NCBI RefSeq assembly: GCF_030028105.1
Contig: NC_092376.1
Location: 50,888,935 to 50,952,934 of the forward strand
Source of the DNA: Mobula birostris
Lineage: Eukaryota
Reading direction: 5' to 3'
DNA: 64,000 bases
The translations under genes and the position numbers were made by a program. The stretch's first letter is position 1; every line of letters starts with the position of its first letter. Below are positions 1-64,000 of this stretch, piece after piece. Below the pieces are notes generated by a model. That model saw nothing but the letters and a program-made list of their open reading frames with translations, was not told the origin of the DNA and made no database searches.

Positions 1-1351
1 TATATACATAAGCATATTCTAAATTAGTCTTTATACTCCTTGTAGAACATCTTAGTTTGCCATTTTCTAATATTGTACAATTTTGTTTGCTAACACAATC
101 CAAATGTCTCAATCATTTTGCAACTTTTTCCTGCTTTCATGCACTAATGTCCATCTCTCTGCCAATTAATCCTCCCTGGCACTATAATGAACCTCGTGCT
201 TATGTTTTTAGTTGCATCATACAACAGTGATGCCCATGGTGAAATGTATATGTGGGGTTAAAATTTGAGGCAGACAGAATTTTGCAATGAAACCCTCCAT
301 TGTTGAGCAAGGAGATAAGAAATTGAAACAGGAGAAGGATATAAAGACTCCAAGTCCTCTCCACCATTCAATAACATCACAAATTCCTCTTATTTTGCTG
401 TTTTCCCACTTGATCCTCATATCATTTGACTCCTTTTGTGTTCAAAAACCCATTAATCATAGCCATGAATACAATAACCTAGTGCCACTCTTTCTGGGAT
501 CGCACATTGCAATGCCAAAGCTAGTGTGCATGAATATTTTCTTGGTGATAACCATGCAATGATAATATTATGGAAAGCACCTTGGAAAAATGATTGGGGT
601 GTGGCAAGCTGGAGCACTTTCTCAGCTCCCCAGTGATCATCTAACAAAAAGAGGTGTAGAATATTGGTACATGGGTGGACATTCATTCTATAAAATTAAG
701 GATGGCTGATCCTTCAGAATCTGGAAAACTTAAAGTATGCTTCCTTTATACTTCCATTTAAATGTTGTCTTTCATATGCTTGTATGCTTTAAAGTATAAA
801 ATATACAAAGGATATGAAAGACAATATATAAATGCATATATTTATTAAAACATTCTTTTTCAACTGTATCAGGATAATATACAACAGAATCTGAATGCTT
901 TGGCCAAATTTCATAAATAAGTTTTTAAACATCTTTCTATAGTTACCAAACCACTCTCTGACATCTGAGCTGTTCTTTGGTTTAATTGATCATTAAAAGG
1001 TGGAATTAAACAATTAAGAACACCTGCAAATTTGCCCTGTTTGTATTTAGAAGCACCTGGAGTGAATCAGCAAGCAATTAATTACAGTGTGAATTGTAAA
1101 GAGCGCAGTCTTGATGTTCTCTTAGTGTTTATAAATTCTGTTCTATTCATTAGAACTTGGCTGCTTTGATATATTTTTTCTTCTAGAAGCATTTGTGGAG
1201 CAATGTAAACCTGGCAACAATAGGGTTCTGTATGTCAGATATTAAGAACTTAATACCAGTGAAAGGCTAGAAAGAACTTAGAAGGTGTAGTGTTGAAATT
1301 AAAAGTGAAATAGGCAAGAAAGGAAAGTGGATGAAAAACAGAACTACTACC

Positions 1352-2360
1352 AGATAAGACCTGGGAGCAGAGTTTGTCTCTTTGGCCCATTAAGTCTGCT
1401 CTGCCATTCCATCATAGCTGATTTATTATCCCACTCAACCCCATTCTTCTGTCTTCTCCCCATAATCTTTGATGCCTTGATTAATCAAGATGCTATCAAA
1501 CTCCATCTTAAATATACCCAATGAATTCCACAGATTCACCAACAACAGGCTAAAGAAATTATTCCTCATCTCTGTTCTAAATGGACTTACCTCAGTTCTG
1601 AGGTTGTGCCCTCTGATCCCAGACTCCCCCCACTATAGGAAACATCCTCTCCACATCCACTCTATCCAGACATTTCAATACTTGCTAGGTTTCAATGATA
1701 TGTCCCCTCATTCTTCAAAACTCTAGCGAGCACAGGCCCAGAGCTGTCAAATGCTCCATATATATTTTAATCCTTTCATTCCTGGGATCATTCTTGTGAA
1801 CCTCTTCTAGACTGTCTCCTATGCTAGCACATCCTTTGTTAGATAAGGGGCCCAAAACTGCTCACAATACTCCAAGTGCAGTCTGACCAATGCCTTATAA
1901 AGCCTCAGCATTACATCCTTGCTATTGTGTTCTAGTCCTCTTGAAACGAATGCTAACATTGCATTTGCCTTCCTTGCCATCGACTCAACCTGCAAGTTAA
2001 CCTTTAGGGAATCCTGCACAAGGACTCCCAAGATGCTCGGCACCTCTCATTTATCAATTTTCTTCCCATTTACAAAATAGTCCACACCTTTATTTCTTCT
2101 GTCAAGGTGCATGAACATAGACTGCCCTACACTATACTCCATCTGCCACTTCTTTGCCCATTCCCTCAATCTGTCTAAGTTCTTCTGCAGATACACTGCT
2201 TCTTTAACACTAACTGCCCTTCTAACTATCTTTGTATCATCTGCAGACCTGGCCATAAAGCCGTCAATATTTTCAACCAAATCATTCATGTATTACGTGA
2301 AAAGAAGCTGTCTCAACACTGACCTCTGCAGCACACCACTAGTCACTGGCAGCCAACCAG
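1352..2360 (-). mobile_element. CR1 LINE, 5'-truncated (RT C-terminus and 3' UTR), internally deleted
   Basis: Minus-strand ORFs include ADDTKI...LDRLREWAKKWQMEY and KANAMLAFVSRG...LYKALVRLHLEYCEQFWAPYL. A CR1 3' UTR begins near 1352. Confidence 0.9.
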
Positions 2361-2459
2361 AAAATCAAAAAAAACACGAAAGGAAATTAAAAATAAAAGA
2401 AAATCCAAAATTAACAAAACCTGTATTGAATGAATACTTTTCTGACAGCAATACTTTCA

Positions 2460-3290
2460 AATCAGGAAAGTATCCTTTCACCACTCCCCTCTGCCTCAAT
2501 TTTGGATCCACATGGCCAGCTCTCCTTGGATCTTGCATGACTTAAACTTCTGGACCTGCCTGTTATGCGGGACATTGTCAAATATCTTAACTTATGTCCG
2601 TATAGCCAACATATACCTTCTTGCCTTTTCAGTTAACTCAAAAAAAATCAACTTGGTGAGATAGGATTTCCCCTATACATGGCCATGCCGATCATCCCTA
2701 AACAGTCCCCGGCTTTCTAAATCTAACAAAAACTCATCTCTGGAATTTTTTCCATACTTTCCCTACCCTATATTTACCTGTCTTATCTACTGGTGGGCGC
2801 TGTCTCAAGAAGGCAGAGACCATCAGAGATGCCTATCATCTGGACCATGTCATCTTTTCACCTTCCATTCTCTGCTGCAAGGAAGTTTTTCCATTACACT
2901 TGTGCATACATATACTTTTGCATATGACAATAAACTCGCTTTATCCCTGCTGCTCATCTTAAATAAAGGAAGAACATTAGCTATCCTCCAGTTTTCTGGT
3001 ACCTTGCCCATGGATGACAAAGAGACAAAAATTTCCAACAGGGAGCCAACAATTTCCTCCGATGTTTCTCATAGCATTCTGAATAGATTTCATACAGCCT
3101 GGGGAATTTATCCACCCTTTAGACATCCAACACCTTTTTAACACTCACATGGTTCAGACTATCAATGCATCCTTTCCTGAACTCAGTATCTTCCTTGGTG
3201 AATACAGTGAAGAAGAATTCTCATAGGACTTTGCCCACACCTCCTAGTTCCACACACAGATTACCTTGCTAATGCTCTTTTAAATTATTT
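2460..3290 (-). mobile_element. Old CR1 fragment (pre-RT/RT region) with a short Rex-like piece near 2790-2890
   Basis: ORF 2850-3038 reads GKVPENWRIANVLPLFK, matching the CR1 PEDWRIANVTPLFKK motif. Confidence 0.7.
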
Positions 3291-3399
3291 CAATTCATGA
3301 GCATCTGCTTCTGCTCTTAGTGAATGCTTCACGGCTGTCACTAGAGATGAGGGAGCCAGTGTTATGATGTAGTTAAGGAGGACATGTGTGAAATATTGA

Positions 3400-4460
3400 A
3401 TGGGATGAAAAATTTGTCAGGCCCAGTTGAAATATACTCCTGGTAGTTAAAAGAAATAAGGGAGGAAATTCTACAATATTTCACGTACCCCAGCCTAAAG
3501 GACTGGTGCCAGAACATTTATGATCTTTTAATGTTGTAGCGTTGTCCAAAACAGGCGGGAGGAAAAATTAGAAGTCAATTAGTTTAACTTTAGTGACGGA
3601 AAATTATTGAATTCATTTGCGAACCTGTATAAATCTTTATTCAGTACAGTACAGACTATCAAAGATTGTTAGCCTGGATTTGTTAGGGAAGATCATGTCT
3701 AACTAACTGGATTGAATTTCTTTTTGGGCTAGTTCAATGAGGGCATGGATGTGGTCAATGTGGATTTCAACAAGATTTTTCATTCAGGCTGCTCAAAAGG
3801 ATTAAGAAAAAGCTGGCTCATGAAGCAGAAGATAATCATGGATGATCAGCTTTGTAGCTGGAAGGCTGTTACCAATGGGGTTTCCACATGGCTCAATAGG
3901 AGGTCCTTTGATTTTGGCTTTATATGTCAATTATTTAGACAATGGCTGGGATGAGAAAGGAATTTGCAAATAGTGTGGAAGTTGACAGTATCATTGATGA
4001 GGAATAGAAAATCGTTTTAGAATGGATGACAATGTAGACGGCCTGGTCAGTTGGGCAGAAAAGATTGAATTTAATCTGGATAAAAGAATGAACAATAAGC
4101 AGGGGAGAGCTGAGGATTGTGGAGAAGCAGAGGTGCGTATCCAACATATCCTTAAGGTGTAATGGGACAGGTAAATAAAGGGTTAAAAGACACATCAGAT
4201 TTGCCTTTGTTTATTAGTGTTTGTTCCATTATAACGTAAGACCAGGAAGGCTTTGCTGGAATTATATACAATGCTTATTTGAACACAACTTGTGTATTGT
4301 GCAGTTCCGATCACCATGTTGCAGGAATAATACAATTGCAGTGGGAAGGTGTAGAGGAGATTTGAAAACATTTCTGGAACCGGAAAACATTCGCCATGAA
4401 GATTTTAGTTAAGAGCATACCTGTAATATTGTATACAGTTCTGGTCACCTAGCTATAGGA
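3400..4460 (+). mobile_element. Highly degenerate CR1 LINE
   Basis: Remnants of GFVRGRSCLTNLIEFF (3676-3725), DVVNVDFNKIF and cagttccgatcacc...aggaa. Confidence 0.7.
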
Positions 4461-4469
4461 AGAATGCTG

Positions 4470-4650
4470 TTCTGCTTGTGACCCTGTGGGTTTCCTGTTT
4501 CCTCCCGTAGTCTAAAGCAGCGCCAGTTAGAAGGTTAATTATTCATTGCAAATTGTCCCGTGATTAGGCTAAGTAGGTGGGTTTCTGGGCAGCATGCCTC
4601 CTTGGGCTGAAAAGGACCTGTTCCACACTGTTTCTCAAAGATAAAAATAA
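4470..4650 (+). mobile_element. V-SINE (HE1-like) fragment
   Basis: V-domain-like sequence gtgaccctgtgggtttcc...ttcctcccgtagtctaaag...ggttaattattcattgcaaattgtccc, followed by a tail ending in aaataaa. Confidence 0.65.
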
Positions 4651-4654
4651 ATGT

Positions 4655-5140
4655 TGGAAAAACTACAGAGAGGAATCAGAATAATGTTTCTGAATTTGGA
4701 GAGCCTGAGTTATTGAGAAACACTGGATAGTCTGAAGCCTGTTTCCCTGGAGAGTAGGTGTCTGACTGGGTGGCCTTATAGAGGTATGTCGGATCATGAG
4801 GGTCATAAATAAGATGAATGGTGCAGTCTTTTTTATAGTGTTCAGGGAGTCTAAAATGAGGGAGCATAAGTTTAACGTAAGTCATAGAGTCACAGAGCAC
4901 TGAGAGGGGAAAGATTTAAAGGGGATCTGAAGGGCAAGGTTTTCACTCAGAGAGTAGTGGGTATATACAGTAGAATGAGCTGCCAGAGGAATTGCTGGTA
5001 TTCATTATAATTACAGTGCTTCAAGGACATTTGCATGGGAACTTTTAGAGGGATGTGAGCCAAATGCAGGCAAATGGGACTAGAAATTTGTTTACTATGG
5101 ACTAGTTGGGCTGATTGGCTTGTTTCCATGCTATATGATC
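4655..5140 (+). mobile_element. CR1 3' end fragment
   Basis: gagaggggaaagatttaaaggggatctgaagggcaaggttttcactcagagagtagtg...gagctgccagagga, then a 3' UTR. Confidence 0.75.
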
Positions 5141-5660
5141 CTGAGGAAGGTTGGGTTGGCTGGGTTGCTCTTTTTGTAATAGAGTAGGCTGCGGCCAAAC
5201 ACGGGGGTGTATGAATTACGAGGCGCCTTGACAGCAGACATAGAGTTACCAAATCCTCTCAGCTGAAGGGTAACAAGAAATGGAGTCTGTGAACTTAAAG
5301 TAATCGGTTGATGAATGAGGGAAAAGAGGATTTCTTCTCCTCCTTAGAGTATTATAGAGGGTCTCGATTTCATTCCACATTAAAAAGTGCCTGGATATGT
5401 ACTTGATCTACAGCCGGCATTTTCAGACACAGGGCTGGGCTTTTGGTTGGTAGCTCTACTTTTAACCACACTAACTGGATGGGCTGAATTGTCTCCCGTG
5501 TTATAATTGTTTGTAATTGCATAACTGTCTCTCTTTAAAAGTTGGATTGTAGATGTAGGTCTGTCTGACATAATTATTAAAATATAGCTAGTACAAATTT
5601 TTTTTTGAAAATTTCAACCTCACTGATGTTCTCCAAAGTAGAACTCAGTACATCTTTTGT

Positions 5661-8600
5661 CATAAGACCATAAGATATAGGAGCAGAATTAGGCTATTTT
5701 CCCCATCGAGCCTACTCTGTCATTTCATCATGGCTGATCCAATTTTCCTCTTAGCTCCAGACTCCTGCATTCTCCCTTTATCCCTTCGTGCCCTGATCTA
5801 CCAACCTTTGCCTTAAGTATATATACAGACTTGGCCTCCACAGCTGCCCGTGGCAATGAATTCCACAGATTCACCACTGTCTGGCAGAAGAAATTCCTCC
5901 TCATCTCGGTTCTACAAGGAAACGCCTCTATTCTGCTGCTGTACGTCTGGCTTAGACTCTTCAACCATTGGAAACATCCTCTCCACATCTAGTCCATCAA
6001 GGCTTTTCACCATTCGATCGGGTTCAATTAGATCGCCTCATTCTTCTGAATTCTAGTGAATACAGATCCAGAGCCATCAAACTCACTTCATATGACAAGC
6101 CATTCAAATCATTTTTGAGAACCTCCTTTGAACCCTGTCCAGTTTTAGCACATCCTTCCAAGGTGAGGAGCTCAAAACTGCTCACGATACTCCAAGTGAG
6201 GCCTTACCAGTGCTTTATTAAGTTTCAATATTACATCCTTGTTTTTATATTCTAATCCTCTTGAAAAGAATGCTAACATTGTATTTGCCTTCCTCACCAC
6301 AGACTCAACCTACAAATTATCCTTTGGGGAATCCTGCACATGGACATTGCACCTCAGCTTTTTTGTATTTTCTCTCCATTTAGAAAATAGTCAACCCTTT
6401 TATTTCTTTTATTTCAAGGTGCATGACCATACACTAACTGACCTTGTATTCCACCTGCCATTTCTTTGTCCATTCTCCTAATCTGTCTAAGTCCTTCTGT
6501 AGCCTCTCTACTTCCTCAAAAACTACTTGCCTCTCCACCAATCTTCATATCTTTTGCAAACTTTGCAACAAAACCATCAATTCCATCATCCAAATCATTG
6601 ATATATAATGGAAAAAGAATCATTCCCATCACAGACTCTTGTGGTACACCACTAATCACCGGCAGTCAACCATAAAAGGCTCCCTTTATTCCCACTCTTT
6701 GCCTCCTGTCAATCAGCAACTGCTTTATCCATGCTAGGATCTTTCCTGTTATACCGTGGGTTCGTAGCTTCATGCATGGCAGCTTGTCAAAGACCTTTTG
6801 AAAATCCAGATATACAACATCAACCGATTCTCCTTTGTCTAACCTGCTTGTTATTTCTTAAAATAATTCCAACAGATTTGTCAGGCAAGATTTTTACTTG
6901 AAGAAGCCATGCTGACTATGGCCTATTTTATCATGTGCCTCCAAGTGCCCTGAGACCTCATCCTTAATAATTGACTCCAACATCTTCCCAACCACTGGAG
7001 TCAGACTAACTGGCCTATAGTTTCCTTTCTTTTGCCTTTCTCCCTCCTTGAAGAGTGGAGTGACATATGCAATTTTCCAGTCTTCTGGAACCGTTCCAGA
7101 ATCTAGTGATTCTTGAAAGATCATTGCTAATGCCTCCATGATCTCTTCAACCATCTCTGTCAGAACCCTGGGGTGTACACCATCTGGTCCAGGTGACTTA
7201 TTTCTTCAGACCTTTCAGTTTCCCAAGGACCTTCTTTCTAGTTATAGTAAATTCGCACACTTCAAAACCCTTGACACCTGGAACTTACACCGTACTGCTA
7301 GTGTCTTCCATAGTGAAGACTGACACAAAATACTTATTCAGTTCATCCACCATTTCATCGTCCCCCGATTATACCTGTCCAGCATCATTTTCCAGTGATC
7401 CGATATCCACTCTCACTTCTTTTTTACATTTTGTATATCCAAAGAAACTTTTGGTATCCTCTTTAATATTATTGGCTGGCTTACTTTCGTATTCCGTATT
7501 CCATCTTTACCTTCTTAATGTCTTTTTTTCAGTTACCTTTTTTTGGTTTTTAAAAGCTTTCCAATCCTCTAACTTCCCACTAATTTTTGCTCTATTGCAT
7601 GCTTTTGCTTTGGCTTTTATATTGGCTTTGACTTCTCTTGTTAGCCACATTTGTGTCATCTTTCCTTTAGAATATATCTTCCTATTTGGGATGTATGTAT
7701 CCTGTATCTTCTGAATTGCTCCCAGAAATTCTAGCATTGCTACTTTGCTGTCATCCCTGCCCGTGTTCTTTTCCTAACAGTTCTGGCCAACTCCTCTTTC
7801 ATGCCTCTGTAATTCCCCTTAGTCCATTGTAGTACTGGTACATCTGACTAGCTTCTCCTTAAACTTCAGGGTGAATTTGATCATATTATGATGACTTTCC
7901 CCTAAGGGTCTTTTAACCTTAAGCTCTCTAATCAATTCTGGTTCATTTCACAACACTCAATCCAGAATCACTGATCCTTCAGTGGGCTCAACCAGGAGCT
8001 GCTCTAAAATTCCATTCTATTGGCACTCTAGAAATTCACCCTCCTGGAATTCAGCACCAACCTGATTTTCCTAATCTACCTGAATATTGAAGTACCCCAT
8101 GACTATTGTAACATTGCCCTTTTGGCATCCATTTTCTATCTCCTATTGTCTTTTGTAGTCCACATTCTTACCACTGTTTGGGGGCAGGTCTGTATATAAC
8201 TCCCATCAGGGTCTTTTTATCCTTGCAGTTCCTTAGCTCTATCCACAATAATTCAACACCTTGCAACCCTATGTCACCACTTTCTAATTATTTGATTTCA
8301 CTTTTTACCAACAGAGCAACACTACCCCCTCTGCTTTTCTGCCCGTCCTTTCAATACAATCTGTATTCTTTGACATTAAGCTCCTAGCTATAACTTTCTT
8401 TCGGCCATGACTCAGTGATACCCACAACATCATAAATGCCAATATTCAACTGTGCTGCAAGTTCATCTATCTTATTCCGTATACTGCACACATTCAGATA
8501 TAACACCTTCAGTCCTGTATTCAACTTCTTCGATTTTTATCTGGCTTTTGTGCTGCAGCTCATCCTGTTCACTGCAATTTTGCTCTGTCAATAGCCTCAC

Positions 8601-8850
8601 CTCACTACACATTGCCTATGTTTGTAAACCAGCTACCTCATCTTCAGCACTATTATCCGCCTTTCCTACAATACTTCATGCAATGGATGCAGCTCAGGAC
8701 ACTCGTGGCACCATGCTTAACTTTGTGATCCCTAACTTTGTCTGAGATCTGCCTCCACAACCTCTCCAGTAACTGTTCATGCACTCTGGTTCCCATTCCC
8801 CTGCAATTCTAGTTTAAACCCCACCGTGCAGCATTAACAAACCTTCCTTC
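5661..8850 (-). mobile_element. CR1 LINE spanning most of ORF2 (APE and RT), degraded
   Basis: Tail repeats cataagaccataaga at 5661. ORFs include EALAMIFQESLDSGTVPEDWKIAYVTPLFK...NYRPVSLT and WLTREVKANIK. APE remnants extend to about 8500, and the ORF1/ORF2 junction (agtttaaacc) lies near 8811. Confidence 0.92.
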
Positions 8851-9211
8851 ATCTTGAGAATAGAAGTAAAAAACATGTAGTGTTAACATGGTATTTAGTA
8901 GCTCATTCTATTCATTTCCCTTTATTTCAGTAAGATTGACAGCTGAGGTATGATTAAAATTGGATTATAATTACCATTTTCTTGCTATTAAGGTTCTCTT
9001 CTCAGCAGCTGCTACTTCCTCTTCGTATCCTGCAGCAATGGAAATTCTAGAAATGAGAATTTATAAATCATCCTGTGCAGGTTTTGAAATGTATGTAATT
9101 TGAACATGAACATGCTTAATTACAATTATTTAGATTCTGCATATCTGGAATGAAACAAAACCTGCTGAAAATCTAAGTCAGTCAGACTTTTGGTGTGGAA
9201 GTCTCTTGTGT

Positions 9212-10260
9212 AACCATATAACAATTACAGCACGGAAACAGGCTATCTCGGCCTTTCTAGTCCGTGCTGAACTCTTACTCTCACCTAATCCCACCGACCT
9301 GCACTCAGCCCATAACCCTCCATTCCTTTCCTGTCCATATAGCTGACCAATTTAACTCTAAACGACAACATCGAACCTGCCTCAACCACTTCTGCTGGAA
9401 GCTCGTTCCACACAGCTACCACTCTCTGAGTAAAGAAGTTCCCCCTCATGTTACCCCTAAACTTTTGCCCTTTAACTCTCAACTCATGTCCTCTTGTTTG
9501 AATCTCCCCCACTCTCAATTGAAAAAGCCTATCCACGTCAACTCTATCTATCCCCCTCATAATTTTAAATACCTCTATCAAGTCCCCCCTCAACCTTCTA
9601 CGTTCCAAAGAATAAAGGCCTAACTTGTTCAACCTTTCTCTGTAACTTAGGTGATGAAACCCAGGTAACATTCTAGTAAATTTTCTCTGTACTCCCTCTA
9701 TTTTGTTGACATCTTTCCTATAATTCAGTGACCATGTATGTCCTATTTTGATTAGTCCTACCAAAATGTAGCACCTCACATTTATCAGCATTAAACTCCA
9801 TTTGCCATCTTTCAGCCCACTCTTCTAACTGGCCTAAATCTCTCTGTAAGCTTTGAAAACCTACTTCATTATCCACAACTCCACCTATCTTAGTATCATC
9901 TGCATACTTACTCATCCAATTTACCACCACATCATCCAGATCATTAATGTACATGGCAAACAACATTCGACCCAGTACAGATCCCTGAGGCACACCACTA
10001 GTCACGGCCTCCAATCTGACAAACAGTTATCCACCACCACTCTCTGGCGTCTCCCATCCAGCCACTGCTGAATCCATTTTACTACTTCAATATTAATACC
10101 TAACGATTGAACCTTCCTAACTAACCTGCCGTGTGGAACCTTGTCAAATGCCTTACTGAAGTCCATATAGACAACATCCACCGCTTTACCCTTGTCAACT
10201 TTCCTAGTAACCTCTTCAAAAAATTCAATAAGATTTGTCAAACATGACCTTCCATGCACA
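9212..10260 (-). mobile_element. Young CR1 LINE, 5'-truncated, with an internal deletion
   Basis: GRSCLTNLIEFFEEVT...DFSKAFDKVPHGRL, SGVPQGSVLG, YADDTKIGG and RRRLRGDLIEVFK...FFTQRVVAVWNELP. Tail aaccatataac at 9212. Confidence 0.95.
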
Positions 10261-10499
10261 ATTATGTGGAATCCCACACAATTGTGTGGAATTATTCCTC
10301 AATGTTCAGGTATTTTTGGTCATCAGCATTTCAAAAGGGACAGAAACAGGGGAGAGGATGTGAAGGTGATGACCACACAGACAAAAAGAAGATGATTTTC
10401 AATGAATGAGAGATGATTAAATGGCAGAAGATGCCAACGGAGGCATATTGAGAGAATATGGAGGCTTTGGTATGAGATCACAATTGTATTTACCAAACT

Positions 10500-10745
10500 A
10501 AAGTTATGGGTTGGCCTATTGATCGTGAATTCAATTCCTTCACTGTGAGAAGGGAAATAATTTGGAATAAAAAGCTTGCATCAATAATGGTGTCCACAAG
10601 GCCAGCAGATTACTATTTAAAAAAAACATATTTGGTTCAGCTTTTTCTTGCAGGAAAGTAAATCTGTCATTGTTATGCAATCTCTCCACTTGTGACATCA
10701 GATTCTCATCAGTGTGATTGAATTTGAATTACCCCGTTAGGCTTC
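10500..10745 (+). mobile_element. Deu-domain SINE (SacSINE1/AmnSINE1-like), old
   Basis: ggaataaaaagc...aaaaacatatttggttca...gcaggaaagtaaatctgtc...gtgacatcaga resembles the Deu-SINE central domain. Confidence 0.5.
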
Positions 10746-11160
10746 TGCAACATGGTGGTCCAGTGGTTAGTGCTGCCATCTCTCAACTCCAGTGAATTTG
10801 GCTAGATTCTGGCCTTGGGTGCTGTGTGTGTGAAGTGGACACATTCTTCTTGTGACTTCTTCCTGAAACCCCATCCCTACATACCGCCCCCCCCAAGGCC
10901 CAACTACCAACCACAAGGTGCTCTTGCTCCTTCCGCTTGGTCAAAGATGTGCTGGTTGGTACAAGATGGCTGCTGTAAATGACAACTAAAATAGGTGTCT
11001 GCAAGGAGTTTTAGGGGGAGCGATCTTTGGGGAGTGGGTAGTAATTGAGGATGCAAAAGGTAAAGAAAAGGGATTGGTGTAGATTGGGAGCTTCTTTGTT
11101 GACATCTCTGTAGTCGGGTTGTGATTGGTGAAGGGCCTGTTCATGTGCTGTTCTATGCAG
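10746..11160 (+). mobile_element. V-SINE-like element (tRNA head, CR1-like tail), old
   Basis: Head ggtggtccagtggttagtgctgcc...ctccagtga; tail ggtgaagggcctgttcatgtgctgttctatg. Confidence 0.6.
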
Positions 11161-11262
11161 CAGTTCAACAACCACGTTTTCTTGGTAAATAAACGCAGCA
11201 CCTCTGAAGATGCTGTTGTAGAAAAGCAGGAGATCAAGGGACTAGGGAATGCAAGGAGTGGA

Positions 11263-11690
11263 AGTTCAAATGTTTCTATTTCATAAATGGTTCCATTTAT
11301 TATCAGAGAATGTATACCGTATACAACCTGAAATTCTTACTCTTCACAGACATCCACAAAAAACAGAAGGAAGCCCCAAAAGAGTGAACAGGAAATGTTA
11401 GAACCCCAAAGCCCCCTCTCCCCCCTCCCATGCACAAGCAGCGGCAAAGCATTAACATCCCCATCCCCCCCCACCCATTTCAGCAGAAAGTGTCAGCGCC
11501 CACCACCCATCAAGCAACAGCAGAGCCCCCAAAGAGAGACCGCGATCTGCAGTCAACAAAAACTATTTTACCTGACAGTTCGACATGCCACAGGCTCTCT
11601 CACTAACAAGGGACAGAGAGATACCACCCATTTCATGGCGAAAGGAGACGCTAACAAACAGTAGCTGTTACAGTGTTACAATCTGCGGCG
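11263..11690 (-). repeat. Unclassified non-autonomous interspersed repeat (second copy at 37245-37610)
   Basis: Both copies share aatgtatac...ctgaaattctt...acatcca, aaatgttagaacccc, gcacaagcagc.gcaaagca, ttcgacat...cacaggctctct and gttacagtgtt. Confidence 0.75.
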
Positions 11691-12149
11691 TCACTTTTTA
11701 TATTCTGAGATTTATAACTCCAGGGTGTATGTATGTGTGTGTGTGTGAAAGAGGGGGAGAGAGAAAAAACAAACAAAAAGACTCACGTGAGACAGGGCAT
11801 CTTCTGTGGCGAAGTCCTGATGTTCCTCCACCCGTACCCCTTCAGTTGGCAACACCAGTGAGGAATCGGTTGTCCACAGGGCCATGCAGGGCCGCACCCT
11901 GGAGACGTGCACCTTCCAGGCTGCTCCTGGAGAATGTTGGGAAAATGACCAGTCTTGGCGGGTACAAGAGACTGAGAAGTAAATACATGACTCAAAGGTC
12001 GGTGTAAGAGAAATGTATTCTGATTCATAGGGGATTGGCCCCTGTTAAGAGGCTGAAGTGAGAGCTATTTTATCCATTCTAGGACCTGTGCTCTGGCAAA
12101 TTGCCAGACTAGAGTTAGAAACAAGGCCTTAAACTAATTAGAGGCTTAA

Positions 12150-13695
12150 AGGTTCAAGAGACAAAAAATGTATTAAATCAAACAGAAATGAGGCAGCCGT
12201 GGCACAGGGTAGTGAGGAGTTGAGTGAAAATCAAAGCATGACAGGAAGGGTGGAAAATATAAGCAAAACTATGCAGAAGAACTTAGAACCTGGCTATGTG
12301 AAAATTGAAACAGGTCAAAGCTTGAGGCTCTTTATCTGATTAGTGATAAGACTGATGAGCTGACAGCTCAGATAGATGTAAATGAGTTTGACTTCATAGC
12401 AGTTACAGAGACATGGTTTCAGGGTGATCAGTACAGGAAACTCAATATTCCAAAAGAATAACAGGAAGGGATAGGTAGCGGGTAGTGTTTGTGAATCAAG
12501 CAAGGTTGAAATGTCATGCAGGGCAGTGGGTTGTGATGTAGAGTCTTGAGTGGAAATAAGGAATAATAGAGGACAGACACAGATGGGAGTAGTCGATAGG
12601 TGCCTGAAGTGTTGTCTCATGATAGGATGAAACATAAATGGGGAAATATTGACGGCTTGTTAGAATGGAATCATAAATTACCATGGGCGATTTCTGGAGT
12701 AATCAGACTAGGTAGAATACAGTGAATGAGGAATTTATGGCGTGCACCAGGCACTTTTTCTGAGCAATACATTGCAGAATCTACCTGGAAACAAGTGAAA
12801 CACTGTAGGATTAATTAGGGATTCTGCAGCTTAAGATTCTCTGGGGGGGGGGGTTCTGACTTTGATATGGTAGAATTCCAGCTACAATTTGAGGGTGACC
12901 ATCTTGGCTCCAAAACCAATATCCTTAACTTAAATACAAAGTTTAAATTGTAAAAGGAAAAAAGGCAGGGTTGTCTAGCATGGACTGACAAAACAGGCTC
13001 GGAATGGTCAGTTACTGAACAGTAGCAGGTTTTTAAGGCATTCGGCAAAAATTTTCCTCAATTAGAAAGAGAAACGTCTTGAGGAGGATGAGCCATCCAT
13101 ATTTAAGAAAGATTAACGAAAACAGTAAATCAAAAATTCGAGCATACAAAATGTCACAAGATGATGATTGACTACAAGAATGGGAATTTTACAATAGCCA
13201 ATTGTGACGGACAAGCAATCTAACAATGTGGGAGAAAATTGAGAATAAACTGGCAAGAGATATTAAAACAAACAGCAGGAACTTCTGTCATTATATAAAT
13301 AGAAAGAGGCAGTTAAGGTAAGAAGGTAGTTGTGGGAATTCGCAACAGGAAACAAGGAAATAACAGAAATTAAACCAGTACTTTTCACGAGTTTTCAAAT
13401 CAATGGCATTGCAACTATTCCAATGATAACAAGGGGTCTATTTTTCAAATAGGAAGGGAGAATATGCTGTACTGTATCTGCTCTATGATATGCTGAGCTG
13501 CTTTGTAAAATAAGAATAAATAATAATAAAAATTTGAATTATAAAGAAAATAGGAAGGGAGAACATGTAACAACACCTGAGGGACGAGATATTGGAAACA
13601 CTAATGGGACTAAAGACTATCGTGTTGCTAGGACCTGATGCCCTGAACCAAAGGGTTTTAAAGGAAATGGCTGCAGAGATAGTGGAGCCACAGGT
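12150..13695 (+). mobile_element. Old CR1 ORF2 5' part (APE to GPDALNQRVLKE), interrupted downstream by later insertions
   Basis: gataagactgatgagctgacagctcag...gcagttacagagacatgg (APE start, AVTETW) and GPDALNQRVLKEMAAEIVE at 13631-13688. Confidence 0.75.
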
Positions 13696-13696
13696 T

Positions 13697-15700
13697 GTAA
13701 ATCCACTGAGCACCAGAGGTGGCGGAGGGGACGAAGCTATTCCTGAAACGTTGAGTGTGTATCTTCAGACTCCTGTACTTCCTCTTTGATGGTAGCAATG
13801 AAAAGAGAGCATATTATGAGTGATTGGGGTCCTTAATGATGGTTGCCACCTTAATGAGACATTGCGTTTTGAAGATATCCTTGACGCTGGGGAGGCTAAC
13901 GCCCGTGATGGAACTGACTGAGTTTACAACTGTCTTCAGCTTTTTCCAGTCCTGTGCAGTGGCCCCGCCATACCAAATGGTGATGCAACCCATTAGAATG
14001 TGTTCCATTGTATATATGCAGAAATTTGCGAGAGTCTTTGGAGTCACCAGGTCTCCTCAAACTCCTAATGAAATATAGCCGCTGTTGTGCCTTCTTTGTA
14101 ATTGTATCGAAATGTTGGGCCCAGGACAGATCTGCAGAGATGTTGACACCCAAGATCTTGAAACTGCTCACCCTTTCCACTGCTGATCTCTTGATGAGGA
14201 CCGGTGTGTGTTCCCTCAACTTCCTCTTCCTGAAATCCACAATCAATTCCTTGGGGTTATTGGTGTTCAGAGCAAGGTTGTTGTTGTGACACATCTCAAC
14301 CAGCTGATCTATCTCACTCCCGTACACCTCCTTGTCACCATCTGAATTCTGCCAACAGCAAATTTGTCATCGCCAAGTTTATCGATGGCGTTTCAGCTGT
14401 GCCTAGCCACACAGTCATGGGTGTAGAGCAGTGGTCTAAGCACACATCCCTGAAGTCTGCCAGTGTTGATTGTCAGTGAGGAGGAGATATTATTTCTGAT
14501 CCACACAGACTGTGGTCTCCTGATGGGGAACTCAAAGATCCAGTTGCAGAAGGAGGTGTAGAGGCCCAGGATTGGAGCCTGTTGATTAGAATTGAAGGTA
14601 TAATTGTGTTGAACACTGAGCTGTAATCAATAAACAACAGCTGATGTGGGTATTTCTATTGTCCAGGTAATCCAAGGCTGAGTCAAGAGCCAGTGAGATT
14701 GCATCCCCTGTAGGCCTCTTGTGGTGATAGTCAAATTGCAATGGGTCTAGGTCTTTGCTTAGGCAGGAATTGATTCTGGCCATGTCCAACCTCTCAAAGC
14801 ACTTCTTCACATTAGATATGAATGCAACTGGGTGATAGTCTTTGAGACAGTTCACACTGCCCTTCTTGGGCACTGGTATGATTGTTGCCCTTTTGAAGCA
14901 GGTGGGCACCTCTGACTACAACAGTGAGTCCTTAAGCACTCCTGGCAGTTGGTTGGCACACATTTTCAGAGCCCCGTCAGCCTGATGCCTGGTGAGGGTT
15001 CACTCTCTTAAAGGATGTTCTGACATTGGCCTCCGAGACAGAGATCACAGGGTCACCAAATGCTGCAGAGATTTGCACAGCTCCCTTTTGAGGCTTGTAT
15101 AAAAGACATTGAGCTCATCTGGGAGTGAGGCATCGCAACCATTCATGATGTTAGGTTTCACTTTGTAGAAAGTAATGTCCTACACACCCTGCCAGAGCTG
15201 AAGTGCATCTGATTCCCTTTCTAACTTCAATTGTAATTGTATTTTTGCTCTTAAAATAACCTCCTTTAGGTTGCACCTGGACTTCTTGTATAGTTCTGGA
15301 TCACCAGTTTAGAACGCTGCAGAGTTAGCCCTCAGCAGACTACAAATCTCCTGGTTCAGCCACAGCATTTGGTTTGGGTATGTCTGGTATGTTCTCAAAG
15401 GCACACACTCATCCTCACAGGTCTTGATGAAGTTGGTGACAACCATGATGTATTCATTCAGACTCAAAGATGAATCCCTGAATATTGTCCAGCCCACTGA
15501 CTCAAAACGGTCTACCTCCCTTGACCTTGACCCCCACTACTGCTACTGCTGTCTTTAGTCTCTGTCTATATTCTGGGAATAAGACGTACAGCCTGGTGAT
15601 CGACTTTCTAAAGTGTAGGCATGGGATGGCACGGTAAGCAATCTTGATGGCAGTATAACAGTGGCCAAGAGTGTTGGCTCCTCTGGTTCCACAGGAATGT
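13697..15700 (-). mobile_element. Rex1/Babar-like non-LTR retrotransposon, degraded
   Basis: PTCFKRATIIPVPKK...DYHPVA...CFERL, LDPLQF, KELIVDFRK, ERVSSFKILGVNISADLSW...KKAQQRLYFIRSLRR. Confidence 0.9.
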
Positions 15701-15761
15701 GATATCCTTTTTCATGAGGAGAAGGAGTGAAGACATGGGAAACTATAGACCAGGTGCCTTA

Positions 15762-16275
15762 AGGTTTGCAGCAAAAGAAAACACATTTCTGGAAGAACAT
15801 AGCAGGTCAAGGAGCATCTGTGGAGGGAAAGGGATGGTTGATGGCTGAGGACAAGACCTTGCGACAAGACGGAGAGTGTACAAAGTATACTTCCAGTATA
15901 GAGAAGTGAGAGAAAGGGTGAGACAGGTGTTGGTTTGTGGAAGATGATGGAGGAGGTGAGGGAGGGAGAAAGGAGTTTAGAGACCGAGACTAGTAGTGAT
16001 TGGTGGAACCACATAAGGGACAGGTGATAGGCGATGGAAGCAGACGGAGGTAAGGATAGAAAAGAGAGGTCAAAGTAAACAAATCCGGATGAATGAGTGT
16101 GTGAATGGTGGTGCCCATCTCTCATGCACCCATCCACCCGGGTTTCTTCTCCTTTGACTTACACTTCCTACCCCTTCTCCTAACTGCTTCATCACCCATC
16201 TATCTGGTTCCATAGCACCTTCCAGCCTAGTGTTTACCTTGTTCCTCCCTCCACCTGGCTCCCCACCTTACCCTA
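15762..16275. mobile_element. Old Penelope-like terminal-repeat remnants (minus arm, then a plus-oriented pyrimidine-rich arm; plus tails at about 16995-17090 and 17165-17250)
   Basis: ctggaagaacatagcaggtcaaggagcatctgtggaggg resembles the reverse complement of the 56730-56790 tail. gatgttacttgccactgagctcctccagcagtttg and tgctgtctgacctgctgaattcctccagcattttg are plus-strand tails. Confidence 0.6.
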
Positions 16276-16488
16276 GACACCAGGCAAGTCATTGATTACA
16301 AACAATTGGTTTACTGATCATTACAGAATGTCTCTCTGATGTTTCCCACACTCTACCCTCTCCCTTCACCTTTTCCCAACCATGATTCCCCTCTCCCTGC
16401 CCCCTTCCCACGCTCAGTCTACCCTCAGACCCTTATCAGAATCATATTTTCTTGCGACACCAGTACAGTGCAATACATAAAATTACTA

Positions 16489-16559
16489 CAGTACTGTGCA
16501 AAACTCTTAGGCACCCTAGCAATATATGTATATATATCTGAGACTTTTGCAAAGTATTG
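16489..16559. mobile_element. 71-bp Tc1/mariner-type MITE
   Basis: TA|CAGTACTGTGCAAAACTCTTAG ... CTGAGACTTTTGCAAAGTATTG|TA: about 22-bp imperfect TIRs beginning CAGT, TA duplications on both sides and a (TA)-rich spacer. Confidence 0.8.
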
Positions 16560-16561
16560 TA

Positions 16562-16990
16562 AAACAATAGCACAACAAAGTGTTACAGTTACAGAGAAAG
16601 TACTGTGCAGGAAGACAATAAGGTACAACCCCATAATGAAGTAGATTATGAGGTCAAGGTCCATTTTATTGTGCTGGGGGTCATTCAAGAGCCTTATAAC
16701 ACTAGGATAGAAGCTGTACCTGAGCTTGGTAGAATATTTTTTCAAGTTTTGTATCTTTTGCCCAAGGAGCAAGAATGTCCAGGATGGGTGTAATCCAGAC
16801 AGTCAACATTGACTATGCTGTCTGCTTTAGCATAGACAGAGTCCATAGGGAGGACGTCTGTGATGTGTTGAGCTGTGTCCACAACTCCCTTCGGTTTCCT
16901 GTGGTCACAGGCAAAGCAGTTGTCATACCAAGTGGTGACTTCTCTGGATAGGGTGCTTTCTGTGGTGTATCAATTAAAGTTGGTGTTACG
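16562..16990 (-). mobile_element. Rex1/Babar-like 3' end
   Basis: The minus strand reads LKKYSTKLRYSFYPSVIRLLN, the typical RTSRLRNSFFPxAIRLLN C-terminus, followed by a 3' UTR. Confidence 0.7.
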
Positions 16991-17261
16991 TCATTGACCA
17001 TCTTTCTACCTCCCCAGATGTTACTTGCCACTGAGCTCCTCCAGCAGTTTGTTTTCTTGCTCCAGGTTCCATCATCTGAGGTCTCTCGTGATTCCAGCTT
17101 AATGTCGACTGTTGCAAAAAATGCTGATGTCTGTAATCAAAGTTTCATGGGAGAGAATTCATGTTTCCTGGTCTTGGCCCAAAATATGGGCTGTTCATCC
17201 CTTTCCCAAATGCTGTCTGACCTGCTGAATTCCTCCAGCATTTTGTATGAGGATGCAGAAT

Positions 17262-17878
17262 AGATTGCTATCTGGTTTGAGGGTCTGAGTTATAGGAATA
17301 GATCTTTATTTGTTGGAGAGTAAAAGGATGAAGAGAGACCTCATGGAAGTTTATAAAATGGTGAGGAGTATGGATAAGGTGGATGGTCACAGTCTGTTCC
17401 CTGGGTTGGAGAGTTCAACCCTTTCTTGTTCTTGCACAGTTTGTCTTCTTTTGCACATAGGTTGCTTGTCAGTCTTTGCGTGTTGTTTTTCATTGATCCT
17501 ATTGTACTTCTTTCTTCTACCGTGAATGCCTGCAAGATAACGAATATCAGGGTAGTATTTGGTGACACATATGCACTTTGATAAATTTACTTTGAACTTC
17601 AAAACAAGAGGACACAAATGCATGATAAGAGGGGAGAGATTTAAAAGGGACCGGAGAAGGAATCTCTTTACACAGAGGGTAATGAGTACAAGGAATGAGC
17701 TACCAGAGGAAGTGGTCGAGGCAGGTACGACTGTGGCATTTGAGAGATATTTGGGGAGGACAGGAGTTAAAGGATTATGGGCCAAACACAGGCAACTGGG
17801 ATTAGTGGGGACAACGCTGTGGTCAGCATGGACTAGTTGGGCCGAAGAGCCTGCTTCTTTGCTCTTTGACTGTAAGTG
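17262..17878 (+). mobile_element. CR1 3' end with a nested Rex-type tail element (about 17420-17600)
   Basis: LESKRMKRDLMEVYKMVRSMDKVD | insert ending in ataaatttactttgaactt | KTRGHKCMIRGERFK...NLFTQRV. Confidence 0.8.
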
Positions 17879-17919
17879 AGTAGGGAGAAACCTGGAAAGT
17901 AGAATTCAAAGAAGTGAAA

Positions 17920-19075
17920 TAAGATCATGTGCTTTTCCAAGAGCAAATAAATGGCAGAATATGATCTATGTGGAAGGACACTGCAACAGAGGGACTTCAG
18001 TGTCCTGGTGCATAAAATACCAAGTGGTAGCTCAGAGAAGCAGTAAGTAATGATAAAGAAAATGGCATATTAGCAAATACTGCTAGGGGTTGGAGCTTGA
18101 AAAGAGAGAAGCAGAGTTACAACAGTGCAGATGTTGCTGAGGCTGCACTTGGAGTACTGCATGTAATTTTGGGCCCTTAATTCAAAAAGGATAGGCTAGC
18201 AACGGAGAAAGCCCAGATGAAGTACTCTAGGAAGAGACCTTCGTCTTGTCATGGAAAGGTACAAACTTGAATCTGTATCCTTTGGGGCTGATAGGAATGA
18301 GGGGTTATTGAAATACAAATTCCTACAAGATACATGCTGAGGTGCTTCCACTGGGGGGCGGGGGGAATCTTAAATGAACGGCCGGCTGATTTATAAACGA
18401 AGTGTTCAGGAATTTCTCCTAAGCAGGATGGTGGTAGTCAGCTCCATCCTGGGTACTAGTCTCCATAGTATCTAAGACATCTTCAAGGAGCAGTGCCTCA
18501 GAAAGGTGGCGTCCATCATTAAGGACCCCCATCACCCAGAACATGCCTCTTCTCATTGTTACCATCAGGAAGGAGGTACAAACTCAGTGATTCAGGAACG
18601 GCTTCTTCCTCTCTGCCATCCGTTTCCTAAATGGACATTAAGCCAATGAACACAACCTCGCCACTTTTTAAAACATTTCTGTTTTTGCACTACATAATAT
18701 TAATTTAACTAATTAATGTGTGTGTGTATATATATATATATATATTTATTGTATACTTATAATTCATTTTTAAAATATTTATCATGTATTGCATTGTACT
18801 GCAGCCACAATGCTATCAAATTTCACAGCACACACTGGTGATATTAATCCTGTTTCTGATTCTGAATCTTTAATCCTAGAGAGTTGTAGAGATAAAATCA
18901 GCAGAGGTATTTAAAGAAGTAGATATGTATATAAAAGCTGAGTGAATTGCTGGCTCTGTGGAACTGACATATGTAGAGGAACTGAGGCCTAGCAGATCAG
19001 CCCCAAGCATACTGAATGGGAGGGCTGACAATGAGTCAGGTGGGGCTCATTCTTGCTCTTGATATATTCCTTTAT
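17920..19075 (+). mobile_element. Old CR1 3' half interrupted by a Rex-like 3' fragment (about 18430-18870) carrying a (TG)n(TA)n microsatellite
   Basis: CR1 part: ctgcacttggagtactgc...tttgggcccc. Rex part: gcagtgcctcagaaaggtggcgtccatcattaaggacccc...ttcttcctctctgccatccg, tail gattctgaatc. The microsatellite is at 18717-18745. Confidence 0.7.
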
Positions 19076-20158
19076 ATTCCAAATATTGTTCTGGGCCGAG
19101 ACAAACTAGGTTATGGTGTTCATGCTGGCGTTGAGACTTGAGTGCCCACAAGCATCTGACTCATACAAGGATTTCATAAATGAGTCACTAGGACTTTTTG
19201 ATGACTAAATATAATATTTCGACATACAAAGATTTTATCAGCTGATTTAACATTTCAACATCAATGAAACCAAAAAAGGAAGCACATCAGATGGTGGAAC
19301 TCAGAAATGGATGAAAGGCCTGAGTACTGAAACATTTAAGACTTTTCTCCATCCACAGGCGATGAGGGGGTCACAGACCTGAAATGTTAGCAATTTCTCT
19401 TTCCACAGACACTGCCTTACTTGAGGTGTTTGTATTGGGAAGCTACATTTTCCTTTGGTGGGGTTAACAGCTAAGGTTTATCAGTGTCCATCATTAGCTT
19501 AATTTATCAGCCCTAAAGTATTTTAACTTTGCATTGAAGAATGCAAATATTGATCTATAAACTGTGTAATTAAAAGCTCTTAACAGAAAATGGCTATTCT
19601 GAACAGAACATAATGACAAGGCAGGGTGAGCAGATGAGAACACAGGTGTCAGTGGAATGATGCTTTGCCGGGTAGCGATGGCTTTAAACCACTGCTACAT
19701 TTGTTCACAAGAGGTAATTACCAATTCATAGTTTGCTCAAAGTGGAAGCAATTCAAAAACATTCAGCATATAATTAGAGTGAATTTTGCTGTATTATAAT
19801 TGTTGTTGGATGTTCAAGGCTCTGAATAAAATACTTCTGTACATATGTTCAGAAAGATACACCTGTGCAGCAAGAGGCCATTCAGCCCATTATACTGTGC
19901 TAGTTTTCAAAGTGCCTCCAACCAAAAGTTTCTTCCACTTTATTTCTTTCAGTTTCCTTTTCAAAGCTGTGTCCAAGTTACTTCAGTGACGTTCAGCTTC
20001 CTGAATTATTGGTGCAGGAATGTACATTCTAATCATGTTGTTTGCTTGGGTGCGCATGTGTGTGAGAGAGTGAGGGTGCAAAGAGTCTGAGCTGGAGCAG
20101 GGGGTGTGGATTTTTCTAACTTCTTCTTTCATTCATTGACATAATCCCAATACATATA

Positions 20159-22008
20159 TAGTGGATTCTGCTTAACTGGGACACATCAGGAACAATACAT
20201 GTTGGCCTAATTAAGTGACTGTCCCAATTCGCCAACATTTCATGGAAATAGTTAAAAAAATATAAAAAGGACAAACTACCTGTCATGCCTACACATTCAG
20301 ACTCCTAGTCTCCATCAGCTAACAAGAGCCTCCTGCCAACGTTTCCAACTTAATCACCTGAAGCCTATTTAAACCCAGCTCCCATCCACAATCCTTGCTC
20401 ACTCATATGAACCAGTCACCTTCAACCAGTTACTCAAGCCTTCAGTTACCTTGTTGTGTTAGGTATCTGTTCTGTCTTGTTTTGAGGCCCCTTGTGGCTT
20501 GTTACTTTGCAGTTTATTATTAAAGTTAGCGCTCACCACTAAATCATCTGCGGCTTTGCATTTGGGTCAAGCCTCCTCTACGTTTCCTGACAGGATGAGT
20601 GACCCATTGATTGACCCAGCAGAGAATGCTCGCCTGAAGGAACTCATTTGTTGACATGAGCATATGGGCCAGAAGCAGCAGACCACTGACTATCTGCTCA
20701 CTGCTCTCTTCTGGCTCTCTATCTTGATACAGCAACCCCACTGTGTCCCAGAAAACCACTAGGTAGAGATGAGGGGCTTTCTGTCTGGTAAGCTCCCCCT
20801 GGACCCTCATTCCAGCACCATAGCCTGACTCACTCTCCCTGTCCTCTTCCACACCTTGATGGCTCTATGCACGCAGGAGGCTCTGGTGGATTCCATTGTC
20901 GCAAGCAACTTCATGGGCCAGGCATCATGTGTGCGGCTTTGACTCCCAGCTGAGTCTATTGCCCATCCTCTCTGCATCATGGCCATTGACAGACGTCTCC
21001 TGGGGTCTGGGGTGGTCAGAGTGCACACATAGCCTGAACACATGAGCATTGGAGAGCATTGCGAGTTCATACAAATTCACCCTATTGATTCAGCAAACAC
21101 TCATTCTAGGTTACTCCTGGCTCTCCACTCATGACGCTCACTTCGTCTGTCATTCGGTACACTGTGAAATTGAGGGGCACCTGCCTGAAACCTCAGTTGA
21201 GCCCATCCACTAAATTTGTAGACACAGAGGAAACCTACGACCTCACCAACTCCTACTGGAACACCACGACTTTGCCATCACTTTAAGTAAACGGAGACCA
21301 CCTTTTACTGGACACCACCCATCCCCAAGGTTGCGCGTTCTCCCTCTCCTTTCCTGCAACCCAAGCCATAAATGACTACATTGTTGATAGCACTACAGCA
21401 TGTCTTCATTTGACTATCCTGGTCCGCAGCCTGTGCGGGACTCTGTCTTTGTCCCTGCATTGACTCCTGTGGACTCAGCAAAATCGCTATTAAGAACTGC
21501 TACCCTCCAGTGAAGATGGTCGATTGTATTCTAACAGTGTCTGCATCCTCTAAGTCTTCAGTTTCATTGTAACACTCAAGGTGATTGTTGACGTCTTTGA
21601 ATTCTTTGCAGTTTCTAACTTGTTTAAGTAGTGAAATAATTGCCTTTTCACTCCTGGCTGTTTTTGGCATCTCTCAGTCTAAATGCTTGAAACTGCAGTG
21701 AGCAAAAAAGTTCTGAATTGTCTTCCTACTTATTTCTTGTTTACAATCAGTGACAAAAATCACTGCTGTTTGAACACAAAGACATGCAACTGATGCTTTT
21801 TAAAAACTGTATGTTCTAAGCATAGTGTAGTGTCTAATGGCCACGTGTGTACGCAACTGACACTAGTTAGAAACTCTGGCAACAGTTTCTTGTCTTGATG
21901 AAGTGGTATGATGCCCAAATAAACAAAGAAAATTGCTGTTATTATCTCAATTAGTTTTTGTTATTGAAAATTTGTTCTAAGTAAGTGGCTTTTAGTCGGC
22001 ATCCAATC
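20159..22008 (-). mobile_element. Tigger/pogo-like DNA transposon derivative split by a Gypsy insertion
   Basis: Left end TA|tagtggattctgcttaa with a loosely matching right end tttagtcggcatccaa. The minus strand near 21680-21722 reads TIQNFFAHCSFKHL, like a Tigger transposase C-terminus. Confidence 0.65.
20281..21510 (+). mobile_element. Sushi-like Ty3/Gypsy LTR retrotransposon: 5' LTR (20281-20592) plus degenerate gag, protease and RT start
   Basis: LTR runs TGTCA...TGACA with internal TATTTAAA and ATTAAA. A decayed gag start (..gacccagcagag) follows. Protease remnants are ALVDSIVASNFM and MAIDRRLLGSG; RT remnants read PCIDSCGLSKIAIKNCYPP (cf. [20 protein letters not shown]). Confidence 0.85.
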
Positions 22009-22589
22009 TCATTTATACCCCCAACCCTGTTGTTACTTTATTTTTAAATTCCTCCATCAAGAGAATCTTCCTTTTCTCTGCGAACTCCCCAACCTGAGGA
22101 CTTTACAGATATCTGCATTTACCTAACGGCCTCTTTCTCATCCCTGAATTGAGCTGTTTCCCCACTGGACAACATACTTTCCCTAACAAATCTTAAGCTT
22201 CCAGAATTCCCTCCTTTCTGTGCCTCCATATCCTCACAACTTCTAAAAGACTCCTTAAAAGGTACCTTTTTTACAATGCCGTGGTCACTTTTCTCAAAAT
22301 TTCCCTTTATATATTGACCTTGTGAACCATTTTGGGACATATACCACATTGGAGTTGCTGTTGATAACATGGACAACAAAGAGAGCATAACAAAGGGGAA
22401 GCTGAAGGGATTAGACAGAAGTTTTTAAAAAAAACACCATTAAAGTGGTGACATAAAGCAAAACTGTAAGTCAGGGGCTCATAAAGAGATAAAGGAAAGC
22501 TGAGATGCAATTGAGGCATGCAGGAAAGGACAGGGATAAAATTTTGGATAATTTTGGATAAACCAGAAATTTGAGAGTATCAGGGCACT

Positions 22590-23348
22590 GAAATGAGTGC
22601 AATTGCTATTAGTAAGGCAGGAAACAAAGAGAGGGAATAAGAGGGGCCTTTTCTGATTGGCTGCCAGTGACTTGTGGTGTTCCGAAGGCATTGGTGTTGG
22701 GGTGAAGGAATTGATGGCTTTGTAGTCAAGTTTGTGGATGACATGAAAATAGGTGAAGGGGCAGGTATTGTTGAGGAATCAGGGAGTCTACAGAAGAACT
22801 TAGACAGATTTGGGGATTGGGCAAAGAAGTGGTAGATGGAATTTAGTGTAGGGAAGTGTATGGTCATGCACTTTGGTAGAAGAAAAGAAGGCGTAGCTCA
22901 TTTTATAAACCAGAGAAAATTCACTAACCTCTGGCTAAAGAAGTTCCTCCTCATCTCTGTTCTAAATGGACATCCCTCCATTCTGAAGCTGAGTCCTCTG
23001 GTCCTAGACTTACCCACTATAGGAAACACCCTTGCCACATCCACTTTACTTACCCTTTTCAATACCTGACAACCCCAAGTAACATCACTGATGATGTGCC
23101 CTAGCTTAGCATCGTGCAGATGCTTCTGTAAGAACAATGAGATCCCACCCCTTCATTCATTGCCATTGACGGCTGTGGAAGCCAAGTTATTGGGTATGTT
23201 TAAGGTGGAGGTTGATTTGTTCTTTATTAGTTGGTGTCAAAAGTTATGGGGAAAAGGCAGGAGAATGAGGTTGAGAAGGATAATAATCAGCCATGGCAGA
23301 ATGGGAGAGCAGACTCGATGGGCTGAATGGCTTATAGCCTTATCTTAA
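22590..23348 (+). mobile_element. CR1 fragment with an internal inverted segment (about 22916-23158 on the minus strand)
   Basis: Plus: KFVDDMKIG...KKW*MEFSVGKCMVMHFGRR. Minus: VDVARVFPIVGKSRTRG...RRNFFSQRLVN. Plus again: LPLTAVEAKLLGMFK and the 3' UTR. Confidence 0.85.
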
Positions 23349-23889
23349 ACTTGTATCAAACATTTGTTAAATCACATCTGGACTATTGTGTATAAATTTA
23401 ATTGCCAGATTATACAAAGGGATAGTGATGTCCAGGAGAGGTAATAGTGCAAGGGACAATAGACAAGTTCTGGCATAATAACTTAATTTTTCACCTGCAG
23501 GGTTTAATAATGGAGCTAATTTTCTTCTTCCTCATCTTCATCTTCATCTTCCCCAGCTGGTAATGGTACTATTCAAAGCCAGCAATAGTTCCATTTAAAA
23601 ATAAAAGGCTCTTGATTGCATTCTTTTCATTATTTATGAATGAATTTAAATCTCCTATTTCAGATGACTGATAAATGTCCCCTGTTCATTGCTGTCTTAA
23701 TTTCAATGCTCTGTTAATGAACCAATTGGAAATGAACAGGTAATTCAATCAACCCCTCCATAATTAGGTGACGAGGTTGTGATCCTCATCACTGTGCTTA
23801 CTCAAAAGGTTATGGTATGTCTGTGGAAAATAATTTTGGATAAACCCACACTGGTGACATCAACTGAGTTCCTTAAATGCTTTATTTAT

Positions 23890-24240
23890 TTGGGCTTGTC
23901 TACCCAAAGCCAGTGAAGCCTGGATTTGGTGGACTGCGTGGAGGAAAACCTCCAGCATGTTCAATAGAGAGCAAGGCATTTCCCAGCACGTGATGTGTAG
24001 CACAAAGAGCACGGCAAGATACATATGTCGCCCTGGTCATCCACTGCATCCTGACCTATCTCCAGTCATCTTGATTCTTGTCTTGCCACTGGATCCAGAT
24101 CGACTAGGACGAGAGAGTGAAGTTGACAACCTGCACAGCTCTCCCTCACTTTAATCAAACTCACACAAGTCACGACATCTCAAATAACAAGCCCAAGGAT
24201 GCCAGTGGTCCTCGTCACTCATGATGGACGAGCACACATG
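23890..24240 (+). mobile_element. Putative RTE-related SINE or non-autonomous element, old
   Basis: A GC-richer block ending cctcgtcactcatgatggacgagcacaca, an RTE-like 3' stem followed by a short repeat tail. Family assignment is tentative. Confidence 0.35.
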
Positions 24241-25239
24241 TGCACTTGTATTAGGGTTGCTTTTTGCCTTACTTTTATTGCACTTCATGTAGTGCGTCTG
24301 TCTCATCTTCCCAGGAGAAACGTAGCGAGATCAGATCTGAAAACCTGTTAAAACCTGTCAAAGATTTTAGGTTAAAGAATGTTGTCTCAGCACCTTTCTG
24401 TCTTTTTTTATATGATTTCTTTCCTGACCTTAATATTTTACCCACAGCTGTTAGAATATTTAGTTAATATTTTCATACAGCAAATAACACAGTCTTTCTG
24501 ACTACTAATTAGATTTTACCTAATAGATTTTGATAGACTAGAAATAAAATATCTCCATTTGTGGAGAAGGGCAAAACTAGAGGCTAAGAGCGCAAATAGG
24601 AAATTTTAAAGAACAACTTTTTTGAGAGAATAGTTAAAATGTGTAAGAGTGGCTGAGGCTTATAATATAAATGCATTTAAGGAGAAACTGGATAGTTGTA
24701 ATTATGAAAGTAATCACAGTTTATGACGGCAGATTTAGAGATGGAAAGATGAGCTGGGGCTTGAGTGGAGAATAAATTTTCGTACTGGTTCTTTAGGCTG
24801 AATGACATGCATCTGTGTTGTGTATTCATTCTATGCATAGTTCCCTTTGATGCACCTTTTCTATACTCACCCCCTCCCACCCAACCATTCTATTATGTAT
24901 TTATCCAAATAGCTATAGGGCAAAAGTACTCAGCGGTTGCAAAAAGTCATCCAGCTTTCTAAAGAATAGCCCTTAATAGGAACTTGCCTTTTGTTAATAT
25001 TATTGTGTCTTCCTTTCCTTCACCACTCTCATGATGTTGCTTATGATGTAAATTTGCTTCATTTAATTCACAAGATTAGCAATTTCACCATAGCCATCAG
25101 GGAACATTTGGAGTGTGGGTGATCCTTCCAATGGAAATATGTGACGAGAATTTGGATTGCAAGGAGCCTTTTCAATGACAAATCAAACCATGATGCAAAA
25201 CAGAGAACTTCAAGTGAGATGTATGGTCTTTGATTGCAT

Positions 25240-25540
25240 AAAGTCTTAGAGCACAGAATTAGGCCCCTTAGCCTTTGAACTGATGCAGTTCATCAAACGC
25301 ACTAATTGTAATCACTACTTTATTTCCCCACATTCCCATCCATTCTCTCCAAGCACAGCCTGTCACTTATGCACTGGGGCCAGTTAACTATTTTTGGGGA
25401 TGTGTAAGACAACTGGGGGATCATGAGGGAACCCATGTGGTCACAGGAAGGATGTGCAAACTCCAACAGCCAGCAATGTAGATTAGGAACGACGGTTGCT
25501 GGAGCTGAGAGGCAGAGGCTCCGGTAACTGTATCAACATA
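25240..25540 (-). mobile_element. V-SINE (HE1-like), old
   Basis: gaacccatgtggtcacaggaaggatgtgcaaactcc...ctggagctgagaggcag is the reverse complement of the V-domain and head. Confidence 0.7.
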
Positions 25541-27384
25541 TCTCCAGTTTCATGACAGGTCTATAGTGCAACAAGCACACCATTTTTATTTCTATGGTTT
25601 GTTCAGAATATTGGGGGCATCCACTTTCCATGATCCAGAACTAAGTGATGAGGGATGGGCTGGAACTTGCTGATACGAATGGCCATAGGGAAATGCCATG
25701 GTTAAATCTCTGCTACCATTTCAAATAAGAGCCTGGATCCCATGTTTTAAAAAAAACAGACTGTTCAAGGTATGAATGCAAAGGAAAACTGACGCTGTGC
25801 TAATATTACATAAAGTGTAGGAGTGGACTGTATTGGAAATTGGGATTGAAATGTGTATGGGTATTGACCGTTGAATACTCTGAAAACCCTGACAATAGGG
25901 AATCATCTCTGTTTCTACTCTCAAGCACATCCACCCAAATTATGGTGGGATGCTATGAAAGCCCCAGAAGATTAAGAGTGTGAAGGGTATGGATATCCAC
26001 TTTCACATCCAAGCCAGACTACAGATATAATGAGGAATTTGCACATCAATTCAGATGTTTTCCAGTGTGAGTCACATACAAAGATTCCTTTTATTAGTTT
26101 ATACAAAGGGCCATAAAAGGTTTCTGCAATTGTTTTCAGTAAATTTGATTCTCTATATACTAAAATATTTAAAGTTAAATTTGTGCAACATGGAGATTTT
26201 CTCTTCTGCTACTTGCCTGTTCCTTACTTCTGTCCAAATTCACACTAAATCAGCTCATTAGTATGTTAAACTGTAAAATCCACAAATAGATATTCTGGCA
26301 TTAGTAGAGGAAAATCCAGCAAATTCAGAGACTATTATTCATCCCGATGACTATTCTTCTATTTTTTTTCCCTTCTGGGTCACTTACAAATTAGGAGCAG
26401 GGAGACGGGTGAAATGTCCACCTGTCACTGGATGTTTTCTTTTGCTTGAGCTATAGTTATCATTGGTTTCTGATGTGGTCAGTTATTGTTACTCTAGTGG
26501 AGAAGGTTGAGGGCAAACATTCAATTTACTTCAGGGTGTGAGTGGTTCAGAACATGCTCAGAATGTGAAAAAAAATAACTTCAGTTAATATATATTTTGA
26601 TTGCTGTTGTGGCATAATTTTCAGAAGTAATAATAATCCAAACACATAAAAATATTCAATCACAAACAAGAGAAAATCTGCAGATGCTTGCATTTTTTGT
26701 ATGTTATTTAACAATATTCATCCCTTTGTTGAGCAAAGCATAATGATCATTAGGGTTTCTATCCAAATCACTGACATTCTTGTGATATTTTTTGTAGCTA
26801 TTCATTTTAATGTGGGCCTTATCCATATTCCTTACATTTTGCTTTTGTTTTCTTGGGTTTTGCTGATTGAGCATAAATTGTTGCAGAAAGCCAAAGATAA
26901 ACAGAATAGTATTGCCGCAGAATTAATTAATTAATTTGTGTAACGTCCTGACAGGAAATTAAAAAGTTTTTGTGAACTGTTAATTGAAGAGTGCAGTTCT
27001 AATAAAGGCTAGAATTCTCTTGCAGGAACAATTGTTTCCTAAATTGCAAGTCAAGGTTGTATTGATTAATACCTTTAAAAGAGAATTGAATGGAAATCTT
27101 GTTAGGAATCTGACTGAGGGTTAATAGGATAAAGTGAAAAAGATAATTGGATGTTTTGAACAATAAAATGCCTTTGAAGCTGCTGCAGAGAAATGTCATT
27201 GTGAGATAGATGGCTGGTTGTAAATAGATAATCTAAAAGAATCTAAAAGGATATATATTTTGAAGATATTCTTGATTTAATTTTGTTATTGTTTAAGGTC
27301 AACTTAGAGAAATGTTCCACAGGACAATAAGTGAACTGTGGGCTCTACAATAATCTGAAGAAACAGGAGTAATGGCACATCTCC

Positions 27385-27665
27385 AGTGACACAGTGATCA
27401 ATCTTCATCTCCATTGCTTTTCACCTGTGACCGCTCAAGTTTCATTTGGTTCACCTTCCTCTCTGCCCTAAAGATGTGCAGTACGGTAGCTAGATTGGCC
27501 GCAATGAATTGCTTCTTGTCGGCAAGTTTAGGATCTGCGGGAAGTTAATAAGAATTTGGGGAAATTAAAACGAGATTGGTGTGGAAGTAGTATAAGTGTC
27601 TGCTTGATGGTTGGTGTGAACTCAAGGCCTCAAAGGGCCTGTTTACATGCAGTAATACTCAATGA
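27385..27665 (+). mobile_element. V-SINE-like, old
   Basis: ctgtgaccgc...cctaaagatgtgca...gattggccgcaatgaattgc...aaagggcctgttt. Confidence 0.55.
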
Positions 27666-27719
27666 GCTACTGGACTATAATGACTTGTATCTTAACACAC
27701 CCAGATTTCTATCTTTCTA

Positions 27720-30700
27720 TTTCCTGGACCTGGTGTTGGGTAATGAGCCTGGCCAGGTGATTGGCCTTAAGAGGGAAAGCAGTTAGGAAACAGTGACTAC
27801 AAATCCTTATGTTTTAAAATGGGTATAGACAAGGATGAGTATGGACCTTGCAGAGAATATTAAGTTGAAGCAGAGCATTAGGCAGGAACTAGTGATGGTT
27901 AATTGGGAACGGCTGTTTTTGGGCTCATCCACATCCGACATGTGGGGTTTTTTTTAAAGACTAACTGCACAGGGGTACAGTATGTTCCACTCAGAAGAAA
28001 GAACAAGGATGGCAAGTTAGAGGAATCTTAGGTGTTGAGAGAGGTGGTCTCAATCTTAATAAGAGTGAACTTTTCCCGTTAAATATGCAGGTTCCAAATT
28101 ATAAACATTTGCCATTTAGATTAGTTACTGATCACTTTACCTATTTAGGAATAAAAATCACCAAGAAGCATAAGGATTCATTAAAGGTTAATTTTTTACC
28201 TTTATTTGATCAGATTAAAGGTTTGTTTACTAGATGGTCACCAATGTCTTTGTCAGTAATTGGTCGGGTCAACGCTGTTAAAATGATTATTTCACCTAAG
28301 TTTCTATATTTATTTCAAGCACTGGCAATTTTCATTCCGAAATCTTTTTTTGATAATGTTGATTCAAAAATTTCCTTATACATATGGCAGAATAAAAATC
28401 TTAGACTAGGTAAAAGATACTTACAGAAGCCCAAAAAGGAGGGCCCTTTAGCATTGCCGAACTTTAGATTTTTTTACTGGGCAATTAATATTCGTTGTTT
28501 GAAATTTTGGACATGGAATTGGGACACAGTTTCAGGTCCACAGTGGGTTAATCTTGAATGTAATTCTGTTTCAGGATTTTCATTGGGTTCTATTCTAGGG
28601 ACCCGCTTCCTTTTGACTTTTCTAAATTGGACAAACAAATGGATAACCCAATAGTTAAATATACTCTTGGAATATGGCTTCAGTTTCGGAAATTTTTTGG
28701 ACTGAATCAATTTATTTTAGCAAGCCCTATTGTATCCAATTTTCTTTTTCATCCTTTGTTTTTGGACCAATCCTATCTGGTCTGGGAAACAAAAGGTATA
28801 ATACGATTTTCTGATTTATTTTTGGATAATTGTTTTATGTCTTTTGAACAATTATCTAAATATAATTTACCTAGATCCCTTTTTATTTAGATATTTACAG
28901 ATTAGAAACTTTTTAAATACAGTTCTTACTACCTTTCCGATTTAATGTTCTACTGCTATAATGGAAAAATTTTTGAATTTAAATGTTTTTCAGAAAGGTT
29001 CAATAGCAATTATTTATAATATGATAATGAAAATAAATCCAGATGTTTCGAATACAATTAAGAATGATTGGGAAAGGGAACTTAAGCTTACCTTACCTAC
29101 TGAGAAATGGCAAAAAATTTTCCAACTAGTTAACTCTTCCTCTATATGTGCTGAACATGCGTTGATACAGTTTAAAGTTGTACACAGGGCTCATATGTCT
29201 AAGGATAAATTAGCTCGTTATTACTCTCATTTAAACCCTGTATGTGATAGATGTCTTTCTGAGATAGCCTCATGAACTCATATGTTTTGGTCTTGCCCTT
29301 TATTGAAGAAATATTGGGACAATATTTTTGATATTATTTCAACTGTCTTGAATATTGATTTACAACCTCATCCTATTACTGCCATCTTTGGTTTACCAAT
29401 GATAGAAAAACATCATTTGACCTCTTCAGCTTGTCGGATGATTGCTTTTGTTACTCTAATGGCGAGAAGATCTATACTATTGAATTGGAAAGAGATTTAT
29501 CCTCCTACTACATTTCATTGGTTTTCTCAAACTATGTCTTGTTTAAATCTAGAAAAAATTATGTGTCATTTATGACCCATCTATTAAATTTGATGAGATT
29601 TGGAGACCATTTATTCAATATTTTCACATGATGTAATTTGACCCTTTCCAATTCCATTCTGTTACTTCAATATATGGGGAGAGGAGTGGAAGTAGCGACA
29701 CTATTGGTTTTATCTGAGATATCATAATAGCCTTTTCTTTTTCTTCTTTTTTCTTTCTTTAGTTTTCTTCCAGTTTGGTTAGATCAGTTTTTTTTCTAAT
29801 GGGGTATATATTTTCTTCTTTTTTAATGATATTTTTCTATTTTCATGTATATTTTTTCTATATTTTATTGGTAATTTTGGGAGGTTTATTAAGTATGTGC
29901 CATTTGACTTTATACTTGTATAAACTAATTATTATCAATATAATCCCAATTGCTCTGTACTTATTTTTGTAATGTTTATGATGTTGAAATTAATAAAAAT
30001 ATTGAAAAAGGAAGCGAGAGGTGGTGAATTTAGACAGAAAGAAAAAAGGAAAAGTATGTAAAGCTTAGGAAGCTAGAATCAAACAGAGCCCTTGAGGATT
30101 AGAAAGAAGCCAGAAAAGAACTCATGCAGGGAATTAGCAAAACCAGGAGGGTCTATGAAAAGTCCTTGGCATGGAGGATTAAAGACAACCCTAAGGCATT
30201 CTACACATGCATCAAGAGCAAGAGGATAACTAGGGAGAGGGTAGGATCACTAAAGGATAAAGGAAGGAACATTTGCTTGGACGAAGGGGAATGTGGGTGA
30301 GGTCCTTAATGAGTAGTTCATATCAGTATTCACCATGGAGAAGGACATGGAGGATAGGAAGATCAATGTGGCATGTGCTAATATGTTGGGGTGTTTCAAG
30401 ATAAAGAAGGAGGTAGTATTGAATCTCAAAAAAATTAAGATGGGTACGTCCTCAGGGTCTAACTGGATATACCCCAGGATACTGAGAAAGGTGATGAGAG
30501 TTGTGGGGCTTCGACCAATAACTTCATGTCCTCTTTAGCTACAGGTGAGGTCCCAGAGGACTTGCTAGTAGTTAATATTCCATTATTCAAGAAAGAAAAT
30601 AGAAATAATTCAACAAACTGCAGAGTCTTATGTCAGTGTTAGGGAAGTTCCCGGAGAGGATTCTTAGGGATGAGATTCATGAATATTTGGAAACCGTGGC

Positions 30701-31455
30701 TAAACTAGGGACAGCCAGCATGACTTTGTGAGAAGTAAGTCATGTCTTTCTAACTTGATAGAGTTTTTGAGGAGATGACAGAGATGATTGATGAAGGTAG
30801 ATTTGTGGATGTTATTTACATGGATTTTATTAAGACATATTACAAGGTCCCTCATGGGATGCTCATCTAGAAGATTAAGATGCATGGGATCCTCATTTGG
30901 GTTCAGAATTGTCTTGCCCACAGAAGACACTATGGGACTTGATGAGACTTATTCTGTCTGGAGGTCTGTGACAGGTGTGTTCTGTGAGCCCCATTATCAA
31001 AAGGATGCGGATGCTGCCTGGATTAGAGGGCACATACTATAAGGAGAAGTTGGACAAACTTGGGTTGTCTTCTCTGGAGGCTGAGGGGAGATCTGATAGA
31101 GGTTTATAAGATTATGAGAGGCATAGATAAAGTAGGCAGCCATAAACCTTTTCCTAGGGTTGAAACAGCTAAAACAAGAGGGCATGCATTAAAATGAAAG
31201 GGGCTAAGTTCAAAGAAGATGTGCAAGGCAAGTGTTTTAGATGGAGAGTGGTGGGTATCTGCACCACACTGTCTGGGGTGATGGTGGAGGGTTTTGGAGG
31301 CTCTTAGGAAGTCACGTGAATGTGCATGGATACAGACATTGTGTCGGCAGAACGGATTAGTTTCATTGGGTATTTGATTTTGAATGCAATTAGGTTGGCA
31401 CAATATCAAGGGCTGAGAGCTTTCTTTTGTGCTATACTGTTCTATGCTCTATGAT
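27720..31455 (+). mobile_element. CR1 LINE (APE end to 3' UTR) interrupted by an L1 insertion, with internal deletions
   Basis: LDLVLGNEPGQV at 27724. It resumes at 30014 with IKDNPKAFYTCIKSKR, GSNWIYPRIL and SCLSNLIEFL. The 3' UTR ends in ctgttctatgctctatg. Confidence 0.88.
28049..30013 (+). mobile_element. L1-clade LINE, 5'-truncated (RT C-terminus, CCHC finger, 3' UTR), with TSD
   Basis: NKSELFP...FTYLGIKIT...GRVNAVKMIISPKFLYLFQ...LALPNFRFFYWA and CDRC...HMFWSCP. AATAAA at 29992 precedes an A-rich tail. TSD GAGAGGTGGT is at 28039-28048 and 30016-30025. Confidence 0.93.
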
Positions 31456-31689
31456 TAGATGTGACTCTCTTAATAGTATTCTCAACATGCACAGCCACCA
31501 AAGCACTGACACAGGTCATCTTCCGGTGTGTCAGGATGAGATCCTTTTAACTTTTCCATTCAAAACAGAAAGGATATCCCTGTATTAAACCTGCCATTCT
31601 GCCTCTCCTGAACCCTCTCCATTTTTAACACTGAACTCTCAATACTTAGGCAGGTATTTTCTCATTTGTCTTCCTGGTTTGAGGCTATC

Positions 31690-32080
31690 TTAGCTATAAG
31701 CAAACTATGTATTGAATCCAAAGTGATCTGCTCTCATCTTGTGGAGTTGATGTTGAGACATTTTTACAAGTAGGAGAGTCTCGAATGAGGGGACAAAGTT
31801 TCAGAATAGGAGGGGGAGAAGTGGCATTTAAAACTGAGGTGCAGAGGAACTTCTTGCAGAGGTTGGTGAATCTCTGGAATTCTTCACCACAAAAGACTGT
31901 GGGGCAAGATTATTAGAGGTATTCATACAGGAAATTGTTAAATCTTCATGAGATTGATGGATTGAGCGCAGTATGGAAACGAGGGCAGGAAAAGAAATGC
32001 CAAGGACAGATCAGCCATAATCTGACTGAATGGCAGACATGAGGAACCAAGTGGTCTTCTCCTCTTTTTACTTTCTTACA
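31690..32080 (+). mobile_element. Old CR1 3' end
   Basis: gagtctcgaatgaggggacaaagtttcagaatagg...gaggaacttcttgcagaggttggtgaatctctggaattc. Confidence 0.75.
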
Positions 32081-33639
32081 ATCTGATCCACAGCAGGAAT
32101 CAAAGAGATCATAACATCTCCAGTCAACGCACCCATATTATGGGGATTAGGGAGTAGCAGTGTACTGTATGTCCATTTCTAATTAATAAGGCATCATAAT
32201 AAATCACACTGTGCTCTTTACTTCACTTTCCAAATTCCCCCATTGTATAAAATAAGTTTATATTTGCATTTTTATCAAATTTACTGATAATCAAATTAAC
32301 GTTGGATGAGATCGTTTTCTTTGGAATTTTTAAATGAGTGTTGAGGTAGATTACCTCATAATACTATAATACTACTGTGATTAAAAAGACAATTATAAAT
32401 TTAAAAATTGACTAGATTTAGATGCTGGTGTTATCTAACATTACCAGAATGCACAGAACATAATAAAAAGAACTGAACTGTATTCCGGGAAATGAACAAT
32501 ACAGCATTGAAATTCTTAGAACTGTTGCATGTTTAATTGAAAAGCTGCATGTCTGACATTCTTTTATCCAAAATTAAAGTGCCAATATTTTCCATTCACT
32601 TACATAACTAGTCTCACAATTTGTTTGCTTACTCTGAAATTCAAAAAAGGCACAAAGTCTGTAAATGAAGCTACTGGGAACACATCGTCAGATATTTGAA
32701 AGAATCTTACCAAAACCAGATTGAATGAAACACGTTATATATGACTGCTAAAATGATCAGGGTTGTCAACAAAGTATGAACTGCAACAGAGGCAGGAATA
32801 TTCTAAAATTTTTTCACTCCATTTTGTATTTGGGCATAACTGTACTTGTAGCTGACAACCCAAAGGTGTGTGATTTGTTGCATGAATGAAGTCACCAGAG
32901 GGAAGGACTGATAGACATGAGGCAGTCTCTTTATTCGACTAAATATCAAAAATACACTGACAGATTTTGGAGAGGGAGAGGATGAGAGACATAACTGTAA
33001 ATGTAGCCAAATGCTCTAAGATTTTTACCAAATAAATTTTAAATGTAATAAAGACTAAATTTAGCTAATTTATTTATTCCATGTGTTTAATCACCTGGTA
33101 GTCAGTTAGTGTACGGCACACCAGGTTCTGTGAAGTTAGCTTCCATGGTTGAGACAGCATTTCAAAGGGACTCTTATGTTTGATGCAGAGCAAGTTGATT
33201 TTGCTTTTAATCTTTTTTATTGAACAATTAATTTGTTGCATTTTAATTTATAGTGTACACTTATCTCCACTTTTAGGCAGAAAGAAGAAATTCTGTTCCC
33301 CTCTGAAAGATCTGTAATCATTTCTGTACTTCTGCTATTTCTGTTGCTGTTGCTGGGTTTAATTATGTGGGAACAACAGGGATACTAACATTCACATGAG
33401 GAATGGGCTGTTCAAATAATTCTTATTGAATTTTAACTGGTATTCTAGTGTTAATGGGAATGTTTAGTGGGAAATGTATCATTTCTCTCCTCTGGTATAA
33501 TAATATTTCATATTCATTGCTCTGAAGAGCTGCAGGCTGCATGTCAAAGAGCCTTATGTGGCTCAGGGCATTTGTTTTGGATTTCATATTCAGCAACTTC
33601 ATCTTTTCTATGAAAATAAAATATGCAACTGCTGGAAAT

Positions 33640-35880
33640 AGTTATGGAGTCATTGAGCACCACAGCACAGAAGCAAGCCCTTCTGCCCATCCAGTCCATG
33701 TTGACCTGAGCTTCCACGTAGTTCCATCCACACACACCTGGACCATATTCCTCCACACCTTTCCCAGCCATGTACGTATCCCAACTACTCTTAAATGTAA
33801 CACTTGAACCCACATCTACAGGCAGCTCATTCCACATTTGCACTACTCTCGTTTCCCCTCAGATTTCTTTAAATATTTCACCTCTTACGCTAAATCTATG
33901 ACCCCTAGTTCTAGTCTCTCCGAACCTGGGGGTGGGGGAGCTTGGACGCATTTACCTATCTGTACTGCTGATCATTTATCAAATCTCCACTCATCCTACT
34001 GTGTTTCAGGGGATAAAGTCCTAACCTATTCAAACTTTCCCTATAACTCAGGTGCTCGATGTTCTTGTAAATTTTCTCTGCATTTTTTTCAAGTTTATTG
34101 GAATCTTTCCTGCAGGTAGGGGACCAAGAATGTATATGATACTCAAAATTCAGACCCAACATAACAATTTCAACATAACATCCTAATTGCTGTACTCAGG
34201 TCCTTGATTTATGAAGCCAATGTGACAAATTCTCTATCTATGATCCCATCTATTTGTGATTCCACTCTCTAGGAATTAGGGATCTGTGTTCCCAGCTCTC
34301 CTTGTTCTACCACATACCCCAGAATCCTACCATTCACTGAGTGAGTCCTACCCTGGTTTGTTCTTCCAAATTGTAACACTTTACATTTGTCTGTATTAAA
34401 TTCCATCTACCATTTTCAATCCATTTTGCAGCTGGCCATGATCATGTTGCAAGGTTTGATAGCTGTTCACTACACCCTCAATCTTGGTGTCATCCACAAA
34501 TGCGCTGATCTGTTTACCACATTATCATTCTAAATGTTTAATATTGATGGCAAACATCAACAGACCTAGCGTCAGTCCCTGCAGCACACCACTAGCCATG
34601 GACCTCCAGTCAGAGAGAGAACCATCTTCTACTACTAACTGGCTTTTCCCGCTAAGCCAATTTTGAATCCAATTAGCTAAATCTTTTGGACCAGATTCCC
34701 AGGTGTGACTTGTCAAAGGCCTTGCTAAGTTCCAGGTAGACAATGTCCACTGCCTTTTCTTTATCAACCTTCTTGGTAACCTCCACAAAAAAACTCGATT
34801 AGTCTAGTTATACATAACCTACCATGTACAAAGCCATGTTCACTACACCTAATCGGGCCTTATCTATCCAAGTTCAGTACTTATAATATTATGCCTATCA
34901 GAATACCTTCTGATAATTTGCCCACAATTGATTTGAGGCTTCCTGGTCTAAAATTTCCTGGTTTGTTCTTAGTGCCTTTCTTATTTGTACATGGAACCTC
35001 ACCTGTAGCTAAGGGCACTTTAAGTACAGCTACCAGGCCCCTGCGGTCTCTGCACTTGGCTCCTATAGTGTCCAAAGCAACATCTTGTCAGGCCCTAATG
35101 ATTTTCAATCCTACTTCCTCTCAAGGCAGCAAGTGCCTCCTGTTCCATAATCCGGATATGGTCCACGACCTCTCTACTCTTTTGCCTCAGTTCTATGGTG
35201 TCCGTGTCTGTCTCCAGAGTAAATGTGAATGCAAACATTTTCATTTAAGACCTCCCCCTTCTCTTTTGACTCCATGTATTTATAATCACACTGATTTTCA
35301 AGAGGACCAATTTTGTCTCTTGCTTCTCATTTGCTCTTAATGTACCTATAGAAATGCATGGGATTCTCTTTCACCTTGTCTATCTGAGCAACCGCAAGTC
35401 CTCCTTTAGTTCTCTTGTGTTCTCTTGTATTTCTTATGCTCCTCAATCACCTCCTTTGATCCTAACTGCCTATTCCTGATATGTACCACCTTCTTTTTCA
35501 TTGCCAGGGTCTTTATATCCTTCAATACCATTCTTTCCTAAACTTGTTAGCATTGCATTTTATTCTAACAAGAACATGCAGATTCTGTACTCACTGTACT
35601 TCACTTTTAAAAGCCTTGCACTTACCAAGCACCTGGTTGCTGGAAAAAAGCCTATCCCAATCCATGACTGCCGGATTCCTTCTGATGCTATAAAAATTCG
35701 CCTTGCTCCAATTTAGAACCTCAGTCCGAGGATCAATCCTATCTTTTTCCATAATTACCTTGAAACTAATGGAATTCTGATCACTAGATTCACAGTGTTC
35801 CCCTGCATACATTTCTGACACCTGCCCTGTCTTGCTCCCTAACAAGAGATCCAGTATTGCGCTCTCTCTAGTTGATCTAT
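33640..35880 (-). mobile_element. CR1 LINE, degraded, APE to 3' UTR
   Basis: Remnants include TRESAILDLLLG...SDQNSISF, NKPGNFRPGSL, SGVLQGLTLGLLMF and WNELP. Confidence 0.85.
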
Positions 35881-36216
35881 TGAACAATTCCAGCATTTTC
35901 TGGCTTTATATAACATTTTCTAAATCATTCCGTTGAAAGATTTCTGTTAATCCGTGATACAGATTTCAAGAGAAAAGTCCAAACTTGTCTAATATTTGCC
36001 TTCTTTTCTTCCTATACCTAAGTACGATCTGAAGTCAATGTTGTAGGTGTTCTGCTCTTGTACAAAGACTAATGGGATTAAGATTGCTATTTTCTGCTGT
36101 TGCCTTGCTTCCAGGAGGAAGGCACTGACTGCTACACCTTTTGGTATTATGTCTGAATATCACGATTTTAATTTTAATACATATGTGCTAATTTTTGTGT
36201 TATCTTTAAAGAAATA

Positions 36217-36288
36217 GACCTCATGGCGCAACAGTAGCGCATCTGACTCCAGATCAGAAGGTTGCGTGTTCGAATCAAGTCGGGGTCA
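36217..36288 (+). tRNA. tRNA-Trp (CCA), probably degenerate or a pseudogene
   Basis: GACCTCATGGCGCAACAGTAGCGCATCTGACT-CCA-GATCAGAAGGTTGCGTGTTCGAATCAAGTCGGGGTCA (72 nt) is nearly identical to the canonical vertebrate tRNA-Trp. It has an A7.C66 acceptor mismatch, D-loop GG->AG and a T-stem G.A mismatch. A TTTT run follows at 36305-36308. Confidence 0.9.
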
Positions 36289-36376
36289 TAAGCATTGTGT
36301 CAGATTTTATTTGCGACGGGTCCGCGCAATGGTTTTCAAAACATCAGCGCACTTGCATACTTCCCGCCTTATCTGT

Positions 36377-36535
36377 GCCGGTGGTATAGCGATATCCGCA
36401 CCCGGACTACAAAACTAGAGGTCCCGGGTTGGACTCCGGCTAGCTCCTTCCACAGTAGTCCGTGCTGAGTTGAGCTTCAAGCTAGCAAGTCGAACAGAAA
36501 AACACTGAAAGCCAAAAGGCGCAGGGAGGTACTGA
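36377..36535 (+). mobile_element. tRNA-derived SINE-like element (Pol III head plus short body)
   Basis: GCCGGTGGTATAGCG (A-box-like) ... GGTTGGACTCCGGC (B-box-like) with tRNA-like spacing but no proper cloverleaf. A non-tRNA body follows (ccgtgctgagttgagc...gctagcaa). Confidence 0.55.
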
Positions 36536-36989
36536 GAGAAAAGATTAGCTTGAGTATCACTAGAGTTTCACTTTAAGCAGATTTTGGTAAGAGTTGTGAA
36601 AAGTCGTAATACAAAGTGGCTTACTGACAATGAAGATCGGAAGTTGGTGAGAGTGGGAACATTGCAATGAGGAAGAATATATTCTATTAAATAACTTTAA
36701 AGATTACAATAAATCAATCGATATCTACATAATGAAAAATTATTTATTACTTATGCGGTGTAAAACTAAGTAGAGAAAATCAAAGTTAAGTGAATTAGAA
36801 TTGCAGTAAAGAATCTACTCAATCATGAACTGCTATCCTTGAGGATGAACTTAAAATTAAGCTCATTGACTTGTTCTACGTTTAATTAACTTTGTTCTAT
36901 TCTCAAGATATGAAGTAAGGATAATGTTTAAGGCATTATCAGAGACTATAGATCTCTTGTGAAGGGAAGGAAGAAACTGCATGTCCAAT

Positions 36990-37960
36990 TCTTTTTCTGC
37001 AGTCCCTTTGGACTGAGGTTGACTTGCTTCTACCCGAGTTCAGTGAAGTCCATTGCCTCTGTCACAGGTGAGGCAAGAAGGAGTTGTGGGCATAGGCAGG
37101 TGGCAAATAGGGGGTTAGTGCGCTCTACAAAGCTTTTATGCTGAACTTCTATATGTTTCTGGCAAATGAACTCATTCATGATGTTTCCTGTTCTCTTTGA
37201 GCAGACGTGGGCCATGGGTTTCCATGGCTCTGTGGAGATCAATAGGTTTCAATAGGTACATCTAATGTCAGAGAAATGTATACAATGTACATTCTGAAAT
37301 TCTTTTTTTTTGCAAACATCCATGAAAACAGAGGAGTGCCCCAAAGAATGAATGACAGTTAAATGTTAGAACCCCCAAAGCCCCCACCAGCATCTCCCTC
37401 CTACGCACAAGCAGCAGCAAAGCAACAACCCCACTCCCCCACCGAGCACTCAAACATGCAGTAAAGCATCAATAAAGACATAGACTTGCAGAACCCCAAA
37501 GACTACTCGTTCACCCAGTTATTCGACATATCACAGGCTCTCTTGCTCCCTAATAAGGTAAAAAGAGGTGTCCCCGTTTCACAGCGAGAAGGGAGATGTT
37601 ACAGTGTTTTAACTTTCTTAAGCCATTTCCTCCTTACTTTCATGGAACCTGGAGTGGAGGCCCTGTTTCAAGAGTCTGAGGTTGGGCATGTGATCAATGT
37701 GGACTTCCCGTCAGAGCTTGCTGATTCTAATTGGGTAGACTTGCTGCCAATAGAGTCTGACAATCTAGTGGAGCTGGTTTAGTGGTGCCTTCCCATTGCT
37801 TTGAGGCACCAACTGCAGTCCACCTCTCTGGTGTGCACAGAAGGGCAAGGATTACATGTGCCTCATAGACCATGAGCTTTCTGATGGATTTGAAGTGATG
37901 ATCTTTACTCTTCTCCTCATACGGTCCAGCTGATTCAAACCTGGCCTGTCCATCCAAATA
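36990..37960 (-). mobile_element. Old RTE-clade 3' fragment interrupted by the 37245-37610 repeat
   Basis: Minus ORF 37727-37957 reads RKLMVYEAHVILALLCTPERWT, like the RTE TKLxVYxAVVxxxLLYGxETWT motif. Confidence 0.5.
37245..37610 (-). repeat. Unclassified interspersed repeat (same family as 11263-11690)
   Basis: Shares blocks with the 11263 copy; short tandem caataggt repeats lie at the left end. Confidence 0.75.
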
Positions 37961-38319
37961 TTAACCTAGCCTCACTTTCCTATCCAATTCATGTAGTTTT
38001 TGTTACTAATATTAAAGAGCTCAGTTCAGGTTTATTTTGGGACAATGTAAATTATAAATATAAAAATGCCACAATATCAACATAAAATTTTGCAGTTGAT
38101 ATAAGTCTTCTGCATTTAATAAAGATCAGATATAATGCATAGATGTCTACATTATCCTTTGATAGCCCTTACTATAATCTAAGGGGAGTATTCCAATCAG
38201 GATTAAATGACATTGTGCCAAATTTACTCGTTTTATTATTGCTTTCATTGATTTGCGAATTGTAAAGATGTTTGGATCATTATGGGAACAGTGACAAAAG
38301 CCCTTGTTGTTCTTCTTAG

Positions 38320-38805
38320 GTGATGGAGATAAAAGGACAAATGATTCACGTACCTGAGTCCAACTCTGTCCTTTTCCTGGGCTCGCCATGTGTTGATAAA
38401 CTGGAGGAGTTAATGGGACGAGGTTTGCATCTTTCAGACATACCTATCCATGATGCCACTCGTGATGTTATTTTGCTGGGTGAGCAAGCCAAGGCCCAGG
38501 ATGGCCTGAAGAAGCGCATGGACAAGTTGAAAGCAACCCTTGAGAATGCACACCAAGCCTTAGAGGAAGAGAAAAAGAAGACAGTGGACTTGCTATATTC
38601 CATTTTCCCAGGTGATGTTGCCCAACAGCTGTGGCAAGTCAAATCTGTGCAGGCAAGAAAATTTGATGATGTTACCATGCTTTTCTCTGACATTGTTGGG
38701 TTCACAGCTGTTTGCGAACAGTGCACGCCAATGCAAGTGATCAGCATGCTGAATGAGCTGTACACCAGATTTGACTACCAATGTGGAATCCTGGATGTAT
38801 ACAAG
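38320..38805 (+). CDS. GUCY1A2: Soluble guanylate cyclase alpha-2 subunit, internal coding exon (PAS/HNOBA end, coiled coil, start of class III cyclase domain)
   Basis: Acceptor ttcttcttAG|GTG at 38319/38320 and donor AAG|GTAATT at 38805/38806. The 486 nt give 162 codons, phase 0/0: [16 protein letters not shown]...[12 protein letters not shown]...[21 protein letters not shown]...FSDIVGFT...[42 protein letters not shown] and SIFPGDVA are alpha-2-type rather than alpha-1-type. The metal-binding Asp codon is at 38689. Confidence 0.96.
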
Positions 38806-39074
38806 GTAATTGTATGGAACAGTGCTATTGCTGTGGAACTAAAAGGACTGGGGAATTAAATTAATACTTGACAGCACTTGAATTTAGGTTGTTAAAGATA
38901 AAACATGCCATTGAAAATTCAGTTACATCTCATGCAGCAAATATACATTCTTACATTTTTTACAGTAAGAATATTTAGTGAATACTGTACTCCATTTGCT
39001 CATCAGTTCATTGGTTTCTGATTTCACTTTGCAGAAGGTTGCAACAATCACTATGAACCACTTCTGCGTTTTCG

Positions 39075-39372
39075 TATACTTATCCACTAATGGGATGGGA
39101 ACGTTGCCTGCAATACTAGCATTTACTGTCTACCCTTAATTGGCTTGGATCATGAAGGAATAAGCCAAATGGGCCTGGAGTCACCTACAGACCTGACTGT
39201 GCAAGGATGGCAGGCGGAGAGTAGTGAATTAGATGGGTTTTTACTTCAGTCCAGCAGTTTCATGGTCATCATTTTTGAGACTGCATTTTTATTGATTTTC
39301 CAGATATTTTTATTCAAGTACTCCAGTTTAAAATACCCAACTACTGTGGTGGAATTCAGACTTGTATACCAA
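39075..39372 (-). mobile_element. Deu-domain SINE (SacSINE1-like)
   Basis: The reverse complement contains gaccatgaaactgctgga...aaaaacccatctaattcacta...ctgccatccttgcacagtcaggtctgtaggtgactccaggccc (Deu domain). The tail ...ggtagacagtaaatgctagta is related to the LINE end near 57620. Confidence 0.65.
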
Positions 39373-39377
39373 CATGC

Positions 39378-39530
39378 ACCATAAGACATAAGGGCAAAAT
39401 GAGGCCATTCTGCCCCTTGAGTCCACTCTGCCACTCATTCATGGCCGATCTATGATCCCTCGACCCCATTCATCTGCCTTCTCCCGGCCACTTTTGATGC
39501 CCTTACTAATCATGAACCTATCATCATATC
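39378..39530 (-). mobile_element. Short CR1 3' end
   Basis: accataagacataagggcaaaatgaggccattc matches the tail family at 5661 and 41101. Confidence 0.8.
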
Positions 39531-39679
39531 TCTGGATAATGAAACTGACTTCCGGCTGCTACTCTAGTGACTTAACCAGTCAACTTCGGTGTTCCATTTC
39601 TCTCTGTAAGTACATACGCATTTACTCGAGAAACTGCTGACTGTGACCCTCACCTTTAAGTTGTAGATTTATAGAGATA

Positions 39680-39960
39680 TGGAAGCACAGAGCAGAGAAA
39701 CAGATCCTCTGCCCTACTATGTTCATGCTGACCGTTTACACTATTCCTATATTCATCCCATTTGAAAATTCTCTTCAATTCTCATCAAGCTCAATGATTC
39801 ACTGGGGGAAATTTACAATGGGCAATCCACATGTCTTTGTGACGTAGGATTTTACTGGAACATTCAGGGAATTGTCATAGAAAGAACACGCAAGCTCCCA
39901 AGGCCAGGATTGAACCTGTCTCTGGTAAAGTGAGGCAGTAGGTCTACACACTGTGTCATC
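39680..39960 (-). mobile_element. V-SINE-like, old
   Basis: ggggaaatttacaatgggcaat...catgtctttg...gcaagctcc...aggccaggattgaacctg...gtgaggcag. Confidence 0.6.
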
Positions 39961-40567
39961 CATAAGTTATAACAAAGTACTCGGATTAATGATGGGGAGG
40001 AATAATAGCTACATTATTGTGTTTGGCTCACTCAGTGAAAGTTGAGCACACATTTATATTCTTGGAAAGCACACCTTGTCTGTATTTCAGCTTGTTAGTT
40101 TGAAGCTGACCAATTTGTTATGTTCCTGTCATCCTCCTGCCTTTACATGCAGTACCAGTGATCCTTTACACACAAAGAAAACATCCTTTGCTTTCTAAAC
40201 ACCGAGACTACTTTTAAATGATCCAACACTGTGTGTTTTATTTAAAGTAACATTAATATTGTTTGTTTTCATTCTGTACAGGTCTTTGAAGATATTTTCT
40301 AAATAATATTTGATACTTCAAAGTGAACCATTCATAATCCTTTTGCATGAATTCAGTAAACATAACTAGCCAAGTTGCCAGCTGCAAATTAAATTGTATT
40401 TGGCTTCATTTTCAGCACAGTCTTTGATTACCAAGTGCCAATTAAAGCTATGTTCCAATCAAATTTTGTAATGACATAATTAATGGCATAGTTCTATGGA
40501 TGCAGCTTGAATTTGGTGTCATAACTCTTATAAGCTTCATTTTAGAGTTTGAGTTTATTATAATAAA

Positions 40568-40885
40568 AGACCATAAGGCATAGGAACAGAATTAGGCTAT
40601 TCAGCCTATTGCGTCTGTTGTGCCATTCCGTCATGGCTGATTTATTATCTCTCCCAACCACATTCTCTGTAACCTTTGGCACCCTGACTAATCAGAACTA
40701 TCATCCTCTGCTTTCAATATACCCAATGATTTGGCCTCTACAGCGGTCTGTGGCAATGAATTCCACCAATTCACCACCTTCTGGCTGAAGAAATTATTCC
40801 TCGTCTCTGTTTTAAATTGACTTCCCTCTATTCTGAGGCTGTGCCCTCTGGTCTTAGACTCACCCACTATAGAAAACATCCCTTC
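40568..40885 (-). mobile_element. CR1 3' end (about 320 bp)
   Basis: MFSIVGESKTRGHSLRI...NFFSQKVVNWWNSLPQ; tail agaccataaggcatagg. Confidence 0.85.
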
Positions 40886-41100
40886 CTATGGTGGTGATTT
40901 TGATGTAAGTTGAATATATCCTAATTTTATGAAGTTTGATGGCATTCATCACAGACTATTGATTAACCTTGTCCTAGTTTGTATCCCCAAGAGGCAGGGC
41001 TTGTTGCCAGAGAATATAGCCATTGATAAAAAAAAAAGAGGTCAGGAATAACATAAAGAAAAAACAAAAAAAAATTATGAAGGCAAAATCAAGTGAAGAT

Positions 41101-44100
41101 CATACCATAAGACCATAAGACAAAGGAGCAGAAGTCAGCCATTCGGCCCATCGAGTCTGCTCCGCCATTTTATCATGAGCTGATCCATTCTCCCATTTAG
41201 TCCCACTCCCCCGCTTTCTCACCATAACCTTTGATGCCCTGGCTACTCAGATACCTATCAATCTCTCCCTTAAATACACCCAGTGACTTGGCCTCCACTG
41301 CCGCCCATGGCAACAAATTCCATAGATTCACCACCCTCTGGCTAAAAAAATTTCTTTGCATCTCTGTTCTGAATGGCCGCCCTTCAATCCTTAAGTCATG
41401 CCCTCTCATACTAGACTCCCCCATCATGGGAAACAACTTTGCCACATCCACTCTGTCCATGCCTTTCAACATTCAAAATGTTTCTATGAGGTCTCCCCTC
41501 ATTCTCCTAAACTCCAAGGAATACAGTCCAAGAGCGGACAAACGTTCCTCATATGTTAACCCTCTCATTCCCGGAATCATTCTAGTGAATCTTCTGTGTA
41601 CCCTCTCCAATGTCAGCACATCCTTTCTTAAATAAGGAGACTAAAACTGCCCACAGTACTCCAAGTGAGGTCTCACCAGCGCCTTATAGAGCCTCAAAAT
41701 CACATCCCTGCTCCTATACTCTATTCCTCTAGAAATGAATGCCAACATTGCATTCGCCTTCTTCACCACCGACTCAACCTGGAGGTTAACCTTAAGGGTA
41801 TCCTGTACGAGGACTCCCAAGTCCCGTTGCATCTCAGAACTTTGAATTCTCTCCCCATTTAAATAATAGTCTGCCCGTTTATTTCTTCTGCCAAAGTGCA
41901 TAACCATACACTTTCCAACATTGTATTTCATTTGCCACTTCTTTGCCCATTCTTCCAATCTATCCAAGTCTCTTTGCAGACTCTCTGTTTCCTCAGCACT
42001 ACCGGCCCCTCCACCTATCTTTGTATCATCAGCAAACTTAGCCACAAAGCCATCTATTCCATTATCCAAATCATTGATGTACAATGTAAAAAGAAGCAGC
42101 CCCAACACGGACCCCTGTGGAACACCACTGGTAACCGGCAGCCAACCAGAATAGGATCCCTTTATTACCACTCTCTGTTTCCTGCCAATCAGCCAACGCT
42201 CTATCCACATATGTAAATTTCCCATAATTCCATGGGCTCTTATCTTGTTAAGCAGCCTCATGTGTGGCACCTTGTCAAAGGCCTTCTGAAAATCCAAATA
42301 TACAACATCCACTACATCTCCCTTGTCTAGCCTACTTGTAATTTCCTCAAAAAATTGTAATAGGTTTGTAAGGCAGGATTTTCCTTTAAGGAATCCATGC
42401 TGAGTTCTGCCTATCTTGTCATATGCCTCCATGTACTCTGTAACCTCATCCTTGACAATCGACTCCAACAACTTCCCAACCACCGATATCAAGCTAACAG
42501 GTCTATAATTTTCTTTTTGCTTCCTTGCCCCCTTCTTAAATAGCGGAGTGACATTTGCAATCTTCCAGTCCTCCGGAACCATGCCAGAATCTATCGACTT
42601 TTGAAAGATCATCGCTAATGCCTCCGCAATCTCCACAGCTACTTCCTTCAGAACACGAGGGTGCATTCCATCTGGTCCGGGAGATTTATTTACCTTTAGA
42701 CTATTCAGCTTCCTGAGTGCTTTCTCTGTCGTAATTGTGACTGCGTGCACTTCTCTTCCCTGCCACCCTTGAGTGTCCGGTATACTGCTGATGTCTTCCT
42801 CAGTGAAGACTGATGCAAAATACTCGTTCATCTTTTCCCTCTTAATGACCTTCTTAGTTTCCTTTTGTAAGCTTTTAAAAACTTCCCAATCCTCTGTCTT
42901 CCCACTAATTTTTGCTTCCTTGTATGCCCTCTCCTTTGCATTAACTTAGGCTTTGACTCCTCTTGTCAGCCACGGTTGCATCCTTTTTCCATTTGAAAAT
43001 TTCTTCTTTTTTGGAATATACCTGTCTTGCACCTTCCTCACTTCTCGCATAAACTCCAGCCACTGCTGCTCTGCCGTCTTTCCCGCCAGTGTCCCTTTCC
43101 AGTCAACTCTGGCCAATTCCTCTCTCATGCCACTGTAATTTCCCTTACTCCACTGAAGTTTTCAAATTTCACAGTGAACTCAATCATGTTATGATCACTG
43201 CCTCCTAAGAGTTCCTTCACCTCAATCTCTCTAATCACCTCCGGTTCATTACACAATACCCAATCCAGTACAGCCGATCTCCTAGCGGGCTCAACAACAA
43301 GCTGTTCTAAAATGCCATCTCACAGACATTCTACAAATTCTCTCCCTTGAGATCCAGTGCCGACGTGATTTTCCCAATCCACTCGCATGTTAAAATCCCC
43401 CACAATTATCATAACGCTGTCCTTCTGACAAGCCTTTTCTATTTCCTGTTGTAATTTGTAGTTCACATCACTGCAGCTGTTTGGAGGCCTATAAATAACT
43501 GCCATCAGGGTCCTTTTACCCCTGCTGTTTCTTAGCTCAACCCATAAAGATTCTGCACCTTCCGATCCTATATCACCTCTTTCTAATGATTTAATATCAT
43601 TTCTTACCAGTAAAGCCACGCCTCCCCCTCTGCCTACCTTCCTATCCTTCCGATACACCGTGTATCCTTGGATGTTCATCTCCCAGAGACATGCATCCTT
43701 TACCCAGGTCTCAGTGATGGCCACAATATCATATCTGCCAATCTGTAGCTGTACAACAAGATCATCCACCTTATTTCTTATGCTGCGTGCATTTAAGTAC
43801 AACACCTTAAGACCAGTATTTGATACTTTTTGCTTTGATTTCACTGCAACTTTATTGCACTGCAACTCATCCCAGTGGCTACAAATTTGCCCCATCACCT
43901 GCCTGTCTTTCCTGATATCTTTACTGCTCACTATCTTAGATTTATTTCTGTTTTTCCCTTCCTCCACTCTATCATTCCGGTTCCCATCCCCCTGCCATAT
44001 TAGTTTAAACCCTCCCTAACAGCTCTATTAAACCTTTCCGCCAGGATATTTGTCCCCTTCGGGTTCAGGTGTAACCTGTCCTTTTTGAACAGGTCATACT

Positions 44101-45213
44101 TCCCCCAGAAGAGATCCCAATGATCCAAGAATCTGAAGCCCTGCCCCCTGCACCAGTCTCTCAGCCACGCATTCATCTGCCTGATCCGACTACTCTTGCC
44201 CTCGCTAGCATGTGGCACAGGTAGCAATCCTGAGATTACTACCCTGGAGGTCCTGCTTCTCAGCTTCCTTCCTAAATCCTGGAAATCTCTCTTCAGGACC
44301 TCCTCCCTTATCCTATCTATGTCATTGGTACCAACATGTACCAAGACAACTGGCTGCTTGCCCTCTCCCTTCAGAATATTCTGGACTCAATCCGAAACAT
44401 CCCGTACCCTGGCACCTGGGAGGCAACACACCATACGGGTATCTCTATCAGGCTCACAGAATCTCCTGTCCGTTCCCCTGACTATGGAATCCCCTATGAC
44501 TACCACATTCCTCTTCTCCCTCTTTCCCTCCTGCACAACAGTGCCAGGCTCAGTGCCAGAGACCCGGTCACCGTGGGCGTCCCCTGTCAGGTCATCCTCC
44601 TCAACAGCATCCAGAACAAGGCATTTGTTGCGGAGGGGGACAGCCACAGGTGTGCTCTCCACTATCTGGGCATTTTCCTTCCCTCTTCTGACAGTGACCC
44701 AGTTTTCTGACCCCTGTAGCCTAGGGATGACTATCTCCCTGTAGCTCCTGTCTATCACCTCTTCACTTTTCCTGATAAGCAGTAAGTCATCAAGCTGCAG
44801 CTGCAGATCCCTAACACGGTCTCTGAGGAGCTGCATCTCCGTGAACCTGGCGCAGATGTGGCCATCAGGGAGGCTGGAGGTCTCCCAGGATTCCCACATC
44901 TGACACCCTGAACAAAGCACTAACCCTGCAGGCATGCTATCTAATTCTACAGGAATGAAACAGGAAAAGTAAGTCTACTCACCCACTTACCTTGCCAAAC
45001 AGATGAACTTTTTAAACCGTTAGCTCATACCATTAGCTGTGTGAGCCCTGCTGTTCCTGTCTGTCTGGGCCGATTCACCAAGGGGGAATAAAAAGAGTCG
45101 GTGCTTCGCTCTTGCATCTTCCCGTTTACCGCTGAAGCCTGTTGAAGCCAAAGCCCTACACTCTGCTACCACTCAGTCCGCTGCCCGCTCCGACAGCTGC
45201 CCGCTGTATAAGG
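41101..45213 (-). mobile_element. Near full-length CR1 LINE: 5' UTR, ORF1 (Zn finger, coiled coil, SGNH esterase; 44000-44935) and ORF2 (APE-RT) with a few lesions
   Basis: ORF1 reads CSGCQMW...VVIGDSIVRG...CLPGA...HVGTND...DRLHLN. ORF2 reads LYLNARSIRNKVDDL...IYRPP...GDFN, with a 396-aa RT segment (DFQKAFDKVPH, GVPQGSVLG, FADDTK). Tail repeats ccataagaccataagac are at 41105-41121. Confidence 0.96.
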
Positions 45214-45598
45214 TGCAAAGAATAGCGGATGCAAAGAATACAACTACAAAGAATAGCAAAAAGTGTTAAAATGGTTGTTAAGAGCTACAAAGAGCATGGA
45301 AATCAATTTACAAGGCATAACATAATCAACACCAATACTTTTAAAAGGGAATCAAGAGCAAAACTTGTTCCTTAAATATGGATAGCTTCGACATCGTACG
45401 TTTAATATAAGAATATGGCCGGCACATAATATTAATTTGCATCAGTGCTTACATTAGAAGAAAAGGATGCCTTACGAGACATCCTAGGGTAGCTAATATC
45501 AAACAACAAGAATTCTGCAGGTGCTGGAAATTCAAGCAACACACATCAAAGTTGCTGGTGAACGCAGCAGGCCAGGCAGCATCTGTAGGAAGAGGTAC

Positions 45599-45634
45599 AG
45601 TCGACGTTTCAGGCCGAGACCCTTCGTCAGGACT
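45599..45634 (-). ncRNA. Minimal type I hammerhead ribozyme motif (canonical core)
   Basis: Minus strand AGUC-CUGACGA-AGGGUCUCGGCCU-GAAA-C-GUC^-GACU: helix I AGUC/GACU, both conserved boxes, a short helix II and a palindromic ACGU in place of helix III. Confidence 0.8.
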
Positions 45635-45679
45635 AACTGAAGGAAGAGTGAGTAAGGGATTTGAAATCCTCCTTCAGTT

Positions 45680-45715
45680 AGTCTTGACAAAGGGTCTCGG
45701 CCTGAAACGTTGACT
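45680..45715 (+). ncRNA. Minimal type I hammerhead ribozyme motif, U3/A8 core variant
   Basis: AGUC-UUGACAA-AGGGUCUCGGCCU-GAAA-C-GUU^-GACU. Confidence 0.6.
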
Positions 45716-46588
45716 GCACCTCTTCCTACAGATGCTGCCTGGCCTGCTGCGATCACCAGCAACTTTGATGTGTGTAGCTAATATCAAATCAGGGATAAAT
45801 GAAGCAAAAATAATGGAATGAAAAGTGATACTAAAAATTTCTATTCCAAGATTTTAACGGAGGTTAACATTCAAGATGCCCTATCCAGATTACAGAAGAT
45901 TGTCCCGATTCAAAAAATGTTCCTCTAAACTGGGAAACTGTACATATCATTTCATTATTTGCAAGAAGTGAGAGGGTGAAGTTGGAGAATAAAGACCCAA
46001 CTAGTCAGGCATCAGTGGTCCAGAAATTACTTGGATCTATAATTAAGGCAAGAGAGCCTGGACAACATGAAATTTACATCTCCCTTCTCTTAACTGCAAT
46101 CAAAGGAAGATCAAGCCTTCATTTTAAATCTTAGAACAATAAATGCAAATACATGGAGTTAGGTCATAGCTGAACCATGAACAACTAAGAAGCTTGGGTA
46201 GACGGCCTATTATTGCTCTGTTTTTCCTTTATATCTTCACAATGGTCAACATGAAATTACCATTTTGCCATTGGATTTACCTGTTTCATGCACAATCTCT
46301 GCTTTTCCAATCTGATGTATATATAATACAGAACTGCAAGAACATTGTCATCAAAAATAGCGGAGCAAGTAATTCATCAACCTGCTAAAATGAACAATAA
46401 TAAGATAAATCCAGTGAAAGCAAATGCATCGACTTTAGCATGAGAGCATGATGCAGGTACATTCAAATCAGTTAAGACTGCAATGTTCTACCCACAAGCA
46501 TTTGAGAACATGCCATGTAACTGGGAAAAAGAACTAGTTGTGTACCAGCCTGGCATGGTCACATTCCTAGAACTCAAACTTTCACCTG

Positions 46589-46797
46589 ACATAGAAACAT
46601 AGAAACATGGAAAACCTACAGCACATTACAGGCCCTTCGGCCCACAAATTTGTGCTGAACATGTCCCTACCTTAGAAATTACTAGGCTTACCTATAGCCC
46701 TCTATTTTACTAAGCTCCATGTACCTACCTAAATGTCTCTTAAAAGACCCTACCATATCCACCTCCACCACCGTTGCTGGCAGCCCATTCCACGCAC
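46589..46797 (-). mobile_element. Short 5'-truncated CR1 (about 210 bp)
   Basis: Tail (acatagaa)n; SAWNGLPATVVEVDMVGSFKRHL. Confidence 0.88.
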
Positions 46798-46871
46798 TAA
46801 GACATCTCAGATATTCACCATCAATATCTCCAGATGTGTCTGGCCCACCATCAGGATCTGCACACCAGATG

Positions 46872-47450
46872 TTTAAGTTCAATGTAAATTTATTATCAAG
46901 TTACTGAACATGTACTACCTAGAGATTCATTTTCTTGCAGGAAAAAAAAACAATCGAAATTTGCAAGAAAATATACCTAAACAAAGACTGACAAACAAGC
47001 AATGTGCAAAAGAAGGCAAACTGTGCAAACAAAAGATAATATTGAGAAGATGAGTTGTAAAGAGTCCTTAAAAGTTAGTCTGTAGGTCATAGAATCAGTT
47101 CATAGTAGTGCTGAATTAAGTTATCCACTCCTGTTCAGGAGCCAGATGTTTGTAGCGTAATAACTGTTCCTGGGGTGGAACCTAAGGCTTCTGTATTTCC
47201 TGTCTGATGGTAGTAGCTGGAGGAGGTCAAGGCCTGGGTAGTGGGAGTATTCGACGATAGATGTGCCTTTTTATGGCAGCGCTCAGTGTATGGACTGGGC
47301 TTTATCCATTACTTTCTGTAGTTTTTTCCATTCCTGGGCATTGGTGTTTCCATGATGCAGCCAGTTGGGATACTCTCCATTGTGCATCTGTAAAAATTTG
47401 TCAAAGTTTTTGGTGACATGACAAATCTACACAATCCTCAAAGAAAACGA
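46872..47450 (-). mobile_element. Rex1/Babar-like 3' fragment
   Basis: Tail ttcaatgtaaatttattatcaa. gatactctccattgtgcatctgtaaaaatttgtcaaagtttttggtgacat corresponds to MSPKTLTNFYRCTMESI. Confidence 0.75.
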
Positions 47451-48059
47451 GCAGTGGCATTCAGTTAGGAGACTGGTGTAGGTGCTGGCAAAATTGATGC
47501 TGCATTCCCTTAATTCCCATTGTAACACATAAAAGATGGGCAAGGACATCTCCTGCACAATATCACCTACCACTGTTCCTTAATTGATGGATCTGTAACT
47601 GAAACATATTTACAAATTACTATGATGAATAAATTAATGGCCAAGTCGTGAGTCAAATATCTGGAAGATGTCTTCACTGCAGCAAACAATGGAGGGAACC
47701 AGGGGTCTTATGGAGAGGGAAACTGAAATTAATTAATATCATTAAAGAGAACATAGTATAGAAATTGAAGAAATTCTGTGGACTTAATAAACTGTGTCTC
47801 GGGGTTCTAAGAGAGTTGGTTACTGAGATAGCAGATGAGCTGATGATCAGCCAAAACTTTCTGAATCTTGAAGTCCCAGCAGATTGATGAAACACTTACT
47901 ATTGAACAGTTATTTTCCTAATTTTCAAGTATTATTGGCCTTTAACATATAGTTTAAATTGATTATTAACACCTGGGGTATGTATTATAATTGGTATTTA
48001 AATATGTAGATGATGGGAATCAGAAATGCACAAAATTTCTATTGGATCAATATTTTGTA

Positions 48060-51000
48060 TGTAACCCTCAGTTCAGCTATTGGCTTAATCTAGAGAATGA
48101 TAGCCCCGGCCTGGCCAAACTTAAGAAATCTCATTTGGGTGGATGCTGTGCAATGTGTGCCCTGTTACAAATCAGTACCACAAAATAACAAACAGCACAT
48201 GATATGCGATTGAATGATTGAGGTTTATAATTCTTAATTTGACTATATGTTTAGTAAATGTCCTGGGTATGACTCTAAACTGCAACTGGTGATGAGGCTC
48301 TGACTGGGGACTTTCAGAGCTTTGGGGAAAGTGGAGTTACCCCTTAGTCATCCATTGCTCCCAGGGCCGCTCTGACCCGGAACGGTAGCATCTGCAAGGG
48401 TTCCTGCTCAGGTTATGAGCGAAGGCCAACAGCAGATCCGGCAGGTTCAGTAACTGAACTTATGATGGAGAAGGCGGATGAGCTACGACCTCAAATGACA
48501 ACGGCTATAGTACAGGTGGATGAACATTTGGGAAGAGAAATGGTGATTTCTTCAGTTCGCCCAATGGAAGGCAATAGCAAATCACCGTTGTTAGATACTA
48601 GGTTTCCTAGAATCTATTTGCTAAGAAAACCATGGTCAAACTCACAAAATGCATCACACAACAACAGCGTCAAGAGGATCTTCAAGACAATTCTGAAGAC
48701 GCTTCGCTCAGTAGGATTGATTCTGGGCAGCAGGGGATCCCCGACCATCATCAAGCTGCGGCTCATAAAATTCAAGTAACACAAAAGAAAATTATTGCCT
48801 CTTGGAATGCAAGAACCCTATATCAAGCAGGAAGATTGGACAATGTGATAATTGAAATGGAAAGACTAAAAATTAACATCATGGGAATTAGCCAAGTTTG
48901 TTAGACGGGTGCTGGTTCATGTCAGAATAGGAATAAAACACTAATTTATTCTTGTGGAACATCCCATACTAATGGAGTAGGAATTCTTAAGGATGAAAAC
49001 ATGGCAAGAAGTGTTTTAGGACATTGGGCAATATCAGAGAGAGTGCTCCTTGTTAGATTCAGAGGACAACCATTTGATTTAGCAATTATACAGGTGTATG
49101 CACCAAAAACGGATGGAACAAATGAGGATATAGATAAATTCTATGAAGAGCTTGAACAAGCAAAGAATAGATGCAAATCTCAAGATATTGTTATTGTCAT
49201 GGGAGATCTAAATGCTAAAGTAGGACAAGGTGCTAATGGAAATATAGGAAAATTTAGACTCGGGGAAAGAAATGAGCGAGGTGAGAAATGGGTAGAATGG
49301 TGCAACATGAATAATCAGGTCATTATGAATACCTACTTTAAAAACCATCCAAGACACTTGTGGACCTGGAAAAGTCCGGGTGATAACACTAGAAATCAAA
49401 TTGACTTTATTACCATAAACCAAAGATTTAGAAACTCAGTGACTCAATGCAAAACATATCCAGGTGCAGACTGTAATAGTGACCATAACCCAGTAGTATA
49501 ATGTTATGTAAAAGTAAAACTTAAAAAACTAAAGAAGCAAAAACCTGAACAATCCTTTGACTACTCGCAATTAATAAAGAAGAAAACTTAAGACAAAAAT
49601 TTACAATTGAAGTAAGGAATAGATTTCAAAGTCTAGAAATAGAATCTGTTGAAGATGATAGCAATCATGTAGAAGTGAAGTTTAACTCTCTGAAGGATAC
49701 CTTGGTAGAATCAGCAAAGTCAGTGATTCCTAAGAAAGAAAAAAAGCACAAAGAATAAATGGATGACAGATGAAATCAAAACTCTAATGGAAGAAAGGAG
49801 ACTGATGAAAGCAAATCCTATAGAATATAAGTGCTTAGATAAAAAAGTTAAAAGTTTATGTCAAAAAGCCAAAGAAGAATGGTTAAACCAGGAATGTGAG
49901 CAACTAGAAAGAATCCCTATTACTGATCTAAAAAGGATACATCAACAAATCAAGAATATCACTGGTAAAATGCTCCTCTGTTCTTCAGGTGGATGTTTGA
50001 AAGCAAAGGATGGTACCATTATCATGGAAATGAACAGATGGACTAAGTATATTTAGGAATTGTTTAAAGACGATCGAGGCGAAAAACCAAAAATTAAGAA
50101 GAACATTGAAGGTCCAAGTATTTTAAAATCTGAAGTTCATAATGCAATAAATAAGAGGGGAAAGACAGCAGGTCCTGATGAATTAGTAATAGAACAAATT
50201 ATCGCCCTTGAAGATTATGGAATTGAAAAACTTACTGATTTAATCAATGACATTTATGAGACTGGAATAATACCAGAAGAGATGAAAAATCAGTATTTAT
50301 CACTCTTTCTAAGAAAGCTGGAGCAATAGAATGTGAATTACATAGGACCATAAGTTTAATGAGTCATAGCACTAAAATACTTCTAAGAATTTTGATGACA
50401 AGAGCCAAAAGTAAGATACAAGCTGAAATAGGCAAAGAACAACGTGGTTTTGTGAAAGACAAAGGTACAAGAAATGTGATATTGGTGTTAAGGATACTAT
50501 CAGAATGAGCTATTCAAGTGCAAAAAGATTTGTTTGTTTTATCGACTACACAAGAGAATTTGATAAAGTGAAGCACAATAAGTTATTTGAAATATTACAG
50601 GAAACTTGAGATCTAGATTCGAAAGACCTCCGCCTAATCAGATACCTGTACTGGGAACAAACTGCTGCTGTAAGAATAGATGGAGAAGTGAGTCAGTTTA
50701 CAAAAATCAAGAGAGGCGTTAGACAAGCGTGTGTTTTCTCCCCTGATTTGTTTAATGTGTACAGTGAAACAATATTACAAAAAATAAGAGACATCTTGGG
50801 AATCAAAGTTGGCGGTGGAAACATCAATAATTTCAGTTATGCAGATGACACTGTGTTAATTGCATGTACAGAGGAAGAACTACAAAACTTAATTGAAATA
50901 GTTGTTGAAGAAATTGCAAAAATGGGTCTATCTATCAATTGCAAAAAGACAGAATGTATGGTGATATCCAGAAAGAAGGAGAATCCTATATGCAGGCTGA

Positions 51001-52026
51001 GAAGAAACGGGGAAGACATAAAACAAGTACAGAACTTTTGCTACTTAGGAAGCTGGGTGACATCAGATGGCAGGTGCGACATGGACGTCAAAAGAAGAAT
51101 AGGGATGGCAAAAGACACCTTTATGAGAATGAAGAGTATAATGATGAACACTAAGCTAGGCATGACAACCCGCCTCAGAGTACTGAAATGTTACGTTTAT
51201 CCAGTTATGTTATATGGATCAGAATGTTGGACAATATCTAGTAACATGAGGAAACGAATTGAAGCAGCAGAGATGTGGTTTTTGAGGAGGATGCAAAGAA
51301 TATCATGAACGAAACAAATATCTAACAAGGATGTCATGAACAGAGCAAGCACAAAAAGAGAAGTAATGTATGAGATCATGAAAAGGCAACGTAACTTCAT
51401 TGGACATGTAATTAGGAAAGAGGAGTTAGAATGCACGGTAATTATGAGAAAGATTGAAGAGAAGAAAGCAAGAGGAAGGCAAAGACAAATGATGATGGAG
51501 ACACCCAGCAGCCAGAGAACTGGAAATGAATACCAATGAATTGATCCACTTGACCTGAAACAGGAGTGTGTGGGCCATGGCAGTCAAAGCTCAAACTGGG
51601 CACGGCACCTGATGATCATGATGATGATGTTAGTAAAGAAACAAAAAACAGAAAAGGGCCCATTCTCATGAAACAGTCTAATGCGCAATGTTGGAGCACA
51701 CAGTGTCGTCCATTTGTTCCCATCATCCTCCTCTGAGTGTAGCCGACCCTCAGACCCTCGGACCCTCGCTCCTCAGTACTCTCCGTCCGGCAGTTTACCG
51801 ACTCTCTCCATTCGTGTCCTCTCTCTTTATCACTCCACGACAAAAGTCTGCAAAATCCCTGCTCCCATACACACAGGAGAGAACAGCATCCCACTCATTG
51901 GCTAACATGCCCCCGTTATCTCCAGTCATAACCCAAACATTACTGCTACAGAGAAACCATTACCTTAGCAGTGAAACGTTACAGAGAGGCCATTACATTA
52001 GCAGTGAAACCTTATAGCGTGTTACA
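48060..52026. mobile_element. Solo LTR (about 600 bp; 48060-48258 plus 51630-52026) split by an RTE insertion
   Basis: Termini TGTAAC...GTTACA. A 4-bp TSD TGTA is at 48056-48059 and 52027-52030. An internal tandem duplication of about 33 bp lies at 51948-52015. Confidence 0.82.
48259..51629 (+). mobile_element. Near full-length RTE-clade (BovB-like) LINE with a single APE-RT ORF, frameshifts and stops
   Basis: ASWNARTL, RGQPFDLAIIQVYAP, MGDLNAKVG, NQIDFI, SDHNPV, GVRQAC..SPDLFN, SYADD, FCYLGS and LYGSECW. The tail is (GAT)n at 51611-51629. TSD TTAGTAAA is at 48251-48258 and 51630-51637. Confidence 0.95.
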
Positions 52027-52748
52027 TGTATACAACTGGTCAATTTCTGTATAAAAATTGAATTTCTTTGTTCAAACTTCTGAGCAGTGTGTTCTCCTTG
52101 TGAACAGGTAAATAAAGTGTGATTGAGGAATGGGTGCAGTAGTCAGAGTCCAGTTAATCATAGATGACCAGGAGCCTGTGAGATGATTGGAAAGATGTGC
52201 TCAATAATACCAAAGGTTGAAACAAGTTGATTAGAGGGAATCTATTCGCACTGGGGAAAGGGTCACTATCTAAGCTGAGTAGAAAGATATCAGTTGTGAC
52301 ATAAAGAAAAACACTTTCGCGCACAAGTATTCATGATCTAGAGCTTGCTGCCTGAATAAGTGGTAGAAATATAGTCTATCTCTGCTTACAAAGGGGAATT
52401 GAATAGTTGACAAGGAGGGAAAACATTGGGCTACTGGGAAGGATCAGGGTCGTGGACTGTCTGGATTATTTCGAAACAGTCTGGATGGGCTGAATGGCAT
52501 CTTTTCGAGCTGAAATTAATTTATGACACTGAGCAGAATTGTTTAAAACAGGTGCTGGAGGAAACAGCAGAACTGATTTTTAGTACAATATATAATCCGA
52601 TGGCATGGCACACTTATAATTCAATCATGAACTTCAGAGTGGGAGATCAGTCTTGGTTCGATGAGCTGTGCAGATGAGTTTGCCAGAGAGGCACCGAAAA
52701 AAAAACAGCATAATGACTCATTGCCATTTCCCACTTGAATTTCTGCAG

Positions 52749-52892
52749 GTTGAGACAATAGGTGATGCATATTGTGTTGCTGGAGGATTACACAGAAAGA
52801 GCAGAAACCACGCCAAACTCATTGCCCTGATGGCACTAAAAATGATGGAGCTGTCTGAGGAAGTACAGACACCAAACGGAAAGCACATCCAG
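52749..52892 (+). CDS. GUCY1A2: Soluble guanylate cyclase alpha-2 subunit, next coding exon (catalytic domain)
   Basis: Acceptor tttctgcAG|GTT and donor CAG|GTGAGT. The 144 nt give 48 codons: [48 protein letters not shown]. It joins in frame to the previous exon (VYK|VETIGDAY). The second metal-binding Asp codon is at 52764. Confidence 0.96.
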
Positions 52893-53171
52893 GTGAGTAA
52901 TGGTTCTGGAGGCATAAATAATCCCAACACTCCTTGAGACGAGCTGTTGTTTCTTCTAACAGTCAGTAGTTCACATATTTATTTAAGCACTGCTATAAAT
53001 AACAGCCCAATCTATATGGATGGTACAAATATGTTTTATGTTTCTGGTTGTTCAGAAGCATTTATAGTTGATTGTATTTTTATTATTTTTTAAAAGTTAT
53101 GATTATTTTTAAGGTTTTAGTTCAGGACTTTTAACATGTGAAATTTTGTGTCAGCCAGCAAAGCTGGGGAT

Positions 53172-54580
53172 AAGGCTCAAAATCAGTGTCATGTTTAATA
53201 TCATTTGCATATTTCATGAAATGTGTTGTTTCTTTGCTGCAGCAGTACATTGCAATGCATAATTATAAGAGCTATAAATTAGAATAAGAAATAAATATAA
53301 CAAATTAAATAAGTGGTGCAAAAGGAGAACAAAACAAAGGAAAAACAAACATAAGGAAGTAGTGTACGTGAGTTCATCGTCCATTCGGAAATCTGATGGC
53401 AGAGGGGAAGAAGCTGTTCCTGAAATGTTCAGTGTGTGTCTTCAGGCTCCCCTACCTGCTCTTTGATGGTAACAATGAGAGGAGGGCATGCCCTGGGTAA
53501 CGATAGATGCCTCCTTTTTGAGGTATTGCCTTTTGAAGGTGGCCTCAGTGTCGGGGAGCTTAGTGTTCATGATGGAGCTGGCGTAGTTTATGAATTTTTG
53601 CAGCTTTTCCTGATCCTGTGCAGTGGTCCCTCTGTACCAGATAGTGATGCAACTAGTTAGAATGCTCTCCATGGTACATCTGTAGAAATTTGGGAGAGTC
53701 TCTGATGACATACCAAATCTCCTGAAACTCCTAATGAAATATAGCCACTGCCGTGTCTTCACTGTAATTGTATCAATATGCTGGACCCTGGACAGATCTT
53801 CAGAGATGTTGACACACAGGAACTTGAAACTGCTCAAGCATTCCACTGCTGATCCCTCGATGAGGACGTGTTTCCTTTGACTTCACCGTCCTGAATTCCC
53901 CAATCAATTCCTTGGTCTCACCTGCCACGGGGATTTGCACAGATGTAGTTTTATTCTCCATTTCAAAGCGTGCATAAAAGGCGTTGAGCTCATCTGGGAG
54001 TGAAGCATCACGACCATTCATGATGTTAGGCTTCGTCTTGTAGGAAGTAATGGCCTGCAAACCCTGCCAGAGCTGACGGACATTCAATTTAGTCTCTAAC
54101 TTCAATTGGAGTTGTTTTTGCCGCTCTTAAAATAGCCTTCCAAGGGTTATACCTGGGCTTCTTGTATAATTCTGGATCAATGGTCTTGAATGCCACTGAA
54201 CTAACCTCAGCAGACTGCAAATTTCCTAGTACATCCACTGTGTTTGATTTGGCTATGTCCAGTATGTTCTCGAAGGCACACACTCATCCACACAAGTCTT
54301 GATGAAGTTGGTGACAACTGTGGCGTATTCATTTAGATTCGAAGATGAACCCCTGAATATTGTCCAGCCCACTGACTCAAAGCTGTCCACTGAGTGCTCC
54401 TCCGCCTCCCTTGACCATACTTCCTTGGTCCTCACCACTGGTGCTGTCGTCTTTAGTTTCTGCCTGAATGCCAGGAATAGAAGTGCAGCCAGGTGATCAG
54501 ACTTTCCAGTGCGGGCATGGGACGGTGGGGTAAGTGCTCTTGATGGTGCTATAATAGTGGTCAAGTGTGGTGGCTTCTCT
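53172..54580 (-). mobile_element. Rex1/Babar-like element with a large internal deletion of RT
   Basis: GKSDHLA...VWSREAEE, then [14 protein letters not shown]...[16 protein letters not shown] joined directly to ETKELI, and [16 protein letters not shown]...LYFIRSFRRFGMS. Confidence 0.88.
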
Positions 54581-55094
54581 GGTTTTACTGTTTATCAGGG
54601 AGTTTCGGGTACAGGTCTTGACCATTGTATCATTGGAGGCCTACTGTCTGATGATGTCAACGTGGGCTTCTGGAGCACTTTGAGTCAGTACGTTAGCTCC
54701 TCCACATCCAGATTAGGTATGTTTGTGTTTAGGGGCATATGTGGGCAGTAATATCAGGCAGTTGGGCCCATGCCAACAACATCTGGGCTGATATAATTTA
54801 CAAACAACGGTTATTATTTCTCTGTGCATTATACAAGTACAAAACTTCAGAGAGAATCAGAATAAGGTTTATTATCAGTGATTATATGATGTAAAATTTG
54901 TTGTTTTGCAGCGGCAGCACAGTGAAAAGAAGTTAAAATTGCTATAAATTTAAAAAATAAATAGTGCGAAAAGGTGAATAACAAGGTAGTGTTCAAAGTG
55001 ACAAAAGCAACTGGGATTAAAATGAGATGTATATTCTCAATCGTTCTTTATTCGCTAAGTGTAGTTCTAGGAATGTATTCAATGGATTTTTGAG

Positions 55095-55660
55095 AAAATG
55101 AATCTTGAGGCCCTCTGTTGGTCAGACTTGACCATGTTTGCTGCATCCTGGCTGTCTGCACGATACAAGCCATGGCAGTACGATACGAGAGCAAGCTGTT
55201 GCCCATGTAGCATGCTCCTCCTCTCCGTGCAACCAATAAATCCAAGTACGATACAGTGTGGCACCAGCTGTGTCACAGGAGTTACTAGTCAGCGTTGAAC
55301 TTAACGTAGGGACCCCAGCTTTGGATTTTCCTCAGGGTTTATTCCCAAGGCCTTCCCCATGAATGGGAATAGCAGCAAGGCAGCAGAAGTTTGAGATCAG
55401 AGTTTTCCTTCTCCTAGATGAGTTGCCAACTATGGATGACGAGCCCCATCTGCCCAAAGAGACCGATTTTCAGGCTGTCTTTGCTGCTTCTCCTGTTGCA
55501 GAAACGGTTCTGACGGGATTAGTAACTAAGCCACGTGTAAAGGCCAGGAGCTGGGCTTGGTTGTCAGAGGCTGTTTAAGACACACACCATTGGGAGAATT
55601 TAATAGGTGGTCGGGACTTGTCCACACTATCACCCCGCAACTATAACAACCTTAAGGAAC
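55095..55660 (-). mobile_element. RTE-5'UTR-derived SINE or non-autonomous element
   Basis: The minus strand reads gggcagatggggctcgtc...ggcaactcatctaggagaaggaaaactctgatctcaaac...ctgccttg, a block I recognise from RTE 5' regions. There is no ORF. Confidence 0.6.
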
Positions 55661-56158
55661 CAGAAAAAATGAATACCTAATAAATTACAATTGACATAAG
55701 AACAGGTTACCCTTGGATCCAAATTCGGTTGAAAAGAGATGAATTCCAGGGATGAGGTGAGAGGAATTGCTCTTGACATCAAAAAAACTTTGGTAAAGCT
55801 AAAATCAGAGGGCATCCAATAGAAGCACTCTAATAGTTAGAGCCATTTTTTAAAGGCAGTGTCCTGGGCTAGTATCATCCTCAACTGCTTCATCAATGAC
55901 CTACCATGTATGATGTCACTAACAAAGCTATTGCTGGTCAGTTTCATTTCCACAGCTCCTCAGCAACTGAGCCCATAAATAGCAAGACCTCAGCAACATT
56001 CAGATAGGAGGTGATAAGTAACATTTATGCCACAGAAACATCTGCCATTGACCGTCTCCAAGAATAGGATAGCTGTTGTGGAGTAAAAGGATCACTCACA
56101 GTCTAATCTGTCATCCCATTTCTTTATTTTGATTTCTGTCAACTAAAGTTCTTGATTG

Positions 56159-56792
56159 ACCCGACGCAGACTGGGAGACCGCTTTGCTGAACACCTACGC
56201 TCTATCCGCCAGAGAAAGCAGGATCTCCCAGTGGCCACGCATTTTAATTCCACATCCCATTCCCATTCTGACATGTCTATCCATGGCCTCCTCTACTGTA
56301 AAGATGAAGCCACACTCAGGTTGGAGGAACAACACTTTATATTCCGTCTGGGTAGCCTCCAACCTGATGGCATGAACATCAACTTCTCTAACTTCCGCTA
56401 GTGCCCCACCTCCCCCTCGTACCCCATCTGTTATTTATTTTTATACACACATTCTTTCTCTCACTCTCCTTTTTCTCCCTCTGTCCCTCTGAATATACCC
56501 CTTGCCCATCCTCTGGGTTCCCCCCCCCTTGTCTTTCTCTCCAGACCTCCTGTCCCATGATCCTCTCATATCCCCTTTGCCAATCACCTGTCCAGCTCTT
56601 GGCTCCATCCCTCCCCCTCCTGTCTTCTCCTATCATTTTGTATCTCCCCCTCCCCCTCCCACTTTCAAATCTCTTACTAGCTCTTCCTTCAGTTAGTCCT
56701 GACGAAGGGTCTCGGCCTGAAACGTCGACTGTACCTGTTCCTAGAGATGCTGCCTGGCCTGCTGCGTTCACCAGCAACTTTGATGTGTGTTG
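56159..56792 (+). mobile_element. Penelope-like element, 5'-truncated (GIY-YIG endonuclease C-terminus, pyrimidine-rich 3' region, terminal repeat)
   Basis: TRRRLGDRFAEHLRSI...PVATHFN...LRLEEQHFIFRLGSLQPDGMNI (stop at 56401). CTTGATTG is duplicated at 56151-56158 and 56793-56800. Confidence 0.92.
56695..56730 (+). ncRNA. Minimal type I hammerhead ribozyme motif in the Penelope terminal repeat
   Basis: AGUC-CUGACGA-AGGGUCUCGGCCU-GAAA-C-GUC^-GACU, with predicted cleavage after 56726. Confidence 0.8.
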
Positions 56793-57399
56793 CTTGATTG
56801 TTTCTTCACTTACCTATTCACTTTATAGGTGCAGACCATACACTCTCTCTAATACATTTTCATACATGCAGAGAAATAAGGAATTATAATGGAACTATGA
56901 ATATAATTTTACTGAAGAAGTAGTTTATGACAAGAGGGTGCATGATCAGTCATTACAGATGTCATCCATCTGCCCCTGCCTCTGGTCCAGGTCTAGTGGT
57001 CCATTGACTAAAACATCCTGTTAACTTCTTCAAGGGCATTGTATCCTAGGAACAGGTCAATTATCTTCAAATTTAGCTATTCTAGAGCATGGCAATTATG
57101 CTATTGTCCCACGCTGCAGACTTGACATTCAATGAAATTACTCCCTGTCAAAATCTCAGGGTCACCATCAAAACTGAAATGAACCTCACACAGATTACAA
57201 TAGCATGCCCACCTGCTGACACCCCAAGGCTTACCCTTTTCCAGAACGCATGATAGAATACAATCACTTGCCTGGCGGATTGCATCCTTAACAATTTTTG
57301 AAAATGCTGACTCAACCCAGGACAAAACAAGCTGTTTAATTGGCACCTCATCAGTCATGCTAAACATTCATTCCTTCCACAATTTGTGCAATGCTGTTG

Positions 57400-57680
57400 T
57401 TGTGTGTACTATCAATGAAACAGACAGCAGTTAGTTAGGCTGCTTGGACAGCACTTTCCAAATCTGTAAACTCTATCACAAAGGAGGACAAAGGCTGAAA
57501 GTATTTGGAAACAACCAGGAGCTCCCTTCCTATCAGCACTATGGGAGTGCATTCACTGGGAGGACTGCTGCACTTTAAGATTGTGTCTAACCATTACCTT
57601 CCCAAGGATATTTAAGGATAGGCAATAAATGATGGTCTTGCATGCGTTGTTTAAATCCCTACTAAAAATATTTTAAAAAT
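57400..57680 (+). mobile_element. Ancient CR1/L2-group LINE 3' end (related pieces at about 55850-56075 and 57090-57400)
   Basis: ggacagcactttccaaatc...ggactgctgcactttaag...ccattaccttcccaagg...aggataggcaataaatg. Confidence 0.5.
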
Positions 57681-58856
57681 AAAATCAAATAATGTCATTT
57701 CCAAAACCTTGAAGTAATTAATATCTGCATGAAATCTAATAATTGTGGATTTTTAAGAAATATTTCCTATGGTTGCTATGCTAATGTTAAAGGTCATGAT
57801 CTTTCAGAGTCCTACAAAGATTGAATACGGCACAAGGGATATCTATTGTTATTAATTTCACTTTCACAGCAACAAAAGACGATAAATGCTTCAATGGAAT
57901 GGGTTGTTGTTTGCCCCATTGTGTGAGTTAAAAAAAAATCCAGGGAACTTTTACAAAGCTTGTGAGTCACCTTTATATTGAGCTTACTTTATTCAGGAGA
58001 TTTCACATTTCCATCAACTTTGAAGGAATGACAGAATTAAAAAAAAATCTAAAAATGCTTCAAAGCTGAAGTGAAAGGGTGCTATATGGATTGAAAAGGA
58101 AAGGTTTCTTTTTAAACAGCATTTGGAGAAAAACTAATAAGGTCAATTTGGAGAAAATGTTTGAAGGTTACAATGGGGCTACTGGCACCCCGATGGCTTC
58201 ACTCAGAAAACAAGCGATATTGGGTATGTTAGTAGTAGAAACCTAAATATCAGATAAACTTCAGATTATCTTGAATCAGATGATGATAGATAACAGTTGC
58301 ACTTGTTTAAGGTAAGTGAGTTACTTAGGAGAACATAGCAATGTCAAGGAAAGACCAGGAGAAAACGACTTAAAGTGGAAAAACATCACTAGGGATGCAA
58401 GTGCCCTGGATGGCAAGGATGCGAATAGATCAAAGAAACCAGTGAAAGATTCTGACCCTGGTTGCAGGAGGGATGGACTGTTTGGGATCAGGGGCTAGCA
58501 TTTTCCTGAGAAGTCAGTGCAAGAAACAGGTCACTGCTGCCTAGATTGCTCACATGATTGTCACTGTATGTTTTATAGAAATAAGAAAACTCAATACATC
58601 TACCAGCTTAATAAAGGTAGGGGCTCCCTTGGGTAGCAATTTGTAACTTAGGCATTGAGAGACAATCCAGTGGACAAATATGAATTCAGTATTTCCTTCA
58701 GTAAATGATCAAATGTCCAGTGTCAGAGGCAACTTCAATAATTACTTTCAACAACTGAGACTTCTATTGAACTTTACCATACTGCAGCTATCAGAGCAAG
58801 GAAGTGCATGAATTTGAGAAAAGGATCTTGGCAATTGTAGAGATGATTTACAGCAG

Positions 58857-60474
58857 ACTGAAAAGCTTGAGCATGTAGATATCAAGAAAGAGGATGTGCT
58901 GGAGCTTTTGGAAAGCATCAAGTTGGATAAGTCATCGGGACTGGACGAGATGTACCCCAGGCTACTGTGGGAGGTGAAGGAGGAGATTGCTGAGCCTCTG
59001 GCGATGATCTTTGCATCATCAATGAGGACAGGAGAGGTTCCGTAGGATTGTAGGGTTGTGGATTTGTTCCATTATTCAAGAAAGAGAACACAGATAGCTC
59101 AGGAAATTATAGATCAATGAGTCTTACTTCAGTGGTTGGTAAGTTGATGGAGAAGATCCTGAGAGGCAGGATTTATAAAGATTTGGAGAGGCATAATATG
59201 ATTGGAATAGTCAGCATGGCTTTGTGAAAGGCAGGTCATGCCTTACGAGCCTAATTGAATTTCTTGAGGATGTGACTAAACACATTGATGAAGGTAGAGC
59301 AGTAGATGTAGTGTATATGGATTTCAGCAAGGCATTTGACAAGGTATCCCGTGCAAGGCTTATTGAGAAAGTAAGGAGGCATGGGATCCAAGGGGATATT
59401 GCTTTGTGGATCCAGAACTGACTTGCCCACAGAAGGCAAAGAGTGGTTGTAGATGGGTCATATTCTGCATGGAGTTCGGTCACCAGTGGCGTGCCTCAGG
59501 GATCTGTTCTGGGATCCTTACTCTTCGTGAATTTTATAAATGCCCTGGATGAGGAAGTGGAGGGATGGATTAGTAAAATTGCTGATGACACAAAGGTTGG
59601 AGGTGTTGTGGACAGTGTGGAGGGCTGTCAGAGGTTACAGCGGGACATTGATAGGATGCAAAACTGGGCTGAGAAGTGGCAGATGGAGTTCAACCCAGAT
59701 AAGTGTGAGGTGGTTCATTTTGGCAGGTCAAATCTAATGGCAGAATATAGTATTAATGGTAAGACCCTTGGCAGTGTGGAGGATCAGAGGGATCTTCTGG
59801 TCCGAGTCCATAGGACACTCAAAGCTACTGCGCAGGTTGACTCTGTGGTTAAGAAGGCATACGGTGCATTGGCTTTCATCAATCATGGGATTGAGTTTAG
59901 GAGCCGAGAGGTAATGTTGAAGCTATATAGGACCCTGGTCAGATCTCACTTGGGAGTACTGTGCTCAGTTTTGGTCGCCTCACTATAGGAAGGATGTGGA
60001 AACCATAGAAAGGGTGCAGAGGAGATTTACAAGGATGTTGCCTGGATTGGGAAGCATGCCTTCTGAGAATAGGTTGATTGAACTCGGCCTTTTCTCCTTG
60101 CAGCGACGGAGGATGAGAGGTGACCTGACAGAGGTGTATAAGATGATGAGAGGCATTGATCGTGTGGATAGTCAGAGGCTTTTTCCCAGGGCTGAAATGG
60201 CTAGCACGAGAGGGCATATTTTTAAGGTGCTTGGAAGCAGGTACAGAGGAGATGTCAGGGGTAAGTTTTTTACACAGAGAGTGATGAGTGCGTGGAATAG
60301 GCTGCTGGCGACGGGATCGATAGGGTCTTTTAAGAGACTCCTGGACAGGTACATAGAGTTCAGAAAAATAGAGGGTTATGGGTGACCCTAGGTAATTTTT
60401 AAGGTAAGGACATATTTGACACAGCTTTGTGGGCCGATGGGCCTGTATTGTGCTGTAGGTTTTCTATGTTTCTA
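58857..60474 (+). mobile_element. Young CR1 LINE, 5'-truncated (RT and 3' UTR)
   Basis: GLDEMYPRLL, KGRSCLTSLIEF, SGVPQGSVLG, IADDTKVGG and RRRMRGDLTEVYK. Tail tttctatgtttcta. Confidence 0.95.
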
Positions 60475-61071
60475 CTGCTTTCTGGTTGTCCTGATTGTCA
60501 ACATCAGTCTGAAATTTCTGTCTTGATGCAGAAAGGAGACAGGACAAGGATTATATACAGCATCTCCAAAATTTTGATTGAAAATACTACTGTGATGCTG
60601 GGCATAGGAAATGGTCTTATGCTACAGATTAGAGTAGGTATTCAGTAGAGGTCCAGGATACACTGATGAATATCCTGCTGATCTAGAGAGAACTGCGGTC
60701 CAGTTGAAGGGGTGCTGCAGTGTGTTGAAGACTTCTGTGCCGATGCATTGCACTGAATTTGGCCGTGCACAATTCTGACCAGTTGTTCAATACACACTCT
60801 CAATGAGCTTGGCTTCGGAAAGGCTATACTTAGAGTTCTATGTCTATTTTGGCCTCCCTTTGAAGCAGCACACATGTGCTTTGTAGGGGAATGAAAAAAG
60901 TTCACTAGATTGATTCTGGGATGACAGAACTGGCCTATATGAAAAAATGTGTGCAAGTGAACTGAGTTTAAGAAATTGAGAGGTCTCATCGAAACATAAA
61001 ATCTCTTGAAAGCTTGACATGTTCAAAGAGTCAATGATTTAGAACTGAGGTGAGAATGTTCTTCCCCTAGA

Positions 61072-61500
61072 GAAACGCAGACTCCTGGAAGAACTCAGTA
61101 AGTCAAGCAGCATCTATAGAGAGAAATGGACAGTCAATGGATTGGGTCATTTTAGGAGTAGAGAGAGAGAGGGAAGATAGCCAGTATAAGAGAGTGGGAA
61201 GAGGGGGTGGATGAAGAGCTGGTGGGTGATAGATGAATCCAGATGAGAGAGGAAAGATAGACAAGTGGGGAAGGGGTGAGGTATAAGAAACTGGCAAGTG
61301 ATAGGTGAAAGTGACAAAGGACTGAAGAAGATGGAATCTGTTAGAAGAAGAGCATGAAACATGGATTAAAGGAAAGGAAGTGAGGAAGGGAACGGGGAAG
61401 GAATGTATGGGTGATGGACAGATTGCGAGGGTGCAGGAGGAGAAAGAGAAGTATATGGGGCTATCAGGAAAGGGAGAATAAAATTAGGGGACAGAATAGA
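61072..61500 (-). mobile_element. Old Penelope-like terminal region
   Basis: ctggaagaactcagtaagtcaagcagcatctatagagagaaatggacagtcaa, then a purine-rich stretch complementary to the 56400-56690 type sequence. Confidence 0.65.
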
Positions 61501-62031
61501 GCTGTGAATATATGAAATTCTCAAAATTGGAGGTATTCATATGGGAGATATTTTTGGAATTGACAGATATAAAATTAAGTTGGAAAAATTAACTGAATAC
61601 AGAGATGTGACCAGGATCATAGTGAATGGATTTCACTGGCCATTCATCCTCTAGGTTTTTTATATTACAACAGCATTTCACTCGTAGCACTATCCATTGG
61701 GAAATTTTGAAGTTGTGAAATATTAACAAAAGTTTTACTTTTTTATTTCTTATGTACTTACTAATTGCAATAAATAGAAATCTAATTCAGAGATGAGATC
61801 CTAAAAGACAAGAATAGGGTAAGTTTTTGCTGCTCAGAAATGAGTCTTTTATGTACCATTGCAGAGTCAAACTAAAGAAGGAAAGGAAAATAATTAGTTC
61901 AGTGCCAAATCATTGACAGAAATCAAAATAAAGAAATGGGATCATGACAGATTAGACAGACTGATAAAAATGGCAGATAATAAAAATAAAATTCTATTTA
62001 TTTTAAAAAGGTATGCAATGTTTAAAATCTG

Positions 62032-62107
62032 AAAGTAATTTTCAAGGTTTTTTGTTTAGAATGTGCTCTTTTGCAGATTCTAAACAAAAAACCTTGAAAA
62101 TTACTTT
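62032..62107. repeat. Near-perfect 76-bp palindrome (35-bp arms, 1 mismatch, 6-nt loop)
   Basis: AAAGTAATTTTCAAGGTTTTTTGTTTAGAATGTGC-tctttt-GCAGATTCTAAACAAAAAACCTTGAAAATTACTTT. Confidence 0.95.
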
Positions 62108-63439
62108 TACAATGTATAGTACAGTATTCAGTATATTTACATCAGATGTGGTAAATTATGCAGTATAACGTGGGTCAAATTGCACAACAAATTGAGTGCC
62201 ACATTAAGACATAACATCCATTCTACTATAAGATCTTGCCTTTGCAAATGCATCTTGAGAACAGTTAAAGTAGTTAGGTAGGAATACAATTTCCATTTGG
62301 CTCTGCTGGTGGTCAAACATTACCTTAGGAAATCGCAAGGGGATAATTTACCTTTGCATAATAGTAATAAAAACTGTAAATGTTGCAAATACTCAGCAGG
62401 TCAGATATGAGAAACAGGGTTAACATATCAGATCAATGGCCTTTTCAACACAGCATGCAGTCTGACCTGTCCAATATTTCTCACATTTTCTCTTTTTTAC
62501 TTTGGAATTTAGGTATTTGGAGTCATTTTATTTATTTTGTATTCCTTTTTAATGTGCAGGTTATGAATGAGTAGGAAAATCCTACCATTTAATTGTTTTT
62601 TCCATAGTAAGCTTGAAAGTTTTGAATTTGCTTCTTATTAGTTTAAGAGACTTTTATATTATTTATGGTAGTTTCTTGTTTTGTTAATGGTGTGTTCAAT
62701 TGTTTACTCTTATTCTAGATATTGTTTGCAATAATTAACGTCCAATTTAAATAGTGCAACATTCAAAGTTCCCCATTCTACTGAACATGGCTTGAATGAT
62801 TCAGTTTTCATTCCTACAAACTGTGTTGACCTCGTTATTTTCTCTCATTTTACTAATGGAACTGTCATGTAAATGGATGTTTATTACAGTTGCCAATTTT
62901 GTACTGCCTTTAGAGATGTTTCTGTGAATGACACATAAATTCTTGACAAAAGACATTTAATAATGATCAATTTTGCTCTTGATGTGAACGTTATGAGTTT
63001 TTTTAAAAAGTTGTAATTAACCTGCCACCAAATAATGTCAAACTGAAGGATAGTCTACAAAAGTGAAAATGATTGCATGTCACACTTGTTCTTAATTTGT
63101 GATGCTCGGCACGCTGCAACATGACTAATGATATTCCACAGTGGAGCTTCCAAACCCATACTCAGCCAAAATATTCAAGGTCACAATAGAGAATATCGGC
63201 AAAACTATGCTGTGATGCAAAGAATGGAACTCACCTGATGACACAATATTTGACTTGTGAATACCCCAAATACAATGCACTCGCGTGGAAATCCTTTGGG
63301 AGAGAGAAGGTTTCTTTGGGAGTCAATGGGAAGGAGCTATGCAGGTGACCAGATCTAGGATATCCCTTTGACCACGTGACTAGAAACTATACATCTTTCT
63401 TGCTCATATTGTGAATGGAAAATGGAGGGTCACTGAGTA

Positions 63440-64000
63440 CTAAAGGTTGGAAAGAGGCTCTTTGGCCCAACTCATCCGTGCCAACCAAGCCAGTCTCATT
63501 TGCTTTCATTTCACCTACTTAAACCTTTCCTTTCCTTGTATCTGTCTAAATGACTTTTGAGTGTGGTAATTGTACATGTCTCAACCACTTTCTATATCCC
63601 CTTATTCCATATACTTACCACCATCTAAGTGAAGAAGTTGCCCTAGGTCTCTTTTAATATGCCAACTCTCTTCTTAAACCTTTACTCTCTAACTTTTAAG
63701 TCTCCTTTCCTGGGAAAAAGACTGCAGGCATTCATCCTACCTATAGCACACATGATCTGGTACATTTCTATAAGGTCACACATAAAGCACTTGTGCTTTA
63801 GGGACTAAAATTCTTGCCTTCCCAACCTCACTCTATAATTCAGGCAGCTACTGGCAGCACTCCAAGTTTAATGATGTCTTTACTCCAAAATGGGGCACCA
63901 GAACTGCATACAATGCTCCAAGTGCAGTCTCACCGTTGTCTTGTAGACAGTAACTGCAACATAACATTCCCATTCCAATACTCAGTGCCAGCATGCTGAA
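63440..64000 (-). mobile_element. CR1 3' part, running off the window end
   Basis: ggggcaccagaactgcatacaatgctccaagtgcagtctcacc is the reverse complement of RLHLEHCMQFWCP. The 3' UTR lies near 63450. Confidence 0.8.

Follow-up and report, generated by a model that had tools for sequence, protein, structure and literature searches.

A hammerhead-bearing fold-back in a guanylate cyclase intron of Mobula birostris is very probably an ordinary Penelope-like integration product

Within the 64,000-nucleotide stretch of Mobula birostris DNA that we analyzed (the window), a small fold-back with a hammerhead ribozyme motif on each strand raises the question of whether it is a functional RNA, a member of a mobile family or the scar of a single insertion. 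We concluded that it is very probably an ordinary, dead integration product. It is best explained, with considerable confidence, by a single Penelope-like insertion of head-to-head truncated copies, likely made by two-strand priming, and it is most likely non-coding, decaying and without a role. The insert (45504–45773) lies roughly midway along a 13.9-kb intron on the + strand (38806–52748, with the donor at 38806 and the acceptor at 52748), about 6.7 kb from each splice site. The host is a soluble guanylate cyclase alpha gene, for whose protein the best match among solved structures was human alpha-1, and the intronic position between its exons on the + strand, as first proposed, was confirmed.

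The 270-bp insertion is real and is enclosed by an exact 15-bp direct repeat at 45489–45503 and 45774–45788, the left and right target-site duplications (TSDs), which like the loop have no strand assigned. From left to right, it consists of a 37-nt tail of a Penelope end (45504–45540, − strand), a left arm of 104 bp (45541–45644, element sense on the − strand), a 25-nt loop (45645–45669) and a tail-less right arm of 104 bp (45670–45773, + strand). Both arms are pieces of the Penelope terminal repeat and differ by 5 mismatches per 104 bp, and the left arm was 96% identical to a Penelope copy at 56663–56797 in the window. The loop and its named palindrome stood as given in the original prediction, while the arm length of 106 bp is reached only when two TSD bases are counted in, and the anatomy of two arms plus a loop had overlooked the tail, which lies outside the left arm only and makes the insert asymmetric. 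In the loop, the left (tail) copy continues for 22–23 bases and is accompanied by a 3-nt insert, the reverse complement of bases lying just upstream, and a 6-bp palindrome is centered on the junction. The first 6 bases of the right TSD match the element's own continuation at five positions. No direct repeat of the unit was found within the insert, which contains one inverted pair only. Its predicted fold reached −211.5 kcal/mol (z = −27.6), and none of 200 shuffled sequences was equally stable.

The segment 45504–45773 is a true lineage-specific insertion. The original prediction had called for a check of related species for an empty site, and such a site was found in three organisms: organisms B, D and E each contributed a single contig that joins 45488 directly to 45774. 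Exactly 285 bp are missing from these contigs, which derive from three studies and carry a single copy of the TSD 15-mer, and their flanks differ from the window by 1.9% (B), 7.3% (D) and 5.9% (E). The comparison covers these three organisms, the contigs of organism C not spanning the site. Both filled junctions were present in contigs of organism A, and two runs of one sample of this organism gave only filled-site pieces among the matches listed. Since organism B has the empty site, the insert is younger than the split from B or was polymorphic at that time. Many pieces of the same repeat family were found in organisms B, C, D and E, so this family was active in several related species.

An exact match to the hammerhead 26-mer of this family occurs 32,793 times across the 4.0-Gb genome. 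A much larger insert of 4,060 bp (L141), flanked by a 13-bp TSD, has one arm of 3.3 kb that carries the tail and an inverted arm of 739 bp that lacks it. Its 558-aa frame matched RVT_1 (E 7e-7) and gave a weak GIY-YIG match (E 0.0075), in both cases just under or under the Pfam cut-off, and a CX4CxxC linker precedes the GIY-YIG motif in L141 and in L139. Judged from these sequence matches, the parent is a Penelope-like element with a reverse transcriptase (RT) plus a GIY-YIG endonuclease at the C terminus in one frame, and its linker conforms to the CX2-5CxxC pattern of the Neptune/Nematis type as given in the accessible part of PMC8557442. The features expected of an EN+ Penelope-like insertion were all found, namely an RT plus GIY-YIG parent, a hammerhead in the pLTR, a TSD with an empty site, and an inverted 5′-truncated copy with a one-sided tail of 30–40 bp (here 37 nt), which supports the Penelope origin and the inverted termini proposed for this locus.

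Longer head-to-head inserts were inspected in 12 hand-picked candidates and 4 loci taken from the 26-mer matches. Most were inserts of 0.5–4 kb bounded by the same pair of ends and flanked by a TSD, and the sizes of head-to-head inserts run continuously between about 200 bp and 4 kb. The script's anchors found no arm pair in L070. L140 was rejected as a single insert, being composed of two unrelated copies without a TSD, and so was L139, which has tails at both ends, other sequence between them and no convincing TSD, and which may represent two insertions. The copies at L029, L077 and L083 lie in or beside the terminal repeat of a related Penelope family that is about 75–80% identical, and targeting of related Penelope ends is possible. 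In the window itself, a longer 5′-truncated copy of the same family but another subfamily (56152–56797, + strand) lies in the next intron and retains an endonuclease end, a stop and a terminal repeat with an intact hammerhead core; no inverted arm was seen there, and a Pfam search of its 81-aa endonuclease end (56156–56398) gave no match. An unrelated AT-rich inverted repeat with 44-nt arms, 89% complementary, and a 6-nt loop was found at 62023–62116.

Fold-backs similar to the insert number about 1,000 in the genome. We obtained 578 matches with 0–45 nt and 442 with 46–150 nt between the arm anchors, which are lower bounds requiring exact 14-base anchors, with a few loci counted twice; the present locus was itself missed by the anchor search because of its C3U change. 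The original prediction had left open a one-off integration scar or a non-autonomous family moved by the Penelope machinery, and had proposed searching for the same arm/loop junction at other loci with different TSDs. A genome search with the junction 32-mer, allowing up to 2 mismatches, returned only the locus itself and one differently joined locus, and none of all 32 loci listed in the closest class repeats this junction. The 85 distinct loci that we then characterized included this one, L002 and a hand-picked pair; the others were the first 50 of the 578, 15 of the 442 and 30 of the 32, with duplicates removed and 4 loci missed by the script's pattern left out. The set is not random, as exact anchor matches were needed and most loci are on two contigs. 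These loci contained 80 different loops, and 76 of them had TSDs of 11–19 bp with 75 different sequences, compared with 0 of 85 in the swapped-flank control. A junction that is unique among some 1,000 differently joined fold-backs indicates an integration product and not a family, as the original prediction had itself reasoned. The scar option therefore holds, while a family with this junction found no support.

That this locus belongs to a non-autonomous fold-back family which Penelope proteins mobilize as whole units thus appears very improbable, even though two pairs of loci show that whole-unit copying or conversion seems to occur on rare occasions. L098 and L099 (G000:C1:199077480 and 203625792) are 363-bp fold-backs, 97.5% alike, that share one complex junction and also two variants confined to the right arm but differ in flanks and TSDs, and L028 and L029 (G000:C1:130680042 and 130715985) share one junction, a joint with a 1-nt insert, with different TSDs and with the tail on opposite arms. 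However, the L098 junction has just 2 copies genome-wide, 4.5 Mb apart, L028 and L029 are 36 kb apart, and local gene conversion accounts for both pairs; conversion between nearly palindromic sequences would explain them, and so would the occasional re-copying of a hairpin RNA. The most repeated simple junction tested had 5 copies, whose subfamily variants and tail sides are not the same, and the junction of the present locus is single-copy, whereas in a MITE-like or retrozyme family an identical unit and junction would recur at multiple sites flanked by differing TSDs. Other candidate families were rejected: L021/L047 belong to the 5-copy junction, L030/L112 and L040/L114 have joints with 1–2 nt overlaps and differing variants, and the flanks common to L123 and L124 identify a segmental duplication. 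For this junction in this assembly, the family is largely refuted.

A functional ambisense RNA that is cut, circularized and replicated like a viroid or retrozyme is scarcely credible, although the rod-like fold with one motif per strand does recall such agents. The − strand motif (45597–45636, with C3 at 45630 and a predicted cut after 45603) has the conserved core, helices I (5 bp) and II (about 3 bp) and the palindromic helix III stub of a minimal type I hammerhead, and its core is intact. The gene-sense motif (45678–45717, + strand) carries three core changes, C3U (45684), G8A (45689) and C17U (45711), two of which are CpG decay. Of the proposal that each arm holds a minimal type I hammerhead, the presence of a motif on each strand stood, but the + strand copy is not intact. 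These calls rest on a motif scan built from the Cervera 2014 description; an Rfam scan of 43000–48500 gave no match to hammerhead families, and its four miRNA-hairpin matches and one snoRNA match were all below gathering scores. The U3-A8 pair of the + strand copy is a natural variant in other Penelope-like elements (PLEs) according to the accessible part of PMC4209133, a point in favor of an ambisense RNA, but the double change was seen in 27 copies compared with 22 expected from independent decay (derived from 298 and 2,423 single changes; Fisher p 0.32). A selected compensatory pair was accordingly rejected, and the combination looks like chance decay. The transcript of either strand contains a single hammerhead in its own polarity, preceded by a near-perfect antisense copy that is transcribed earlier. 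In the predicted folds, pairing probabilities of the hammerhead helices fell below 1e-19 in each of the two full transcripts, making these helices form cost 63–67 kcal/mol, and the isolated arms likewise did not favor the monomer hammerhead, so that both motifs are predicted to be trapped in the insert's own hairpin in read-through RNA. The two motifs also point away from each other and therefore cannot excise a unit, and no tandem unit exists, whereas an ambisense replicon has an active ribozyme in each polarity that releases a unit-length circle. Minimal hammerheads were moreover inactive as monomers and weak as dimers (accessible part of PMC4209133) and required protein (PMC11167929). With diverging motifs and a mutated gene-sense copy, the original likeness to viroids and retrozymes proved superficial.

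Nor does the duplex itself argue strongly for a role, and its co-option to regulate the host gene through ADAR or Dicer is quite improbable. The roughly 100 bp of double-stranded RNA anticipated in the pre-mRNA corresponds to a predicted duplex of 104 bp in gene-sense RNA, with runs of 21–34 pairs, which together with the intronic location would suit such a role; however, a duplex of this kind is expected from the geometry and holds for very many loci. The insert is missing in three relatives, one of which has 98% identical flanks, the divergence of its arms is ordinary (12 of 42 fold-backs were as high or higher), and the splice sites are each some 6.7 kb away. Two presumed-RNA runs of organism A yielded family-wide pieces only and left the unique flanks of the insert uncovered, an outcome that counts neither for nor against expression. 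Incidental editing of the duplex is plausible, yet would not amount to a function.

The fold-back population also bears on how such inserts were made. Exactly one arm carried the tail in 83 of the 85 loci, both arms in none and neither arm in 2, and the tail-less arm ended within a narrow zone in 70 of the 83. A minority of tail-less arms (L004, L015, L033, L034, L046, L047 and L049) ended 40–55 nt earlier, at reference positions 80–98, perhaps because a weaker start site was used or because priming relied on homology to the target. The arms agreed in 47 of 50 loci at a 50:50 subfamily site, the present locus being one of the 3 that disagreed, and rare variants were common to both arms in 8 cases compared with 0.24 expected; the variants thus suggest that both arms of fold-backs stem from one source. 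Among 56 simple joints, the tail arm was longer in 23, shorter in 25 and level in 8, and with complex joints included (n = 83) it was longer in 29 and shorter in 50. The joints of the 85 loci had overlaps of 1–5 nt (33), were blunt (7), or contained inserts of 1–14 nt (35) or larger (10). Overlaps of 1–5 nt and short inserts at joints are a signature of end-joining by polymerase theta. In L055, L062, L064 and others, the ends of the arms supplied several short repeated pieces to the junction, a pattern like that of iterative templated end-joining.

These patterns could be produced if a 15-base staggered cut was made and both of its strands served as primers for reverse transcription, with a shared element RNA as template. 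Priming would have begun at the tail end from the top-strand nick and about 35 nt further inside from the bottom-strand nick, both cDNAs would have halted early, just past the hammerhead, and their 3′ ends would then have been end-joined with a 3-nt templated insert. The one-sided tail, the common source of the arms and the lack of a fixed longer arm would imply that both nicks prime one RNA at two start sites. In vitro, the lizard element PAc Poseidon nicked and extended both strands and used two start sites bounding the tail, with a predicted dimer (PMC11167929), and these results combined with the tail, the arm sharing and the joint types favor priming from both nicks followed by cDNA joining. 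We regard this route as moderately probable, as several points count against it. At this locus the tail arm extends further (23 vs 1 nt), the 3-nt insert resembles a local fold-back, the arms disagree at the subfamily site, and their divergence of 5/104 is somewhat high relative to the 1.9% flank difference to organism B. One RNA molecule would look the same as two RNAs from one source locus, and the two locus pairs described above appear to have been copied as whole units. Furthermore, PMC11167929 reported that the start site did not differ between the strands and that it lacked homology to the target, whereas the right TSD here shows the five-of-six match.

Self-priming, in which one cDNA folds back and is copied into the second arm, would lead to the same ordinary product but is unlikely. 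The idea was raised for inverted junction palindromes (accessible part of PMC3846280), and it would account for the variants common to both arms as well as for the longer tailed arm and the junction-centered loop palindrome of this locus. A fold-back copy cannot outrun its template, however, and the tail-less arm ran at least 3 bases further than the tailed one in 25 of the 56 simple joints. A cDNA without a tail cannot template one, and while the long arm is tailed in L141 and L142, the tail occurs on either side in other inserts; the narrow end zone of the tail-less arms also fits a start site. Returning to priming from two nicks, we tentatively propose that the hairpins are fossils of Penelope integration, in which a protein dimer would make a staggered cut of about 14 bases and start at two fixed positions on one RNA, separated by about 35 nt and one for each nick, and a transcribed hairpin would occasionally be re-copied whole with the tail on either arm, as in L098/L099 and L028/L029. 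If so, the inverted end and the one-sided tail would arise in a single event. The locus itself is minor, one dead insertion among about 1,000 of the same shape, but the population bears on how Penelope elements make inverted ends and tails, the formation of which is called undefined in the accessible part of PMC8557442, and the one-sided tail, common arm source and lack of a fixed longer arm yield a model of one start site per nick that the existing in vitro system could test. In the open literature, we found no proposal of one start site per nick and no paper on mini fold-backs of this kind in sharks or rays, and a search for Penelope with twin priming, judged by titles and abstract openings, gave none on the PLE mechanism. 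For annotators, a ribozyme on both strands of a rod calls for caution, being routinely produced by Penelope insertions.

The architecture is already known, as opposite-strand hammerheads, an inverted copy, a one-sided tail and a TSD are all in print (accessible parts of PMC4209133, PMC3846280 and PMC8557442). Endonuclease-bearing PLEs are described with a pLTR, an adjoining inverted 5′-truncated copy, a one-sided tail of 30–40 bp and a TSD (accessible parts of PMC3846280 and PMC8557442), and the insert resembles these complex insertions in its head-to-head inverted ends, single-end tail, TSD, 5′ truncation and junction palindrome. It differs in that both copies are only about 105–165 bp, which leaves no ORF, and in its TSD of 15 bp compared with 8–10 bp in the rotifer examples seen. 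Dual minimal hammerheads on opposite strands, about 100–700 bp apart, occur in metazoan PLE pLTRs according to the accessible part of PMC4209133; the motifs here share with those described there the short helix I, the extra base after position 9, the palindromic 15.1–16.1 and the absent helix III, but have a helix II of only about 3 bp, with G10.1-U11.1 replacing the usual G-C, and a U3-A8 combination, reported there as a variant, that looks like chance decay here. Compared with PAc Poseidon, the parent here has the CX4CxxC linker of the Neptune/Nematis type, and PMC11167929 contains no description of inverted products or of start sites being assigned one to each strand. The insert also invites comparison with L1 twin priming and with retrozymes. 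In twin priming, the second primer reportedly lands upstream on the RNA and yields an inversion without duplication, whereas both copies here span the same terminal stretch. What the two have in common is an inverted truncated insert between TSDs, explained for L1 by a second primer from the target (accessible part of PMC2837659). Non-LTR retrozymes (accessible part of bioRxiv 10.64898/2026.07.22.740005) are likewise non-coding, derived from PLE pLTRs and equipped with a type I hammerhead, but they consist of units repeated directly in tandem, each with its own hammerhead, while the present insert is one inverted pair.
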